Shown here piece by piece: positions 1-64,000 of a stretch of DNA of 64,000 bases. The position numbers were made by a program, and so were the translations under genes. Source of the DNA: Bacillota bacterium (GTDB taxonomy: Bacteria > Bacillota > Sulfobacillia > JAJZYS01 > JAJZLH01); assembly GCA_021850485.1 (NCBI GenBank), contig JAJZLY010000025.1, forward strand, positions 114,249-178,248, written 5' to 3'. How positions within the stretch are numbered: the stretch's first letter is position 1; each line of letters opens with the position of its first letter. A model generated the notes under the pieces. The model did no database searches, had not been told where the DNA came from, and worked only from the letters and a program-made list of their open reading frames with translations.

Positions 1-240
1 AACACGCTCTTTGACGAAAACGCCTCCTGCCACCTGGCGATCGGCGCCGCCTATCCCACCACCCTCACCGACGGCGGTGAGGTCGAGGGCGACGCCGATC
101 TGCTAAAAAAGGGAGCCAACGCCAGCATGACCCACGTCGACTTCATGATCGGCAGCGCCGACCTGAGCATCGACGCCACCACTACAGATGGCCGGACCGT
201 ACCCGTGTTTCGTTCCGGAAACTGGGCCCAGGCCCTCTAG
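1..240 (+). CDS. M29 family aminopeptidase (AmpS/PepS-like), 3' end only
   Basis: Frame 1 is open from the window edge to TAG at 238-240. Translation NTLFDENASCHLAIGAAYP...THVDFMIGS resembles the conserved C-terminus of thermophilic M29 aminopeptidases. Confidence 0.6.
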   Translation, partial: NTLFDENASCHLAIGAAYPTTLTDGGEVEGDADLLKKGANASMTHVDFMIGSADLSIDATTTDGRTVPVFRSGNWAQAL

Positions 241-1136
241 CCGTCCCCTGCCCCCTGTGGGTCCATCTGGGCTGACTGCGCCCTGGGCCAAAGTTGCACG
301 CCGAGCACGGCCACCATGATCAAGACTGCCCCCAGCCAGCCGATGGGATTTAACACACTGCCCTGGAGCAGGTAGGCGAAGAGCGCGGCAAAGGCCGGCT
401 CAGCACTCATGATGATTGCGGCTCGCGACGCCGAGATCGAGCGCTGCACCCAGCCTTGAACCAAGCCGCCGATCACGCTGGCGAAAATCGCCGTGATGCC
501 CAGGGCCACCCAGGTGGAAGCCAAATGGGGAACCACCAGTTGGCGCGCTGCACCGGCCCAGACCAGACTGATCGCAGCCGTGGTGGCCACCTCCACCAGC
601 ACCAAACCGCCCACCGGCAACCGCCGCACGGCCGCCTCGGTGCCCAGGATCTGGACCGCAAAGGCCAGCGCCGAACCGACCACCAGCAGGTCCCCTCCGC
701 TCCAGGAGGCACCGGCCCCGGTCAACAGCCACAGTCCGGCTGTGGAAAGAGCGACGCCCACCCAGACCACCCAGTGTGGACGATGCCGAAAGACGATCAG
801 CGCCAGAATCGGCGTGAACACGACCACCAGACCGGTGATGAAGCCGACGGTCGGGACCGGGATCAGCGTCAACCCGTCGGTCTGCAACACATATCCTGCG
901 GCCAGGAACACGCCGATCCAGGCCCCGGTGAGCACGCCGGACCAGCCCAGTTTGCCGAGGTCCCGCCAGGTAAAAGGGACGAGCAACAGGGCGGCTGCGG
1001 CAAAGCGCCAACCGAGAAAGGACATCACCGGAAAGCTTCGCACCGCCTCCTGAACGGTGACGAAGGTCAACCCCCACACTGCCGTGACGGCGAGCAGGGC
1101 CCCGACCAGCGCCAGGTACTGGGGGCGCGTCAGCAT
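237..1136 (-). CDS. EamA/DMT family transporter
   Basis: 299 aa, about 10 hydrophobic segments in two repeated halves, typical of EamA-type permeases. Confidence 0.7.
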   Translation of the reverse strand: MLTRPQYLALVGALLAVTAVWGLTFVTVQEAVRSFPVMSFLGWRFAAAALLLVPFTWRDLGKLGWSGVLTGAWIGVFLAAGYVLQTDGLTLIPVPTVGFITGLVVVFTPILALIVFRHRPHWVVWVGVALSTAGLWLLTGAGASWSGGDLLVVGSALAFAVQILGTEAAVRRLPVGGLVLVEVATTAAISLVWAGAARQLVVPHLASTWVALGITAIFASVIGGLVQGWVQRSISASRAAIIMSAEPAFAALFAYLLQGSVLNPIGWLGAVLIMVAVLGVQLWPRAQSAQMDPQGAGDG

Positions 1137-1678
1137 CTGGACCGTGCCTCCGCGATCGGCCGCCAGCCCGTGGGCAAGCGCCCAGCGCGCAGCGCCAACA
1201 CTGCCTCGCTGAGCTCCAGATAGGGCGCCAGGCGCCTGGCGCTGGACTGGGCGGCCAGCCCGCTGGGAGATGTCAGGACCAGGCCGTGCACGCCTGCCTC
1301 CACCTCCTCGTCAAGCCAGCCGTAGCCGCACGCTCTCCCGGTCACGGCGGCGGCAACTCCCTTGCCGGTGAAGGCGGCGATCGCCGGGCGAAAGGTGCGC
1401 AGGTGCTTCCTCACCTCTCTGGCACCGTCTGTGAGCTCACTGCCCTTGAGTTCCTGGCTGGTTCGACTCATCCGCCGCACCAGGTCGGTGAAGCCATAAC
1501 CCAACTGTGGCAGCAGGTAGTCCTCCTCGGGACCATAGCGGCGCGCCGTCAGGCCGGCGGCGGCCAGCAGGTGCCAAAACCGGTTTGATGGGTGCGCATA
1601 GTAGTGGCCGGTGCGCCCGGAGGTAAGTCCCGGGTTGAAGCCAACAAACACCACCAGCAGACCAGGTCTCAGGTACAA
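1130..1678 (-). CDS. mug: G/U mismatch-specific uracil-DNA glycosylase (Mug, UDG family 2)
   Basis: 182 aa with LVVFVGFNPGLTS...HYYAHPSNRFWHLL, the Mug-type active-site and N-terminal motif. Confidence 0.65.
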   Translation of the reverse strand: MYLRPGLLVVFVGFNPGLTSGRTGHYYAHPSNRFWHLLAAAGLTARRYGPEEDYLLPQLGYGFTDLVRRMSRTSQELKGSELTDGAREVRKHLRTFRPAIAAFTGKGVAAAVTGRACGYGWLDEEVEAGVHGLVLTSPSGLAAQSSARRLAPYLELSEAVLALRAGRLPTGWRPIAEARSRC

Positions 1679-1704
1679 CGGCAGTTCGCCGGCTGCCAGC
1701 CGGC

Positions 1705-3084
1705 TCAGCTGGCTTGTTCCCCCAGCATGGTCCAGGTGTGGGCGGTGAGCAGGCGTACGGGCACCAGGGTGCCGGTCAGCGCCACGTCTCCGGGGAATAG
1801 GACAGTGCGGTTGTCAAACGCCCGGCCGGTCAACACCTCTGGCCGCTTGGGCGACGGCCCTTCCACCAGCACCTGCACCGTACGGCCGACCAAACGCTGA
1901 TTTTTTTCCAAGGAAATCCGGTCTTGCACCTCCATCAAACGGGCCAGTCGCTGTTGCTTCACAGCCAACGGCACCTGATCCAAAAAATCCGCCGCCGGCG
2001 TGCCGCGGCGCGGCGAGTACATGAACATGTACGAGCGGTCGAAGCGGACCTCTTCGACCAGCTGCACCGTCTGCTCAAAGTCGGCCTCGCTCTCACCCGG
2101 GAAGCCGACGATCAGGTCGGTGGTTAAGGTAGCCTCTGGAATGGCGGCGCGCACCCGGTGGATCAGGTCCAGATAGCGGTCGATCAGGTAGCCGCGGGCC
2201 ATCCGCTTGAGCATGGCGTTGGCACCGGACTGGGCGGGCAGATGGAAGTGATCGGAGACCTTCTTGGAGGCGGCAATGGTGTCGATCATGTCCTGAGTGA
2301 AGTCGCGCGGGTGCGACGTGGTGTAGCGAATGCGCCACAGGCCATCGACCTCCTCCAACCGCCGTAGCAGCCCGCCAAAGGTGACGCCGTCTTGCGGTCG
2401 GTCCTTGCCATAGGCATTGACGTTTTGGCCGAGCAGGCTGACCTCGCGCACGCCCTGTCCGACCAGGGTCTGCACCTCGCTGACGATTTCGCCAAGCGGC
2501 CGGCTCATCTCCCGGCCCCGCACATAGGGCACGATGCAATAGGTGCAACGTTTGTCACAGCCACGCAAAATGGTGACCCAGGCACTGACGCGAGCGCCTG
2601 GCACTTGGCCGCGGGGGAATGCCGGCAGCTGATCGGGTTCAGGTGCGATCTCCACCACCGTGGCGGCGCTGTTGGCGGCCTGAAGGGCCAGCTCCGGAAA
2701 GCGAGCGAGATTGTGGGTGCCCATGACCAGGTTCAGGTGCGGCGCCCGGCGGGCGATCTCTTCGGCCCGCCCCGGTTGCTGCGGCATGCATCCGGTCAGA
2801 CCGATGAACATGCTCGGCCGCTGGTCTTTGACCCGCTTCAGCTCACCGACCCGGCCCAGCGCCCGGTCTTCGGCGGACTTGCGCACGCAGCAGCTGTTCA
2901 CCATCACCAAATCGGCATCTTCAGCCACCGGGCACCACTCGTAGCCCATCTCTTCGAGATAGGCCAGCATCACCTCGGAGTCGTTCTCGTTCATCTGGCA
3001 GCCGTAGGTAACGATGTGGGCAGTCGGCCTCAGCGACACGGTCACACACCTCCCATCTGCGCCGCTCAGTGGCCAGAGCCGCAA
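1705..3084 (-). CDS. miaB: tRNA i6A37 methylthiotransferase MiaB (radical SAM)
   Basis: VTYGCQMNENDSE N-terminal MTTase cluster, CDKRCTYCIVPYVRGRE radical-SAM CxxxCxxC motif, C-terminal TRAM-like region. The start may lie a few codons downstream. Confidence 0.85.
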   Translation of the reverse strand: MRLWPLSGADGRCVTVSLRPTAHIVTYGCQMNENDSEVMLAYLEEMGYEWCPVAEDADLVMVNSCCVRKSAEDRALGRVGELKRVKDQRPSMFIGLTGCMPQQPGRAEEIARRAPHLNLVMGTHNLARFPELALQAANSAATVVEIAPEPDQLPAFPRGQVPGARVSAWVTILRGCDKRCTYCIVPYVRGREMSRPLGEIVSEVQTLVGQGVREVSLLGQNVNAYGKDRPQDGVTFGGLLRRLEEVDGLWRIRYTTSHPRDFTQDMIDTIAASKKVSDHFHLPAQSGANAMLKRMARGYLIDRYLDLIHRVRAAIPEATLTTDLIVGFPGESEADFEQTVQLVEEVRFDRSYMFMYSPRRGTPAADFLDQVPLAVKQQRLARLMEVQDRISLEKNQRLVGRTVQVLVEGPSPKRPEVLTGRAFDNRTVLFPGDVALTGTLVPVRLLTAHTWTMLGEQAS

Positions 3085-3887
3085 AGGCGCAGCATCACGT
3101 CCGCCCGACGCCAGGCTTCCACCACGTTGGCACCAGCCACCTCCAGGGTGCGGTCGTCGATCCGTTTGGCCTCCGGTAATAACCCGGCCAGGTCGGCGAG
3201 ACCAGCCCGGCTGAATTCCACCCGGATGGTGGCGACACCCGGGGCACGCAGCGGTGTCACCTTTGCGCAGTCGCGCACGGCTGCCGCCACCTCTGTGGCG
3301 ATCATCTCCAGCACCTGGCCTCGGGGCAGATTGCGGGCTGCCTCGCGGTCAAGGGACTCCTTGACCACAATGCTGCGCGCCCCGGGCAACGTGGCCTGGA
3401 CCTGCACCGCCAGCTTGTCATCGCCGCTGACCGCCACCACGGGAACGTCGAAGTGGCCGCACAGCGCGGCATTCAGCTGGGCCTCGCCAACCCGGACACC
3501 GTTCAGGTACCAGTTGTGCGTCTGGGCGCCTGAGATGGTGTGGTCCAGCACGGCCCGGGCCGTCCCGGCCATGGCGTGATAACCGATGAATACCGCCGCC
3601 TGGGCGCCGGCGGCACCTTGCACCATGCACAGCGGCTTGTTGTATCCAGAGATCAGTTCGGCCCGGGCGTCCAGTTCTTCGTACAAGATGTTGCGCATGC
3701 CGTCGTGCGAGTCGTTGACCACCACCGACTTGGCACCGGCTGCAAAGGCGCCTGAGACCGCGGCGTTCGCCTCAGCCGTCATCAGCCGGCGAAACCTTTC
3801 GTACTGGGCAGTGCCCGGAGCTACATCGTCATGGCCGGTCACGCCGGCAATGCCCTCCATGTCGACCGAGATCAGCACGCGCATCAC
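3066..3887 (-). CDS. dppA: M55 family D-aminopeptidase (DppA-like)
   Basis: 273 aa starting MRVLISVDMEGIAGV, the hallmark N-terminus of peptidase M55. Confidence 0.75.
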   Translation of the reverse strand: MMRVLISVDMEGIAGVTGHDDVAPGTAQYERFRRLMTAEANAAVSGAFAAGAKSVVVNDSHDGMRNILYEELDARAELISGYNKPLCMVQGAAGAQAAVFIGYHAMAGTARAVLDHTISGAQTHNWYLNGVRVGEAQLNAALCGHFDVPVVAVSGDDKLAVQVQATLPGARSIVVKESLDREAARNLPRGQVLEMIATEVAAAVRDCAKVTPLRAPGVATIRVEFSRAGLADLAGLLPEAKRIDDRTLEVAGANVVEAWRRADVMLRLCGSGH

Positions 3888-3896
3888 ACCATCTCC

Positions 3897-5339
3897 TCAG
3901 TTTGCACTCTGGGCTCCCTCGGTACGCTTCGCCCCGACTTCGGCCAGCAGCATGGCGACAGCCATTCTGCCCCGCTCCAGATCGGACAGGCGGAAGAATT
4001 CATCGGCGGCGTGGATCCGCTCGTCTGGCTGGGCAAAGCCGAAGGCAATCGAGTCGATGCCCAGCTCGGCTTGTAAGATCGCCGTGGCCGGAACCGATCC
4101 GCCACCGCCAACCAGGATCGGCGGCCGGCCGTACAGGCGCTCCAGCACCCGCCCTGCCGCTTCGGCCACTGGGTGGCCATCGGGCAGGCGATAAGGAGTC
4201 GCCTGGCCAGAGGTCTCGGAAAACGACACCTGGACATGCGCCGGAGCGCTGCGTTCAATGTGCCTTTTGACTAGATCCAGCACCGCCTCGGGGTCTTGGT
4301 CGGCCACCAGCCGGCAGGTGATCTTGGCAAAGGCCGTGGCCGGGATCACCGTCTTGCTGCCCGCCCCCTGGAAGCCGCCGCCCACTCCGTTCACTTCCAA
4401 GGTTGGTCGCAGCCAGTTGCGGGCGATTGGGCTGAACTCGGGATCCCCCCAAAGGCCCTTGGCGCCGACGCCGTCAGCCAGCCGCTTGGCCAGTGGTGTC
4501 ATCGCCTCGAGCTGCGCTGCCTGAGCCTTAGTCAGCGGCCGCACCTGGTCGTAAAAGCCCTCGACCAGCACCCGGCCGCTCGGGTCTTGCAGCCCGGCCA
4601 GAATGTGCGCCAAGGCCATCGCTGGATTGGCGATCAGCCCGCCGAGTCCACCGGAGTGGGCATCCACGGCAGCGGTCCGCACCTCTAGATGAAAGCCGAT
4701 CAACCCTCGGTAGGAGGTGGTCAGGCTGGGCTGATCGTCAGCTTGTTGGCCAGCGTCCAAGTTGACCACGGCATCAGCCGCCAGCCGAGATCTGTGATCT
4801 CGGACAAAGGCGGCCAAAGATGGGCTGCCCACCTCTTCTTCACACTCCAGCAAAATGCGCACGTTCACCGGAAGGCGGCCCGAGGTCTGCAGGTATGCCT
4901 CACAGGCCCAGATCCCGGACAGCACGTTGGCCTTGGTGTCAGCCGTGCCGCGCCCGTACAGGCGGCCGTCGCGCTGTTCAGGTGCGAAGGGGGCTGAGGT
5001 CCATTCTGATTCGGGGTCTGCCGGTTGCACGTCCAGGTGTCCATAGAGCAGCAAGGTCGGCGCACCCGCCGCATGCAGCCAGTCCGCCACCACCACCGGG
5101 TGACCGCTGGTGGCAATCACCTGCACGTGCTCCAAGCCAGCTTGCTCCATGTAGGCTTTTGCCATCTCCGCCGCCCGCCGTACATCCGCCGCCCGCGCCG
5201 GTACGGTGGAGACGCTGGGAATGCGCACCAGCGCCAGAAGGTCTTGCAAAAACCGCGCCCGGTTAGCCTCCAGGTAGCTCAGCTCCTGCGACACAGGCAT
5301 CATCCTCTCTTCGTTGGGCGGGCGGCAGCTCAGGGTCAA
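3897..5339 (-). CDS. M20 family dipeptidase/peptidase (ArgE/DapE/CPG2 superfamily)
   Basis: 480 aa with LLLYGHLDVQP and GRGTADTKANV metal-ligand motifs and a LECEEEVGS segment. Confidence 0.7.
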   Translation of the reverse strand: MTLSCRPPNEERMMPVSQELSYLEANRARFLQDLLALVRIPSVSTVPARAADVRRAAEMAKAYMEQAGLEHVQVIATSGHPVVVADWLHAAGAPTLLLYGHLDVQPADPESEWTSAPFAPEQRDGRLYGRGTADTKANVLSGIWACEAYLQTSGRLPVNVRILLECEEEVGSPSLAAFVRDHRSRLAADAVVNLDAGQQADDQPSLTTSYRGLIGFHLEVRTAAVDAHSGGLGGLIANPAMALAHILAGLQDPSGRVLVEGFYDQVRPLTKAQAAQLEAMTPLAKRLADGVGAKGLWGDPEFSPIARNWLRPTLEVNGVGGGFQGAGSKTVIPATAFAKITCRLVADQDPEAVLDLVKRHIERSAPAHVQVSFSETSGQATPYRLPDGHPVAEAAGRVLERLYGRPPILVGGGGSVPATAILQAELGIDSIAFGFAQPDERIHAADEFFRLSDLERGRMAVAMLLAEVGAKRTEGAQSAN

Positions 5340-6649
5340 GACGGCGGCAGCGGGCTTTGTAATTCCTGGTTCTCCGCCTCCAGGTACACCTGATCCGTCT
5401 CCTGATCATAGGCCAACAGCTCGGCGTAGCGGCCCCAGTCGATCAGAGTCTCCATCTGGCGGCGGGAATCCTCCGGGCTGTAGTAGCGCTCAAACAGTCC
5501 CAAGAAGGTCTCTGCCCCCACCCGCTGCTGCGGGTGGCGCTCCAGTTCGTGCCGGATGTGGGCCAGCGCTGGCACGTTGGCGAGGGCGGTGTCACGAAAC
5601 AGTTCTTTGCGGGCCAGCACCGTGGCCTGAGCAAAGGCCCGGCCGGGCTCGGTCAGCGCCACATCGCCTTCGCGCACCCGGCCCAGGCCCAGCATCTCGA
5701 CTGCTTCCACGATCGGCAGCAGATCCTCCAAGTCCATATTCAGTTCGTCGCCCAGACGATAGAGGTCCGTGCTCCCGCCCAGGTCGTCCAACAGTTCGAT
5801 CATGCCGGTCAAAGATCCCGCCCGCACCGCCGGCACCGGCGTCGGCCGCCGTCTGGTGAACACAGAGTCGGTGGCCGCCGGCCGAGCCGTCAGGGTCTGA
5901 TAGATCTGGTCGACCAGGCGGACGAAGCGGACGTCTTCGCGCTCTCGCCAATGCGGCAGCAAGATCGGCACCTGGGCGATCACCCGGGCCGGCTCTCGCG
6001 ACAAGATCACGGCCCGATCGCCCATGTACACCGCCTCCTCGATGGAGTGGGTGACAATCAAGATGGCCTTGGTCGGGATCCGCTTTTCCAACCACAACTC
6101 CAGCAGGTCTCGGCGCAGGTTCTCGGCGGTCAGGACGTCCAGCGCTGAAAACGGCTCGTCCATCAAGAGCACGTCCGGCTCCACCACCAGGGCGCGGGCG
6201 AACCCGACCCGCTGACGCATGCCGCCGGAGAGCTCCTTTGGGTAAGCCCCTTCGAAGCCGTCTAAGCCGATCATGTCGATCACCTTCAGCGCCCGCTCCT
6301 GGCGCTCTCTGGCACCCAGTCCCTGCGACTTGAGGCCGAGCTCCACATTCTCCTGGACGGTCAGCCAGGGAAACAGGGCAAAGGACTGAAAGACCATCGC
6401 CACATGCGGGTTGACCCCGGTCAGCGGCTTATCCAGGTAGCAGACCTGTCCAGACGACGGCTCCACCAACCCGGCAATGATCCGCAGCAGCGTCGACTTG
6501 CCAGATCCAGACGGACCGAGGATGGTCAAGAACTCTCCCTCTTGCACGCCGAAGCTGACCTCATCGAGAACCCGCACCGGGTTGCCGCTGGGCATCGAGT
6601 AGTCCTTGACGATCGCCTCTACCGAAAGCAGGGTCTGAGCACTGGCCAT
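5336..6649 (-). CDS. ABC transporter ATP-binding protein (NitT/TauT-like) with extra C-terminal domain
   Basis: Walker A GPSGSGKST, signature LSGGMRQR, Walker B LLMDEPFSALD, plus about 180 extra C-terminal residues. 4-nt overlap with the downstream gene. Confidence 0.8.
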   Translation of the reverse strand: MASAQTLLSVEAIVKDYSMPSGNPVRVLDEVSFGVQEGEFLTILGPSGSGKSTLLRIIAGLVEPSSGQVCYLDKPLTGVNPHVAMVFQSFALFPWLTVQENVELGLKSQGLGARERQERALKVIDMIGLDGFEGAYPKELSGGMRQRVGFARALVVEPDVLLMDEPFSALDVLTAENLRRDLLELWLEKRIPTKAILIVTHSIEEAVYMGDRAVILSREPARVIAQVPILLPHWREREDVRFVRLVDQIYQTLTARPAATDSVFTRRRPTPVPAVRAGSLTGMIELLDDLGGSTDLYRLGDELNMDLEDLLPIVEAVEMLGLGRVREGDVALTEPGRAFAQATVLARKELFRDTALANVPALAHIRHELERHPQQRVGAETFLGLFERYYSPEDSRRQMETLIDWGRYAELLAYDQETDQVYLEAENQELQSPLPPS

Positions 6650-6666
6650 GAGCGAAGCCTCCTCTC

Positions 6667-8385
6667 CTACTCCTCGACGTGGAACCGGGTCTCAGCCAAT
6701 CGGTAGAGCGGTCTCCACAGCAGCCGGTTGGTGGCCACCACGAATCCAGACATCACCACGATGGCCACCAGCAGCGCCACCGTGTTGCCACTGGCGGTAG
6801 ACTCGGTCACCAAGGCGCCCAGGCCCGAGGCGGCCAGCGTCTTGCCGTGCCAGACCACCACTTCCGCCACGATACTGGCGTTCCAGGCGCCACCGGCGGC
6901 AGTGATACCGCCCGTGATCAATGATGGGAAGATCGCCGGCAAAATGAGCTCTCGCCAGACTCGGGCCCCTCTCAGCCCGAACACCTTGCCGGCCTCCTTG
7001 AGGTCAGCCGGAATGGCCATGGCGCCGGCCATCACATTGAATAAAATGTACCACTGGGTGCCCAGCATCATCAGCGGGATGGCACCCCAGTTCAGGTTGA
7101 GCCCAACCCGGATGAACAGCACCACGATCAGCGGAAAGAGCACATTGGCCGGGAAGCTGGCCGCCATCTGGGCCAGCGGCTGAGCCCACTTCAGGGCCCG
7201 GGCATTCATCCCCACCCACACCCCCACCGGCACGGTCCACAGTGCGCCCAAGCCCACCGCCGCCAGCACCCGGCCCAGGGTGTAAAACCCGAGCACGATG
7301 GCCTTGGGTACCAGTCCGAGATCGCTTCCCACCACATGCGCTGCGCCCAAGACAGCGAACACGATGGTGCCGCCGATCAGCACAAAACTGAGCACGGTAC
7401 TGACCAGCCGCCACTCGCGGCGGGCCGGCGGGCGGGTGGTGGCACGCCGGATCATGTGCACCTCCAGGCTCTCCACAACGGGCATCAATAGCCGCTCACG
7501 CAGGGATTGGACCAAGCTGGAGCGGCGCAAGGTGGTGAGGATGAACGAGCTCGGCGCCTCCTCCTGGGATTCCACCTGCCCCATCTTGAACTTGGTGCTC
7601 CAGGCCACCAGCGGCCGCCAGAACAACTGATCCACGGCGACGATCATCAGCAATAGCGCGGCCATGGCGGCTAGCAGGGCAGCCGTGTTGCCGCGCTGCT
7701 GGGCGACAGCGATGTACGACCCGATCCCCGGCAGATGGATGGTGCGGTGCTGATAGAGAAACGATTCCGACGCCGCCAGGAAAAACCAGCTGCCGCCGAA
7801 ACTCATCATCGAATTCAGCACCAAAGGAATGATGGCGGCTGGCAACTCGAAGTGAATCAGCCGCTGCCAGCGGCTGAGCCGCATCACGCTGGTCACCTCT
7901 TGCAGGTCCTTGGGCAACGTGCGCAGCGTGTGGTAGAAGGCAAAGGTCATGTTCCAGGCCTGGGCCGTGAAGATGGCAAAGATAGCTGCCGCCTCGAAGC
8001 CCCAAAACGGGCCGAACAGCAACACAAAGCCGCCCACTGATGCCGCCAAAAACCCCAGCACGGGCACTGACTGCAAGATGTCGAGCAAAGGCACCAAGAT
8101 CCGATCGCCGACCCTGGTATAGGCAGCGGCATAACCATATCCGATGGTGAACAACAACGACGCCAAAAAGGCGATGAAGATGCGGCTAAGCGACCTCAGG
8201 GCGTCGACCGGCAGGGACCAGCCGGTCAGATTGAAGGGTCCGCTCTGGGCCAACACGTCTTCCGGCGCCACCCGCCCGGCCAACAGGAGGGCGACGATCA
8301 GGGAGATCACGAATAGCATGATGCCGAGATCGGCTAGATTGAGGCGCCTCAGTCGGAGGTTCTCGGTCTTCGGTAGCCACGCCAT
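6667..8385 (-). CDS. ABC transporter permease, duplicated (fused two-domain) type
   Basis: Many TM segments in two repeats. ATG at 8385 is preceded by GAAAGGGGG. The longer ORF to 8574 has an arginine-rich, non-protein-like N-terminus. Confidence 0.75.
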   Translation of the reverse strand: MAWLPKTENLRLRRLNLADLGIMLFVISLIVALLLAGRVAPEDVLAQSGPFNLTGWSLPVDALRSLSRIFIAFLASLLFTIGYGYAAAYTRVGDRILVPLLDILQSVPVLGFLAASVGGFVLLFGPFWGFEAAAIFAIFTAQAWNMTFAFYHTLRTLPKDLQEVTSVMRLSRWQRLIHFELPAAIIPLVLNSMMSFGGSWFFLAASESFLYQHRTIHLPGIGSYIAVAQQRGNTAALLAAMAALLLMIVAVDQLFWRPLVAWSTKFKMGQVESQEEAPSSFILTTLRRSSLVQSLRERLLMPVVESLEVHMIRRATTRPPARREWRLVSTVLSFVLIGGTIVFAVLGAAHVVGSDLGLVPKAIVLGFYTLGRVLAAVGLGALWTVPVGVWVGMNARALKWAQPLAQMAASFPANVLFPLIVVLFIRVGLNLNWGAIPLMMLGTQWYILFNVMAGAMAIPADLKEAGKVFGLRGARVWRELILPAIFPSLITGGITAAGGAWNASIVAEVVVWHGKTLAASGLGALVTESTASGNTVALLVAIVVMSGFVVATNRLLWRPLYRLAETRFHVEE

Positions 8386-8490
8386 CGTCAGCCCCCTTTC
8401 CGCCCAGGTGGGAGAATCTCTCCCATTATAGCGGCGCCTTGGCCAGCGCCAACCCATCAGAAAGGAAGTGGCGCCATCTCGCTGGACGGA

Positions 8491-10047
8491 TTGCAGGTGA
8501 AGGCGCTGACCGAGGCCCTCGCCGAGCGCCTGCAGGGCATGCGCCTGGAGTCGGTGCAGATGCCGGACAAGCATACGGTCGTGTTCACCATCGGTCGGCT
8601 GCCAGACGCCCTGTTGCTGTCTATCGACCCGGCAGCCAATCAGCTGGCACTGGTCCCGGCACCATCTCGCCGCTCTTCTCAGCTACGCCACCCGATGCGC
8701 GATCTGCTGGCCTCCCGCTTGGTCGGTGGCACGATTTTGAGCCTGTGGGCGCCCCTCGGCGAGCGGGTGGTGATTTTGGACGTGGTCAGCCGTAACCGCA
8801 TCGGAGACCGCACCGGCTCGCAGCTGGTGCTCGAGCTCTTCGGCTCCCGGGCTGATCTGGCCCTGGTCGAACGCAGCGAAGTGGTGGAGAGTCTGCGCCG
8901 GCGCCGGCTCGAGCCGCGCGACCCCTATCAGCCTCCACCGGCGGTGGTCGACCCAAACCTGCCCGGCGTGGGCGGCGCGCCCTTGGTGCTGCGCGAATTT
9001 CGCCACCTGGCAGCGGACGACAAAGAGGCGGCCACCGCTTTCTGGCGGCGGATCTGGGCCGAACCGGGGCAGTTCTCCCCGGTCCGTTTGGAAGGCCTTT
9101 CACCGCCGTTTTATCCGGTGCCCTTGAGCCATCGGCCCGGTGCGCAGCCGTCCGTTCCGGACTTCCTGGCGGCCATGTCTGAGGCCGCTCTAGAGGCGCG
9201 CCGCACAGCCCAGTTGGAGGCGCGGCGCCGCGTGCTTTTGTCCGAGCAAGAAGCCGCACTGGTCCGACTTGAACGCCAAGAACAGGACCTGCAAGCGGCG
9301 CTGCAGGCGTCAGCGCAGGCCGCCGTGCTGCGCCGTGAGGCCGAAGCGCTGCTCACCGTGGTGACCAGCCTACCGGCCGGCGCCAGCCAGTTCACCTACA
9401 CCGACTGGGAGCATGGCGATCAGCGCACCGTCGAACTCGATGCGACCAAACCGCCGACGGCGGTGGCTGAGGCATGGTTCAAGGAGGCGCGCCGGATCAC
9501 CGTCCGCGCAAGACGAGCGGCGACATTGCTGCCAGCGCTGCAGGCTAAGGTGCGAGCGGCTGCGGCGGCTCGCGACCAAATCAGTACAGCCGATCACCTC
9601 CCGGACGCCCCCCCTGCCCAGGGCTCGGCGGCGACGCAGCGCAAGACGACGTCAGCAGCCCACCCCTACCACACCTGTCGCACGCCAGCTGGCCATCAGT
9701 TGCGCGTCGGCCGCAACCAGCAGGGCAACGACCTGTTGCTTCGCTTGGCGCGCCCTGGCGACTTGTGGCTGCATGCGCGTGGCATCCCCGGCTCGCACGT
9801 CATCCTGTCCACTCAGGGCGGCGTTGGCGAGACCGACAAAGAGGCCGCCGCCCTGCTCGCCGCCCACTTCTCCAAGGGCCGTCAGGCCCGCACCGTGCTG
9901 GTCGACTGTACGCTGCGCCGCCACGTGCGAAAGCCAGCCAAGGCGGCCCCTGGGCACGTCGTATTCGATCATGAGGAGACCCTGCAAGTGAATCCGGAAG
10001 GCAGCCTGCTGGCATTTCTGTTGAGTCAGTTGGAGTCTGACGTCTAG
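8491..10047 (+). CDS. rqcH: NFACT/FbpA family ribosome quality-control protein (RqcH-like)
   Basis: 518 aa with a coiled-coil middle and a C-terminal NFACT-R/DUF814-type motif GHQLRVGRNQQGNDLL...GDLWLHARGIPGSHVIL. Confidence 0.65.
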   Translation: MQVKALTEALAERLQGMRLESVQMPDKHTVVFTIGRLPDALLLSIDPAANQLALVPAPSRRSSQLRHPMRDLLASRLVGGTILSLWAPLGERVVILDVVSRNRIGDRTGSQLVLELFGSRADLALVERSEVVESLRRRRLEPRDPYQPPPAVVDPNLPGVGGAPLVLREFRHLAADDKEAATAFWRRIWAEPGQFSPVRLEGLSPPFYPVPLSHRPGAQPSVPDFLAAMSEAALEARRTAQLEARRRVLLSEQEAALVRLERQEQDLQAALQASAQAAVLRREAEALLTVVTSLPAGASQFTYTDWEHGDQRTVELDATKPPTAVAEAWFKEARRITVRARRAATLLPALQAKVRAAAAARDQISTADHLPDAPPAQGSAATQRKTTSAAHPYHTCRTPAGHQLRVGRNQQGNDLLLRLARPGDLWLHARGIPGSHVILSTQGGVGETDKEAAALLAAHFSKGRQARTVLVDCTLRRHVRKPAKAAPGHVVFDHEETLQVNPEGSLLAFLLSQLESDV

Positions 10048-10104
10048 GGTGGCGGACAGGAATCGGCCGGGCCAAGGAGAATCCTCCTCTGTTTTAGGTA
10101 GGAG

Positions 10105-10698
10105 GTGAGGTCGATGCGCCTTTTCCCGATGATTCTAGGCGCCGCCTTGTTGGTATTGGTCTCCGGTTGCGGTGGTAGCGCCCCGGCAGCTTCCACCAAC
10201 CCACCCGCGAGCACAACGGCATCCAGCTGCACCCTGACCGTCAACATCACGCAGGCCGGCGGAACGGTGTGGGGCACGGTCACAGTGGTCGACGGCAGCG
10301 TGAACACGACCGTCACATCCGCTTCTCAACAGGTGTCGGTGCCCTGCAACTCCACCGCGACACTCAGTGAGGCGGCGGTCAGTTCGGCCACTTGGCCCTT
10401 CACCAACTGGACACTGAACGGCGACTCCGGTGCTTATTCGTCCACCACCAAGAGCGGAACGACCATCTCGGTCCCAGTTAAGGCCGCTACCAGTGTGACG
10501 GCCACCTACATCTTGAGTGCGGGCGGGTCTTCCGGCGGCTCGTCTGGATCGGGGGGCAGTTCTTACTCAAGCCAGTCCTCCGGGAGCAGCTCCGGAGCCA
10601 GTGCGGCTCCGCCCAGCAGTAGCTCTTCTGGCAGTTCCTCGTCGGGTAGCGGGTCCTCTAGTGGGTCATCTGGAGGATCGTCCTCGAGCGGTTGGTAA
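10105..10698 (+). CDS. Secreted lipoprotein with Ser/Gly-rich low-complexity tail
   Basis: Signal peptide plus lipobox (LLVLVSGC GG). The C-terminal ~60 aa are almost only S/G. GGAGG precedes the start. Confidence 0.6.
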   Translation: MRSMRLFPMILGAALLVLVSGCGGSAPAASTNPPASTTASSCTLTVNITQAGGTVWGTVTVVDGSVNTTVTSASQQVSVPCNSTATLSEAAVSSATWPFTNWTLNGDSGAYSSTTKSGTTISVPVKAATSVTATYILSAGGSSGGSSGSGGSSYSSQSSGSSSGASAAPPSSSSSGSSSSGSGSSSGSSGGSSSSGW

Positions 10699-10713
10699 GC
10701 TCAGCCTCGGCGG

Positions 10714-10757
10714 GAGGAGCCGGTAGCCCACCGGCTCCTCTGCACGCTTTCGTTTTG
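10714..10757 (+). terminator. Rho-independent terminator after the lipoprotein gene
   Basis: GGAGCCGGT-agccc-ACCGGCTCC stem-loop (10716-10738) followed by a T-rich stretch ctttcgttttg. Confidence 0.5.
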
Positions 10758-10950
10758 TCGAGATCAGTCGCCCTCCGCAGTCGGCGGCTGGCGTGGCGCC
10801 AAGGAAGACAAACCGTCTAGCGATGACGAGGACGGTGGGCGCGAGTTCGGGCGAAGCTTGGGCTCAAGGCAAAGCTGGACAGACACGAGCTGCCAGTGTG
10901 GCAGGACGTGTTGGCGAGGCGCGTGCTGGAAGGAGCATGGTCTCGCCCGC

Positions 10951-11820
10951 CTAGTCCCCACTCAGCCAGGACTTGGCCAAGGCGATTTCCGCCTCGTATT
11001 CCTTGATGTCCTCGACCGGCGTCTCCATCACCAGCGGCAAGGTGGACAACCACGGATGGCGCAGGATGTTCAAGATTCCCTGCTTGCCCAGGCTGCCCTG
11101 GCCCAGGTTCTGATGACGGTCCTTGTGGGAACCCAGCGGGAATTTGCTGTCGTTTAAGTGCATGGCTCGCACGCGGTCTCTGCCCACTGTCTGGTCGATG
11201 TCAAAGAGCAGCTGGTCGATGCCGTGGGCAGTCGTGAAGTCATATCCCTGACTGAAGAGGTGACAACTGTCCAAGCACACGCCCAAGGTGGGTGGCGCAC
11301 CGGCGCCGTCTAGGATCTGGGCCAGCTCAGCGAACGACGCCCCGATCTCGCTGCCCGAACCAGCCATCGTCTCGAGCAGCAACATGGTGGTCGAACTGGC
11401 GTGCGGCAGCGAATCTTTCAAAACGGCCACCACCCGCTCGATCCCGGCGGCCGCACCATCTCCCAGATGGCTGCCCGGATGCAGGCACATGTACTCGCCG
11501 GCAAAGCTCTCCACGCGTCGAAAGTCTTCGGCCACCACCATCCGGGCGAAGCCCTGGACCGAGGTCTTGTTTCCAGCCAAATTGACGGTGTACGGCATGT
11601 GGCCGACCGTCGGGCCGATGGCGTAGGTCTGGCGTGCCGTCTGCCAGGCGGCGACCTCCTCGGCCGGAATCTGGCGGGCGCTGCCACCTCTCGGGTTTCT
11701 GGTGAAATAGGCGAAGGTGTTGGCACCAAGGCTAGCCGCCGTCTCAGCGGCCTCCGGCAAACCGGCGCTGATGCTCAGGTGCGCTCCCAGCCACATCTTA
11801 TGGCGCCTCCGGATAGTCAA
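10951..11820 (-). CDS. nfo: Endonuclease IV (AP endonuclease, Nfo)
   Basis: 289 aa, WLGAHLSISAG..., HPGSHLG, VCLDSCHLF, HLNDSK metal-ligand motifs of the Nfo/xylose-isomerase-like TIM barrel. Confidence 0.85.
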   Translation of the reverse strand: MTIRRRHKMWLGAHLSISAGLPEAAETAASLGANTFAYFTRNPRGGSARQIPAEEVAAWQTARQTYAIGPTVGHMPYTVNLAGNKTSVQGFARMVVAEDFRRVESFAGEYMCLHPGSHLGDGAAAGIERVVAVLKDSLPHASSTTMLLLETMAGSGSEIGASFAELAQILDGAGAPPTLGVCLDSCHLFSQGYDFTTAHGIDQLLFDIDQTVGRDRVRAMHLNDSKFPLGSHKDRHQNLGQGSLGKQGILNILRHPWLSTLPLVMETPVEDIKEYEAEIALAKSWLSGD

Positions 11821-12661
11821 AGAAGCCCGCTCCCGCCTTCTTTCCGACCCGCCCGGCCCGCACCAGCCGGCGCATCTCGACTGGTGGTGCGTATTCGGGC
11901 AATCCGAACTCCCGCTGAAAATAATCCATCACGTCGAGGCAGACGTCGACTCCGGTGAAGTCGAGCAGGGTCAACGGACCCATCGGATGATTGAGGCCGA
12001 GCCGGATGGCGGTGTCGATATCCTCTGCAGATGCCAATCCCTCAGCGTAGACCTTCACCGCTTCGGCCAAAAACGGCATCAGGATGCGGTTGACGATGAA
12101 TCCCGGACTGTCCTTTTTGACCTCGATGGCGGTCTTCCCCATCGTCTCGGCCAGGTCTTTCGCCCGTTGCACAGTCTGATCCGAGCTGCCCAGGCCGCGA
12201 ATCACCTCGACCAGTTTCATCACCACCGGCGGGTTGAAAAAGTGCATGCCGACCACGCGTCTTGGGTCGCGCACGGAGGCGGCCAGCTGCGTGATCGAGA
12301 TCGAAGACGTGTTGGTGGCGATCACCGCAGTTGCCGCCAGATGCGCATCGAGCGCTTTGAAGACAGCCTGCTTCACCTCCACCCGCTCCACCACCGCTTC
12401 GATGGCAAAGCTCGCCCCCGCGGCACCAGCAGCAATGTCGGCCACCGGGTGAATGCTGGCGATCAGGGCCTTGGCTTCGTCAGCGCTGAGCCGGCCCTTG
12501 TCCACAGCCCGCTGGTTGAGCTGGCGAATGCGGTCGAGACCTCGGGTCACCTGGGACGGGTCTTGATCGGTCAACCGTACACTCAGCCCGCTCTGGGCGG
12601 CCAGATGGGCGATGCCACTGCCCATCTGCCCGGCTCCCACCACCAACAGCGTCTCTGCCAT
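11798..12661 (-). CDS. hbd: 3-hydroxybutyryl-CoA dehydrogenase
   Basis: ATG at 12661 preceded by AGGAGG. VVGAGQMGSGIA Rossmann motif and 3HCDH C-terminal domain. The ORF extension to 12871 overlaps the thiolase and is not protein-like. Confidence 0.85.
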   Translation of the reverse strand: MAETLLVVGAGQMGSGIAHLAAQSGLSVRLTDQDPSQVTRGLDRIRQLNQRAVDKGRLSADEAKALIASIHPVADIAAGAAGASFAIEAVVERVEVKQAVFKALDAHLAATAVIATNTSSISITQLAASVRDPRRVVGMHFFNPPVVMKLVEVIRGLGSSDQTVQRAKDLAETMGKTAIEVKKDSPGFIVNRILMPFLAEAVKVYAEGLASAEDIDTAIRLGLNHPMGPLTLLDFTGVDVCLDVMDYFQREFGLPEYAPPVEMRRLVRAGRVGKKAGAGFFDYPEAP

Positions 12662-12686
12662 GCCGATTCCTCCTGTCCGCATCGGC

Positions 12687-13835
12687 TCAGCCCTCGCCTC
12701 GCTCCACCACCATGGCGATGCCCTGGCCGCCACCGATGCACAAGGCGGCGACGCCGAACTTCTGTTGGCGGCGGCGAAGCTCGTAGAGCAGCGTGAGCAA
12801 CAGCCGGGCACCGCTGGCACCGACCGGATGGCCCAGTGCAATGGCACCGCCGTTGACGTTGGTCTGCTCACGAGGCAGCCCCAGCAGCCGTTCCACCCCC
12901 AGATACTGAGCGGCGAAGGCCTCGTTCACCTCGAACAGGTCGATGTCGGTCACAGCGAGATGCGCCCTTGCCAAGGCAAGCTGAATGGCGCTGACCGGGC
13001 CAAGCCCCATCCGGGTGGGGTCGACGCCGACCACCGCCCAGCTGCGAATTGAGCCCAGCGCCGGGCGGCCGGCTGCCTTCAGGCCGGCGTCAGTGGTCAG
13101 CACCACGGCGCTGGCGCCGTCGTTGATGCCAGATGCGTTGCCGGCCGTGACCCGTCCACCTTGGCGGAAGGCCGGCTTGAGGCTGGCCAGTTTCTCGACT
13201 GAGGTGACGCGCGGGTGTTCATCCGCGGTGACCTCGCCGACTGGCACGATCTCGGCGGCAAAACGCTCCCTAGCCGCTAGGGCCCGCTGATGCGACAGCA
13301 GGGAGAATTCGTCTTGCTCCTGGCGGCTGATCTGCAAGTCGTCGGCGATATTCTCTGCCGTCTCAGCCATTGAGCAGCCGCAGTCCACGTCGGTCAGGCA
13401 ATCCCAAAGACTGTCCCCGACCTGGCCGCCGCCTAGGCCCCAGCCCTCTCTGGTGCCACGCAGCACATGCGGCGCCTGAGACATCGACTCTGTGCCGCCC
13501 GCCACCGCCCACTCGGCCTCATTGCCGAGCAGCGCCTGTGCGGCGCTGACCACCGCTTGCAGGCCAGAGCCGCACAGCCGGTTCACAGTCAACGCCGGTG
13601 CGGCCACCGGTAAGCCCGCTCTCAGTGCCACATGGCGGGCCAGGTACACGGCGTCCGCAGACGACTGGATGACATTCCCGAACACCACTGCTCCGACCCG
13701 CTGTGGATCCACTTCGGCTCTGGCCACCGCAGTGCGCGCCACGATCGTACCGAGATCTACGGCCGACACGCGCTTGAGCCCGCCCATGAACCTGCCAAAG
13801 GGCGTGCGCGCCCCATCCACCACATGAATCGTCAC
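12687..13835 (-). CDS. Acetyl-CoA acetyltransferase (thiolase II)
   Basis: 382 aa with [12 protein letters not shown] active-site Cys, [21 protein letters not shown] and LCIGGGQG thiolase signatures. Confidence 0.9.
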
Positions 13836-14320
13836 TTAGATCCTTCCTTCCGCTGGCTCAGCCGCACCTGGCGACGCTTCTGGGCATCGCTGAAGGCCTG
13901 CCGGTCTTGGTCTGTAACCAAAGTCAGAGCCGGCACCGGGATCGGGCGCAGATCCCGATCCACCGCCACAAACGACAAAAAGGCACGATTGGTCAGCTCC
14001 CGGGCCCCGCTCAGCAGCTGCTCCGACCACACCTCGACCGAGACCTCCAGCGAGGTTCGGCCCACCCAGTCCACCTGCGCTTGCAAGAGCACCGCCATGC
14101 CCTCTCTGATCGGCCGCTGGAAGGTCAACTGGTCGATCGCCACCGTCACCACATAGGAATGCGAATGCCGAATCGCCGCCATCGAGGCGGCCATATCGAT
14201 CCAGGCCACCATCTGGCCTCCGAACAACGAACCCAGAGAGTTGGTGTGCATCGGCATCACCATCTGCACCATCTCCACGCGGGACGCACCCGGCGTGCCT
14301 GGGGTACCGGCGTCTGCCAT
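13832..14320 (-). CDS. Acyl-CoA thioesterase (hotdog fold, YciA/BFIT-like)
   Basis: 162 aa, MPMHTNSLGSLFGGQMVAWIDMA motif typical of hotdog acyl-CoA thioesterases. 4-nt overlap with the thiolase gene. Confidence 0.7.
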   Translation of the reverse strand: MADAGTPGTPGASRVEMVQMVMPMHTNSLGSLFGGQMVAWIDMAASMAAIRHSHSYVVTVAIDQLTFQRPIREGMAVLLQAQVDWVGRTSLEVSVEVWSEQLLSGARELTNRAFLSFVAVDRDLRPIPVPALTLVTDQDRQAFSDAQKRRQVRLSQRKEGSK

Positions 14321-14323
14321 CTG

Positions 14324-14893
14324 CTATCCCTCCTTGGGTCTGGTCAGAGGCACCGCCTGGGCACACAGCGGACACTCTTCGGCTGGCCACTGGTTGACCG
14401 CAAGCGACCAGGCGGCCCGAAACGGCACGCCAAAGGTGGCTTGGCCAGCACTGCGATCGGCCACTGCCGCCACTCCCACCACCTGCGCCGGTTGGCCGCG
14501 CAAATGGTCGAGCACTTTTTGTACCGAGCCACCAGTGGAGACCGCGTCCTCCACCACCAGTACGCGTTCGCCCGCCGCCAGCCGAAACCCTCGCTTCAGG
14601 GCCATACCGGCATCTGACTTCTCGGTGAACAGCGCCCGGGCGCCCAGTGCCGCCGCCACCTCGTAGGCCAAGATGACGCCGCCCATAGCCGGGCCGACCA
14701 CAGCCTGCGGCTGCTCTTGGCGAAAGAGATCAGCCACGGCAGCGCCCAACAGCCGGCCCCAGGCCGGCCGTTCGAAGGCCCGGGCCATGATCAAGAACTG
14801 GTCGCTGTGCAGCCCGGAGGTGAGCAGGAAGTGGCCGCGCAACCAGGCGCCGCTGGCGATCAAGATCTCCGGCACGGTGCCAGATTCACTCAC
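14324..14893 (-). CDS. pyrE: Orotate phosphoribosyltransferase
   Basis: 189 aa, GHFLLTSGLHSDQF and PRPP-binding VLVVEDAVSTGGS. Last gene of the pyr cluster. Confidence 0.85.
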   Translation of the reverse strand: MSESGTVPEILIASGAWLRGHFLLTSGLHSDQFLIMARAFERPAWGRLLGAAVADLFRQEQPQAVVGPAMGGVILAYEVAAALGARALFTEKSDAGMALKRGFRLAAGERVLVVEDAVSTGGSVQKVLDHLRGQPAQVVGVAAVADRSAGQATFGVPFRAAWSLAVNQWPAEECPLCAQAVPLTRPKEG

Positions 14894-15621
14894 AGGCCCA
14901 CCTCCTGAGCTTGCCGCAGTCTAGCCTGAGGATCAGCCGCCGCCGTGATCGGCCGGCCGATCACCAGCTGGGTTGCCCCCGCCAGCAGCGCCTGCGCCGG
15001 ATCCATGGTGCGGCGCTGGTCGCCGGGGTCATCGCCGCTGAAGCGAATGCCGGGCGTCACGATGTCGAAGGCCTCCGGAGCCATTTGCCGCACCATCTTC
15101 GCCTCCACACCAGAGGCCACCACACCATCGCAACCAGCCGCCCGGGCTAACCTGGCCAAGCGGCGGACACTGGTTTCAGGGGAATCCTGATAGCCGATCT
15201 CGCCCCACAGCTGATCGTCCAACGAGGTGAGCACCGTCACCGCCCAGACCTTGGTCCCCTGACCGTGCGCCGCTGCTACTGCCGCCTCCAGCATCGGCCG
15301 CCCGCCTTGGGCGTGCACGGTGACGGCGTCTGCACCGCAAGACGCCAGTTGCGCGGTCGCCCGGCTCACCGTCTGCGGGATATCGTGGAGTTTGAGGTCC
15401 ACCATCACCTTCAGGCCGGCACCTTTCAGCCGGGTAATGGCCTGGGGGCCAGCTTGAGAAAATAACTCCAAGCCAACTTTGACCCAGCGCAAGTCCGGGC
15501 CAAGACGCCCGATCAGGCCCTCCGCCAGCTCCCAACTAGCCACGTCCAGCGCAACGATCACCCGCTCACGAACGTCCACGGCCGTCTCTCCTCTCGCGCT
15601 CTTGGCGGACCGCCCTGCCAA
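14890..15621 (-). CDS. pyrF: Orotidine 5'-phosphate decarboxylase
   Basis: VIVALDV..., VKVGLELF, DLKLHDIPQTV, LVIGRPIT motifs. The true start is probably a GTG near 15573-15579, because the long form overlaps pyrD by 56 nt. Confidence 0.85.
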   Translation of the reverse strand: MAGRSAKSARGETAVDVRERVIVALDVASWELAEGLIGRLGPDLRWVKVGLELFSQAGPQAITRLKGAGLKVMVDLKLHDIPQTVSRATAQLASCGADAVTVHAQGGRPMLEAAVAAAHGQGTKVWAVTVLTSLDDQLWGEIGYQDSPETSVRRLARLARAAGCDGVVASGVEAKMVRQMAPEAFDIVTPGIRFSGDDPGDQRRTMDPAQALLAGATQLVIGRPITAAADPQARLRQAQEVGL

Positions 15622-16507
15622 CCGCTTCGTCCACGGTCTGGTAGCCGGCTGTGCTCAGGGCCGCAGGTAACTCGTCAATGATCCGCAGCGCCGTCCACGG
15701 ATCTCGAAACAAAGCCGTACCAACCGCCACCGCCCCGGCACCAGCCTGCAGGAAGCTGACGGCATCTTGGGCGGTGGCGATGCCGCCCATCCCGATCAGG
15801 TCCACCGGCAAGGCGGCCGCGACCTCCAGCACAAAGCGCAGCGCGATCGGCCGGATGGCCGGTCCGGACAGGCCGCCGGTCCGATTACCCAGAACCGTCT
15901 GACCGCTGTTGCGGTCGATGGCCACGCCCAATACAGTGTTAATCAAAGATAGTGCATCTGCCCCAGCCTCCACCGCCGCGCGGGCGTACGGCAGCGGGCC
16001 ACTGGTATTGGGCGAGAGCTTGACGATCAAGGGCAGTGCGGTCACCTTGCGCACGGCGCTGACCAGGCCAAACAGGGCTCGCTCATCCGTGCCGAAGACC
16101 AGGCCATCGGCGATGTTGGGGCAAGAGACGTTCAGCTCGACCGCGCCGACTCCGGCCGCAGTGACCGCCTCAGTGACCGCCACATACTCGGCCACCGAGT
16201 GGCCGACCACGTTCACCACCACCGCCGTGTCAAAACGGCGCAGCCAGGGCCAGTCCACGTCTAAGAAGTGCTGCAAGCCCGGGTTTTGCAGACCAATCGC
16301 ATTGAGCATGCCCGACTCCGTCTCAGCGACGCGCACGCCTGCATTCCCAGCCCAGGGCGTCACTGACACCCCCTTGACCATGATGCCGCCCAGCCGAGAC
16401 AGATCAAACAGCGGTGCGAACTCCCGGCCGTAGCCGAAGGTGCCAGAGGCGACCAGCACCGGGTTCTTCAAGCTCAGGCCGCCGACCGACACCGCCTGTG
16501 CGCTCAA
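15566..16507 (-). CDS. pyrD: Dihydroorotate dehydrogenase B, catalytic subunit
   Basis: LKNPVLVASGTFGYG, NVSCPN, GIATAQDA motifs. TTG start at 16507 overlaps the pyrK TGA (TTGA) and is preceded by GAAGAGGTGA. Confidence 0.85.
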   Translation of the reverse strand: MSAQAVSVGGLSLKNPVLVASGTFGYGREFAPLFDLSRLGGIMVKGVSVTPWAGNAGVRVAETESGMLNAIGLQNPGLQHFLDVDWPWLRRFDTAVVVNVVGHSVAEYVAVTEAVTAAGVGAVELNVSCPNIADGLVFGTDERALFGLVSAVRKVTALPLIVKLSPNTSGPLPYARAAVEAGADALSLINTVLGVAIDRNSGQTVLGNRTGGLSGPAIRPIALRFVLEVAAALPVDLIGMGGIATAQDAVSFLQAGAGAVAVGTALFRDPWTALRIIDELPAALSTAGYQTVDEAVGRAVRQERERRDGRGRS

Positions 16508-17283
16508 AGCGTCACCTCTTCGGCCAAAAAGGTCGGCCCCTCCTGGCACACCCGCAGGTATCGGCCATAGGCACCCAAGGTCGGATCAGGGTGAGCGGCC
16601 TCCACCGTACAGCCGAGACAGGCGCCAAAACCGCAGGCCATGTGCGCCTCCAGGGTCAGGTAGGTGGGCACGCTGCGTCCTGAGGCCCAATGCTGGACGG
16701 CCCTCAGCATGCCTACGGGTCCACAGGCGTAGACGGTTTTGGCCGCGTCCGAAAGCACATCTGCGGCCGCCGCCCGCCTGCCGGCACTGCCGTCGTTGGT
16801 CGTGACCAGACACTCGTCTACCGCCTGGGCAAAGGCCTCCACCGCCAGCAACTCCGCGCTGGTGCGGGCGCCGATCACTGCCACCACACGGTGGCCGCTC
16901 TGACGCAGGGTCAGCGCCCAGTCGTAGAGCGGCGGCACACCCACACCGCCGCCGACCAGCCATACCTCACCCGGTGCAGGGTCGCGGTAGGGACGACCCA
17001 GTGGACCGAGCACGCGCAGGCGGCTGTCCGGCATCAGGCCTGCCAGATGGCGGGTCCCGCTTCCGGTTGTCTTGAAGAGCACCGAAATGGTGTCGGTCGA
17101 ACGCCGGAAATAACTCATCGGCCGCGCCAGATAGGGTGCTCCCGCCGCCTCGGACAAGAGCATCACGAACTGGCCAGGGCGCAGGGCTGTGGCCAGGCTT
17201 GGTGCCTCGAGCACCAGTTCACACACCCCCGGCGCTACCGTCAGCCGCTCCAGCACGCGGACCGTCTCTTGGCTGACGCTCAT
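16504..17283 (-). CDS. pyrK: Dihydroorotate dehydrogenase B, electron-transfer subunit
   Basis: 259 aa FNR-like fold with the C-terminal 2Fe-2S motif CGFGACLGC...C. Sits between carB and pyrD as in Bacillus. Confidence 0.8.
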   Translation of the reverse strand: MSVSQETVRVLERLTVAPGVCELVLEAPSLATALRPGQFVMLLSEAAGAPYLARPMSYFRRSTDTISVLFKTTGSGTRHLAGLMPDSRLRVLGPLGRPYRDPAPGEVWLVGGGVGVPPLYDWALTLRQSGHRVVAVIGARTSAELLAVEAFAQAVDECLVTTNDGSAGRRAAAADVLSDAAKTVYACGPVGMLRAVQHWASGRSVPTYLTLEAHMACGFGACLGCTVEAAHPDPTLGAYGRYLRVCQEGPTFLAEEVTL

Positions 17284-20200
17284 CTTGGTTCACCCGCCCT
17301 CGTGCCCGGCAACTGGGCGAGATAGTCCTGCAGGGCCAGCGTACGCGGCCTGCGGTCCCAGGACAGGGCGTGCAGCACCGCCCGCACCGTGTCCAGCGAC
17401 GTGATGCAGGCGACGCCGTGCTCGACCGCTGCCCGCCGGATGCGAAAGCCGTCGCGCTCTGGCTTGTGGCCGCGGGTGATGGTGTTCACCACCAGGGACA
17501 CCTGCTGACTGGCGATCAAATCCAAGATGTCCGGGTGGCCGTCGCCGATCTTGGCCACCCGCTCCACCTCCACACCACGCTGCTCTAGTGCGCTGGCCGT
17601 CCCGCCCGTGGCCAACAGCCGAAAACGGCGCGCCGCCAGTTCCTCGGCCAGCGCCACCACCTCTTCCTTGTCCCGATCCGCCACCGTCAGCAAGATGGCC
17701 GAACCCTCTGCCACGGCAAATCCTGATGCCTCGAAGGCCTTGACGAGAGCCCCTTCGAACGTTGCATCCAGACCCAGCACCTCACCTGTCGACTTCATCT
17801 CCGGGCCGAGTGCTGCATCCACCGCTCCCAGTTTGGCCCAAGAGAACACCGGCACCTTTATGCCCACGTGCATGGGCTCAGGCCAGATGCCGCCGGGCAC
17901 TTGGTGGTCGCTGAGCCGATCGCCCATCATCAGGTGGGTGGCTAGTTCTGCCAGTTTGATGCCTGCCACTTTCTCCAGAAAAGGGATGGTGCGGCTGGCC
18001 CGGGGGTTGGCTTCGATCACCAAGATCTCGCCGTCTGAGACCACGAACTGGACGTTGAGCAGCCCCTTCACGCCCAGCCCCACGGCAATGCGGCGGGTGA
18101 TCTCCGCCACCTGTTCTTTTTGGGCCTGGCTCAACGAGTGGGCCGGATAGACGGCCATGGAGTCTCCCGAATGCACCCCGGCTCGCTCGATGTGCTCCAT
18201 GATGCCGGCGATCAGCACCTTTTCGCCGTCGGACAGGGCGTCCACCTCGACCTCGATGCCGGCGCAGTACTGGTCGACGAGCAGGGCCTTGAGTTGACCG
18301 GCTGCGGCCATGGCGTCTAGGTAGGCGCTCAGCTCCTGGGGGTCGTAGGCGATCTGCATGGCCCGGCCGCCGAGCACGAACGAGGGCCGGACCAAGACCG
18401 GGTAGCCGATCATCTGGGCGGCAGCGAGCGCCTCCTCCCGGCTATCCACAGCCCGGCCCAAGGGCCGCCGGATGTCCAGGCCAGCGAGCAAGGCGTCAAA
18501 CTGGCCGCGATCCTCCGCTGCCCACAGTCCGGCCAGCGGTGTCCCCAGAATCCGGATGCCAGCCTGCTCCAAGCGGGCGGCCATATTCAGGGCAGTCTGG
18601 CCACCGAACTGCACCAAAACGCCGCTCACCTGTTCGTGGCTACACACCTCCAGCACGTCTTCCAACGTGACCGGCTCGAAGAACAGGCGGTCTGACTCGG
18701 AAAAGTCGGTGGACACTGTCTCCGGATTCGAGTTCACGATCAGGCCGCGCACCCCCCGCTGGCGCAGTGCGCTGAGGGCGTGCACCGTCGAGAAGTCGAA
18801 CTCGATGCCCTGCCCGATCCGGATCGGCCCTGAACCGATCACCAGCACCCGCTCTCCAACCAACTCCTCGGCCTCGTCTTGTTGGTCGTAACAGGCGTAG
18901 AAGTAGGGCGTCTTGGCCAAGAACTCGCCGGCACAGGTGTCGACCATCTTGTACACCGGGTGGACACCGCTCGCCCAGCGAGCGGCCCGCACTGTTGCCT
19001 CGTCGATGCCCCAGCACTCGGCCAGGCGGCGGTCGGCGTATCCCTGACGCTTGAGCGTGTGCCAAGTGGCGGCTGACATCTCAGCCAAGGGCGGCAGGGA
19101 CTGCTCGCCCGCAACCAGCGCCCTGATCTCTTCCAGAAAGTAGGGCCGGATCCGGCTCAGCTGGGCCACTTGGTCCAGGTCCCAATTCCGGCGAAAGGCC
19201 GCGGCTACGGCAAACAGGCGATGGTCGTCTGGCTCAGACAGCGCCTGGGCCAAACTGCGATCGTCCAATGCCTCCACCTGCCAGGCAAAAAGGCCACACT
19301 GGCCCGCTTCCAAGGCCCGGATCGCCTTTTGCAGGGCACCGCCGAAACTGCGGTCGATGGCCATCACTTCTCCGGTGGCCTTCATCTGGGTACCAAGCCG
19401 GCGATCCGCCTGCACAAACTTGTCAAACGGCCAGCGCGGGATCTTCACCACCACGTAGTCGAGGGCTGGCTCAAAACAGGCTGTGGTCTCACCGGTCACC
19501 GGGTTGGTCAGCTCGGCCAGGGTATAGCCAATGGCGATCTTAGCCGCCATCCGGGCGATCGGGTAGCCGGTGGCCTTCGAGGCCAGGGCGCTGGAACGGC
19601 TGACCCGCGGGTTGACCTCGATCACCCGGTACTCTGAGCTTGCTGGCTGCAGCCCGAATTGCACGTTGCAGCCGCCTTCCACCTTCAGGGCATGGACGAT
19701 GGAGAGGGCGGCCGAGCGCAGCAGCTGGTAGTGGTGGTCGGTCAAGGTCAGGCTGGGGGCGACCACGATCGAATCTCCGGTGTGCACCCCCACCGGGTCG
19801 ATGTTCTCCATGTTGCAGACGGTGATGGCGTTGCCGGCGCTGTCGCGCATCACCTCGTACTCCACCTCGATCCAGCCGGCGATCGACTCTTCGATCAGGC
19901 ACTGATGGATCGGGCTCAGTGCCAATCCGCGGCCCAAAACCTCAGCCAGCTCCTGCGGCTGGTCTGCGAAGCCGCCACCGGTTCCCCCTAAGGTATAGGC
20001 CGGGCGGACGATCACCGGGTAGCCGATGGTGGCCGCGAATTGCTGACCGGCCGCCACCGACTCCACCACCAGACTCCTCGGGATCGGCTGACCGATCTCC
20101 AGCATCAGTTGCCGGAATGCTTGGCGGTCTTCGGCCTGGCGGATGGCGGCCAGATTGGTGCCAAGAAGGCGGATGTTCAGGGCCTCCAGCACACCTGCCT

Positions 20201-20516
20201 CCGCCAGGCCAACCGCCAAATTGAGCCCCATCTGCCCGCCCAGGGTGGCGATCAGGCCGTCTGGCCGCTCGCGCTCCAAGACCCGGCTGACCGAGGGCAC
20301 CGTCAGCGGCTCCAAGTAGACCCGGGCGGCCATCTCCGGGTCGGTCATGATGGTGGCCGGGTTGGAGTTGATCAACACCACCTCCACCCCCTCCTCGGCC
20401 AGGGCGCGACAGGCCTGGGTACCGGCGTAGTCAAACTCGGCGGCCTGCCCGATCACGATCGGTCCAGAGCCGATCACCGCCACCTTGCGCAGCCTGTGAT
20501 CACGCACGGCGGCCAC
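17280..20516 (-). CDS. carB: Carbamoyl-phosphate synthase large subunit
   Basis: KVAVIGSGPIVIGQAAEFDYAGTQA start region and duplicated ATP-grasp halves. GTG at 20516 chosen because the ORF extension to 20810 lies inside carA. Confidence 0.9.
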   Translation of the reverse strand: MAAVRDHRLRKVAVIGSGPIVIGQAAEFDYAGTQACRALAEEGVEVVLINSNPATIMTDPEMAARVYLEPLTVPSVSRVLERERPDGLIATLGGQMGLNLAVGLAEAGVLEALNIRLLGTNLAAIRQAEDRQAFRQLMLEIGQPIPRSLVVESVAAGQQFAATIGYPVIVRPAYTLGGTGGGFADQPQELAEVLGRGLALSPIHQCLIEESIAGWIEVEYEVMRDSAGNAITVCNMENIDPVGVHTGDSIVVAPSLTLTDHHYQLLRSAALSIVHALKVEGGCNVQFGLQPASSEYRVIEVNPRVSRSSALASKATGYPIARMAAKIAIGYTLAELTNPVTGETTACFEPALDYVVVKIPRWPFDKFVQADRRLGTQMKATGEVMAIDRSFGGALQKAIRALEAGQCGLFAWQVEALDDRSLAQALSEPDDHRLFAVAAAFRRNWDLDQVAQLSRIRPYFLEEIRALVAGEQSLPPLAEMSAATWHTLKRQGYADRRLAECWGIDEATVRAARWASGVHPVYKMVDTCAGEFLAKTPYFYACYDQQDEAEELVGERVLVIGSGPIRIGQGIEFDFSTVHALSALRQRGVRGLIVNSNPETVSTDFSESDRLFFEPVTLEDVLEVCSHEQVSGVLVQFGGQTALNMAARLEQAGIRILGTPLAGLWAAEDRGQFDALLAGLDIRRPLGRAVDSREEALAAAQMIGYPVLVRPSFVLGGRAMQIAYDPQELSAYLDAMAAAGQLKALLVDQYCAGIEVEVDALSDGEKVLIAGIMEHIERAGVHSGDSMAVYPAHSLSQAQKEQVAEITRRIAVGLGVKGLLNVQFVVSDGEILVIEANPRASRTIPFLEKVAGIKLAELATHLMMGDRLSDHQVPGGIWPEPMHVGIKVPVFSWAKLGAVDAALGPEMKSTGEVLGLDATFEGALVKAFEASGFAVAEGSAILLTVADRDKEEVVALAEELAARRFRLLATGGTASALEQRGVEVERVAKIGDGHPDILDLIASQQVSLVVNTITRGHKPERDGFRIRRAAVEHGVACITSLDTVRAVLHALSWDRRPRTLALQDYLAQLPGTRAGEPR

Positions 20517-21564
20517 CGACCAGTTCGTCCAAGATGCGATCGAACGCCACCCGTTCGTCACGCGGACCGGGCCCGGCCTCGGGATGGTACTGCAGCGACC
20601 GAATCGGCAGCTCGCGATGCCGCAGTCCCTCGACCGTCTGATCGTTGGCATTGCGGTGCGTGACCTCCAGGGCACCGCCCTGTAGACTGCCCTCGTCGAC
20701 GGCATAGCCGTGGTTTTGGGCGGTGATCCGCACCAGGCCACTGGCCTCGTCACGCACCGGGTGGTTGCCGCCGCGATGCCCGAAGCGCAGCTTATAGGTG
20801 GAGCCGCCAAAGGCGCTGGCCAGCAGCTGATGTCCGAGGCAGATGCCGAACACGGGCACCCGCTGCGCCACCTCGGCCACCACCGCGGTCCAGTCCGGAA
20901 GATCAGCTGGGTCGCCAGGGCCAGGTGACAAGACCACCAGATCAGGACGCGCGGCCAGGATCTGGTCGGGACTCGAAGTAGGTGGCAGCAGGCGGACGCC
21001 GACCTGGCGCCGGGTCAGTTCGGTCAGGATCTGCCGCTTCACGCCATAGTCCACCACCACCACCTGGATCGCCCCCGCCTCGGCCACCGTGCTCGGGGTG
21101 CGACAGGCGGCGGCCAAAATCATCTGCCGGGTGTTCAGACGGGAAAATGGTTTACCGTCCATTTCGCCGATGGCTCCCAGCAGGCTGCCATGCGTGCGCA
21201 GATGACGGACCAGGGCCCGGGTGTCGATACCGCTCAGGATCGGCCGCTCGTGAGCCAGCAGGTATGCCCGCAGGGAACTGTCGCCGTCTTGGCGATCCAC
21301 CAGCTCGTGCACGATCATGCCAGCCACATGCGGCTGCCCCGACTGATGTTCTGATTCGCGCTGGCCGTAGATGCCAATCAGTGGAAAGCACATCACCACC
21401 AGCTGATCCCGAAACGACGGATCGGTCGCCACCTCCGGGTAGCCAGTCATGGCAGTGGTGAACACCACCTCGCCGGCCCTGGGCGGTCCGTACAAGGTCC
21501 CTTCGAACACTGTGCCGTCTTCCAGCACCAGGCGGCCGGGCCGGCCGTTCACCATGCCAGCCAC
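20500..21564 (-). CDS. carA: Carbamoyl-phosphate synthase small (glutaminase) subunit
   Basis: LVLEDGTVFEG..., GICLGHQLL catalytic Cys, HRGGNHPV, HGYAV motifs. Confidence 0.9.
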   Translation of the reverse strand: MAGMVNGRPGRLVLEDGTVFEGTLYGPPRAGEVVFTTAMTGYPEVATDPSFRDQLVVMCFPLIGIYGQRESEHQSGQPHVAGMIVHELVDRQDGDSSLRAYLLAHERPILSGIDTRALVRHLRTHGSLLGAIGEMDGKPFSRLNTRQMILAAACRTPSTVAEAGAIQVVVVDYGVKRQILTELTRRQVGVRLLPPTSSPDQILAARPDLVVLSPGPGDPADLPDWTAVVAEVAQRVPVFGICLGHQLLASAFGGSTYKLRFGHRGGNHPVRDEASGLVRITAQNHGYAVDEGSLQGGALEVTHRNANDQTVEGLRHRELPIRSLQYHPEAGPGPRDERVAFDRILDELVGGRRA

Positions 21565-22820
21565 CGCCCCTCCACCACCACACCAAGCACCCTGCCGAGG
21601 CCGCGTTCGCCCAAAAACGGGCAGTTCTTGCCTGCGGTAGCCAGGCGATCGGCGCTGAAGGTCACCGCGGCCGAAAGATCGACCAGCGTGAGGTTGGCAA
21701 CGGCACCGACCGAAAGAGTGCGTGGCGCCAGGGCGAGGATGGCGGCTGGCGCCGACGACATCGCTTCGATCAGCCGGCCCAAGGGAATCAGTCCCGGCTC
21801 CACCAGTTTCGCCACCAGCATAGGCAGCGCCGTTTCCATGCCGGTCACACCGAACGGGGCTTTCAGCCAGCCGGCCGCCTTTTCGGCGCCGGTGTGCGGC
21901 GCATGGTCGGTGGCCACCGCGTCGATGGTGCCGTCCGCCAAGCCAGCGATCAGGGCCTGTCGATCGCGCTCTTGGCGTAGCGGCGGATTCATCTTGGCCA
22001 AGGTGCCCAGTCGGGCCAGTTGCGCAGAGGTGAGCAGCAGGTGGTGCGGCGTCGCTTCGGCGGTCACCGCCACACCGTTGGCCCTGGCGGTGCGGATCAA
22101 CTGGACGGTGGCAGCCGTTGACACGTGGGCCACGTGCAGCCGGCCGCCGGTCTCTGCGGCCAGCACCAGATCGCGGGCCACCATCGCCGCCTCGGCCGAT
22201 GCCGGTTGGGTGGGCAGTCCCAGCCGCCAGGCGTCTGGCCCGTCGTCCGCCACTCCGCCTTGCGCCAACGATGGGTCCTCAGAGTGGGTGACGACCACAA
22301 GTCCGGTGGCTCGGGCATGTTGCAGGGCACGGCGCATCAGCCCCCCGGCCCCCACCGGCAGGCCATCGTCGGTGACGGCCCGGATTCCGGCTTGGGCGTA
22401 GCCAGCGAAGTCGGCCAGCAGCTCACCGCCACTGCCCAAGCTGATCGCCCCCATTTGATGCACGCGGGCCAGGCCAAGAGCGGCTGCTGCCTGCTCGATC
22501 TGGACCGCACGTGCGGGCTGGTCGATCACTGGGTTGGTGTTGGGCATGGCTGCCAGAGCTGTAAAGCCTCCGCGCACCGCCGCCCGCAGCCCAGTTTCAA
22601 GCGTCTCCTTGGCCGACTGCCCAGGCTGGCGCAGGTGGACGTGCATGTCGACCAAACCGGGCATCACCACCTGACCCTGGGCCTCCACCACCTGCCCGCC
22701 GTCCGCCGGCTGGCTGCCGCCCACCTGGGTGATCAGGCCAGCCTCGACCACCAGGTCTCCGACCTGGTCCAAGCCGAGTCCCGGGTCCAGCAGCCGGCCG
22801 CCTTTGATGATCAGACGCAT
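21549..22820 (-). CDS. pyrC: Dihydroorotase
   Basis: 423 aa, PGLVDMHVHLRQPG metal-binding HxH, TDHAPH motif. Confidence 0.9.
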   Translation of the reverse strand: MRLIIKGGRLLDPGLGLDQVGDLVVEAGLITQVGGSQPADGGQVVEAQGQVVMPGLVDMHVHLRQPGQSAKETLETGLRAAVRGGFTALAAMPNTNPVIDQPARAVQIEQAAAALGLARVHQMGAISLGSGGELLADFAGYAQAGIRAVTDDGLPVGAGGLMRRALQHARATGLVVVTHSEDPSLAQGGVADDGPDAWRLGLPTQPASAEAAMVARDLVLAAETGGRLHVAHVSTAATVQLIRTARANGVAVTAEATPHHLLLTSAQLARLGTLAKMNPPLRQERDRQALIAGLADGTIDAVATDHAPHTGAEKAAGWLKAPFGVTGMETALPMLVAKLVEPGLIPLGRLIEAMSSAPAAILALAPRTLSVGAVANLTLVDLSAAVTFSADRLATAGKNCPFLGERGLGRVLGVVVEGRWLAW

Positions 22821-23713
22821 CAGGCAACCTCCTCGCCGAGCAGGCTGAGCACAGCGGCCCGCACCTGGGTGCCAGAGGTGACTTGGCTCCGAATCAGAGA
22901 CTTCGTCCCGTCAACCAACTCGGAATCGATCTCGACTCCCAAGTTGGCTGGCCCGGGATGCATCAGCCAGGGCACTTGGCGAAGCCCTAGGTAGCGCTCT
23001 TGGGTGATCCCCCACTGCCTGCGGTAGGCGCCGAGATCTGCGACCACCGTCTGGCCCATCCGCTCTTGCTGGATACGTAGCGCCATCACCACATCTGCCC
23101 GGGACAGCCCCTGCTCCAGATCCGGGCAGTGATCCGCTCCCAGCATCTCAGCGAATCCTTCGGGCAGCAGATCAGGCGGGCCGGCCAGTTCCACCTTCGC
23201 TCCCTGCTGGCTGAGCAACCTGACCGTGGAGCGGCTGACGCGGCTGTGCAGGTGGTCTCCGACCACCAAGACGCGTAATCCCCGCACCGCCCCGACCGCC
23301 CGCTGCAACGCAACCAAATCGGCCAGAGCCTGAGTTGGGTGTTCATGACAGCCATCGCCGGCATTGACCACGGCCACACCGAGTTCAGACAGCCGATGCG
23401 GCAACAACGGTTCACCGCTGCGCACCACCAGCACCCGGGCACCGATGGCCCTAAGGGTGTGCAAGGTTTCCTCCGGCCCTTCCCCTTTGACCACCGAAGC
23501 CCGCTCAGGCAACAGGCGCAGGACGGAGGCGCCAACCATCTGGCAGGCCCGGACAAAGGACATTTCGGTGCGCGTGGACGGCTCGTAAAAAGCCAGGGCC
23601 ACCGGCTGGGCAAACGAAAAGATCGCCCCTTGGGCGATCTTGGCTGTGCGATCCAACACGGCGGACAATTCGGTCTCGGTCAACTCGGCGATTCCTAGAA
23701 GGTGTCTCACCAA
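22820..23713 (-). CDS. pyrB: Aspartate carbamoyltransferase catalytic subunit
   Basis: FYEPSTRTEMSF, HEHPTQAL and HPGP motifs. Start is TTG 23713 or, with better spacing to AGGAGG, GTG 23710. Confidence 0.9.
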   Translation of the reverse strand: MVRHLLGIAELTETELSAVLDRTAKIAQGAIFSFAQPVALAFYEPSTRTEMSFVRACQMVGASVLRLLPERASVVKGEGPEETLHTLRAIGARVLVVRSGEPLLPHRLSELGVAVVNAGDGCHEHPTQALADLVALQRAVGAVRGLRVLVVGDHLHSRVSRSTVRLLSQQGAKVELAGPPDLLPEGFAEMLGADHCPDLEQGLSRADVVMALRIQQERMGQTVVADLGAYRRQWGITQERYLGLRQVPWLMHPGPANLGVEIDSELVDGTKSLIRSQVTSGTQVRAAVLSLLGEEVA

Positions 23714-23791
23714 TGCCCCTCCTGCCCGGGGTGCGAGCCTAGGGCAGGGCTGGCCACGGTGGCCCTCCCTTCCTGGCTTCGCTGAACCAGA
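23714..23791 (-). promoter_or_regulatory. Candidate PyrR-responsive leader between pyrR and pyrB
   Basis: The minus-strand RNA reads UAAUCUGGUUCAGCGAAGCCAGGAAGGGAGGG... It includes a CUGG/CCAG hairpin and purine-rich AGG repeats loosely resembling PyrR binding loops. A CCUGCCC...GGGCAGG stem follows, whose 3' arm overlaps the pyrB RBS (GGGCAGGAGGGG). Confidence 0.35.
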
Positions 23792-24346
23792 TTAAAGGTT
23801 GGTTGCCGCACTCCCGACACTATGGCCCACGATCAGGACCTCGTCAACTCCATCTACCTCTTCCAAGTGGACCTCGACCTCGTCCTCCCTGGCGGTGGGG
23901 ATATTTTTGCCGACGAAATCCGGACGAATCGGCAATTCGCGGTGGCCGCGGTCGACCAGCACCAGCAGCCGGATCACCTGGGGCCGGCCGGCGGCCAAGA
24001 CGGCGGCGATGGCGGCCCGGGCGGTACGACCTGTGAACAAGACGTCGTCGACGATCACCACCTGGTGGCCAGCCGTCTCTACCGGCGGTGGCGTCTGGAT
24101 ACCCTTACGCCGCTCATCGTCACGAAACGGCGTGGTATCCAAGGCCGCCACCTGGGGCCGGCCGTCACCGACCTGACCGATCAAGTCCGCCAGCCGATGC
24201 GCCAACTGGCTGCCGCGCCGCTCCACGCCAACCAGGATCAAGGGGACGTCATCATCAGCTCGCTCCAGCACCTCATGCGCCAGTCGCCACAGGGACCGGC
24301 GCATCCCTTCGGCATCGAGGACCACTTGTCTTGGCCCGACCACCAC
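23792..24346 (-). CDS. pyrR: Bifunctional pyrimidine operon regulator / uracil phosphoribosyltransferase PyrR
   Basis: 184 aa, PRPP motif VVIVDDVLFTGRTARAA. Located directly upstream of pyrB as in Bacillota. Confidence 0.85.
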   Translation of the reverse strand: MVVGPRQVVLDAEGMRRSLWRLAHEVLERADDDVPLILVGVERRGSQLAHRLADLIGQVGDGRPQVAALDTTPFRDDERRKGIQTPPPVETAGHQVVIVDDVLFTGRTARAAIAAVLAAGRPQVIRLLVLVDRGHRELPIRPDFVGKNIPTAREDEVEVHLEEVDGVDEVLIVGHSVGSAATNL

Positions 24347-24347
24347 G

Positions 24348-25343
24348 TCAATTCCCTCCTACTACCAGGGCCCCGGTCTCTTCGGCCCACCGTTCGGCGT
24401 CTTGGCGGGCTTCCCTCTCAGCTTCCTCGCGCTGGTCCCCCAGCGCCTGCCGCAGGTCGAGGGGCAAGGGAGCGATGAACAAGACCGCCTGTCCGGTCAG
24501 CGGGTGGCGAAAGCCCAGCGCATACGCATGCAACATCTGGCGGGCGGCAGGCGGGCCACCGTAGACCCGATCCCCTACCAAGGGACAGCCCAGCGCCTGC
24601 ATATGCACCCGGATCTGATGCGTGCGCCCAGTCTCCAGTCGTAAGAGAACGATGGCACCACCACCAGGCAGCTCGCCTACGGTGCGGTAGTGGGTGACCG
24701 CCGGCCGGCCCGCCGGCGTCACCGCCATCTTCTGGCGATGGCTGGGATGGCGGCCGATCGGAGCCGCAACCGTTCCGGACAAGGGATGGGGCGCACGGGC
24801 GGCGATGGCCAGGTAGCGCCGGCTCATCGAGTGGTCGGCCAACTGCCGAATCAGGTTTTGGCGGGCCAGTTCGGTCCTGGCCACCACCAACAGGCCGGAG
24901 GTGTCCTTGTCCAGCCGATGCACGATGCCGGGGCGGCTGGGGTCATCACCAGGCAGGCTGCCTAGGCGGGCCAAGAGAGCGTTGACCAGGGTTTTGCTGG
25001 CATGGCCAGCGGCCGGATGCACGACCATGCCGGCGGCTTTGTCTACCACCACCAATTGTTCGTCCTGGTAGACGACCGTCAGCGGCAACGCTTCGGCCAC
25101 CGGCTGGTCGGCGGGAAGCGGCCAGTCTACCACCACCCACTCGCCGCCCTGCAGCAGGTGTGCCGGTCTGGTCACGACTCGGCCGTTGACCGCGACCGCT
25201 CCGGCCCGGATCAGTCCGGCCAGCCGGTGGCGGGCGACATGGAAGCACTCGGCGGCCTCCTTGTCCAAACGGCCGGCGGCTGAGATGCGCAGGCGCTGCG
25301 GGCCCGGCTCACTGATGAGAGGTCCCCCCCTTGCTGCGCGCAC
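24348..25343 (-). CDS. rluD: 23S rRNA pseudouridine synthase, RluD/RluA family
   Basis: S4-like N-terminus plus the catalytic HRLDKDTSGLLV motif and THQIRVH. Confidence 0.8.
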   Translation of the reverse strand: MRAARGGPLISEPGPQRLRISAAGRLDKEAAECFHVARHRLAGLIRAGAVAVNGRVVTRPAHLLQGGEWVVVDWPLPADQPVAEALPLTVVYQDEQLVVVDKAAGMVVHPAAGHASKTLVNALLARLGSLPGDDPSRPGIVHRLDKDTSGLLVVARTELARQNLIRQLADHSMSRRYLAIAARAPHPLSGTVAAPIGRHPSHRQKMAVTPAGRPAVTHYRTVGELPGGGAIVLLRLETGRTHQIRVHMQALGCPLVGDRVYGGPPAARQMLHAYALGFRHPLTGQAVLFIAPLPLDLRQALGDQREEAEREARQDAERWAEETGALVVGGN

Positions 25344-25794
25344 TGAGCCACGACTCCACGACCAGGACCACTGCGGCCACGGTGATCGCCATATCTGCCA
25401 CGTTAAAGGCTGGCCAGTGCGGCAGTTTGATAAAGTCCAGCACCTGGCGGCCAGTCAGCCGATCGATCAGGTTGCCCAAGATCCCACCTAACAAGAGGCC
25501 GAGGGTGACCGCTAGCCACGTCTCCGCTGTCCGCCATGCCACCACCGCCACCACCGCTGCGGCCACCACACCGATCACGCCCAACCACAGGGCCTGGTGC
25601 GGGAGTAGGCTGAAGGCGGCGCCTGAGTTGTAAAGCGGCGTCAGGGACAGCAAATTCGGCACCAGCCACGTCTGTGTACCCACGGTCAAATGGGCGGCCA
25701 CCCAAGCCTTGGTGCCCTGATCTGCGGCCAACACCAGTGCGGCGGGCACGAGCCACCAGCCGACACGTTGCCAAAGAGGTGGTCGAGCCTTCAC
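25309..25794 (-). CDS. lspA: Lipoprotein signal peptidase II
   Basis: 161 aa, four TM segments, NSGAAFS and FNVAD catalytic Asp motifs. Confidence 0.85.
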   Translation of the reverse strand: MKARPPLWQRVGWWLVPAALVLAADQGTKAWVAAHLTVGTQTWLVPNLLSLTPLYNSGAAFSLLPHQALWLGVIGVVAAAVVAVVAWRTAETWLAVTLGLLLGGILGNLIDRLTGRQVLDFIKLPHWPAFNVADMAITVAAVVLVVESWLSARSKGGTSHQ

Positions 25795-28529
25795 AGCTGG
25801 CCACCGCCCAAGCGGGCGAGAACCTCCGCACAGCGGTCACAGATCTGACCTGCCTCCCGCGCCATCACCTCCGGCAGAACCCGCCAGCAGCGCTCACACT
25901 TATGCCCTGCCGCCACTTCGACGGCGATCTTGATCTCGTCTCCATGGCCGTCGCAGATGGTCACCTGGGACACCACGAACAAGGTCGGCAGCAGCTCCGC
26001 GGCCTGCTGCAGGCTCTTCAGTGCACTCCCCGCCGCCGTCAGCACCACGCCTGCCTCCAGCGAAGAGCGGATGTGGCCGGCTGCCCGCATCGTTTCCAGT
26101 TCGCGCAGCACCCGGGCGCGCAGTCGGTCGAGCTCGAGGTAACGGGCTTCTAACGCCTCGTCATACCAGCCTTGAGCTGCCGGAAACGAGGCCAGCTGCA
26201 CTGTTTCCGGGTCTTGAGGTGGATGCGGCAGATAGCGCCAGGCTTCTTCCGAAGTGAAGGTCATGATCGGGGCCAGCAACAGGATGAGAGAGCGGGCCAG
26301 GTGCTCGCAAACAGCCACGGCAGCTTGGCGCTGCGAGTCCTCGGGGTGGGCTGTGTAGAGCAAATCCTTGCGCACATCCAAATAGAAACTGGACAGATCG
26401 ACTGCTGCGAAGTTCACCAGCTGCTGGGTCACGATGTGGAAGTCAAAGCGGCGGTAGGCATTGTCCACCCGTTCGATCACCCGCTCCATCCGCGACAAAA
26501 TGAGCCGTTCCAATTCGGGCAATTCGTGAGACGGCGGCAGAGGCAACGAGACGTCCCCGACGTTGCCCAGCAAAAAACGGATGGTGTTTCTAAGTTTGCG
26601 ATAGGCCTCGGCGGTTTGGGCCAAGATGGTGTCCGACACCGAAATGTCGGCCCGATAGTCCGAAGACGCCACCCAAAGCCGCAAGATGTCGGCTCCGTAT
26701 GTCGTCATCAACTCGGCCGGTGTCACCACGTTGCCGCGGCTCTTGGACATCTTGTCCCCCAGCTGGTCGGTGACGAATCCATGCGAGAGCACCTGGCGGT
26801 ACGGGGCCGCGCCGCGGATCGCCACCGCCGTCGTCAGTGATGAGTTGAACCAGCCGCGAAACTGATCTGTCCCCTCCAGATAGAGATCGGCGGGCCAGCC
26901 CAGCCCCTCGGCGCCGCCCAACACCGAGGCATGCGAAGACCCCGAATCAAACCAGACGTCGAGGATGTCGGTCTCCTTGCGAAAGACCCTTCCGCCGCAC
27001 TGTGGGCAGGTGAAGCCCGGGGGCAAGAAGGTCTCAGCCGGCTGCGTAAACCAGACGTCTGACCCCTTTTCGGCAAACACCTCAGCGATGGTGTGCGCCG
27101 CCTCGCTCACCACAATCCGCTGGCAAGACTGGCAGTACAGCGCCGGGATCGGCAGGCCCCAGGCCCGTTGCCGGGAGATGCACCACTCGCCTCGCTCCTC
27201 GGTCATCTGGCGCATGCGGGCCTCACCCCAGGCCGGACTCCACGACACCTCAGCAATCGCCGCCAAGAGCTGGGGCCGGATTTTGGAGATTGATCCGAAC
27301 CACTGCTCGGTCGCCCGAAACAAGATCTGGTTGTGACACCGCCAGCAGTGCGGATAGCTGTGCCGGTAGGCGAGTTCATGCACCAGACGCCGGCGCGCCC
27401 GCAACTGCTCGACGATGGGCGCATAGGCGGCCGAGTAGTGGGTGCCTGCCAAGCTGCCGGCCTGGGCGGAAAACACGCCCTTGCCGTCGATCGGCACCGC
27501 CACTTCGAGCTGGGCAGCCCGGCCCAGGTCGAAGTCCTCCTCCCCGTGTCCAGGGGCAGTGTGGACCACTCCGGTGCCCTCTGAATCAGTGACGTGCTGG
27601 CCTGCCAACACCGGCACGGTCCGAGTTTCCAGGGGATGGTCCACGCCGGCGCCGACCATGGTCTGCCCTGGGAATTCTGCCTGGACCGGGCCGAGATCAA
27701 GGGCTGCCTGCAGGCGCTGATGGGCGCTTTTGCCCAGCACCAGGGTGCCGTGCGGACTGCTGGTGCGGACATAGGTTAGCTCCGGGTGCACGGCCAGGGC
27801 TCGGTTTGCCGGCAGGGTCCAAGCCGTGGTGGTCCAAGCGAGAAGCTGATCTCCAGAGCGCAACTCGCCGCTCGCATCCACCACCGGGAAGGCCACAAAC
27901 AGAGATGGCGAGGTGATGTCTTGATACTCGATCTCAGCCTCGGCCAGTGCGGTTTCACAGTCCGGACACCAGTTGACCGACTTGAAGTCCTTGTTGATCA
28001 GCCCCAGCTCGTACATCCGGGCAAAGACCCGTACCTCTTCTGCTTCGAAGGCCGGGCTCAAGGTAACATACGGATGGTCCCAGTCGGCCCGTACCCCCAG
28101 CCGCTTGAACTCGTCACTCATGATGCCGATGTACTCCTGGGCATAGGCCCGACAGGCCTGACGCAGCTTCACGGGATCGAGTCGGATGTCGTTGCCCTCG
28201 CGCAGCTGAACCGCCCGCTCAATCGGCAGTCCGTGCGTGTCCCAGCCCGGGACGTAGCGGGCATCTTTGCCCTGCATGGTCCAGTACTTATTGATCATGT
28301 CTTTGAGGGATTTGTTGAGCAGGGTACCGAGGTGGATGTGGCCGTTGGCGTAGGGCGGACCGTCGTGTAAGACGAACGGCGGCTTACCCACCCTGGCCTG
28401 GCGCACCTTGGCCAGCAGGTCCATCTCCTGCCAGCGAGCCAGTTGCTCCGGCTCCCGCATAGCCAGGTCAGCGCGCATCGGGAACTCGGTACGGGGCAGG
28501 CTCAGCGTGGACTTCAAATCCTCAGCCAC
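25791..28529 (-). CDS. ileS: Isoleucyl-tRNA synthetase
   Basis: 912 aa, PPYANGHIHLGT (HIGH), KMSKSRGN (KMSKS), C-terminal zinc-finger cysteines. GTG start preceded by AAGGAGG. Confidence 0.95.
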   Translation of the reverse strand: MAEDLKSTLSLPRTEFPMRADLAMREPEQLARWQEMDLLAKVRQARVGKPPFVLHDGPPYANGHIHLGTLLNKSLKDMINKYWTMQGKDARYVPGWDTHGLPIERAVQLREGNDIRLDPVKLRQACRAYAQEYIGIMSDEFKRLGVRADWDHPYVTLSPAFEAEEVRVFARMYELGLINKDFKSVNWCPDCETALAEAEIEYQDITSPSLFVAFPVVDASGELRSGDQLLAWTTTAWTLPANRALAVHPELTYVRTSSPHGTLVLGKSAHQRLQAALDLGPVQAEFPGQTMVGAGVDHPLETRTVPVLAGQHVTDSEGTGVVHTAPGHGEEDFDLGRAAQLEVAVPIDGKGVFSAQAGSLAGTHYSAAYAPIVEQLRARRRLVHELAYRHSYPHCWRCHNQILFRATEQWFGSISKIRPQLLAAIAEVSWSPAWGEARMRQMTEERGEWCISRQRAWGLPIPALYCQSCQRIVVSEAAHTIAEVFAEKGSDVWFTQPAETFLPPGFTCPQCGGRVFRKETDILDVWFDSGSSHASVLGGAEGLGWPADLYLEGTDQFRGWFNSSLTTAVAIRGAAPYRQVLSHGFVTDQLGDKMSKSRGNVVTPAELMTTYGADILRLWVASSDYRADISVSDTILAQTAEAYRKLRNTIRFLLGNVGDVSLPLPPSHELPELERLILSRMERVIERVDNAYRRFDFHIVTQQLVNFAAVDLSSFYLDVRKDLLYTAHPEDSQRQAAVAVCEHLARSLILLLAPIMTFTSEEAWRYLPHPPQDPETVQLASFPAAQGWYDEALEARYLELDRLRARVLRELETMRAAGHIRSSLEAGVVLTAAGSALKSLQQAAELLPTLFVVSQVTICDGHGDEIKIAVEVAAGHKCERCWRVLPEVMAREAGQICDRCAEVLARLGGGQL

Positions 28530-28530
28530 G

Positions 28531-28790
28531 GTCCGGCGCCTCCTTGAAGCAGCCTTGGTGAAAACAAAACGGCCCGTACGCCAAAGGGCGGACGGACCGC
28601 GGTACCACCTTCGTTGGGGTTGCCCCCACTCGAACCCGCTAACGGGGGGATCCGGCCACGGCTACTACCTTCACCACGGCCCTCTCGAGGGATACCGCCC
28701 AAGTCGCCGCCCCGCCTTGCACCGGCTGCGGGTCGCTGTTGCGACGTTGCCCGGACGGGCTGTCTCGATCATCGGTTCGTAAAATCCTAC
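28531..28790 (-). promoter_or_regulatory. T-box riboswitch leader of ileS
   Basis: The minus strand carries the conserved T-box core GGUGGUACCGCG (complement of 28598-28609). It is followed by an imperfect ~12-bp terminator stem and GUUUUGUUUUC (28561-28598). An upstream GGUGCAA element fits stem I. A candidate AUC specifier lies at the complement of 28681-28683 (uncertain). Confidence 0.8.
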
Positions 28791-28912
28791 CACGGGCCGA
28801 GGTCGCGGTCAAAACCGCCACGACGTCAGCGTCGGCCGCCGCACCGGGCCCTTGCCTGGCGGGTCGGGGCGAACCAGCCAGCACGGCACGCCAGACCACG
28901 TCAACAGGGCCA

Positions 28913-29746
28913 ATGCCCACAGAGATCCCGGTTGTCGGCAAGGCTGCACTCGGGTACGATGGCATTGTGACCGCTACTAACGTTGCCTTTTTGACCCTCT
29001 TCCTCCCCCCGTCTGACGCCCTCACGGGTGCTCCCCGCGCGCTCGAAACGGCAACTCGCCAGGCGTTGTCGGCGCTCGACCGCTCCCAGGTCGACACCGT
29101 CGTGATGGTCGACTCAAGCTGGCGTAGCCGCACGCTCAGCGTCTCCTTACCAACCGACCCCGCCGGTCGCCACCTGGCCGAGGCGGTGCGCGCTGAGTTG
29201 GCGGAGCGAGACTTCTGGCCCGGCCCAGCAGATCCCGCTTGGGAAGCCACTGCCCGGCGCCACTTCGCCATTTGGCAGCATGATGCCCCCACCGCCTTGG
29301 TCGCCGTCAGCGTGCCACCGCACACACCGGATCGGGCGATGGCCGTTGGTGAAGCCATCGCCGCAGCCTGTGCCACGATGCCAGGCAACACAGCGCTGGT
29401 CGTGACCGGGGCCATCACCGCAGGCCATGAGCGATCGTCCGAAGGCCCCCTTGGCTTCGAGCAGGCGCTGCGCCAGCTGCTCGAACAGGCAGCTGGACCG
29501 GAGATCTTGAACGTGGGTGCCGAGTTGTGGATTGGTGGCCGTCCAGAGGCTGAACTAGGGCATCTGTTTGTCTTAATGGGTGCGGCCCCCGGCCGCACCG
29601 CAACCTACCTGGCCGAATGGCAGTCAGCGGGGGCCGCCTACGCAGTGATCTCCTTCGGCGAAGCGCCAGCACTCCCGCCCCTCGCTCCCAGTGCGTCACC
29701 GACCATCTTCCGGTTGACCCTGAAGGGAGAGTCGCCCAGTGCCTGA
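28913..29746 (+). CDS. Hypothetical protein (277 aa)
   Basis: High GC3 and normal amino-acid composition, unlike the antisense 319-aa ORF. Its end overlaps the next ORF by 8 nt. No motif I can name with confidence. Start uncertain (ATG 28913). Confidence 0.55.
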   Translation: MPTEIPVVGKAALGYDGIVTATNVAFLTLFLPPSDALTGAPRALETATRQALSALDRSQVDTVVMVDSSWRSRTLSVSLPTDPAGRHLAEAVRAELAERDFWPGPADPAWEATARRHFAIWQHDAPTALVAVSVPPHTPDRAMAVGEAIAAACATMPGNTALVVTGAITAGHERSSEGPLGFEQALRQLLEQAAGPEILNVGAELWIGGRPEAELGHLFVLMGAAPGRTATYLAEWQSAGAAYAVISFGEAPALPPLAPSASPTIFRLTLKGESPSA

Positions 29747-30164
29747 GCCTTCCAGACCCAGCGCTTTTCTGGGTCTCATGCTGCCGGCTGCCGACGGAGC
29801 TGAGCGCGCGGCCACTACCGACCTTCTGGCCAATGTGGTGGCCTGTGTGCTGGACGAGGCGCTCCTTCGCCGAATCGGTGAGTTTCAGTGGCAAGATTCC
29901 TTCGTGGTGGCCCCGCCCACCTACGACGCAGCGGTGCCGGTGAATCGCTGGGAGCGCGCCGCCTGTCACTTCTGGGACACCTTGTTCACCGGCCAGGTGT
30001 ATATTGGGCCAACAGATCGCGGTCGGCTGATCTACCTGTTGGGAGATGTCTTCAAGGCGGCGGAGCGCTGTCGCGCCGGGGACATCTGCATGATGATGGG
30101 CCACTCGCTGTGGCAGCGCGTCCTGCAAGCGCTGAGCGCACCCTCCGGGGAGGCGGCTTCGTGA
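29739..30164 (+). CDS. Hypothetical protein (141 aa)
   Basis: Overlaps the upstream ORF by 8 nt and the downstream ORF in a GTGA junction. No recognisable motif. Confidence 0.5.
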   Translation: MPEPSRPSAFLGLMLPAADGAERAATTDLLANVVACVLDEALLRRIGEFQWQDSFVVAPPTYDAAVPVNRWERAACHFWDTLFTGQVYIGPTDRGRLIYLLGDVFKAAERCRAGDICMMMGHSLWQRVLQALSAPSGEAAS

Positions 30165-30760
30165 CCGACCTTCAGATCAAGCGCTTTTCCCTCTTCGTCT
30201 TCTTCTTGTTCTTCGCCGTGATGGTTGTGTTCAGTGCCCTGGCCCAAACCTTTGGCAGCACCACTTTGGCCCATCTCTCCACCATGGTCAGCCACGGCTT
30301 CCAGCGCAGCCTCTTTTCGGCTCTGCTCTTTTCCCACTCGCCTCTGCTGCGCGCCGGGGGCATCTTCTTGAACAACCTGAAGGTGTTGGCCGTGGTCTTG
30401 GCCGCCGCCGGGCTGCTCAGGGTGAAGAACCGAGGGGCCCGGTTTGTGGGCTACATCGGGCTTTCCCTGTTCGTTGGCCTGCTGATCGTCAACGCCGTGG
30501 TTGGCGGTCTGGTCGTGACCGCCATCGCCCGCGCCCACCACGCCGCTTGGCCACTGGTGATGCTGGCTGGCATCTTGCCGCACGGCGTCTTTGAAATCGG
30601 CGCCTACGCCTTTGGCATCGGCCTGGCGGTGGCCGCCTCTCGGCCAGCGGGTGTGCGTAGCCGCGTGCTCTACCACACCCTGTTGCCGGTCTTTTTGCTC
30701 CTCCTGGCCGCCCTAGTCGAGAGCTTCGTGACCCCTCTGCTCCTCGGTCTGGTCACCTGA
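30161..30760 (+). CDS. SpoIIM/DUF95-like integral membrane protein
   Basis: GTG 30161 overlaps the upstream TGA and is preceded by GGGGAGG. About 5-6 TM segments and the family-typical ILPHGVFEIGAYAFG motif. Confidence 0.6.
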   Translation: MTDLQIKRFSLFVFFLFFAVMVVFSALAQTFGSTTLAHLSTMVSHGFQRSLFSALLFSHSPLLRAGGIFLNNLKVLAVVLAAAGLLRVKNRGARFVGYIGLSLFVGLLIVNAVVGGLVVTAIARAHHAAWPLVMLAGILPHGVFEIGAYAFGIGLAVAASRPAGVRSRVLYHTLLPVFLLLLAALVESFVTPLLLGLVT

Positions 30761-30804
30761 CCTGGCCGATTCCTTCTCACCGACTTGCCCAGCCGACTCG
30801 CCGC

Positions 30805-31608
30805 TTATGGAGGGCTCCAATCCCAAGCCGCCCCCTGCCAGAGGGCGAGACGGGCGGCGGCCAGGTCGCAGGCCGCAGGCGAGCTGTCTACACCGAAATA
30901 GCGCCGGCCCAAGCTGGCGGCTGCCACCAAGGTGGTGCCCGACCCCATGAACAGGTCGGCCACCAGGTCGCCTCGATTGGAGGTTGCTGCGATCAGCCTG
31001 CTGAGCAGAGCCAGCGGCTTTTGGGTGGGATATCCCAAGCGCTCACCTGACCAGCCGGTCACGGTCGGAATGTCCGTCCACCAGTCGGTCTCGGGTGTTC
31101 CCCGCTCCAGGTCTATCGTCACCTGGCGAGCCCTGGTGGAATGGCGGCCAATGGCTTGGGTGTTGGCCTTGTAGGGCCGTCGCGGCATGTGAAAGGTCCA
31201 ATTCTCACCTTTGACATAGCGCAAGAGCAGGTCGTGCTTGCGCGGGAAGTCTCGCTTTGGCACGCCCCCGCCGTTATAGCACCACACCACTTCATTGCGA
31301 CACGTCCCATCTGCCCACAGCTGGTCGAGGGCGAGCCGCATGTGGTGCACAGAGTGCGCATCCAGATGCAGCCACAACGTCCCGCCCTGGCGGAGCGCCG
31401 GCCACAGCCGTCGGCAGCATTCGGTCAGCCAGCCGACCTGCGAGAGGGCTCCGCGCCACTGGTCACCATAAGCTCCAGCGGGCCCTTGCCGCAGCCGGCC
31501 GGTGCCGAACGGCGGGTCCAAGTAGATCAAGTCGATGGTCCCAGGTGGCAACAAGGAGGCCGCTGCTTGAGCGTCCCCCTGCCAGATCCCCGGTGCCACT
31601 CGGTTCAC
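30805..31608 (-). CDS. Beta-class (N6A/N4C, ParB-less) DNA methyltransferase with no adjacent endonuclease
   Basis: Motif IV IDLIYLDPPFG lies near the N-terminus and motif I DLFMGSGTT near the C-terminus (beta-class order). The GTG start lies 1 nt after the divIVA stop. Confidence 0.8.
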   Translation of the reverse strand: MNRVAPGIWQGDAQAAASLLPPGTIDLIYLDPPFGTGRLRQGPAGAYGDQWRGALSQVGWLTECCRRLWPALRQGGTLWLHLDAHSVHHMRLALDQLWADGTCRNEVVWCYNGGGVPKRDFPRKHDLLLRYVKGENWTFHMPRRPYKANTQAIGRHSTRARQVTIDLERGTPETDWWTDIPTVTGWSGERLGYPTQKPLALLSRLIAATSNRGDLVADLFMGSGTTLVAAASLGRRYFGVDSSPAACDLAAARLALWQGAAWDWSPP

Positions 31609-31609
31609 G

Positions 31610-32059
31610 TCACTCGCCTTCGCCAGCCGCCTCCAGGATCTTCAGCTGCGACTCGAGCAAAGAGCGCGTCTTGGCCCGGAACACCTCCAGCTCGCTCCTC
31701 AGCCGGGCCGCCTGCTCCTCCACGGTGCGCACGGCAGCGCGGGCGTCCTCTGTGATCTTTCGGCCCTCCATGTCGGCCCGATCTGTGATCAGCTGCGCTT
31801 CCTTGTGCGCCGTCTCGACCACCTCTTGGGCCGTCTGCTGGGCGACCAAAAGTGCTTTCTGCAGCTGCTCTTCCAGCGTGCGGTACTGCTGTACCTGGTG
31901 CTGGGCCTCTACCACCTGGGTCTTGAGCTCGTCGCGCTCCTTGAGCGCCAATTCGAAGTCGCGCACCACTTCGTCCAGGTAGGCGTCAACCTCCTGTTCG
32001 TCATAGCCGCGAAACCCCTTCTTGAACTCCTTGTTCTGAATGTCCAGCGGCGTCAGCAC
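31610..32059 (-). CDS. divIVA: Cell division/polarity protein DivIVA
   Basis: MLTPLDIQNKEFKKGFRGYDEQEVDAYLDEV is the canonical DivIVA N-terminus, followed by coiled coil. Confidence 0.9.
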   Translation of the reverse strand: MLTPLDIQNKEFKKGFRGYDEQEVDAYLDEVVRDFELALKERDELKTQVVEAQHQVQQYRTLEEQLQKALLVAQQTAQEVVETAHKEAQLITDRADMEGRKITEDARAAVRTVEEQAARLRSELEVFRAKTRSLLESQLKILEAAGEGE

Positions 32060-32078
32060 GACCCCACCCCCCTAACCA

Positions 32079-32333
32079 CTACAAGACCCAGAGCACGACC
32101 GACATCACCAGATAAACAACCACGATCGCCATCAGCGGCGCCCAGTCGAAACCGCCCCAGGTGGGCAGGCGACGGCGAATTGGGCCGATCACGGGTTCGG
32201 TCAGGCGGTCCAGTCCATGCACCACCATCCAGTACATACCACCCGGCCGCACTGGTGCAAACCAAGTCATCAGGGCCCGGATCAAGATGGCTACGATCAA
32301 GAGCTTTCCAATCAACTCGACCAGGAACATCAC
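32079..32333 (-). CDS. yggT: YggT family membrane protein
   Basis: 84 aa, two TM segments, position between sepF and divIVA as in the Gram-positive ylm cluster. Confidence 0.75.
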   Translation of the reverse strand: MMFLVELIGKLLIVAILIRALMTWFAPVRPGGMYWMVVHGLDRLTEPVIGPIRRRLPTWGGFDWAPLMAIVVVYLVMSVVLWVL

Positions 32334-32376
32334 AAGTACGAGCAGTCCGACCCAGCCCTTTCCGGTGGCTCAGCAC

Positions 32377-32823
32377 TCAGGCGCCGAAGTAGTTCGCCTC
32401 GCGCTTGGGAGCTTCCTCGGCGGGTTGGGATTCGTCCATCTGCACTTCCACGTTGGCCGGAGTGACCAAAAAGATCCCTGTGCCGACCCGTTCCAGCCGC
32501 CCGTCCAAGGCGTACACCGCGCCGGCCAGAAAGTCCAAAATCGGCTGCGCCTCACCCTTGGTGATGCCTTCCAGGTTGACGATCACCGGCCGGCGCCCTT
32601 TCAGCTGATCGGCAATCTCTTGCACATCCTTACCGTCTGTGGGGTAGGCCACCACCACGTGCAGGCCGCCCTTTTGGCTCTGGTTTCCCGGCAGACTGAC
32701 CAGCGGCACCCGCCGCACCTTGTCCTTGAGCTCTTTGCGGTCTTCCAGCACCGGAGCGTCGTCTGTGCCCTCTTCTTCCTCAAAGCCAATCATGTTCAGG
32801 AACTTGTCCATCATCTTCATCAT
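32377..32823 (-). CDS. sepF: Cell division protein SepF
   Basis: 148 aa, acidic N-terminal region then the conserved core VVAYPTDGKDVQEIADQLKGRRPVIVNLEG. Confidence 0.85.
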   Translation of the reverse strand: MMKMMDKFLNMIGFEEEEGTDDAPVLEDRKELKDKVRRVPLVSLPGNQSQKGGLHVVVAYPTDGKDVQEIADQLKGRRPVIVNLEGITKGEAQPILDFLAGAVYALDGRLERVGTGIFLVTPANVEVQMDESQPAEEAPKREANYFGA

Positions 32824-32833
32824 CGATCCTCCT

Positions 32834-33544
32834 CTAGATGGCGGGCCTGGCCCCGAATAGGGCCCGACCGATCCGAATCATGGTGGCACCTTCTTCAATC
32901 GCCAACGGAAAGTCATCGCTCATTCCCATCGACAGCTCCAAGAGACTGGGGAAGCGCCCGATCCACTGCTCCCTCAACATCCGAAGCTGGGCGAAGTCAT
33001 GCTGTGGATGATCGCGAGAAGCGACGGTCATCAGCCCAGCGAGATTCAGGTGCTCGCTCTCAGCGACAACTTCCAGTAACCATGGCAATCGTTGCGGTAC
33101 CACCCCTCCTTTGGTCGCTGCGTCCCCGGTCAACACCTCGACCAGCACCTGGGGCCGACAACCGAACTGGCCTGCGGCCCGGCTCAACTGCCTGACCAGA
33201 TCCTCCCGGTCCACAGAGTGGATCCAGGGGAAGAGCCTCACCGCCCAGTTCACCTTGTTCGTCTGCAGGCGGCCGATGCCGTGCCAGGTGGCGGCCTCGA
33301 CACACGGCACCTTCCCACGGGCCTCCTGAACCCGGTTCTCACCGAAATCCACGATCCCCAGCCGGGAAGCGGCCTGCACCCGATCCAACGGGACTCCCTT
33401 GGTAACGGCGATCACTCGCACCTCCGCCGCCTCACGGTTCGCCGCCAGTGCACTCTCGGCCACCTGCCGACGGACCTTTTGGAAACGGTCCAGAAGTTCT
33501 GTCAACCCGTTACTATCCCCTTGATTCGCCGCGACCCCTGTCAT
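32834..33544 (-). CDS. yggS: YggS family pyridoxal-phosphate homeostasis protein
   Basis: VIAVTKGV (PLP lysine), FGENRVQE, WHGIGRLQTNK motifs. ATG 33544 overlaps the pgeF stop (ATGA). Confidence 0.85.
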   Translation of the reverse strand: MTGVAANQGDSNGLTELLDRFQKVRRQVAESALAANREAAEVRVIAVTKGVPLDRVQAASRLGIVDFGENRVQEARGKVPCVEAATWHGIGRLQTNKVNWAVRLFPWIHSVDREDLVRQLSRAAGQFGCRPQVLVEVLTGDAATKGGVVPQRLPWLLEVVAESEHLNLAGLMTVASRDHPQHDFAQLRMLREQWIGRFPSLLELSMGMSDDFPLAIEEGATMIRIGRALFGARPAI

Positions 33545-34413
33545 TCCTGCTTCTGCAGGCCAATTAAGGCCGCAATTCTGCCGCTCGCCTGACCGTCTCG
33601 CCGGTAGGAGAAAAGCAGCTGCTCGGCGCACCTGGTGCAGAGCCTAGAAGCCAGTATAGACGCCGGTTTCAGGCCATGTCTACGCAAGATTTCTGCCTGC
33701 AGCGAGACCAAATCGACGCGGCCATCTGCCGTCTCAGCGAGTGCCCACGCGTGATTTTTCAAAATTTCGCGGCCAACTTCCGGTCCGACAGGATAGCACT
33801 CCGGGCCAATTGCCGGGCCGATCGCGGCCTCAAGCTCATCAGGACCACAAGCGCATAGACGACATAATTCTTCAACCGCCGCCTCCGTCACACCGGCAGC
33901 CGTGCCCCGCCACCCGGCATGCACCACGCCGATGCCCTGCCCCTTCTTGGCTCTGAGCAATACGGGCACGCAGTCCGCCACCACCACAGAGAGGACCACG
34001 CCTGTCAGCCGGGTGACCTGGGCATCCGCCTGCACCAAGGCGTTCATCGGCCAACCTGCTGCCGGCGCCTGCGAGACCACAGCGACATCGGCGCCGTGCA
34101 CCTGGTGGATGGCGGCCACCGGCCAAGCGGGGGCGCCGACTGCGCTCAGAAGCCGTCTGCGGTTTTCCGCCACCTTGGCCGGATCATCGCCACTTGAGAG
34201 CGACGGGTTCATGGACTGATAGGCGCCCTCGGACACGCCGCCCAGTCTGGTCGAGAACGCCGCCAGAACGCCATCGTCAGCCCACGACGGGGGCTGCAAC
34301 AGGGCAACGCCTTGGTGCCAGCAGATGGCCAGCGGCTCTTGGGGAGGCAGGAGGATGGCGGCGGTACTCACGAATGCTTGGCCACTCGACAGATCGGGAG
34401 GGTACTGATGCAC
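33541..34413 (-). CDS. pgeF: Peptidoglycan editing factor PgeF (YfiH/laccase-domain protein)
   Basis: FSTRLGGVSEG.Y.S.N, QVHG, ADCVPV and HAGWRGT motifs. Confidence 0.85.
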   Translation of the reverse strand: MHQYPPDLSSGQAFVSTAAILLPPQEPLAICWHQGVALLQPPSWADDGVLAAFSTRLGGVSEGAYQSMNPSLSSGDDPAKVAENRRRLLSAVGAPAWPVAAIHQVHGADVAVVSQAPAAGWPMNALVQADAQVTRLTGVVLSVVVADCVPVLLRAKKGQGIGVVHAGWRGTAAGVTEAAVEELCRLCACGPDELEAAIGPAIGPECYPVGPEVGREILKNHAWALAETADGRVDLVSLQAEILRRHGLKPASILASRLCTRCAEQLLFSYRRDGQASGRIAALIGLQKQE

Positions 34414-35121
34414 ATCGCTGAGCTCACCTCGAAGGAGTTTTCGGCGCTGATCAAACAGCGACCCCTGGCTCTATTGCCGATCGGCACGTTGGAGGCCCAT
34501 GGCATGCACGCATCACTGGCCACCGACACCTTGATCCCGGTGGAGATCGGCAGGCGGGTGGAGCAGGCCGAACGCACCAGATTTCTCCTTTTGCCCGAGA
34601 TCCCCTATGGACACTCCTGGGATCTGGCCGTGTTCGACGGCACGGTAGACATTCCGGCTGCGCCCTTCATCAGTTACGTAAGCGCCGTCGGTAGCGGCCT
34701 GGTGAAGGCCGGTTTGAGCCGACAGATCTGGCTCAACGGGCACGGCGGCAACAACGGGGCTCTGACCTTGGCAGCCGAAGCTGTGGCTGAGGCTGGCGGC
34801 CAAGTGGTGATCGTGAACTGGTGGATGGACTTTCGTCAGGAGATCGACGCCATCACGCCCGGAGCCGGCCATGCCGGAGCCGACGAGACGGCGGCGGTGA
34901 TGGCGATCAACGCCGCCTGGGTGCACCTGGCTGACACGCCGGAACATGCGCCGGCGCGCACCGCCAAGGTGACCTACAAAGAAGTCAGTGGCCGCGCCGG
35001 CCGGTTTCCCGGTGCAGTGAACGGTGCGCCGAGGGAGGCCACGGCGGAAAAAGGGGAGGCCTTGCTGACCATGTGTGCAAGACGGGTCCGAGAACTCTCG
35101 GTCGAGTTCTTTCCCGCCTGA
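34408..35121 (+). CDS. Creatininase (creatinine amidohydrolase) family protein
   Basis: LLPIGTLEAHGMH, NGHGGN and HAGADETA metal-binding motifs. The only plus-strand gene inside the division cluster. Confidence 0.75.
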   Translation: MHIAELTSKEFSALIKQRPLALLPIGTLEAHGMHASLATDTLIPVEIGRRVEQAERTRFLLLPEIPYGHSWDLAVFDGTVDIPAAPFISYVSAVGSGLVKAGLSRQIWLNGHGGNNGALTLAAEAVAEAGGQVVIVNWWMDFRQEIDAITPGAGHAGADETAAVMAINAAWVHLADTPEHAPARTAKVTYKEVSGRAGRFPGAVNGAPREATAEKGEALLTMCARRVRELSVEFFPA

Positions 35122-35223
35122 TTTCCCCGATCAGGGCGGCTCCGCCGTTCCCCTGGGCAACTCAACACTACCGCCAACGTGGGCGGTGTCGCCTCGTGTC
35201 CTCGTGTCAGTCGTTGGTCTCGT

Positions 35224-36312
35224 TCAGTCCTTACGGCGCAGGAACGACGGGATGTCCAGCTCGTCTTTGGCCGGCTGCTCTTCGACCGGCAGTGGCGCGA
35301 AGGTCGCCGTGTCGAAGCGGCGGCTGATCGGCTCCAAGTTGGGCCGCTCGCCACCACCGAATCCGGTGGCGATCAAGGTGAGACGGATCTCGTCACCCAT
35401 CCGTTCGTCGATCACGGCACCGAAGATGATGTTGGCATCCTCATGCGCCTCTTGCCGAATCAAGGTGGCAGCCTCGCTGATCTCGGCCATCGCCAGATCG
35501 GCGCTGCCGGTGATATTGAGCAAGATGCCCTTGGCACCGTGGATCGACGTCTCCAGCAGCGGGCTTTCGATCGCCGATTTCGCCGCCTCGAAGGCCCGGT
35601 TCTCGCCGCGGGCCACGCCGATGCCCATCAGCGCTGAACCGGCCTCGCGCATGATGGTGCGCACGTCGGCAAAGTCAACATTGATGACGCCGGGAACGGT
35701 GATCAGGTCGGAGATGCCTTGCACACCTTGGCGCAAGACGTCGTCGACGCGCTGAAAGGCGTCCAGCATGGTGGTCTTGCGATCCACCACCTCCAGCAGG
35801 CGATCGTTGGGGATGACGATCAAGGTGTCCACCTTCTCTTTGAGGCTGGCCACCCCCATCTCGGCGTAGGCGCTCCGCCGCTTGCCCTCGAAGCTAAACG
35901 GTTTGGTCACCACTCCAACCACCAGCGCACCGGTCTCCCTGGCGATCTCCGCCACAACCGGCGCAGCACCGGTGCCGGTTCCGCCACCAAGGCCGGCTGT
36001 CACAAACACCATGTCGGCGCCTTGAACATGCTCTGAGATCTTCTCTCGAGACTCCTCGGCGGCTTTCTTGCCAACCTCGGGGTTGGCACCAGCGCCCAGT
36101 CCCTTGGTCAATTTGTCCCCGATCTGCAACTGGACCGGCGCCTGCGACATGCGCAGGGCCTGAAGATCCGTATTGATGCAGATGAATTCCACGCCTTGAA
36201 TCCCGACCGCGATCATGCGGTTTACGGCATTACTGCCGCCACCGCCGACGCCCACGACCTTGATGACGGCACTGCGATCGGGATGAGTCGGAGCCGACTC
36301 AAACTCAAACAT
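35224..36312 (-). CDS. ftsZ: Cell division GTPase FtsZ
   Basis: [17 protein letters not shown] and [13 protein letters not shown] tubulin signature, C-terminal DIPSFLRR peptide. ATG 36312 preceded by GGAGGA. Confidence 0.95.
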
Positions 36313-36388
36313 AGCGTCCTCCTCGGGGGACGGATGGCTAGACTCTTCAAGGCAACGCACTTCTCTTCCCCCTTCGGTTTCCCTTCTG

Positions 36389-37162
36389 TCAGGGCGTGGC
36401 CGTCACGGAGGGCGCAGCCGGCTGGCTGAGATCGACTCGGGTGACGATCAGTCCCTTGGCCTGAGCTTGGGCCAAGATCTGGGCCAGAAGGCTGGCTTTT
36501 TCGCTCAGACCGGTCGGTGCGCCCAGTGCCACCTCTGTCCCCGCTAACAAGTAGACACTGACCTGGCCCTTGGAGACCACCAATTCGGACACCTCAGAAC
36601 GCAGCGGCAGCGGCAAATCGACCAGGAAAGTGAGCGCGCCCAGTCCTGCGCTCGAGGTGACCTTCTGGTAGGGGGTGGCCGGAACCAGGACGCCGCTGAG
36701 GTACGGATAGGCCGCCTGATCCTTGGCAGTAACCGGCAAGGTGACGCCACTTGCGTCCAGGCCGATCAGATCGCCTGCACCGACGAAGGCCAAGGCCACC
36801 GGCCGACGCAGGGTCACTGAGATCACCAACTGGTCAGGGAACACCACACTGAGTGTGGCGCTGGCCAACCACGGCGCCCGAGCCAGCAGCGTGTTTTTGG
36901 CTCGGAGCAACGGCGCACTGAACAGCGGTTGTCCCAGCTTCAGCCCTGTGTCTTGAAAGAGCTGCGCTGGCCCGCCTTGGACCCGGATCTGGCGGATGGT
37001 GAACCAGGGGCCGGCCAGAACCAACCAGACCAAGCCTGCGGCCACGACCAGGGCCGCCACCACCGCCAGCACTCGGCGCCTGATCAGGCGTCGGCTCGCC
37101 ACACTCTGACCTCCAATTCCAGCTGCTGACCCGACGTCTCGGCCACCCGCTCCTTCGCCCAC
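36389..37162 (-). CDS. ftsQ: Cell division protein FtsQ/DivIB
   Basis: Single TM after a basic N-terminus, then a POTRA-like segment ([10 protein letters not shown]). Start uncertain because the long form overlaps murB. Confidence 0.7.
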
Positions 37163-37989
37163 TCTACCAAGGCCAACACGTCGCCCGCGGTTGCCGACCC
37201 GAGATTGAGAAAGAAGTTGGCATGGAGCTCAGAGATCTGGGCGCCGCCGATGCGGTGCCCTTTTCCGCCGGCCGCCTCGATCAGCTGCCCAGCGCTGTGT
37301 TCGGGCGGATTCTTAAACATGCTGCCGGCATTTTTGCCCTGCGGTTGGGTGCGACGGCGGTGCGCCAGCGCCTGTGCCAATCGGCCGCGCGCCGCCGCCA
37401 GATCTCCCCGCTGCAGCTGGAATCGGGCGGCCAGCACGCCCTGCCCGCTGCCAATCAGGGCGGAGTGGCGGTAGCCGTATGCCAGTTCGCTGGCCCCAAT
37501 CCACCGGGCCGGTTGCGCATCACAGACCACCAGCGCCTCGACCAGATGGTCCGAGATGGAACCGCCATGGGCACCGGCGTTCATCACAACCGCCCCGCCC
37601 ACCGTCGCCGGAATGCCACCAGCCCACTCCATCCCGGTCAGACCAGCTCCATGGCCCGAACTGACCACGCTGATCAACGCAGCACCGGCTGCCGCCTCCA
37701 CCACCGGCCCCGTCACCATGACTTGGCGCAACCTGCCGGTGGCAATGGTCAAGCCGGGCAAGCTGCCCGCAGTGACCAGGACATTGGAACCGGCGCCCAA
37801 AAACCGCCACGGCACGCCGGCCGCCTGGCAGATGCCCAGCACCTTGGGCACGGCCTCAATGCGCTCCAAGATCAGCAGGGCCTGCGCCACACCACCGACG
37901 CGCAGCGTGGTGCGCGCTGCCAACGATGCATCGGTCAACAGCGCGCCACAGTCCAGTGCCCCAAGCTCCTTGAGCCAATCGGCGGTCAT
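37084..37989 (-). CDS. murB: UDP-N-acetylenolpyruvoylglucosamine reductase
   Basis: TTLRVGG, LGAGSNVL FAD-binding and GSMFKNP motifs. Confidence 0.9.
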   Translation of the reverse strand: MTADWLKELGALDCGALLTDASLAARTTLRVGGVAQALLILERIEAVPKVLGICQAAGVPWRFLGAGSNVLVTAGSLPGLTIATGRLRQVMVTGPVVEAAAGAALISVVSSGHGAGLTGMEWAGGIPATVGGAVVMNAGAHGGSISDHLVEALVVCDAQPARWIGASELAYGYRHSALIGSGQGVLAARFQLQRGDLAAARGRLAQALAHRRRTQPQGKNAGSMFKNPPEHSAGQLIEAAGGKGHRIGGAQISELHANFFLNLGSATAGDVLALVEWAKERVAETSGQQLELEVRVWRADA

Positions 37990-39092
37990 GGTGCCACCTC
38001 CAGCAAATCCTCGGCCAAGATGTCGGCGATGCGCTGGGCTGCGTCCGCCGGAACCGCCTGCCGGATGGCCCGGCTCATGGCAGCCAGGGCGGTGCGGTCG
38101 TGGAGCAGAGTGACGATCCGAACCAGCGTGTCAGGGTCCGCCAAAGCCGCTTCCTCGACCACCAAAGCGCCTCCACCTCCGGCAACTCGCCTGGCGTTTT
38201 CCATCTGCTGGTCGTCGCTGACGTTGGGGGATGGCACGAGCAGGGCCGGAAGCCCCGCTTGCGCCAACTCGGCCACGGTTCCTGCGCCAGAACGGGTCAG
38301 GGCCAGATCTGCCGCCGCCATGGCACCGGCCATATCGTCCAGGTAGGGCACTACCATCCGGCCGGGTAGTGATCCGGTGTGGACTTGAGCCCGGTAGCGC
38401 CGACCTGTTGCCCAGATCAGCTGCACGTCTTCCCCCAGCCCAGACGCGACCAGTTTTTCTGCCAACTGGTTGAGCGCCTGTGCGCCGAGGCTGCCACCGA
38501 ACACCAGCAACACCGGCTTGTCGGCCGCCATTCCCAGGCGCCGGCGGGCCAACGCGCTGTCCATGCGGCCGATCGCCTGCCGGACCGGCAGACCGGTGCC
38601 GATCGACTTGCGGCGCAGCGCTTCAGGCAGTGCGTCTTGCATGTCCGGAAAGCCAAGGAACAGCCGGCGCGCCTTGCCGGCAAGCAACCGATTGGCCACC
38701 CCCAGCCGGGCGTCCGGCTCCAGCAGGTACAGCGGCACCCGCAGTTGGCCAGCGGCCCAGCCGACCGGTCCGCTGACGTAGCCGCCCGTGCCCACCACCG
38801 CCGCCGGCCGCAGCCGACGCAGGTGGGCGGCAGCCTGGGCCAACCCCCATCCGGTCACGGCCAGAGCCCGACCGCGTGCGAGTAGGCCTTTGCGGGCCAA
38901 GCCAGCCGCTATCACCGGCACAAAGGGCAAACCGGCAGCCAAGGCCAGGCCCTTTTCCGGTCCGTAGGGACTGCCGGCGAAGACCAGTTCAAATCGGTCC
39001 GAGAGCCGCTCAGCCAGCGCCAGCGCAGGCGACACGTGCCCGGCAGTGCCACCGCCGGTGAGGACGATCAACGGGCGACGCTGATCACTCAC
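37986..39092 (-). CDS. murG: Undecaprenyldiphospho-muramoylpentapeptide beta-N-acetylglucosaminyltransferase
   Basis: LTGGGTAGHVSPALA N-terminal motif and GT28 C-terminal domain. 4-nt overlaps on both sides. Confidence 0.9.
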   Translation of the reverse strand: MSDQRRPLIVLTGGGTAGHVSPALALAERLSDRFELVFAGSPYGPEKGLALAAGLPFVPVIAAGLARKGLLARGRALAVTGWGLAQAAAHLRRLRPAAVVGTGGYVSGPVGWAAGQLRVPLYLLEPDARLGVANRLLAGKARRLFLGFPDMQDALPEALRRKSIGTGLPVRQAIGRMDSALARRRLGMAADKPVLLVFGGSLGAQALNQLAEKLVASGLGEDVQLIWATGRRYRAQVHTGSLPGRMVVPYLDDMAGAMAAADLALTRSGAGTVAELAQAGLPALLVPSPNVSDDQQMENARRVAGGGGALVVEEAALADPDTLVRIVTLLHDRTALAAMSRAIRQAVPADAAQRIADILAEDLLEVAP

Positions 39093-40189
39093 GACGGCTT
39101 CTTACGCTGCCTGGAGATGTTCAGCAAGATGCCGATGCCGGCCAAGGTGAAGACCAGGGAAGATCCGCCGTAGGAGATGAAGGGCAACGGGATGCCGGTG
39201 ACTGGCACGGTGTCCGTGACCACAGCCACATTGAGCAGGGCCTGGAGCATGATCATGCTGGTCAGGCCAGCGGCCAAAAGCCGGCCGAAGGCATCTGGCG
39301 CCTCGGCGGCGATCTTGAATCCCCGCCACAGCAAGAGGACGAACAGCACCAGCACCACGGCACCGCCGATGAAGCCCAACTCGTTGCCCAAGATGGCGAA
39401 GATGGAGTCGGTGTACTGCTCAGGCAAGTAGAAAAACTTGAAGGCGGAGCGGCCAAGGCCAACTCCCAAAAAACCGCCGGAGCCGAGTGCAAAAAGGGAC
39501 TGCAAGATGTGGTAGCCGGAGCCAAGGGAGGTCTTGGCCGGGTCCAAAAAGGCCAATAGGCGCTGCAGACGGTAGGCCTTGGCGACCACCTCGTAGACCA
39601 GCGCTGGAATCGCCAACACCAGCGTGCCGATCAAGGCGCTGGCGCGCGCCCCCGCCAGATAGAGCATGATGAAGGCCGTCCCACCGAGGCACAAAGCGGT
39701 GCCAAGGTCTGGTTCTTTCAGCACCAGGTAAAAAACGGCGGCTACCACCACGATGTGCGGCAGATAGCCTTTCTTCAGATCCCTCGGCGGGAAGCGGCCA
39801 CCGGTCAGCGTGTCGGCGAAGACGATGGCCAGTGCCAACTTGGCCAGCTCGGACGGCTGAAACTCCAAGGAGCCAAACCCCAACCAGCGGCGGCCACCGG
39901 CGATCACCCGGCCGACATGGGGAATCAAGACAGCCACCAGCAAGATCGCCGTTAAAATGGCCAGCGCCTTGGTGTGGCGCCGAAACTGATGGTAGTCGAA
40001 GCGCGAGAAAAACCAGGCAGCCGCCCCGCCCAGCACCGCCCAGATCAGCTGGCGGATCAAAAAGTAATAGGGGGTGTTGAAATTGACGTAGGCGGTCACG
40101 GAACTGGCGGAAAAGACCATCACCACGCCGATGCCAAGCAGGGCCATGACCAGTACCACCAGCCTCTGGTCAACGGCCTCCATCCGCAT
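39089..40189 (-). CDS. ftsW: SEDS family peptidoglycan polymerase FtsW/SpoVE
   Basis: About 10 TM segments, QPSELAKL and PLPFISYGGSS motifs. ATG 40189 or 40183 chosen because the long form overlaps mraY. Confidence 0.85.
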   Translation of the reverse strand: MRMEAVDQRLVVLVMALLGIGVVMVFSASSVTAYVNFNTPYYFLIRQLIWAVLGGAAAWFFSRFDYHQFRRHTKALAILTAILLVAVLIPHVGRVIAGGRRWLGFGSLEFQPSELAKLALAIVFADTLTGGRFPPRDLKKGYLPHIVVVAAVFYLVLKEPDLGTALCLGGTAFIMLYLAGARASALIGTLVLAIPALVYEVVAKAYRLQRLLAFLDPAKTSLGSGYHILQSLFALGSGGFLGVGLGRSAFKFFYLPEQYTDSIFAILGNELGFIGGAVVLVLFVLLLWRGFKIAAEAPDAFGRLLAAGLTSMIMLQALLNVAVVTDTVPVTGIPLPFISYGGSSLVFTLAGIGILLNISRQRKKPS

Positions 40190-40194
40190 CTGCT

Positions 40195-41142
40195 TCAGAT
40201 CCTCACCCCCCACAGCAAGGTTCCGAGGATGCCGGCAACGACTCCTGCCGTCCAAAAGCGCTGCAGCACCCGTGGCTCACTCCAGCCGCCTAACTCAAAG
40301 TGATGGTGCAGCGGGCTCATCCGAAAGATGCGCCGGCCAGTCGTCCGAAAGGAGATCACCTGCAAGATCACCGACAGCGTTTCGGCAACGAAGACGGCAG
40401 CCACCAGCGGCAACAAGATTTCCCAGCCAGTGGCCACGGCCAGCCCGGCGATGGCGCCGCCGATCCCAAAGGCACCGGTGTCCCCCATCATCACCCGGGC
40501 CGGGTGTCGGTTATAGACGAAAAATCCGATCAGTGCGCCCAGCAATGCCAACGCGATGGCAGCAGAGGCACCGTTGTTGAGTGCCAGGGCGGCAATCGCA
40601 AAAAAAATCAAGATCGGCATCGACACACCAGCGGCCAGGCCGTCCACGCCATCGGTCAAATTGGCTCCGTTGGCCGTCGCTGCCACCACCAGGTCGACCA
40701 CGATCACAAAAAGCCACAAGGGGGCATGCCAGATACCCCCGCCCAGCGGCACACGAATCACCCTGCTGGCCGACCCCAGGGTCAGCGCAAAGGCTGTGGC
40801 CACTACCAGCCCGGCTACGACCTTTCCCCGCGCCCGCAGACCAAGGGGCTGCCGGCGGTGCACCTTGACCCAGTCGTCGACCAGACCAATTCCAGCCATC
40901 GCCAAGGTAAGTCCGAGGACCGCTAAGCCATCGCCGCTGACCGCTCCAGAGGCTAGGGCAGCCAGGACGGCCGCGATCACAAACACCACGCCGCCCATGG
41001 TCGGCGTACCTGCCTTGACCTGATGGCTGATCGGCCCGTCCACGCGCACCGTCTGGCGCGCTGTCCACGGCTGGCGAATCCACCAGGCACAGCCACCAAG
41101 ACTGAGCGCCAGCGCCAGGAGTCCTCCAAGCCAGCTAGTCAT
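40195..41142 (-). CDS. mraY: Phospho-N-acetylmuramoyl-pentapeptide transferase
   Basis: KAGTPTMGG, NLTDGVDGLA, GDTGAFGIGG and PLHHHFEL motifs. Confidence 0.95.
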   Translation of the reverse strand: MTSWLGGLLALALSLGGCAWWIRQPWTARQTVRVDGPISHQVKAGTPTMGGVVFVIAAVLAALASGAVSGDGLAVLGLTLAMAGIGLVDDWVKVHRRQPLGLRARGKVVAGLVVATAFALTLGSASRVIRVPLGGGIWHAPLWLFVIVVDLVVAATANGANLTDGVDGLAAGVSMPILIFFAIAALALNNGASAAIALALLGALIGFFVYNRHPARVMMGDTGAFGIGGAIAGLAVATGWEILLPLVAAVFVAETLSVILQVISFRTTGRRIFRMSPLHHHFELGGWSEPRVLQRFWTAGVVAGILGTLLWGVRI

Positions 41143-42493
41143 CGGTCAACACCGCTTGCATCAGACCGTCCAGCCCGACAGCTCGAGAGGCCTTGACCAA
41201 GACAGCGTCTCCGGGCTTGATCCAGCGGCGGCAGATCTCCTCAGCTTCGCGGCGATCCGATGCCACCAGAGTGTCGGCTGGGCTGAACCCAGCTTCAAGC
41301 GCACCGGCCGCAATCGCACGGCCGCCGTCTCCTACTGCGATGAGTCGGTCCACGCACTGGGCTGCAATCCGTCCCACATCCTGATGCAGGCGGGGGCCGT
41401 GCTGCCCCAGCTCTCGCATGTCACCTAAGACGGCGATGCGGCGGTGGCCGCTCACCGCACCGAGCAACCGAAGTGCGGCCTCCATCGACTGCGGCGAGGC
41501 GTTGTAGCTGTCATCGATCACCAACACGCCAGATCGGTCCCAGATGTAAATCCTGCAAGCCGCCGGATCCAAGCTCTGCAGAGCAGCGGCCACTTGCTCC
41601 AGGCCGACGCCGAACTGGACGGCGCCAGCAGCTGCCAGGGCCAGTGCCTCCAAGGCACCAGGTCCAGGCCAAGCCAAGTCCGCTTCGACCATGGAGCCAA
41701 ATCCGGCCAATCGCACCCGCCAACCCAAGAGGCCGCGGTCCTCAAGCACCGTAAGTCGGAGATCAGCCTGCTCTCCTTGTCCCGCCCGTAAAACTGAACC
41801 GGGAGCGGCCAGCGCAAGATAGTCAGCCCACGGATCGTCGGCATTGAAGATGGCGATGCCGGTCCTCGCCAAGCCTCCCAAGATCTCCGCCTTGGCCCTG
41901 GCGATCGCTTCTACAGAACCGAGTCGGCCGATGTGACTGACGCCGATCCGGGTGATGATCGCCAGATCCGGTGAGAAGGCCTTGACCAGTGCGGCAATCT
42001 CTCCGGGCAGGCGCATGGCCATCTCGACCACAGCCACCTCTTGGTCGGGATCCAGCGCCACCACCGCGATCGGCAAGCCAACATCGCTGTTCAAGTTGCC
42101 GGCGGTGGCGAATGTGGTGAAGGTCGAAGCCAGCAGATGGGCGAGCAGGTCCTTGGTCGTGGTCTTGCCCACCGATCCGGTGATCGCCACCACCCGCCCC
42201 GTAAACCGGCGGCGTTGACCGCTCAGAATCTGGAACAGGGCGCGGCGCGTATCTGGCACTTGGATACGCGGCTGCCAATCACCGGGCTCGTCGACCAAGA
42301 CGGCGCCAGCTCCACTGTCCAGGGCCATCTGGGCATAGCGATGGCCATTATCGTGGTCACCGCGCACGGCGGCAAACAAACTGCCAGGGGCGCAGCGGCG
42401 GGAGTCGGCGGTGGCCACCTGAAAGACGTGGCCGGCGGGCAACCCGGTCGCCACGCCGCCGGTGTCGGCGAGCAGATCAGTCAGTTTAATCAT
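41135..42493 (-). CDS. murF: UDP-N-acetylmuramoyl-tripeptide--D-alanyl-D-alanine ligase
   Basis: DSRR..PGSLFAAVRG..DNGHRY and ITGSVGKTTTKD P-loop, DDSYNASP motif. The N-terminal pattern is MurF-type, not MurD-type. Confidence 0.9.
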   Translation of the reverse strand: MIKLTDLLADTGGVATGLPAGHVFQVATADSRRCAPGSLFAAVRGDHDNGHRYAQMALDSGAGAVLVDEPGDWQPRIQVPDTRRALFQILSGQRRRFTGRVVAITGSVGKTTTKDLLAHLLASTFTTFATAGNLNSDVGLPIAVVALDPDQEVAVVEMAMRLPGEIAALVKAFSPDLAIITRIGVSHIGRLGSVEAIARAKAEILGGLARTGIAIFNADDPWADYLALAAPGSVLRAGQGEQADLRLTVLEDRGLLGWRVRLAGFGSMVEADLAWPGPGALEALALAAAGAVQFGVGLEQVAAALQSLDPAACRIYIWDRSGVLVIDDSYNASPQSMEAALRLLGAVSGHRRIAVLGDMRELGQHGPRLHQDVGRIAAQCVDRLIAVGDGGRAIAAGALEAGFSPADTLVASDRREAEEICRRWIKPGDAVLVKASRAVGLDGLMQAVLTDD

Positions 42494-43932
42494 GGCCGCG
42501 CTAGCAGCTCGCTCGCCACCAGGCGATCATCAAAGGGCATCTCCTGGTCGCCGATCACCTGGACGGCCTCGTGGCCCTTGCCGGCGATCAGCACGATGTC
42601 GCCGGCTCGGGCAGCGCCCAGGGCGTAGGCAATGGCCTGGCGCCGGTCCGGAATGACGCGAAACGGACCATGACCCCGACGGGCCCCGGACTCCATTTCG
42701 GCCAGGATGCCGAGCGGATCTTCAGTGCGTGGATTGTCAGACGTGAGTACGGCCAGGTCGGACTGTCTGGTCGCCATCTCGCCCATCACGGGTCGCTTGC
42801 CTGCGTCCCGGTCCCCGCCACAGCCGACGACCACGATCACACGCCCCCTGGTCACTTCCCGAGCGGCGGCCAGAGCCTTCTCCAGCCCGTCAGGGGTGTG
42901 TGCGTAGTCCACCACCACTGCAAAGGGCTGGGTGCCCGGCACCCGTTCGAAGCGTCCCGGGACTGCTGTCAGTTGCGGCACCACACCGACCAGCTGTTCT
43001 GGGTCGAATCCCAAGCTGATCAGCACGGTCAGACTTGCCAGCAAGTTGGCCACGTTGAAGCGGCCGATCAGGGGGCTCTCCACCGCCAGCCGCAGGGAGG
43101 GACCGGTCAACTCGAAGCGGCTCCCCTGCTCGGCCAAGCTGACATGACTGGCCCGAAAGTCGGCCGCTCCAGAAGAGACGCCGTAGGTCACCACCGTGCC
43201 CTTGGTTCTCCGACCCATCTTCTCATGCGCCGGGTCATCGGCGTTGAGGATCGCTAGGCCCGCCGCCTCCAGGGACTCAAATAACTTGGCCTTGGCATCG
43301 CCATAGGCCTCCATGGTGCGATGGTAATCCAAGTGATCTCGGGTCAGGTTGGTGAAGATCGCCGCGCGGTAGCGCAACCCACTCACCCGGCCCAAAGCCA
43401 GTGCGTGTGAGGACACCTCCATGGCCGCCCAATCCAGCTGGTTTCGCACCATCTCGTGCAGGTAGCGGCACACGTCGGAGGCCTCCGGCGTGGTCCGCTC
43501 TTCCTTAAGGCGGCGGTGGCCAGTGTCCACCCAGACGGTGCCGATCAGGCCGCACGGGTGGCCGATCAATTTCAGCAGTTCAGCGACCAAGAAGGCTACC
43601 GTCGACTTGCCGTTGGTGCCGGTCACCCCAATCAATTCGAGCTGGCGAGAGGGATCTTGGTAGACCCGTCTCGCAATCTCTGGAAGCACAGCGCGGGCGT
43701 CTGGAACGATCAGTTGCGGCACTGTCAGTTGCGGCTGTGCGCGTTCGGTCACCACGGCCGCGGCGCCACTTCGAACCGCCGCCACGATGAATTGGCTTCC
43801 GTCAAAGTGCGCACCGCTTACCGCCACAAACAAATCGCCGGCCTGGCAACGCCGGGAATCGTGGGTGACGCCGGCAATGACAAGGTCGTCTCCGACCAGG
43901 GTCCCCAGGTCTGTCAGATCCACAAGGTGCAC
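42490..43932 (-). CDS. murE: UDP-N-acetylmuramoyl-L-alanyl-D-glutamate--2,6-diaminopimelate ligase
   Basis: THDSRRCQAGDLFVAV, GVTGTNGKSTV, and the DNPR motif (TSDNPRTEDP) typical of DAP-adding MurE. Confidence 0.9.
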   Translation of the reverse strand: MHLVDLTDLGTLVGDDLVIAGVTHDSRRCQAGDLFVAVSGAHFDGSQFIVAAVRSGAAAVVTERAQPQLTVPQLIVPDARAVLPEIARRVYQDPSRQLELIGVTGTNGKSTVAFLVAELLKLIGHPCGLIGTVWVDTGHRRLKEERTTPEASDVCRYLHEMVRNQLDWAAMEVSSHALALGRVSGLRYRAAIFTNLTRDHLDYHRTMEAYGDAKAKLFESLEAAGLAILNADDPAHEKMGRRTKGTVVTYGVSSGAADFRASHVSLAEQGSRFELTGPSLRLAVESPLIGRFNVANLLASLTVLISLGFDPEQLVGVVPQLTAVPGRFERVPGTQPFAVVVDYAHTPDGLEKALAAAREVTRGRVIVVVGCGGDRDAGKRPVMGEMATRQSDLAVLTSDNPRTEDPLGILAEMESGARRGHGPFRVIPDRRQAIAYALGAARAGDIVLIAGKGHEAVQVIGDQEMPFDDRLVASELLARP

Positions 43933-44025
43933 GTTGTGACCTCCACAGGCGGGTATGGAACGCCAGCGCGGGGCTCGGCCCCCACCCGTATCATACCCGG
44001 GCAGCCCGTTACGGTCAGGGGGGGG

Positions 44026-44460
44026 CTACCACATCACCAGGGCGTTGGCAAAGGCACCCTCAATGGTGTCCAAGCCGGACTTCCAGACGGTGGTCGCGGC
44101 CGTAGTCGGCGCCGTGGCCGCATGGCCCGTACCACTCAATACCAAGACTGTTGCGGGATTGCCGAGGTGCTGTGCCGTCGCATACGCGGCCAAGGTGGCC
44201 GGATTCGTCATCGCCGAAAGTTGGGTCTCCAGTCCCTGATGTTGTGCGGTCAACACCTGGGATTGGGCCTGCAGAGCATCAATCTGATAGCCGATCACCG
44301 ATGCCCGCGCAAAGCCTCCTGCAGTCCACAAGGCGGCTGCCGTCAGGACACCCCAGGTCAGCGCGATGCGCAGCCATGCGGCGCGGGGTGCGGGGCGGGC
44401 AACGACATGCTCTTCTTGCGCCTGGAGCAGGGATCGGGAAAGCTTCTCGACTGGCATCAT
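44026..44460 (-). CDS. ftsL: FtsL-like cell division membrane protein
   Basis: 144 aa, single TM followed by a short coiled coil (YQIDALQAQSQVLTAQHQGLETQL). Canonical position after rsmH. Confidence 0.6.
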   Translation of the reverse strand: MMPVEKLSRSLLQAQEEHVVARPAPRAAWLRIALTWGVLTAAALWTAGGFARASVIGYQIDALQAQSQVLTAQHQGLETQLSAMTNPATLAAYATAQHLGNPATVLVLSGTGHAATAPTTAATTVWKSGLDTIEGAFANALVMW

Positions 44461-44503
44461 CGGCCCTCACCCACCCTTAGCGATTCGGCCACCTTAATGA
44501 CGA

Positions 44504-45391
44504 TCACTGTACCCGCTCCACCGCTCGCAACTTGGCGCTGCGGGCTCTTCGGTTGCGGCCGACCTCTTCCTCAGTCGCCCGCAAAGGCTTGCTGGTCAGC
44601 CGGTGGAATGTTGGCGCCATGAACGCTTGCTTGACCGGTCGATCCTCTAGGGAATGGAATGCCAAGACCGTCGCACGACCACCAAGTTTAAGCACGTTCG
44701 GGATAGTTGACAAAAGACCTTCTAGCTCTGCTAACTCCTGGTTCACTGCGATCCGCAGTGCCTGAAATGTCCGCCTGGCCGGATGCGTCGATCCCCGACG
44801 CGCTTCCGGCGGAACCGCGCGGCGAATTATGGACGTTAACTCGGCGGTGGTCGTCACAGGGCCCAACCGTCGAGTCCTGACGATCTCCCGAGCGATTCGG
44901 CGGGCATAGCGCTCTTCACCATATGTTGCCATTATGTCTTCCAGTTCACGTTCGCTGAGCCGCGCAATCAGCTGAGCCGCCGTCTCCCCGTCTGTGGGGT
45001 CCATGCGCATGTCCAGTTCTACCTCGGCAGAATAGGAAAATCCGCGACTGTCATCGTCCAACTGGGCTGATGACACACCGAGATCGGCGAGCAGGAGGTC
45101 GACCTCCAAAACGCCGTCGGCGGCCAAAAACCGCTCCAAATCGCTGAACCGGCCATGGTGCAGGGCAAATGGCACGTTCGTCTCAGACAGCCGTCGTGCA
45201 GCCGCTTCAATCGCCCAGGGGTCGCGGTCAATGCCGATCACCCGGCCGTTTGGCCCGATCCTTTCAGCCACCTCCACGGCATGACCCCCACCCCCGATCG
45301 TAACGTCCACGTACGTCATGCCAGGCTCTGGATCGAGCGCCGAGAGAACTTCGTCCAACATCACGGGCGTGTGCGACAGCGTGGTCATCAT
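44504..45391 (-). CDS. rsmH: 16S rRNA m4C1402 methyltransferase RsmH
   Basis: HTPVMLDEVL, DVTIGGGGH, DLGVSSAQLD and FHSLEDR motifs. Confidence 0.95.
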   Translation of the reverse strand: MMTTLSHTPVMLDEVLSALDPEPGMTYVDVTIGGGGHAVEVAERIGPNGRVIGIDRDPWAIEAAARRLSETNVPFALHHGRFSDLERFLAADGVLEVDLLLADLGVSSAQLDDDSRGFSYSAEVELDMRMDPTDGETAAQLIARLSERELEDIMATYGEERYARRIAREIVRTRRLGPVTTTAELTSIIRRAVPPEARRGSTHPARRTFQALRIAVNQELAELEGLLSTIPNVLKLGGRATVLAFHSLEDRPVKQAFMAPTFHRLTSKPLRATEEEVGRNRRARSAKLRAVERVQ

Positions 45392-45855
45392 AAGGCTCCC
45401 ACCTCGGACAGGTTCTTGGCCATCTGCTCTGGCTCCATGCCGTCTGTCTTAAGGTAGGCGCTCCAGGTCTCCTCGGACCAGATCTCGACACGGTCACCGA
45501 CTCCGAGCACAATGGCCCCTTTTGTCAGATGCGCATGGCCGCGCAACGGCGGTGACAGGAGCACCCTCCCCTGGCGGTCTGGCTCCATTTCCTCGGCTCC
45601 ACCGAGAAAGAATCTAGAGAAGTGCCTGGCATCCGGGTTGGCGAATGACATGTCACGCAGTTTGTGCTCAATGTCCTCCCATGCCTCAACACCGTAGACA
45701 AATAAGCAGCCATCCAAACCCTTCGTAACGATAAATCTCGCGCCCAGCGACTGGCGGAAGCGAGTCGGAATGAAGAGGCGGCCCTTGTCGTCCAGCGCGT
45801 GGCGGAACTCGCCAGTGAACACCCCTCCACCACCCTTCCCCACTTCACCCCACAT
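45388..45855 (-). CDS. mraZ: Transcriptional regulator MraZ
   Basis: FTGEFRHALDDKGRLFIP and a second DRQGRVLLSPPLR repeat (duplicated SpoVT/AbrB-like units). Start uncertain (ATG 45855 or GTG 45822). Confidence 0.85.
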   Translation of the reverse strand: MWGEVGKGGGGVFTGEFRHALDDKGRLFIPTRFRQSLGARFIVTKGLDGCLFVYGVEAWEDIEHKLRDMSFANPDARHFSRFFLGGAEEMEPDRQGRVLLSPPLRGHAHLTKGAIVLGVGDRVEIWSEETWSAYLKTDGMEPEQMAKNLSEVGAL

Positions 45856-45954
45856 TTGTTCTGTATCCTATCACGCCTTCCTCCCAATTGCCGCATCTTC
45901 CCCAGAATTTTTGCGCCTTGACCACCATCAAACCCGGACCTACACTTGCGCCAT

Positions 45955-46030
45955 GGGGGCGTAGCTCAGTCGGGAGAGCGATTGGTTCGCAATCAATAGG
46001 TCGGGGGTTCGATTCCCCCCGCCTCCACCA
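45955..46030 (+). tRNA. tRNA-Ala (anticodon CGC), CCA encoded
   Basis: Manual cloverleaf: acceptor GGGGGCG/CGCCTCC with the G3:U70 alanine identity pair. D arm GCTC-AGTCGGGA-GAGC. Anticodon arm ATTGG-TTCGCAA-TCAAT. T arm GGGGG-TTCGATT-CCCCC. Discriminator A, then CCA. Confidence 0.9.
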
Positions 46031-46038
46031 CATTGAAA

Positions 46039-46062
46039 GCCGCCCGCTGCAATAGCGGGCGG
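46039..46062 (+). terminator. Stem-loop immediately after the tRNA
   Basis: GCCGCCCGCT-gcaat-AGCGGGCGG followed by atccgcgtctttc. A tRNA terminator and/or part of the attachment region. Confidence 0.45.
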
Positions 46063-46098
46063 ATCCGCGTCTTTCAGAGAATTTGGTGCATGGACGCA

Positions 46099-46122
46099 GT
46101 TGGCGCGAAGAGTTGGCGCGAA
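46099..46122 (+). repeat. Perfect tandem duplication AGTTGGCGCGAA x2 abutting the integrase stop codon
   Basis: Read directly: cAGTTGGCGCGAAgAGTTGGCGCGAAtca. The repeats occupy 46099-46110 and 46111-46122. Confidence 0.8.
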
Positions 46123-47304
46123 TCAGGGTAGCGGCCGCCGGCCAGGTGCACTCTCCAACAGCTGGTCAAACAGTCCCATCGCCTGTCTCTTGGTCGGTCC
46201 TAACACATGGACGTAGGTTCGGGCCGTGAAGGCGGGGCTTTCGTGGCCCAGGATCGTCGACAGCGTGGTGATGTCCATGCCTGCAAGGAGGGCGAGGCTG
46301 GCGAAGGTGTGCCTGAGAGCATGCACCCCGCCCTGCTTCAGTCCAACCTCTGCCAAGGCCACGTACCATGCTCGGAGGACGTTCCGTTGCCCCATCCATC
46401 CGCCGGCCTCACTGGGGAACACCAGGCCCATCGAGTTCCAGCCCTTACCCCGCATCTGTGCCTCTACCGCCTGAGTCGCTCTATGGTTTCTCAGGATGGT
46501 AGCCGCCTCACCGCTCAGCGGGATCTCCCTGACTCCGCGGGCGGTCTTGGGACGGGTTTCCATCTTCCGGCCGCCGACCTCTACGATCTGCCGCGAGACG
46601 AAGAGCACTCCCTTGTCGAGATCGAGATCACTCCACCGCAGGGCCACCGCTTCGCCAATCCTGAGCCCGCTCCGCCACAACACCGCCAGCAAGGGGCCGA
46701 CCCTGAATCGAGAGTCTGCGACGTCGAGACGGCGAACTTCGTCCAAGGTGTACGACGCGATGACTTTGGAACGTGAAACAGGCCCTCGCACCAGATCCAC
46801 GGGGCTACCAGCCAGGAGTCCGTCCCGAACCGCCTCGTGTAGACATACCCGAAGGATTGAACGGCAGTAAGAAACGGTCCGGTCGGCCAGCCGCCCACCG
46901 CGCGCGCTGGGTTTCGCCGCCAGGGCGGACAACCAGTCCGCTATCTGGGCTCTCGTCAGTTTGGAGAGCGGTGTGGCCCCGAGCGCCGGCAGAATGTGCA
47001 GCCTGGCCATCCTGGCGTAGCTGTCCTTGGTTTTCTCGCTCCACCGTGGAGCAGTTCGCTTCATCCAGGCGTCCAGATACTCGCCGACGGTGATCGCACC
47101 GGGCCGCACAACCCGCATCGGAGACGAGGTGATCTCTGCCTGTCTCCGGGCCCACTCGATCTCGGCCGATCGCCTGGTACCAACGAACGTGTGACTTTCT
47201 CGCGGCCGAGATCCGTCAGCCTGAAGAGGAAGTTGCCAGGTCAGTTTCCAGCGCGAGCACTTACTGGGCGGCTGCCCTTTGAAGGGCCTTGGGCGGATAT
47301 TCAT
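46123..47304 (-). CDS. int: Tyrosine recombinase / phage-type integrase
   Basis: 393 aa with SAM-like N-domain and a catalytic domain containing GLRIGEAVAL (Arg), HALRHTFASL (HxxR) and HESPAFTARTYVH (His...Tyr). Confidence 0.9.
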   Translation of the reverse strand: MNIRPRPFKGQPPSKCSRWKLTWQLPLQADGSRPRESHTFVGTRRSAEIEWARRQAEITSSPMRVVRPGAITVGEYLDAWMKRTAPRWSEKTKDSYARMARLHILPALGATPLSKLTRAQIADWLSALAAKPSARGGRLADRTVSYCRSILRVCLHEAVRDGLLAGSPVDLVRGPVSRSKVIASYTLDEVRRLDVADSRFRVGPLLAVLWRSGLRIGEAVALRWSDLDLDKGVLFVSRQIVEVGGRKMETRPKTARGVREIPLSGEAATILRNHRATQAVEAQMRGKGWNSMGLVFPSEAGGWMGQRNVLRAWYVALAEVGLKQGGVHALRHTFASLALLAGMDITTLSTILGHESPAFTARTYVHVLGPTKRQAMGLFDQLLESAPGRRPLP

Positions 47305-47310
47305 GGCCGC

Positions 47311-47502
47311 CTAATCACGGAGGCCGACGTTGTGCTCGTGCCTGGCCAGAGGGCGGCCGTCCAACCAGGACCTGAGGGCCCGGCTACTCACCCTGACCAA
47401 TCGAGGGGACACCCTCCTTGCCGGGAGCTCGCTTGAGGCCACCAAGCGCTGGACTGTCGTCAAGGACAGATGCAGTTGCTCAGCCACTTCAGGCAGCGTC
47501 AT
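47311..47502 (-). CDS. xis: Excisionase-type (MerR-like) HTH DNA-binding protein
   Basis: MTLPEVAEQLHLSLTTVQRLVASSELPARRV matches the excisionase-family HTH. The longer ORF form runs through the 47613-47658 hairpin, so the short start is preferred. Confidence 0.65.
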   Translation of the reverse strand: MTLPEVAEQLHLSLTTVQRLVASSELPARRVSPRLVRVSSRALRSWLDGRPLARHEHNVGLRD

Positions 47503-47612
47503 CCACCTGTCACCAGCTCTTGGCATCCCCACAACCCCCGTCAATGGAATCGCGCCTAATCGGTCACTTCTAAAAAGTCCTGCTGAACTCGTGCGGCGGG
47601 AACGATTTACAG

Positions 47613-47658
47613 CAAGAGAGAAGGGCCGTCCGGACAACCGGACGGCCCTTCTCTCTTG
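47613..47658. terminator. 21-bp perfect inverted repeat (bidirectional terminator-like hairpin)
   Basis: CAAGAGAGAAGGGCCGTCCGG-acaa-CCGGACGGCCCTTCTCTCTTG, located 147 nt after the stop of the 47805-48587 gene. Confidence 0.7.
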
Positions 47659-47804
47659 TGCCACGCCTGGTACTCAGCGCCCCCCCGTCTTCCTTCCTGG
47701 CAGCCGCACCGCATCTCGTGTGAAGCCGCCGCATACGGCGGCGCCCATCACCATCCGGCCCCAGTGCTTTGCGTTGAGCGGCGGCCGCCGGGATCGTATG
47801 AGAT

Positions 47805-48587
47805 CTACTGCCTCTCTACGGCCCCGAATGCCTGGGCCTCCCGAATGGCCGCTGAGAGGTTCGTGGCTCGCCGCGTCCGATGGAGGGCCTTCCTGGCCTC
47901 GCGTTCCCATCTAGTGAGCAGAGCGGTCTGCGCCTCCCGCCCTAGCAGGTTCGCCGCCTCCACCTCTCGGCGGGTCACCCGCTCAGGGTGGGCCTCACAA
48001 AACTGCTGGAGGGTGAGGTTCTCGCACAGCGCCTGAGGCAGGTCGAGCGGCAGGGGCACGATCCGCTGGCAGTCCAGGCTCGGATCAAGGCCCAGTGGAG
48101 CTGGTAGCAGTCCTCGCACGGCGCGTCGGAGACGGAGGCTGGTCAGTCCGGGGTGGTTCTCCATCACCTCCGCCTCGGCTGCCCACAGGTCGGCGGCCGT
48201 TATCTGACCGCCGTCGACTCCCCCGCATCTGGCCAGTGCTGCGCTGTATTCCAGCCTCAGCGTGTCCGCGTCGTCCGGTTGCTGTTCCGCCTCGGGCTCC
48301 GCCGCAATCGTGATCTGGTTCAGCTTGGCCAGGAGCACGAGTACCTTGGCAAAAGGGGATCCTAGTTCCAGGGCGATCCGTCGGGCCTCGGCCCGCAGGA
48401 CCTCTCGTCGGTCCTCACCAGGCTGCAGCCAGTAGATCGTCGAGGGACCCACCAGGAACGCACGGTATTTGTCCCGAGCCGACTGTGCCACCTCGAGGGC
48501 GACATCGCACACCGTGCCGTCGGCAAACCTCGCGGTCCATGTCGTCGGTTGGTCGGTTTCCTGGTGCTGTGTTGACAAAATAAGCAC
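47805..48587 (-). CDS. Hypothetical protein (260 aa), element-borne
   Basis: Long ORF with plausible composition between the repressor-like gene and xis. No motif recognised. Confidence 0.5.
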   Translation of the reverse strand: MLILSTQHQETDQPTTWTARFADGTVCDVALEVAQSARDKYRAFLVGPSTIYWLQPGEDRREVLRAEARRIALELGSPFAKVLVLLAKLNQITIAAEPEAEQQPDDADTLRLEYSAALARCGGVDGGQITAADLWAAEAEVMENHPGLTSLRLRRAVRGLLPAPLGLDPSLDCQRIVPLPLDLPQALCENLTLQQFCEAHPERVTRREVEAANLLGREAQTALLTRWEREARKALHRTRRATNLSAAIREAQAFGAVERQ

Positions 48588-48686
48588 CCCTCAGATCACG
48601 CTTGGGCCGCACTCGGAGCACTGCATGGCCTGCTGAGTTCCCGCCGGCGCCAAGCCTCGCGCTGGCGGTCTGGAGTCAGGCTGTCC

Positions 48687-49010
48687 TCAGCCGACGGTCA
48701 CCTCCTCCGAGCGACTCTTCGGAACGCGCGCGTTGTGGCGGCCCGTCTGGTGCGGTACGCTCCCTGCAAGACGGATCGTGTTCGACACACCGTCCCTAGT
48801 TTGGTGTGCATCCCGAATGGGGAAGGCTGCCTCGAGTTGGGCGAAGGGGAGGTCGAACAGAGCGGCCATGCGGTGTATCACCCTTCGGGACGGGTTCCGC
48901 TCCCCCGACTCGATCTTCTTGATGTGTAAAGCGGAGATGCCCAGGCACGACGCCAGAGCCTCACGCGTTAGGCCTGCTCTCTGCCGTAGGTCCCGTAGCA
49001 CTTGAGCCAC
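48687..49010 (-). CDS. XRE family HTH regulator (cI-like)
   Basis: LRQRAGLTREALASCLGISALHIKKIESGERNPS is a classic HTH_3/XRE motif. Divergent from a second XRE gene. Confidence 0.8.
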   Translation of the reverse strand: MAQVLRDLRQRAGLTREALASCLGISALHIKKIESGERNPSRRVIHRMAALFDLPFAQLEAAFPIRDAHQTRDGVSNTIRLAGSVPHQTGRHNARVPKSRSEEVTVG

Positions 49011-49086
49011 TTTGTAGCCCCCTGTATAGGTACCCCTTGTTTCGAACGCCCTCTTTTGTACCCATTGTGCAGGAGGTGATCCTTGG

Positions 49087-49536
49087 GTGTCAATCCCCCC
49101 AGGTAAAGAAACTTTCGGTAGCCGTTTCCGAATAGCGCGGCAGCTAAGAGGTCTGACGAGGGAAGACGTTGCGTCTCACCTTGGGTGCACGTTTTATCTC
49201 ATCAAGAAATGGGAATCGGGAGACCGTGCGCCCAATGCCCTGCTGTTGCCAGACATTGAGAAACTCTTGGACGTGGACATGAGATGGCTTCTTGGACGTC
49301 CCGGTGCTCCGAGTCCCGAATCACGCGGACCGGCCTCCGCGCCCAAACCACGAGCGTCCTCTCCCTTGACCGAGGAGAGGCGTCAGGAACTGAGAGAGAT
49401 CAGAATGAGGCGGCGGAGGCCGATTCGTCCGACCGACCTGGATGGGCCAGGTGGCACAGCACCTCCTCCCGAAACAGCTGCACCTGGTCAGGGAAGTGGG
49501 CGTCCTGCCAAGCCCAGGAGGCCATCAGAAGACTGA
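49087..49536 (+). CDS. XRE family HTH regulator (Cro-like) with Pro/Arg-rich tail
   Basis: GTG start preceded by AGGAGGTGA. FRIARQLRGLTREDVASHLGCTFYLIKKWESGDRAPN HTH motif. The C-terminal ~80 aa are low-complexity and of doubtful reality. Confidence 0.7.
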   Translation: MSIPPGKETFGSRFRIARQLRGLTREDVASHLGCTFYLIKKWESGDRAPNALLLPDIEKLLDVDMRWLLGRPGAPSPESRGPASAPKPRASSPLTEERRQELREIRMRRRRPIRPTDLDGPGGTAPPPETAAPGQGSGRPAKPRRPSED

Positions 49537-49726
49537 TGGCGGTCAGTCGGGTCTCATGGTCGAGGCCGCGGCAGAACAGCGCGATGTCGCCAAGGATCTC
49601 TTCCCGCATGGGCCACCCCCGCACCGCCAATGAAGCAGGTAGGTTTTACCATGCGCCAAGCCTGTCGCCTGCGTGATGTCGGCGTGACTGGCAGGACTTC
49701 CATCTGAATAGCGTAACAGGGCCAAG

Positions 49727-49990
49727 ATGTTAGAACCTACAGGCTTCGTGCGACGGGTGGACGAATTGGGCCGGGTGGTCCTGCCCAAAGAACTGCGCGG
49801 CCGCTTCGGAATCGTCGACGGCGACGCGGTGGAAATCTGGGTGCAGGACGACCAGGTGATGCTCGCCAAGCACATCGAGACATGTGTGTTCTGCGGTGGT
49901 CAGGAGAACCTGGCCGCCTTCAAGGGCAAGCGGGTGTGCCGGCCATGCCAAGTTGAGGCGGCTCGCCGCCAAGCCCCCCCCCCCGGCTGA
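49727..49990 (+). CDS. AbrB/SpoVT-type DNA-binding protein with C-terminal CxxC...CxxC element
   Basis: GFVRRVDELGRVVLPKELRGRFGI matches the AbrB swapped-hairpin N-domain. It is followed by CVFCGG...CRPC. Confidence 0.75.
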   Translation: MLEPTGFVRRVDELGRVVLPKELRGRFGIVDGDAVEIWVQDDQVMLAKHIETCVFCGGQENLAAFKGKRVCRPCQVEAARRQAPPPG

Positions 49991-49994
49991 CGCC

Positions 49995-50849
49995 TCAGCG
50001 CGGCAGGGGCCGTGCCGCCCGCACCCCGGCAGGGCGACCGGTCGTCACTCCCAGCTCGTCCACCACCAGCTGGCACGGCGACGGCATCGGGTGAGCGGCC
50101 GGCAGGCCGAGCAGGAATCCCTGCCCGTACTCCGCCCCCAGTTCGCACAGCACCCGCAGCTCCTCCACCGTCTCGATGCCCTCGACGATCACCCTGATGC
50201 CGAGGTCTCTCATCAAATTCAGCACCGCCCTGACCACGATCCGGCGCTGGCGGTCGGCGTCCAGCCCCTCCACCAGGTAGCGGTCGATCTTGATCATGTC
50301 CGGCTGCACCGCCAGCACCGTGCCCAGCGAGGAGTGGCCGGTGCCGTAGTCGTCCAGCACGATGTGGTGCCCGGCCTCCCGCCATCTGTGTAGCCGCTCC
50401 AGCGCATGGGGATGGCCGAGCACATCCTGGTGCTCCGACACCTCGATCGCCAGGCGGTCGGGGTGCACCTCCTTGCCGTCGGCGTCTGCCGGCCACACGT
50501 CGTATCGCAGGTCGACGTTCATGAACAGCAGTTGGTCCTCACCCAGCGCCTGCCGTCCGGTGGTCAGCGCCAGGCGTTTGCAGGCCTCTTCCAGCTGCCG
50601 GCCCTGCTTGCCGCGACGCGCCCGCCGCACGATCTCGCCCGGCGCCTCCCACTGCGACCCGACAGGCCCGCGCACCAGCGCCTCGTGCCCGATCACCTGG
50701 CCGGTCCTGAGGTCCACGATCGGCTGCAGCGCCATCCACAGCGTTTTGAGGAATGCCATGTCCCACCACGGTCCTTCCACGGTGCGCTGATGGTCCTCTC
50801 TGCACCGCTTTCCACCCAATACCTCCCAGATTCGTGCCCAAACTAGCAT
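49995..50849 (-). CDS. Stand-alone EAL-domain protein (predicted c-di-GMP phosphodiesterase)
   Basis: LQPIVDL, GHEALVR, FMNVD, IEVSEH, LDDYGTGHSSL, IKIDR, VEGIET and EYGQGF motifs: all canonical EAL catalytic positions appear present. Start is ATG 50849 or 50759. The ORF extension to 51392 overlaps the upstream gene. Confidence 0.8.
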   Translation of the reverse strand: MLVWARIWEVLGGKRCREDHQRTVEGPWWDMAFLKTLWMALQPIVDLRTGQVIGHEALVRGPVGSQWEAPGEIVRRARRGKQGRQLEEACKRLALTTGRQALGEDQLLFMNVDLRYDVWPADADGKEVHPDRLAIEVSEHQDVLGHPHALERLHRWREAGHHIVLDDYGTGHSSLGTVLAVQPDMIKIDRYLVEGLDADRQRRIVVRAVLNLMRDLGIRVIVEGIETVEELRVLCELGAEYGQGFLLGLPAAHPMPSPCQLVVDELGVTTGRPAGVRAARPLPR

Positions 50850-50878
50850 CCCCTGTATCCTGCCCGCATTCAGCCCCT

Positions 50879-51805
50879 CTAGCCAGGCCCTGGCGGCCCG
50901 GCTCCACGCGCCGTGGCCGTCACCAACTCGGACAGGGGGCCGACCCCAGTTCCATGGCACCTGGTGCACGGCGTCAGGCCGTCCTTGTCGTCGAACAGGG
51001 ATCCCCGCCCGCCACAGGCCGAACACGGGACCGCCCTGAGGGCGGCGGGGGTAGGTGGTACGGCCTGCCGTTCGGCTGCAGCCAAGAAGAACTGCCAGGA
51101 GCTGATCGGCTCCGCTTTCTTGGTGCGGCGATGCCGTTCGGCGGCATGCTTCACGGCGGCTTGTGCTGCTGACAGGGTGCCGCAGGCTTGGATGAAGGCT
51201 GCCGCCTGCTCCGTCTTGGGCACAGCCCTCGGTGCCAACGACCGGACCAGTGCCACCAGGTCTGCCACTCCCTCCGGCTCCCCACCCGTAGGGCGAACGT
51301 CGTCGTCCTGCGTCTGGTTGCCAGTGTGCCGATCCGACACAGACCTGACGATGACGGTTGAGTCTTTCTCCCCTGGGTCTTTGCTTAAGCAAGGACCGGA
51401 CCCCTGGGTCCGGTCTGGAGCGGACATATACTTCCGGTCCTGACCGGACATTTTTGTCCGGTCAGGAGTATCGATCGGCATGATTTCGTACAGGTTCGGC
51501 TGCTGCAGGCCCCGCCGGTGGACCTGCACCAGGTGCTCTTCTTCCAGTTCCTTCAGCCCGCGCCGCACCTGGCGGTCCGTGCATCCTAGATCGGCGGCCA
51601 TCGTGGCCTGATCCGGGTGGCACGCCCCGTCCTGCCAGGCGTAGGAGAGCAGCACGCCGTACAGGACCTTCGCCCCGGAGGAGAGCGTGCGGGACCGCAG
51701 AACGCAGTTCGGCACCTGGGTGAACCCGCCGGCCAGCCGCACGTCGGTGCCGCGGGCGAAGAAGACCGGCGGCTGGTCCCGGTCCTGGTCGACTGTCCTC
51801 GGCAT
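50879..51805 (-). CDS. Replication/HTH protein (HTH_36-like N-domain) with C-terminal DnaJ-type zinc finger
   Basis: GFTQVPNCVL...LSSGAKVLYGVLLSYAW...CHPDQATMAADLGCTDRQVRRGLKELEE is typical of phage/plasmid replication-associated winged-HTH proteins. C-terminus CSACGGRGS...CTRCHGTG. Confidence 0.6.
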   Translation of the reverse strand: MPRTVDQDRDQPPVFFARGTDVRLAGGFTQVPNCVLRSRTLSSGAKVLYGVLLSYAWQDGACHPDQATMAADLGCTDRQVRRGLKELEEEHLVQVHRRGLQQPNLYEIMPIDTPDRTKMSGQDRKYMSAPDRTQGSGPCLSKDPGEKDSTVIVRSVSDRHTGNQTQDDDVRPTGGEPEGVADLVALVRSLAPRAVPKTEQAAAFIQACGTLSAAQAAVKHAAERHRRTKKAEPISSWQFFLAAAERQAVPPTPAALRAVPCSACGGRGSLFDDKDGLTPCTRCHGTGVGPLSELVTATARGAGPPGPG

Positions 51806-51833
51806 GACATCAGACTCCCTTCTCTGGCCAACG

Positions 51834-51860
51834 AAAAAAGGCCGCCCGTGTGGGCGGCCT
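51834..51860 (-). terminator. Rho-independent terminator reading on the minus strand
   Basis: AGGCCGCCC-gtgt-GGGCGGCCT with an A6 run on the plus-strand left side, which is a U6 tail on the minus strand. It sits only ~29 nt upstream of the Rep-like start. Confidence 0.6.
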
Positions 51861-52113
51861 CTTGTTGATTCGCTTCCAGTAGGTGTTTGTGAAGAGAGGA
51901 GCCCATGCGGTTGGTCTTGGGTCGCCCATCTACCGAGAGCCCGAGTCCTTCCTCCGTCGAACCGTTCCGGGCTCGGGCATCGTCGGCAGCGGCGAACTCA
52001 AGAGTGCTCCCTTCTTGTTGCCGAGTGACCACCCGAACGCCTTAGGGAGGAACGGTAATTGTTGGGTGGAATACGTCCCTCATCCTAAATATGAAGTCAG
52101 GAGTTGATGGCTG

Positions 52114-52596
52114 GTGGCGGACCCGACTGAGAGGGGTCTCATTGAGATCATCGGCCATGAGCATGAGCACGTGCGTGCGGCAGAGGTTTCCGAGTTCCTC
52201 CGGAATTACAAAGCCACGTATACCGCCATCCAGTCTTCGTGGATGGTGAACGAATTCAGCCTCCCCGCTCTCCAGGATGAAGCGACTCGTGCACATCTTC
52301 AGGAGTTGTCAACTGCCTACCTTGATGATTTCAGGGTCAGAAATGGACCCTGGGCCAAGCAGGATGCCTTTCGGTCGGTACTGGTGAGGGACGATCTGTT
52401 TCTCCTCAGGTTCACGACCGAGAGCCCCTACGTATTTTTGTTCGACGCATCTATTGTGGCAGGAGTTCTGGCCGTGCTTCTCTGCGGAGGAGAGTTTGAG
52501 TTGACCCTCGTACCTCCCCGTGTTCGCGTCCGCCAGTCTAAGTCGCTGGGCGAAGCTCTTGAGGATCTGAAGCGTGCTTGGCGACACAGACGGTAG
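52114..52596 (+). CDS. Hypothetical protein (160 aa), possible C-terminal TM segment
   Basis: GTG-initiated ORF with coding-like codon usage in the lower-GC block. The hydrophobic stretch FLFDASIVAGVLAVLLCGG is present. Convergent with the nucleotidyltransferase genes. No known motif. Confidence 0.45.
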   Translation: MADPTERGLIEIIGHEHEHVRAAEVSEFLRNYKATYTAIQSSWMVNEFSLPALQDEATRAHLQELSTAYLDDFRVRNGPWAKQDAFRSVLVRDDLFLLRFTTESPYVFLFDASIVAGVLAVLLCGGEFELTLVPPRVRVRQSKSLGEALEDLKRAWRHRR

Positions 52597-52666
52597 ACAG
52601 CCCTGTCCCGGACCCTCCTGGAGGCCAGCCTGTCCCCTTGATTCTTAACCAAGGGACTGTCTACCA
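52593..52666. terminator. Nested inverted repeats between convergent genes
   Basis: GGTAGACAG (52593-52601) pairs with CTGTCTACC (52658-52666). An inner CCCTTG...CAAGGG hairpin surrounds attcttaac. Confidence 0.4.
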
Positions 52667-52702
52667 GCCAGGGGGGCCCGGGACAAGAACGGAATGCCAG
52701 CG

Positions 52703-53587
52703 CTAGGGGTAGTACATGCCGAAAATGTGGCGATAGATCTCGTGCATCTTCGCAAAGTCACCTTCCGCGGCAGCGGCTTCTGCCCTCAAGCATCTGTCGT
52801 ATGCAGATCCGACTTTACTGATGGCCGCCGCACGAGAAGTCTCAGTTAGATAAGCACTGACCTTGCCATCGGTTCCGGCGGGATCACTCAGTTCATATCT
52901 AAGCCTATCCCGAGCCTTGTCAAAAAAGTAGCAGGTGTTCTGCCAGTCCGACTGCATGTTGAGGTGCGACCACCACGAGGACCCAAAAATCGACCAGGCA
53001 AGAACCTCAAGATGGAACGAGCGTAAGGGGCTGTTCGCGGCTTGATTCCATGCCTTGAGTTGTTTGATGCAAGGCACCAGGCGGCCCTCATGGAGCCCGT
53101 TGACCAGGGCTGAGAGTTCGACGTGCTTCTTAGGATTCGTCTCGATCCACTTGTCACCCCCCGAGTCGCAAATGTCCCAAGTGGGCTCCAAACCGGAGCT
53201 GTTCCACCAGGGTCGGCGAAACGCGGGGACCACATCAACAAGAAAGTCGCTGAAGGAGACAGTTACGGCTTGCCCATTGCGGCTGATGCGTGGCGTCCGC
53301 GGATATGTTAGCATCAGTGCCTTCCGCGTGAGTTCCAGTACGGCTCGGGCGTGGCGGGCCCGGTAGCCATCATCCAGGACGACAACAATGTCTATGTCGG
53401 CCTTCGTGAGCGGTGCTATCAAGGTCTGTCGACGATACGACCCAGTCAGAAAGTCATCAACGACGGTGAGCTGGCTGGCTACAGCTTGTCGGACATTTCG
53501 TTGCCTGGTTGCTACCGTTTCATCTTGCAGGTCTGTGAGGTTGAGGTTGTGGCGCAATTGCTCAAATGCCTGCCTTCGTGTCAGCAT
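52703..53587 (-). CDS. SMODS/CD-NTase-like nucleotidyltransferase, copy 2
   Basis: 294 aa. Pol-beta NTase triad GSYRRQT...ADIDIVVVL ... FLVDVVPAF, then a PAP/OAS-like helical domain with LRSFHLEVLAW. Confidence 0.7.
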   Translation of the reverse strand: MLTRRQAFEQLRHNLNLTDLQDETVATRQRNVRQAVASQLTVVDDFLTGSYRRQTLIAPLTKADIDIVVVLDDGYRARHARAVLELTRKALMLTYPRTPRISRNGQAVTVSFSDFLVDVVPAFRRPWWNSSGLEPTWDICDSGGDKWIETNPKKHVELSALVNGLHEGRLVPCIKQLKAWNQAANSPLRSFHLEVLAWSIFGSSWWSHLNMQSDWQNTCYFFDKARDRLRYELSDPAGTDGKVSAYLTETSRAAAISKVGSAYDRCLRAEAAAAEGDFAKMHEIYRHIFGMYYP

Positions 53588-53653
53588 CCGCTTCCCACTC
53601 CGATTACCATAGACTCGGCATCCACCCCTCTAGTGGTGTTGGTGATAGGCACA

Positions 53654-54523
53654 CTAAGCTGGAAACTCCTCTCCCAATTCGATACGCCAGAGCCGCTTGG
53701 CCTCAGTGTGATTGCCTCGGGCCTCCATGAGTAGGGCCAGTTTCGCACGCGCCAAGGCTTCACTGAACCTCGACTCCAGGGCCAACCGATCAATCTCGGT
53801 AAGGTAGCCGTCGAGATTTCCGGAGTGGCCAGCTGGGTCCGCACACGTGACCCGCCTGGACGCCGCTTCGAAAAAGCACTTCAGGTTATCCCGATGGTTG
53901 GAGTCGACCGCCTTAAACATCTTCGCCACCATAACTTCTAGATGGTATGGCTCAAAACGGCGGCTGTGAACGACGTTCCACCGCCGAGCCAGTTTGACCA
54001 GAGGCGTGAGGTTGGTGCCAACGGATGCATGTCGTGCTGAGTACCATTTGGCCTGATACTCGGGGTCTGTGGTCATCCAGTTGCCGTCGCCTTTCGGTAA
54101 AGCGAATCCGCCATCACGCCACTTAAAGACAGGCGCGATGTCGACATGAGCGCCGGACGTATAGAACAGCCGAACGGCCTGACCTCTTGCACCGATCTTC
54201 TTGATCGATGTCTTGGCGTTCAATGCCATTCGGATCCGTTGAAGGAAGACATCGGACTCGGAGCGATATTGTTCAAAGATCCCTTCCCTGTTAACGAATA
54301 CAGCCATCACGTCGATGTCCTGAACGGGTCGAATGATGGTTCCCCGAGCCGCAGAGCCAATTAGGATGACTCGACTAAGGGGTAGCGTGCTCGATGCGGG
54401 GAAGGCCTTGCGCAAGTTTCTCTCAGTGGCTTGCCGCTTATCAGAAATGTCTTGTTTCTGCGAATCTGTAGGGCTGATCGCTTCCAGAAACGCCGCGAAC
54501 GCCTGGGCCGTCGTGAGTGCCAC
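53654..54523 (-). CDS. SMODS/CD-NTase-like nucleotidyltransferase, copy 1
   Basis: 289 aa. GSAARGTIIRPVQDIDVMAVF ... AHVDIAPVF triad and FEPYHLEVMVA helical-domain motif. The GTG start shares 1 nt with the SLATT TAG (TAGTG). Confidence 0.7.
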   Translation of the reverse strand: MALTTAQAFAAFLEAISPTDSQKQDISDKRQATERNLRKAFPASSTLPLSRVILIGSAARGTIIRPVQDIDVMAVFVNREGIFEQYRSESDVFLQRIRMALNAKTSIKKIGARGQAVRLFYTSGAHVDIAPVFKWRDGGFALPKGDGNWMTTDPEYQAKWYSARHASVGTNLTPLVKLARRWNVVHSRRFEPYHLEVMVAKMFKAVDSNHRDNLKCFFEAASRRVTCADPAGHSGNLDGYLTEIDRLALESRFSEALARAKLALLMEARGNHTEAKRLWRIELGEEFPA

Positions 54524-55059
54524 TACTGATCGACCCGGAATCGCTGCGACCCGCCGTCAATTTGCCTCTTTGCCCTTTGCCAAGCGCGGGAAGAGGTGAT
54601 CTCCGACTCATGGTTGAGCTTCTGAAGCCGCCTGACCAGTTCACTTAGCTGCTGACGAGCCTCAGTGTCTGATAGAGCAACAAGATCGACATGGAGGAAG
54701 ATGCGGCTGTCTTGCTGGAGTGCTCGGTACGCGTTGGCGGCAGCGGACGCCTTTGCTTTTCCATGTCGCGGCCCGATCGACGCGGCAACAGCTCCAACAG
54801 CTGCCGCCAGTAATGCGATCCATCCCGCCCAGGTCCTCGACAAGATCGTGGAAAGGCCGGTGACTCCTGCGACGGCCGCCAGCACTGCCGAGGTAATCCC
54901 TAACCACTGCTCCCAGAAACCCCAGTGTTTCGCAAACTCGAATTGACACTCGGAAGCATATGTTGCCGACTCCTCAACGCGCTCGGCCTCTCGGCGGATC
55001 TCGTCCCGGTGCGCCGACAATATTTCTGGAGGTGTCTTCCCCTCTTGGTCGTCCGCCAT
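54523..55059 (-). CDS. SLATT-like two-TM protein (predicted membrane effector)
   Basis: 178 aa. Helical N-region, two adjacent TM helices (WLGITSAVLAAVAGVTGLSTI and WAGWIALLAAAVGAVAASIG), then a helical tail with AANAYRALQQDSRIFL. ATG preceded by GGAGAGGGG. Confidence 0.65.
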   Translation of the reverse strand: MADDQEGKTPPEILSAHRDEIRREAERVEESATYASECQFEFAKHWGFWEQWLGITSAVLAAVAGVTGLSTILSRTWAGWIALLAAAVGAVAASIGPRHGKAKASAAANAYRALQQDSRIFLHVDLVALSDTEARQQLSELVRRLQKLNHESEITSSRAWQRAKRQIDGGSQRFRVDQ

Positions 55060-55077
55060 GAGGCCACCCCTCTCCCG

Positions 55078-55794
55078 TTAGCTGTTGAGAAAGCCACGCA
55101 CATGAGCTTCCATAGCCGCCGCGAACCGCCGGAATGTTAGCGAGGCGCCCGGAAACGTGACCTCTGTAGGGTCCGACTTAGTAGCTAATGCCAGGCAGCA
55201 GCTGTTGTACTTCCGTTCGAGAATAAGCCGTTCACACAGCACCTCGTATCGTCTTGCGTAGGAAGCGCCCTTAAAGATTGGATCGACTTGGAAATGCCGC
55301 TCCGAGTTTCGGACGGGTGTGTGAACCCTTGGGCAGTCTTCAAACAAGAAGACGTAGCCTAGGAAGGGCGCTGGATGCTGTCCGAGCCGGCCTTCCCGAA
55401 AAGCTGTCCAAATATCCTCGGCGTTCCCAATCGCCTCTTCGGTTCGGTTGTTGAAATTATTACCGAAACTCGGACCCACCTGCGACTTCAACTCAACCGC
55501 AAGCACAAGCTTACCGTCCACCACCGCGACGAGATCCCACTTCTTCTCTGGACGGTAATAGCCTGGCAGCTCCAAGGCGCTCTGGGTGCTCACATGTTTG
55601 GAGTTAAGGCCCGCCGCCACCAGAACACTGGTAAGCAAGGTCGCAATGGCACCCATATGGGTGCCACCGGTAACAGCTCCGCGAGTACCAGCGTCGGCCT
55701 TGCCTGCGCTCATCTGCTTCTGCTGTTGCCGCTGCCGGCCGTGCCAGAAAGCTTGGACGGCCTCTGAGAACTGCCTGTCGAGGTCGTCTAGCAT
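55078..55794 (-). CDS. Type II restriction endonuclease, XhoI/PaeR7I family
   Basis: 238 aa with ELKSQVGPSFGNNFNNRTEEAIGNAEDIW, which I recognise as the conserved core of PaeR7I/XhoI-type enzymes. The ATG overlaps the methylase stop (ATGCTAG). Confidence 0.65.
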   Translation of the reverse strand: MLDDLDRQFSEAVQAFWHGRQRQQQKQMSAGKADAGTRGAVTGGTHMGAIATLLTSVLVAAGLNSKHVSTQSALELPGYYRPEKKWDLVAVVDGKLVLAVELKSQVGPSFGNNFNNRTEEAIGNAEDIWTAFREGRLGQHPAPFLGYVFLFEDCPRVHTPVRNSERHFQVDPIFKGASYARRYEVLCERLILERKYNSCCLALATKSDPTEVTFPGASLTFRRFAAAMEAHVRGFLNS

Positions 55795-57533
55795 CCGAAC
55801 ACAGCAGCTCGGTCACCGATTCCATACGCCTCGACGGCAGCACTGGTCGCAGCCTGGGCATCGCGGGCTTGAAATGCATGGCGCAGCCGTTCGTTCAGCG
55901 AGGGGGCGAGAGAGGCGGGATCGGGAACGCGAATCCGTCGGAGGTATTGCGCCTGAAAACGTAAGGTTCCACCGCGCATTTTCACGCAGTATGCCTCGAT
56001 GAACAGTTCTGCGACCTTGGATAGAAGTAGTCCGCCAAGTACCTCCAGGTCCCAAAGGTCGGAGGTCAAGTAGTAGAGGTTGTGGTGAGGGTAGGTCTTT
56101 CCAACGTCGAGCGTCGGATTGCTCATGAGCTTCATGTCAGGGAAGTAGAGTTTGTCTTGTCGGATCAGTCGGTGGTTGACCCGGTCAATCGTCCGGTACC
56201 AGTTCTTCGCCTTGTTTCGAACGATGTGCCGCCGCTCTAAAGCGTCACGTCGCGCCTCCAGATACTGCCGCAACCTTGGGTAGACATCGAGATCGACAAG
56301 GTTGCCGTTCGCTTGCCAGGGATTCACAAGGTAGTGGCCCGACCAATTCACCACTCCGCCTCGGGTGTCTTCGGACATGGCGAGGGGGAGCAATCGCTCA
56401 GGCTCGACCACACTTGCGTCCTGGGTAACATAGACACGGTCGGCTCCCGTTGCCACCCCGATGCCGACCTTGGTGCCCGTGTACTCATCCTCCAAAGGAC
56501 GGTACCGCTCCTCCAGATGGCGGAGTAGCTCGAGTCGATGCGACTGGAGCGACGGCCAGGGACTGCTGCCCTTAACCCAGTCGGCAACCCTTGTCGCGGA
56601 AAAACCTGGCACGTCACCTTGTCCCCGATCGGCCAAATCAATGACACCATCCGCAAGGTTCCTGCCGCCTGGCGCTGGCCCGGCGGTCGCTCCGCCACTG
56701 GCAACGAGGGTACTGCCTTGCGGGGCTCGCCTGATGGTGATTACAGCCGGGTAGGCTGACACGTTCTCCTCGAAGGCGGGCGCCTCGTGCATCTCGATGA
56801 CCGCCTCCATGCTGTACCCGGCAGAGATGAGGCGCCGGAGCTCAACACCATATGCACTCCTCATCCACCTGTCAGCACAGATGAAACCAAGTGCCCCGCC
56901 TTGCCTCAACTGACGGAGCCCCGCTTCAAAGAACCCGATGTAGATGTCGCCTCTGCCAATCATCGTCGGGAGTACTCGTCGATAGCGAGCGAACACACCA
57001 GCTGGGAGATCGTCGTATCGGATATACGGTGGATTGCCAACGACGAAGTCAGCACTGCGATCCTTCGAAGCGTTCAATAGATAGTCTCCGGTTGTCACCC
57101 AACCTTCAGCAACCTCATGCGCCTGACGCGCCGGTGCGCCGTGTTTGAGTAACTCCCTCGTCGCTAGATCAACCAGCCGACGCGCTGCGGAAGCATCAAT
57201 CTCATAGGCATGGAGTGCATGCTCCACGTCGGTCAACTGGTGACCATGGGCCTCGAGAGAGACAAGGAGCCGCCGGATCATCGGTAGAAGAAATGCCCCT
57301 TCTCCAGCCGCTGGCTCCACGGCGTATCGCTCTGCGAGGTCGTGAGACGATCGGTAGCCAACTAGGTCGAGAATCAGGTCAACGACCCACGGCTTGGTGT
57401 ACACAACGCCCCTTAGGTCTCTAGCCGGGGCTAGAGCCGCCTGGGACCTGTGGTTGCCCGGGCCATCTCCGAAGAGATCGCGGTCTGGCTCCGCCAAGGC
57501 AATATGGGCCGCTGTCTCCACTGCGCCTATCAC
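55788..57533 (-). CDS. N6-adenine DNA methyltransferase (gamma class, Eco57I/TaqI-like)
   Basis: 581 aa. AdoMet motif VEPAAGEGAF followed by the catalytic FVVGNPPYIRY, then a large target-recognition region. Paired with the endonuclease. Confidence 0.8.
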   Translation of the reverse strand: MIGAVETAAHIALAEPDRDLFGDGPGNHRSQAALAPARDLRGVVYTKPWVVDLILDLVGYRSSHDLAERYAVEPAAGEGAFLLPMIRRLLVSLEAHGHQLTDVEHALHAYEIDASAARRLVDLATRELLKHGAPARQAHEVAEGWVTTGDYLLNASKDRSADFVVGNPPYIRYDDLPAGVFARYRRVLPTMIGRGDIYIGFFEAGLRQLRQGGALGFICADRWMRSAYGVELRRLISAGYSMEAVIEMHEAPAFEENVSAYPAVITIRRAPQGSTLVASGGATAGPAPGGRNLADGVIDLADRGQGDVPGFSATRVADWVKGSSPWPSLQSHRLELLRHLEERYRPLEDEYTGTKVGIGVATGADRVYVTQDASVVEPERLLPLAMSEDTRGGVVNWSGHYLVNPWQANGNLVDLDVYPRLRQYLEARRDALERRHIVRNKAKNWYRTIDRVNHRLIRQDKLYFPDMKLMSNPTLDVGKTYPHHNLYYLTSDLWDLEVLGGLLLSKVAELFIEAYCVKMRGGTLRFQAQYLRRIRVPDPASLAPSLNERLRHAFQARDAQAATSAAVEAYGIGDRAAVFGC

Positions 57534-57741
57534 CCCGATCCGCCGTCATCAGAAGCATTCAAAGATCTGGGCGACCTTTTCTGGGAACCAGGTGTGGCCC
57601 TTTCCAAGATAGCGCGTTCCACAAGTACCAGCCGATCGCCTGCCAGCCAGACCTTCTGTCACATCCTCGAGGTAACCACACTGATATCGACCAGAGGTGA
57701 CTCAACGGGTCCGGACTTTCTGACGACATGGTGACGTCGGC

Positions 57742-58512
57742 TTAGTCCGTTTGCGCTGGGGTTGCTCCCGCCAGTTCCCGCTGCATTGCCTTCTTGAGCT
57801 TCTCTAGGTCATCGGCGATTCCGACCTCCAGCCGCTGTCTCTCCTCATACCCGCTGGTGCCGTTGTATTGCTCAAACCGACTGCTGGCCAGGTATCGTCC
57901 CATGTGCACGCTTATTGCGCGACAGATCTCGTCGACATCGTGAGAAAGAAACAGGCCAGAGCGCAGGCAAAGGTTGCGAGCCTGCTCGAAGGCTCGCCGC
58001 GCCTCCAACTTCTGGCGTTCACGCAGAAGGATCTGGAGCTTAGACTGAACCGCTCTAGGAAGTGGCTTGGCCCAACACGCACAGACCTGCTCGCGCTCCC
58101 TCTTGGAGATACCACGTTCCCGAAGATAGATCTCCGCCTCTTCAGCAGACAGAACGGAGAAATCCGGGTATTCGACGAAGCCGTAGAGGCCCATCATGAG
58201 CGACTGTGCCTCCAGGAATGTGCGGTAAATTGCCGGATAGTTCGCGTGGCGCTCGGCCGTGAATAGGCCAAAGTCCTTGAGGCGCTTCTGGTACTCAAAG
58301 TCCAAGGTCATCTCGAGGACAGAAACTTGCTTTCTGAGTTCCGCCTCGAACGCTGCCTGAGAGAGATCTAGCCGATGTTTGTACGCCTCAAGCTTCTTGT
58401 CAAATAGGCTATCTACCGCGGCAAGGGCCGTAGCTCTAAAGAGCAGGAGCCCAAGCGCGGCCAGAATACTGACTCCACCGAGGTAACTGAGGATAGTCTG
58501 AGCCACGTTCAT
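57742..58512 (-). CDS. Hypothetical membrane-anchored coiled-coil protein (256 aa)
   Basis: N-terminal TM (ILSYLGGVSILAALGLLLF), then charged helical and coiled-coil segments. No motif I recognise. Lower-GC block. Confidence 0.5.
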   Translation of the reverse strand: MNVAQTILSYLGGVSILAALGLLLFRATALAAVDSLFDKKLEAYKHRLDLSQAAFEAELRKQVSVLEMTLDFEYQKRLKDFGLFTAERHANYPAIYRTFLEAQSLMMGLYGFVEYPDFSVLSAEEAEIYLRERGISKREREQVCACWAKPLPRAVQSKLQILLRERQKLEARRAFEQARNLCLRSGLFLSHDVDEICRAISVHMGRYLASSRFEQYNGTSGYEERQRLEVGIADDLEKLKKAMQRELAGATPAQTD

Positions 58513-58633
58513 CTTGGAATCGTTCGCCGCAGAGCGCTATTCCCCCGTCGGGTCGTCTCGGCACCAGACAGGGCTGAGACTTAATATCGGTGCCTCGCTT
58601 GTGCCTGCCGCCGAGGCTGGGTTGCAGCGTTGG

Positions 58634-59569
58634 TTACCGACCCCTCCCTATCGCCGCCACTGGCTCAGGGCTTCGCACCTGCTGAATCTCGTTCTCCTTC
58701 ATCTGTTTGAGCTCCACCCGGTTGATGATCGTCTGGGCCGCCTTCTGGATGGTCGCCCCAACTCGCTTCACGATCTTCGGCCCTTCCTCGCCGCTCCAGT
58801 CGGCCACATAGCCGAAGGTGTAGTCCGAGGTGTCGATCCCGAAGTGCTCGCAGACCACGAACGCCGTGCCTTCGGCCTCAGCCTCCTCGATGGCTCTGTC
58901 TCTCTTCGCGCCAGGCATTCCGTGCCCGCACCAGTGATGCGCCAGTTCGTGACAAAGTGTTTTCGCTGTCTGGTCGGCTGCCAGGCTCTTTGCTAGAACG
59001 ATGGTCTGGGTGGTGCGTTGGTAATAGCCCTTGGCACCGCGCAGCTCTGACGGGTCTCGGTAGACGACCCGCAGGCCCTCATGTTCGGCCGCCAGAACCA
59101 GCCGACCAAGAAGCAGCCGTGCCTCCTCGCTGTTGCCGGTGAGGTCACGGGCAGGGTGCTCGGGCAGACCTTTCCCTTCTGTCTGGGTCCAGTCCCATAC
59201 ATAACCCACCTTGAAGAAAACCGGCTCCCGCTTGGCTGTTTTCGTCTCCGCGGGCTCTACCGAATCGGCGGTAGACCGTGTTTGGTCCGACGGGCCTTTG
59301 CGGGGGAAGATCGGGACCAGGATCTGGATGCCGTGCTCGCCCTTCTTCACATGGCGGTCAAGAGCCAGCCACGAATGGTAGCCAGCAATTTTCGTGGCAT
59401 TGGGGAACTGAGACAGCACCAGAAGCACGTTTCCCAAACTGTACCCGTGCAGTTTGGCCTGGGCCTTCAGCAGCCGTCTCCACTCGTCTGACGACTGGAT
59501 GGCACTCACTCCGTCCTCCAGCCTCTTGAGCAGCTCCTTGACGTCTGTTGCCAACAGGATCACCCCCAC
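58634..59569 (-). CDS. ArdC-like protein: ssDNA-binding N-domain plus HExxH metalloprotease domain
   Basis: LHGYSLGNVLLVLSQ...IAGYHSWLALDRHVKKGEHGIQILVPIF resembles the ArdC/DUF1738 N-domain. LCHELAHHWCGHG is a zincin HExxH. GTG 59569 follows GGAGG. The longer form overlaps the upstream ORF. Confidence 0.6.
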   Translation of the reverse strand: MGVILLATDVKELLKRLEDGVSAIQSSDEWRRLLKAQAKLHGYSLGNVLLVLSQFPNATKIAGYHSWLALDRHVKKGEHGIQILVPIFPRKGPSDQTRSTADSVEPAETKTAKREPVFFKVGYVWDWTQTEGKGLPEHPARDLTGNSEEARLLLGRLVLAAEHEGLRVVYRDPSELRGAKGYYQRTTQTIVLAKSLAADQTAKTLCHELAHHWCGHGMPGAKRDRAIEEAEAEGTAFVVCEHFGIDTSDYTFGYVADWSGEEGPKIVKRVGATIQKAAQTIINRVELKQMKENEIQQVRSPEPVAAIGRGR

Positions 59570-59609
59570 AAGAAAAAGGGATCGCCTCCGAAGAGGCGAC
59601 CCCTTGGTC

Positions 59610-59933
59610 CTACCGATCCACCTGCAGCGAGCCACCCCGGCTGATGGCCTTCTTGACCACCCGCTCCTGCTCGACCCGGTCCCGGTTGAACTGGTCACGG
59701 ATCAGCTTGGCTGCCCCGACGAAGATTTCAGCCTGGCCTGCATTGCCGACGAAGCCCTGGTCGATGGCCTCTTTTTCGCTGATCACCGTTTCCCCGTAGT
59801 GGCCGAGCGCCCAGGCGGCGCCGTCCTGTAGCGGACCTGCCTCCCGTTCCGGCAGGATTCCCGCCACCTCCGCCAGGGTCTCCCGGACGGCTGTCAGTCG
59901 TGGACTGAGGCCGAGACTAGTTCTCGTCTCCAT
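59610..59933 (-). CDS. Hypothetical protein (107 aa)
   Basis: ATG 59933 preceded by a strong GGAAAGGGGAGAGGAGA RBS region. No motif. Confidence 0.45.
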   Translation of the reverse strand: METRTSLGLSPRLTAVRETLAEVAGILPEREAGPLQDGAAWALGHYGETVISEKEAIDQGFVGNAGQAEIFVGAAKLIRDQFNRDRVEQERVVKKAISRGGSLQVDR

Positions 59934-60022
59934 CGTCTCCTCTCCCCTTTCCGCCGGCGCTGCCAGCAACCAGAAGGCCCCGCCCCGGCGCATGGCCGGG
60001 ACGGGGCCCCTGTTCGCCCGGT

Positions 60023-60220
60023 TCACCTCTCCTGCAGGTCCTTGAGCAGCAGGGACATGCCATGCCGCAGCTGCAACAGAGCGTCCATCGCCTCGCCGGC
60101 GCCAGGGAGGCTGGCCCGCCTGCAGGCGGCGACATAGATCTCCACCTGATCCACCAGGCGGTAGGCCGCCCTCCAGTCGTCGGGCTCTGGCAGCGGCTCA
60201 CGTGCCTTCATGATCAGCAC
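60023..60220 (-). CDS. Hypothetical small protein (65 aa)
   Basis: Tightly packed, starting 3 nt after the SpoVG-like stop. No motif. Confidence 0.35.
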   Translation of the reverse strand: MLIMKAREPLPEPDDWRAAYRLVDQVEIYVAACRRASLPGAGEAMDALLQLRHGMSLLLKDLQER

Positions 60221-60223
60221 GGA

Positions 60224-60565
60224 CTATCTCCCCCTTTCCAGACCAACCCGGGTCTCATGCAGCGCTGCGGACGCCTTCACCACCCGCTCGACCCGATCGA
60301 TCAGCATCTGGGTGTACTGGGCCAGCACCAAGGCGGCCACCCGATCGTTGACCGCCGCGGTGACTGGGAAGGCAATCGCCTGCCATGTCCCTTGGGCGTC
60401 CCGTCTTACCGGCCAGCTCACGAACAGTGAGTCCTTGCCCTCTTGGTGCCGGGCCATCACCCGCACGCCCTTGACCAGGAACTCGCCGCCCAGCTCGAGA
60501 TCGCAGACCGCCAGAACGGAGCTGTCATCACGGGGCACGTGCATGTCCTTGACCTGTACATTCAT
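60224..60565 (-). CDS. spoVG: SpoVG family protein (element-borne)
   Basis: 113 aa. LAVCDLELGGEFLVKGVRVM...SLFVSWPVRR...WQAIAFPVTAAVNDRV parallels the SpoVG core (ASITLD.EFVVHDIRVI...LFVAMPSKR...FRDIAHPI). Confidence 0.6.
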   Translation of the reverse strand: MNVQVKDMHVPRDDSSVLAVCDLELGGEFLVKGVRVMARHQEGKDSLFVSWPVRRDAQGTWQAIAFPVTAAVNDRVAALVLAQYTQMLIDRVERVVKASAALHETRVGLERGR

Positions 60566-60607
60566 GGTCCTTGCCTCCCTTGTGCCGGTGGTGCCGGCAA
60601 CTGGATT

Positions 60608-60708
60608 TGATCAACTAAAGCGGAGCCAGTTCAGGGCTTGTGATCACGCAAAATGGAGCCACCTGTGGGCGGCTGTGGCCAGATGCGATCACTCAAAACG
60701 GAGCCAGT
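60608..60708 (+). repeat. Three direct subterminal repeats, consensus GATCAC-N-AAA-NGGAGCCA
   Basis: TGATCAACTAAAGCGGAGCCAGT (60608-60630), TGATCACGCAAAATGGAGCCACC (60641-60663), GATCACTCAAAACGGAGCCAGT (60687-60708). Multiple terminal repeats are typical of IS21-family ends. Confidence 0.75.
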
Positions 60709-60769
60709 GCAGACCTCTCCGCCGGTACACTCGGGTGACTGAACACCGAGCGACTGGGGGAAGAAGGAG

Positions 60770-62283
60770 ATGCGCAAGATGGCCGACATGGAGTTCATTC
60801 GCAGGCTGCAGGTTGCAGAAGGGTGGAGCGAGCGCCGGATTGCCAGGGAGTTCGGCTACGGGCGGAACACGGTCCACAAACTGCTGGACCGCAGCCAGCC
60901 GACCACGGCGCCGGTCTATAGGCGCAGCAAGCCGGTGCGGGCTCCCAAGATGGACCGCTACCGGGAGATCATCGACAGCTGGCTGATCGCGGACCAGGCT
61001 GCACCCCGCAAGCAGCGGCACACCGCCCACCGCATCCACGATCGCCTGGTCAGCGAGTACGACGCCACCGACTTGGCCGAATCCTCCGTCCGCCGCTACG
61101 TCCGACAGCGGCGTGAGCTGGTGGCGCCCAAGGCTGCCCCTGCCTTCCTTCACCTGGAGTTCGGGCCCGGCCAGGTGGCCCAGGTGGACTGGGGCGAGGC
61201 GACGGTGAAGCTGGCGGGGCGCCAGGTGACGGTCTGGATGTTCTGCATGCGCCTTTGCCACTCGACCAAGCCGTTCGTCGCCGTGTACCCGCACGGTCGC
61301 ATGGAGTGCTTTCTGGAAGGCCACATCCAGGCGTTCGCCTGGTTCGGGGGCATCCCCGCCGAAATTATCTACGACAACCTCGGCTCCGCCGTGCAGCGCG
61401 TCCTCAGCCGGCGCGGCCGGCTGCTCAACGCCGCCTTCCAGGCCTTCGTCGCCCACTACCTGTTCAAGCCGGTGTTCGCCAACCTGGCCGCCGGCTGGGA
61501 GAAGGGGCTGGTCGAGGGGTTGGTCGGCACCGCCCGCCGCAACTATCTGGTGCCCGTCCCGGACGTGTCCTGCCTGCAGGAAGTGAACACCCATCTACGC
61601 CATGGCATCGACCGAGACGCCGATCACGTGGTGCCGGAACGCGACGGCCGCTCGGTGCGCGAACTGTTCGCCGAGGACCGGCAGGGTCTGATCGCCCTTC
61701 CCCCAAGCGTCTTTCCCGCTTGCACCCGGCACAGTGGCACGTCTCGCATCAGTGCACCGTGCGTCATCAGCAGGTGCAGTATTCCGTTCCGGCCCAGCTG
61801 GTCGGACGCGACCTCGAACTGCGCGCCTTCAGCGATCACATCGATATCCACGACCGGGCCCGGCTGGTGGCCAGCCACCACCTGGGCACGCCCGGCCAGA
61901 CCCCGGTGCTGGAGCTCGACCACTACCTGGACGTGCTGATGCGCAAGCCGGGCGGCGTGCGCCACGCCCGGGTGGTGAACCAGCTGGGGGCAGAGGCAAC
62001 CGCCTACCGCGACGCCTTTCTCAGCCACAACCCGGACGCCTACGGCGGCTTCGTCCAGATTCTTCTGCTCTGCCGCCGCTACACCCGAGAGGCTGTCCTG
62101 GCCGGCATCGCCCAGGCCCGTGCCGAGCGCATCTACGATGTGGCCAGGGTGGAGGCCCTGATCGCCAAGGCGCTCGGCCAACCCACGGCGGTGATTATGG
62201 CTGTGCCCTCTGGCCCGGTCGTCCGCCAGCCCGCACTTGAAGCCTACGACTCCCTGCTGCCGGCGGCGGGGGTGGTGGCGTGA
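60770..62283 (+). pseudogene. istA: IS21-family transposase IstA, interrupted by a frameshift near 61715-61740
   Basis: The N-terminal HTH and DDE region (QVDWGEATV..., IIYDNLGSAV) read in the frame of 60770. The conserved C-terminal part (...VQYSVPAQLVGRDLELRAF...) continues in the frame of ORF 61255-62283. A frame switch around FPAC/TRH is needed. Confidence 0.7.
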
Positions 62284-63083
62284 GCACTCGCAAGACAGAT
62301 CCGATCGCCGTCCAGGACGCCATCCGGGAGACCGCCATCGACGGCCAGCTGCGTCTGCTCAAGATGCCCGGCGCCCTCCGCCACTACCGCGACCTCACCC
62401 GCCAGGCTCGCACCGGCAGCGACGACCCGCTCACCTACCTGCAGTCGGTGCTAGCCGTGGAGCTGGACAGCCGCCGCCAGAACCAGATCGCCCAGCGCCT
62501 GCGCGATGCCCGTTTCCCCTACCCCAAGGATCTCGACGGCTTCGACTTCACGGCCGCCCCATCGATCAGCCGCCAACAGATCCTCGAACTCGCCGGCGGC
62601 CGCTTCGTGGCGGAACGGGAGGGAGTGATCTTCATCGGCCCCAGTGGAACGGGAAAGAGCCACCTGGCCATCGCCATCGGCCGGGCCGTGATCTACGGCG
62701 GCTACCGCAGCCGCTTCACCACGGCGACCCTGTTGATGAACGAGCTGCTGGCCGCCCAGACCGAGCGCACGTTGATCCGCTACTTCAAGATGTGGTCGCG
62801 CTACGACTTGGTGGTGGTGGACGAGATCGGCTACGTGCCGTTCTCCCAGGACGGGGCCCGGCTGCTCTTCCAGTTCTTCTCCGAGCTGTGCGAACGGCGC
62901 TCATTGTTGCTCACCACCAACTTGGAGTTTTCGCGCTGGGTGGACGTGTTCGGCGACGCCGGGATGACCGCCGCCCTCTTGGACCGCCTCACCTACCGGG
63001 CCCACATCGTGGCCACCGAGGGAGAGAGCTACCGGCTCAGGCAGGCCCAGGCCCGCAAGGCGGCGGCAGCGGGCCAGCTATGA
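62280..63083 (+). CDS. istB: IS21-family helper ATPase IstB
   Basis: 267 aa, FIGPSGTGKSHLAIAIG Walker A and DLVVVDEIGY Walker B. Confidence 0.9.
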   Translation: MSTRKTDPIAVQDAIRETAIDGQLRLLKMPGALRHYRDLTRQARTGSDDPLTYLQSVLAVELDSRRQNQIAQRLRDARFPYPKDLDGFDFTAAPSISRQQILELAGGRFVAEREGVIFIGPSGTGKSHLAIAIGRAVIYGGYRSRFTTATLLMNELLAAQTERTLIRYFKMWSRYDLVVVDEIGYVPFSQDGARLLFQFFSELCERRSLLLTTNLEFSRWVDVFGDAGMTAALLDRLTYRAHIVATEGESYRLRQAQARKAAAAGQL

Positions 63084-63295
63084 TGGCGGGGCACGCCAGG
63101 GCGTCTATTGGTATGGGCCTATACCCATCGGCCCACAGAGGGAACCAGTGACAGCCGCATGCTGCGCTGGACGGTGCACCTGACGGCCCAGGAGTTCACC
63201 CTGCTGGAGGTTGTAGGCAGCCAGTGGCGAGGCCAGAGCCGGGCCGACCTCCTGATCGATCTGGTCGAGTGGCTGGTCACGGACGACTCCTGGGA

Positions 63296-63625
63296 GCGGG
63301 CCGCCGACCGGCCCGACCCCCTTCACCTGCTTGCCGCCCAGGCTGATCACCGTGGTGTCTTGCACGGCCAGCACCACCCTTGGCGCCCTGACCCCGCTGC
63401 AGGGGGGCCGGGTGGTGGGGGCAACCACCCGCTGGGCCGTCACCTTGTCGTTGTCCAGAAACCGGTAGGCCGCCTTGGTGTCGCCCCACGACTGCATGGC
63501 GAGGGGCAGAGAGCCCTCCGGCTTCTCGGCCAGGGCCGTGGCCATGCGCACCACCCGCTGGCCGAAGCGGAGATCGCCGAAAGAGGCGGTGGAGACCTCG
63601 CCGTGCCGCCCAGCTCACGAGCCTC
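63296..63625 (-). pseudogene. Tn5/IS4-like transposase, N-terminal fragment only
   Basis: FGDLRFGQRVVRMATALAEKPEGSLPLAMQSWGDTKAAYRFLDNDKVT...VLAVQDTT aligns by eye with the Tn5 Tnp N-terminal DNA-binding region through the first catalytic DTT. An upstream in-frame TGA is present. Similarity is lost after about 63296. Confidence 0.55.
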
Positions 63626-64000
63626 ACCTCCCAATCCCCTGCTCAGAGCAGGACTACGAGGCGGAGCAGGCCACCTTCTTAGCTCACTACATCTCGGACA
63701 TGTTAGTTGTCCCCAAGTGGTCGGGAGATGTGGGTAAGAGAGAGTCTGAAGGGAGAGCGATTTAACACCCCGACTGTCGCACCCTGCAAGGGCTCAGGAT
63801 ACACTGGTCCACTTTTACTTGACGTTTACCATGCGGACCATGAATTCCACTGGGAATACCCAAAATGTGTACGAATGGTGAGTGGCGCGGTCAAGATTTT
63901 AAGTATGAGGAAGGAAGGCGCGTCGTGATTACAGAACGTTGACGCAACATCAAAGACTGCTGAGGCTGAAACCTAGGTACGACGGTCGTGTACGGTCGCC

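Follow-up and report, generated by a model that had tools for sequence, protein, structure and literature searches.

CBASS is usually described as the pairing of one cyclase with one effector, and the usual definition of its type I has two genes. SMODS-SLATT and SMODS-S_4TM conflict systems have been predicted by comparative genomics, and the corresponding Pfam family names derive from these predictions. Type I operons with a transmembrane (TM) effector are exemplified by EcCdnD12-4TM (bioRxiv 10.1101/2023.05.21.541620) and, as summarised in PMC13434031, by CdnB-Cap14; SLATT proteins have been discussed as mobile pore-forming effectors (PMC9226505). Panoptes combines mCpol with an S-2TMbeta effector (PMC12657218), and Hailong, in the summary given by PMC13434031, combines the HalB NTase with the HalA channel. 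By these accounts, the second of them a summary, a synthase and its effector can be governed by a signal that is made constitutively and is inhibitory, as a guard against the counter-defences of phages (PMC12657218; PMC13434031).

We analysed a 64,000-nt stretch of DNA from a Bacillota bacterium (hereafter, the window) that encodes a SLATT protein followed by two cyclases, here termed CycA and CycB. The trio is an uncharacterised two-cyclase form of known CBASS defence, with a swappable second cyclase. The features discussed below are as follows.

54523-55059, minus strand: SLATT-family 2TM protein, 178 aa, ATG start; predicted pore-forming CBASS effector
53654-54523, minus strand: CycA, CD-NTase/SMODS cyclase, 289 aa, GTG start
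53588-53653, minus strand: CycA-CycB spacer, 66 nt, read from the sequence
52703-53587, minus strand: CycB, second, divergent CD-NTase/SMODS cyclase, 294 aa, ATG start; final gene of the operon
55078-55794, minus strand: XhoI-family type II restriction endonuclease (Pfam XhoI, E=1.5e-75), 18 nt upstream of SLATT
55788-57533, minus strand: Eco57I/TaqI-like N6-adenine DNA methyltransferase (PADLOC MTase_II PDLC03313, E=1e-182; Pfam Eco57I, E=1e-15)
53530-55020, limits approximate: recombination block comprising most of SLATT, the whole of CycA and the spacer, replaced relative to L096, the closest relative

According to both the ORF list and the sequence, SLATT, CycA and CycB are co-directional, and they lie in a block of lower GC content (0.54-0.60 over about 52.0-58.5 kb versus 0.64-0.70 on either side), as the original prediction had described. 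The junctions that it reported are likewise present in the sequence: base 54523 is common to the TAG of SLATT and the GTG of CycA (caGTAGTGgc), and 66 nt separate CycA from CycB, whose ORFs share a reading frame. A purine-rich GGAGTGGGAAGCGG stands immediately 5′ of the CycB ATG. A scan for internal promoters and terminators returned no more candidates than shuffled sequence did, and the 66-nt spacer yielded none that is convincing. The operon is flanked by restriction-modification genes, an ArdC-like gene and genes of unknown function.

Profile-HMM searches with SMODS, CBASS cyclase and 2TM-effector models match the three genes. The first gene had been proposed to encode a SLATT-like protein, and it probably belongs to that family: the product scores 91.8 bits against NCBIfam SLATT_4 (NF033632; cut-off 55) and matches the PADLOC CBASS 2TM effector PDLC00710 over residues 12-178 with E=7e-46, and its score against Pfam SLATT_4 (PF18186), 21.4 bits, is under the gathering score of 27. 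Kyte-Doolittle analysis places hydrophobic segments at residues ~52-73 and ~76-97. An AlphaFold2 model (pLDDT 84.6) is all-helical, with helices at 11-67, 75-94, 97-128, 131-151 and 157-169, and hydropathy and model together give the two adjacent TM helices with flanking helices that are the feature of this class. A patch of conserved residues lies next to the membrane segments (Q39, F40, K44 and W46; Y111, R112, Q115, Q116, D117 and R119). The protein contains no recognisable nucleotide-binding domain, finds no PDB sequence match at E<=10, and its model has no fold match at E<=0.001, the only matches being non-specific helical bundles (E>=0.28). HalA was considered as a solved relative and discarded, as it matches in neither sequence nor fold.

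Both downstream genes encode SMODS/CD-NTase proteins with intact catalytic residues, in agreement with the original prediction. Against Pfam SMODS (PF18144; gathering score 26.5), CycA scores 73.6 bits and CycB 78.6 bits, and both match the PADLOC cyclase PDLC00823 over their full length (E=5e-86 and E=2e-78, respectively). Scores against the NCBIfam equivalog for the CBASS oligonucleotide cyclase (NF041117, CBASS_cyclase_b) are 132 bits for CycA and 195 bits for CycB, both below the cut-off of 200; by the NCBI threshold, the two proteins are relatives, not equivalogs, of that enzyme. They are 27% identical to each other (E=3e-24). CycA carries the motifs IGSAARG...QDIDVM...HVDIAP, and CycB carries TGSYRR...ADIDIV...LVDVVP. 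The pol-beta catalytic residues (G-S, DxD and the third acidic residue) are thus present in both, and they are at least 98% conserved in each family: CycA residues G56, S57, D69, D71 and D128 are each kept in 115-117 of 117 family cluster representatives, and CycB residues G49, S50, D64, D66 and D118 in 107-108 of 108. Judged from their sequences, both cyclases look active. The closest solved relatives of CycA by sequence are Pseudomonas aeruginosa CdnD (6p82, E=7e-12) and Escherichia coli CdnC. For CycB, an AlphaFold2 model (pLDDT 89.8, pTM 0.87) retrieves only CD-NTases and cGAS among its best 50 Foldseek matches in the PDB, with P. aeruginosa CdnD at TM scores of 0.82-0.86. An identity as MNT-, ANT- or KNTase-type nucleotidyltransferases, non-signalling families that would have undercut the predicted role, is rejected on these grounds, since NTP_transf_2 scores of both cyclases fall below the cut-off and the best 50 fold matches of CycB are all CD-NTases or cGAS (for CycA, the argument is from sequence).

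The closest described systems each share part of this arrangement. As in type I CBASS with TM effectors, a CD-NTase accompanies a small membrane effector, with no Cap2/Cap3 or HORMA/TRIP13; PADLOC CBASS cyclase and 2TM-effector models match the window genes, and the genes lie in a defence island carried by a mobile element. Searches of the ORFs that neighbour the operon found neither Cap2/Cap3 nor HORMA/TRIP13, nor any other accessory gene of CBASS. The locus thus encodes the CD-NTase and the CBASS-class effector of type I but has two cyclase genes instead of one, and these two divergent enzymes are present per effector. It further departs from type I operons with TM effectors in that the effector gene comes first and that its product consists of SLATT_4 only, with neither SAVED nor a beta-barrel nor any other domain recognised as binding a ligand. 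Type III CBASS supplies the closest solved sequence relatives of CycA and CycB, namely P. aeruginosa CdnD (6p82, 6p8u) and E. coli MS115-1 CdnC (6p80), at E=7e-12 to 2e-16, and type III CdnD/CdnC are also closest to CycB by fold, but no HORMA/TRIP13 is found in or near the window operon, which sets it apart from that type. In related HORMA-CdnX-S_4TM-CycB loci, the HORMA-adjacent cyclase is CdnX and not CycB. The SMODS-SLATT and SMODS-S_4TM predictions describe the same domain pairing, in which a nucleotide synthase acts on a pore-forming membrane effector; unlike those generic predictions, the window trio has two recurrent cyclases, the second of them swappable. Panoptes and Hailong likewise consist of a nucleotide synthase and a membrane effector of small size, but they have one synthase per effector, their effectors are of other families, and the window enzymes are SMODS proteins rather than mCpol or HalB; no Panoptes- or Hailong-type synthase or effector was matched by sequence or fold among the window genes. 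The original prediction knew of no characterised system with this architecture, and we found none in the literature searched; a two-cyclase CBASS is not described in the searchable literature as far as we found, and a prior description is possible.

The arrangement recurs among relatives. SLATT-CycA-CycB is intact in at least eight distinct lineages (the window, which equals L102, and L096, L003, L010, L012, L030, L031 and L032), and CycA-CycB is also present in L016 and L019, whose contigs end upstream. Throughout the trios, CycB is the last gene of the operon, on the same strand as CycA and directly behind it. The CycA-CycB spacing elsewhere is about -17 to +16 nt in most, often 13-16 nt or an overlap, and no conserved same-strand gene follows CycB in the trio loci compared. 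The expectation that the gene order would be conserved therefore holds in at least eight lineages, but the three genes do not form an obligate unit. SLATT proteins of this one clade are found with CycA but no CycB (L001, L002, L005, L098 and L099) and with CycB directly behind it but no CycA (L017, L020 and L033). In the SLATT tree, single-cyclase loci are interleaved with trios: SLATT of the CycB-only locus L017 is 75% identical to that of the trio L030, and the CycB-only L020 and CycA-only L001 proteins are 79% identical. Three loci that retain SLATT-CycA (L004, L097 and L100/L101) have lost CycB or have it in a decayed form. These cases show CycB to be dispensable, which could mean that it adds little.

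CycB also occurs in other company. HORMA-CdnX-S_4TM operons end in CycB copies that are 78-84% identical to the trio CycB, and more distant relatives are the primary cyclase of two-gene systems, either CycB-SLATT (~19 loci) or CycB-S_4TM (~10 loci). In L035 and L036, CycB is convergent to the neighbouring operon and not within it. SLATT-CycA is the co-inherited core pair, and CycB is a modular 3′-end add-on.

Comparison with L096 reveals how the parts have been exchanged. Measured in steps of 150 nt, the DNA of the restriction-modification genes is 92-99% identical in the two loci; identity is 82% in the boundary window 55023-54874, about 61-78% from ~54870 to ~53530, and 85-99% over CycB. Synonymous divergence (dS) follows the same course, at 0.19 for the methyltransferase, 0.09 for the XhoI endonuclease, 1.48 for SLATT, 1.44 for CycA and 0.28 for CycB, and protein identities are 78% for SLATT, 73% for CycA and 93% for CycB. 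SLATT and CycA were therefore swapped together, in an exchange that did not involve CycB. Between L003 and L010, identities are 82% for CycA, 76% for CycB and 34% for SLATT, and between L030 and L032 they are 88%, 71% and 92%, respectively. Across distinct trios, the pairwise identities of CycA and CycB correlate moderately (r=0.58). All five cassette genes are under purifying selection, with dN/dS of 0.09-0.24 (0.15 for CycB versus L096). Shuffling of parts in this way is the pattern expected of partners joined by a diffusible signal, not by a co-adapted protein interface.

Modularity, shuffling and the decayed CycB copies favour two independent cyclases with one effector over an obligate heteromeric enzyme; two signals, or one copy as a regulator, the other options in the original prediction, may also apply. 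We propose a type I CBASS-like operon in which two independent sensor-synthases would share one pore-forming SLATT effector, a reading that we consider evenly balanced between right and wrong. CycA and CycB would each detect infection in its own way, and each would produce a nucleotide signal accepted by the same SLATT effector, a small protein that would cross the inner membrane twice and is predicted to form a pore as an oligomer. The signal is most likely a cyclic oligonucleotide, because of the CdnC/CdnD-like affinity of the cyclases. The operon would then operate as an OR-gate leading to abortive infection, which may widen the range of phages countered or make evasion harder for phage proteins that act against only one of the cyclases or degrade only one of the signals. 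Signal gating of SLATT is an assumption, since no nucleotide-binding domain can be recognised in it and searches by sequence and fold retrieved no solved relative; anti-phage function, the identity of the products, gating of SLATT by both products and pore formation are all inferred. If effectors are signal-specific, the finding of one CycB lineage behind both SLATT and S_4TM makes a shared signal harder to explain.

CycB may instead have no functional link to its neighbours and be an independent or orphan enzyme that happens to have landed behind the last gene of defence operons, either a second-CBASS remnant without an effector or one whose effector is elsewhere, that does not feed the adjacent SLATT. 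This explanation, which we regard as improbable, draws on the movement of CycB among unrelated operon types, its 66-nt separation from CycA in the window, its convergent orientation in L035 and L036, and its dispensability in the decayed loci. Such a bystander would not be expected, however, to keep a constant position and strand behind CycA in at least eight lineages, mostly at -17 to +16 nt, nor to retain an intact active site under purifying selection. The place of CycB directly behind the same SLATT clade where CycA is missing (L017, L020 and L033), and the lack of a conserved same-strand gene after CycB in the trio loci, also argue against it.

The operon could alternatively be guarded in the manner of Panoptes or Hailong, with one cyclase, most plausibly CycB, making a constitutive nucleotide that holds the effector closed, or a decoy, such that depletion by phage sponges or nucleases would open the pore. 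Negatively regulated synthases with small TM effectors do exist (Panoptes, PMC12657218; Hailong, as summarised in PMC13434031), CycB behaves as an add-on to CBASS operons that have a TM effector and would be complete without it, and the effector gene stands first, with a cyclase translationally coupled to SLATT. Both enzymes are ordinary CD-NTases, however, rather than mCpol or HalB, and no match to OptE/S-2TMbeta or to HalA was obtained for the effector. CycB-family relatives are the sole cyclase in many two-gene CBASS-like loci, and CycB has decayed without loss of SLATT (L004, L097 and L100), which is unexpected if its product keeps the pore closed; we consider a guard of this type quite unlikely. 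Least probable of all, and in our view very doubtful, is the heteromeric synthase of the original prediction, at least as an obligate CycA-CycB heterodimer or hetero-oligomer making a single signal for SLATT: the adjacency and common direction of the genes in at least eight lineages (often 13-16 nt apart or overlapping), the catalytic residues kept in both and the correlation of r=0.58 are compatible with it, but either cyclase is found alone with the same SLATT clade, CycB is decayed beside intact SLATT-CycA in three loci, close CycB copies stand behind CdnX and S_4TM, and the SLATT+CycA block was swapped relative to L096 while CycB stayed 93% identical.

Under the reading of two independent sensor-synthases, the trio is a recurrent case in which two divergent cyclases, both intact and under purifying selection, serve a single minimal membrane effector, and one of the two, CycB, hops between operons whose effectors belong to unrelated families. 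If the effector is fed by both, CD-NTase triggering could be compared through two sensors in one genetic background, the trio would be a natural system for the gating of SLATT/S_4TM effectors that lack a known ligand-binding domain, and it would test whether bacteria stack sensors or signals against phage anti-CBASS proteins. Loci that naturally have one cyclase or a decayed CycB suggest which genetic controls would be informative. More speculatively, and in our estimate unlikely, CycB may represent a portable "second-sensor" class of cyclase for CBASS with sensor-less membrane effectors (SLATT/S_4TM), making either a chemically distinct, co-accepted signal or a decoy or guard nucleotide, and thereby defeating phage anti-CBASS sponges, nucleases and cyclase inhibitors. 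Were this so, minimal TM effectors would act as receptors that are promiscuous or take several ligands, and the arms race would gain a new layer in dual-signal CBASS.

Two further candidates were examined and set aside. An ORF on the plus strand (52114-52596) was rejected as a second effector, as its PADLOC match is weak (E=0.014), it is convergent to the operon, and it lies outside the conserved cassette. Phage-borne spread was rejected as the main route of dissemination, since the viral contig collection yielded just a single relative of CycB, and a distant one. A search within the window for a second copy of at least 14 nt from the tRNA-Ala 3′ end, which would mark an attachment site, found none. 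The CBASS genes and the XhoI-type restriction-modification genes make up a small defence cassette, carried on an element integrated beside tRNA-Ala in a Sulfobacillus-like genome. The methyltransferase is the partner of the XhoI-family endonuclease, with which its gene overlaps by 7 nt, and the endonuclease is part of a separate defence system, although it is co-inherited with the CBASS genes. The order MTase-XhoI-SLATT-CycA-CycB is shared with L096, L102 and L003/L023.

The three co-directional genes of the original prediction are borne out by the ORF list, in the predicted place and within a lower-GC block (GC 0.54–0.60 across ~52.0–58.5 kb versus 0.64–0.70 on both sides). The TAG of the 178-aa protein (SLATT) and the GTG of the first nucleotidyltransferase (CycA) do share a base, 54523; the 66-nt spacer between CycA and the second nucleotidyltransferase (CycB) is 53588–53653, and every motif quoted was found in the sequence. 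The features of the region are:

45955–46030, tRNA-Ala (CGC), adjoining the chromosomal rsmH-murE-murF cluster
46123–47304, tyrosine integrase, after the tRNA-Ala and on the opposite strand to it
52114–52596, plus strand, 160-aa ORF on the other flank of the cassette
52703–53587, minus strand, CycB, 294 aa
53654–54523, minus strand, CycA, 289 aa, GTG start
54523–55059, minus strand, SLATT, 178 aa
55078–55794, minus strand, XhoI-family restriction enzyme, directly upstream of SLATT
55788–57533, minus strand, Eco57I/TaqI-like methyltransferase, upstream with the XhoI-family enzyme
57742–58512, minus strand, 256-aa ORF with an N-terminal hydrophobic segment, upstream of the methyltransferase
58634–59698, minus strand, ArdC-N-like domain and zincin/IrrE-type metallopeptidase domain in one fusion protein, lying just upstream of the cassette

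From methyltransferase to CycB, successive genes are separated by a 7-nt overlap, 18 nt, a 1-nt overlap and 66 nt, spacings compatible with a single five-gene transcript; a scan of the sequence revealed no conspicuous internal promoter or terminator in the run.

Both nucleotidyltransferases are SMODS/CD-NTases, as proposed. They exceed the Pfam SMODS cut-off of 26.5 bits (CycA, 73.6; CycB, 78.6), match the PADLOC cyclase PDLC00823 over their full length (E=5e-86 and 2e-78, respectively) and are 27% identical to each other; both miss the NCBIfam equivalog cut-off of 200 bits (132 and 195). The nearest solved structures for both are Pseudomonas aeruginosa CdnD and E. coli CdnC, an affinity that hints at cyclic trinucleotide-type products. 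The AlphaFold2 model of CycB (pLDDT 89.8, pTM 0.87) superimposes on P. aeruginosa CdnD with a TM of 0.82–0.86 in Foldseek, and all of its best 50 hits are CD-NTases or cGAS. The catalytic residues are intact: across 117 CycA-family and 108 CycB-family cluster representatives, the G-S motif, the DxD and the third Asp are each present in at least 98%. Pfam models of the MNT and ANT types, the families named in advance as a refutation, stayed below threshold for both proteins, so that this objection does not apply.

The first gene is SLATT-like, scoring 91.8 bits against the NCBIfam SLATT_4 cut-off of 55 (Pfam SLATT_4 falls slightly under threshold, at 21.4 versus 27), and its match to the PADLOC CBASS "2TM effector" model extends over the full length (E=7e-46). 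The protein has two hydrophobic segments (aa ~52–73 and ~76–97) and an all-helical AlphaFold2 model (pLDDT 84.6); neither sequence nor fold searches returned a solved relative. Its conserved polar and aromatic residues (Q39, F40, K44, W46 and Y111, R112, Q115, Q116, D117, R119) group on two juxtamembrane helices, which the model places on the same side of the membrane and which may form a candidate gating or ligand site.

Related loci came from scans of genomes with CycA and of metagenomes with a CycB alignment, together with exact-protein look-ups; all their ORFs were typed by HMMs made from homologues. The SLATT-CycA-CycB order recurs, intact, in eight distinct lineages: the window (L102), its closest relative L096, L003 (=L023), L010 (=L027), L012 (=L013–L015 and L029), L030, L031 and L032. 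CycA-CycB is present on two contigs cut upstream (L016 and L019). Among these lineages, identity is 64–88% for CycA, 59–93% for CycB and 31–93% for SLATT. Elsewhere, SLATT-CycA is accompanied by a decayed CycB (truncated in L004, a 35-aa remnant abutting an integrase in L097, frameshifted in L100/L101) or stands without trace of it (L001, L002, L005, L098, L099 and the more distant L007 and L009); SLATT-CycB occurs without CycA in L017, L020 and L033, and in L011 CycB is accompanied by a frameshifted SLATT. Distant CycB relatives are the sole cyclase of two-gene loci, either CycB-S_4TM (~10) or CycB-SLATT (~19).

In neighbour-joining trees of CycA, CycB and SLATT, trios, single-cyclase pairs and S_4TM contexts interleave. 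The CycB of an S_4TM operon (L021) is 84% identical to that of the L003 trio, which is only 62% identical to that of the window trio; the SLATT proteins of L017 (CycB only) and L030 (trio) are 75% identical, and those of L020 (CycB only) and L001 (CycA only) 79%. Pairwise identities among the eight distinct trios correlate loosely (CycA-CycB, r=0.58; CycA-SLATT, r=0.21; CycB-SLATT, r=0.36). Such free shuffling fits a diffusible-signal link better than a co-adapted protein interface.

The most economical reading, which we hold with middling confidence, is a type I CBASS in which CycA and CycB would be separate, independent sensor-synthases that both serve one common pore-forming effector, SLATT. 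It rests on four findings: the same SLATT clade is also found with either cyclase as its sole partner, the catalytic residues of both are intact, partners are freely shuffled, and CycB-family enzymes serve elsewhere as ordinary primary cyclases. It is unlikely that CycB lacks a functional link to the neighbouring effector. Slightly less probable again is that the add-on cyclase acts as a guard or decoy, a role for which Panoptes and Hailong offer an analogy. The same data disfavour the obligate heteromeric CycA-CycB synthase originally suggested first, which is about as improbable as the guard or decoy role.

Directly upstream of the trio, the XhoI-family enzyme and the methyltransferase are inherited along with it, making a five-gene cassette. 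The pair lies at 55078–57533 (minus strand) in the window, 383–2826 in L096, 2008–4406 in L003 and 1–1058 in L102, and the link persists at deep divergence (in L003, the methyltransferase is 63% and the XhoI-family enzyme 68% identical). Homology between the window and L096 runs from ~57570 to ~52700 and defines a portable block of ~4.9 kb. Within it, DNA identity is 92–99% for the methyltransferase and XhoI genes (dS 0.19 and 0.09) and 85–99% for CycB (dS 0.28), and ~61–78% for SLATT and CycA (block ~54870–53530; dS 1.48 and 1.44), with 82% in the boundary window for SLATT. This recombination mosaic, spanning ~53530–55020, indicates that SLATT and CycA were exchanged together, with retention of the restriction-modification genes and CycB. 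Against L096, dN/dS is 0.09–0.24 for all five genes, and thus selection maintains CycB where present.

In a second two-cyclase architecture, a CBASS that includes HORMA and a TM effector carries an additional cyclase at its end; it is found in L021 (1572–4876), L022 (1570–4879), L028 and L034, and in the contig-cut loci L018 and L026. The L021-type order is bacterial HORMA_2, a CdnD-like cyclase (CdnX), the S_4TM effector and, last, a CycB-type cyclase. CycA-like cyclases occupy the post-S_4TM position in two cultured organisms, where the order is cyclase, S_4TM, CycA-like cyclase: Arthrobacter sp. J3.49 plasmid pJ349-116 (L104; NC_019339.1, 73138–75730), whose RefSeq labels are generic ('nucleotidyltransferase', 'S-4TM family putative pore-forming effector'), and Mycobacterium sp. 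OTB74 (L008; 3552–5876), whose upstream cyclase, of 170 aa, appears truncated. In L035 (4124–7437, minus strand), L036, L051 and L053, a very divergent third SMODS protein (of 312 aa in L035) comes after HORMA-CdnX-S_4TM, and a CycB gene is convergent on the opposite strand. In a distant CycB clade (L063, L065, L068, at ~2240–4873 in L063, and L078, 3992–6460), another weakly related cyclase-like ORF lies less than ~1 kb away, so two-cyclase arrangements may extend beyond the two types analysed.

SLATT, CycA and CycB all fall within families already catalogued for CBASS, and RefSeq contains the Arthrobacter cyclase-S_4TM-cyclase example, so novelty does not lie in the sequences. What may be new is the architecture: the searchable literature yielded no description of two divergent cyclases accompanying a single sensor-less TM effector, nor of a portable second cyclase; an earlier mention of either is possible.

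The tRNA-Ala/integrase site is likely the left end of an integrated element carrying the defence cassette. Within the window, the tRNA-Ala 3′ end has no repeat of at least 14 nt, and the right end was not located by this means. Proteins at least 90% identical to those of the housekeeping genes carry the label Sulfobacillus sp. MAGs. The ArdC-like fusion belongs to the anti-restriction type of protein that conjugative elements typically carry. Pfam, NCBIfam and PADLOC gave no family match for the flanking 256-aa and 160-aa ORFs, neither of which belongs to the block common to the window and L096. Between the integrase and an EAL gene, within 48687–49990, are two Xre-type HTH ORFs arranged divergently and an AbrB/SpoVT-like ORF (49727–49990), which, judged by sequence, are probably the regulatory switch of the element. 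The EAL-domain (cyclic-di-GMP phosphodiesterase-like) ORF is itself on the mobile element, ~1.3 kb from the CBASS genes (ORFs 49995–51392 and 50879–51805, both minus strand). Because ~500 nt of its long N-terminal extension are shared with an HTH_36 ORF, its real start is probably internal.
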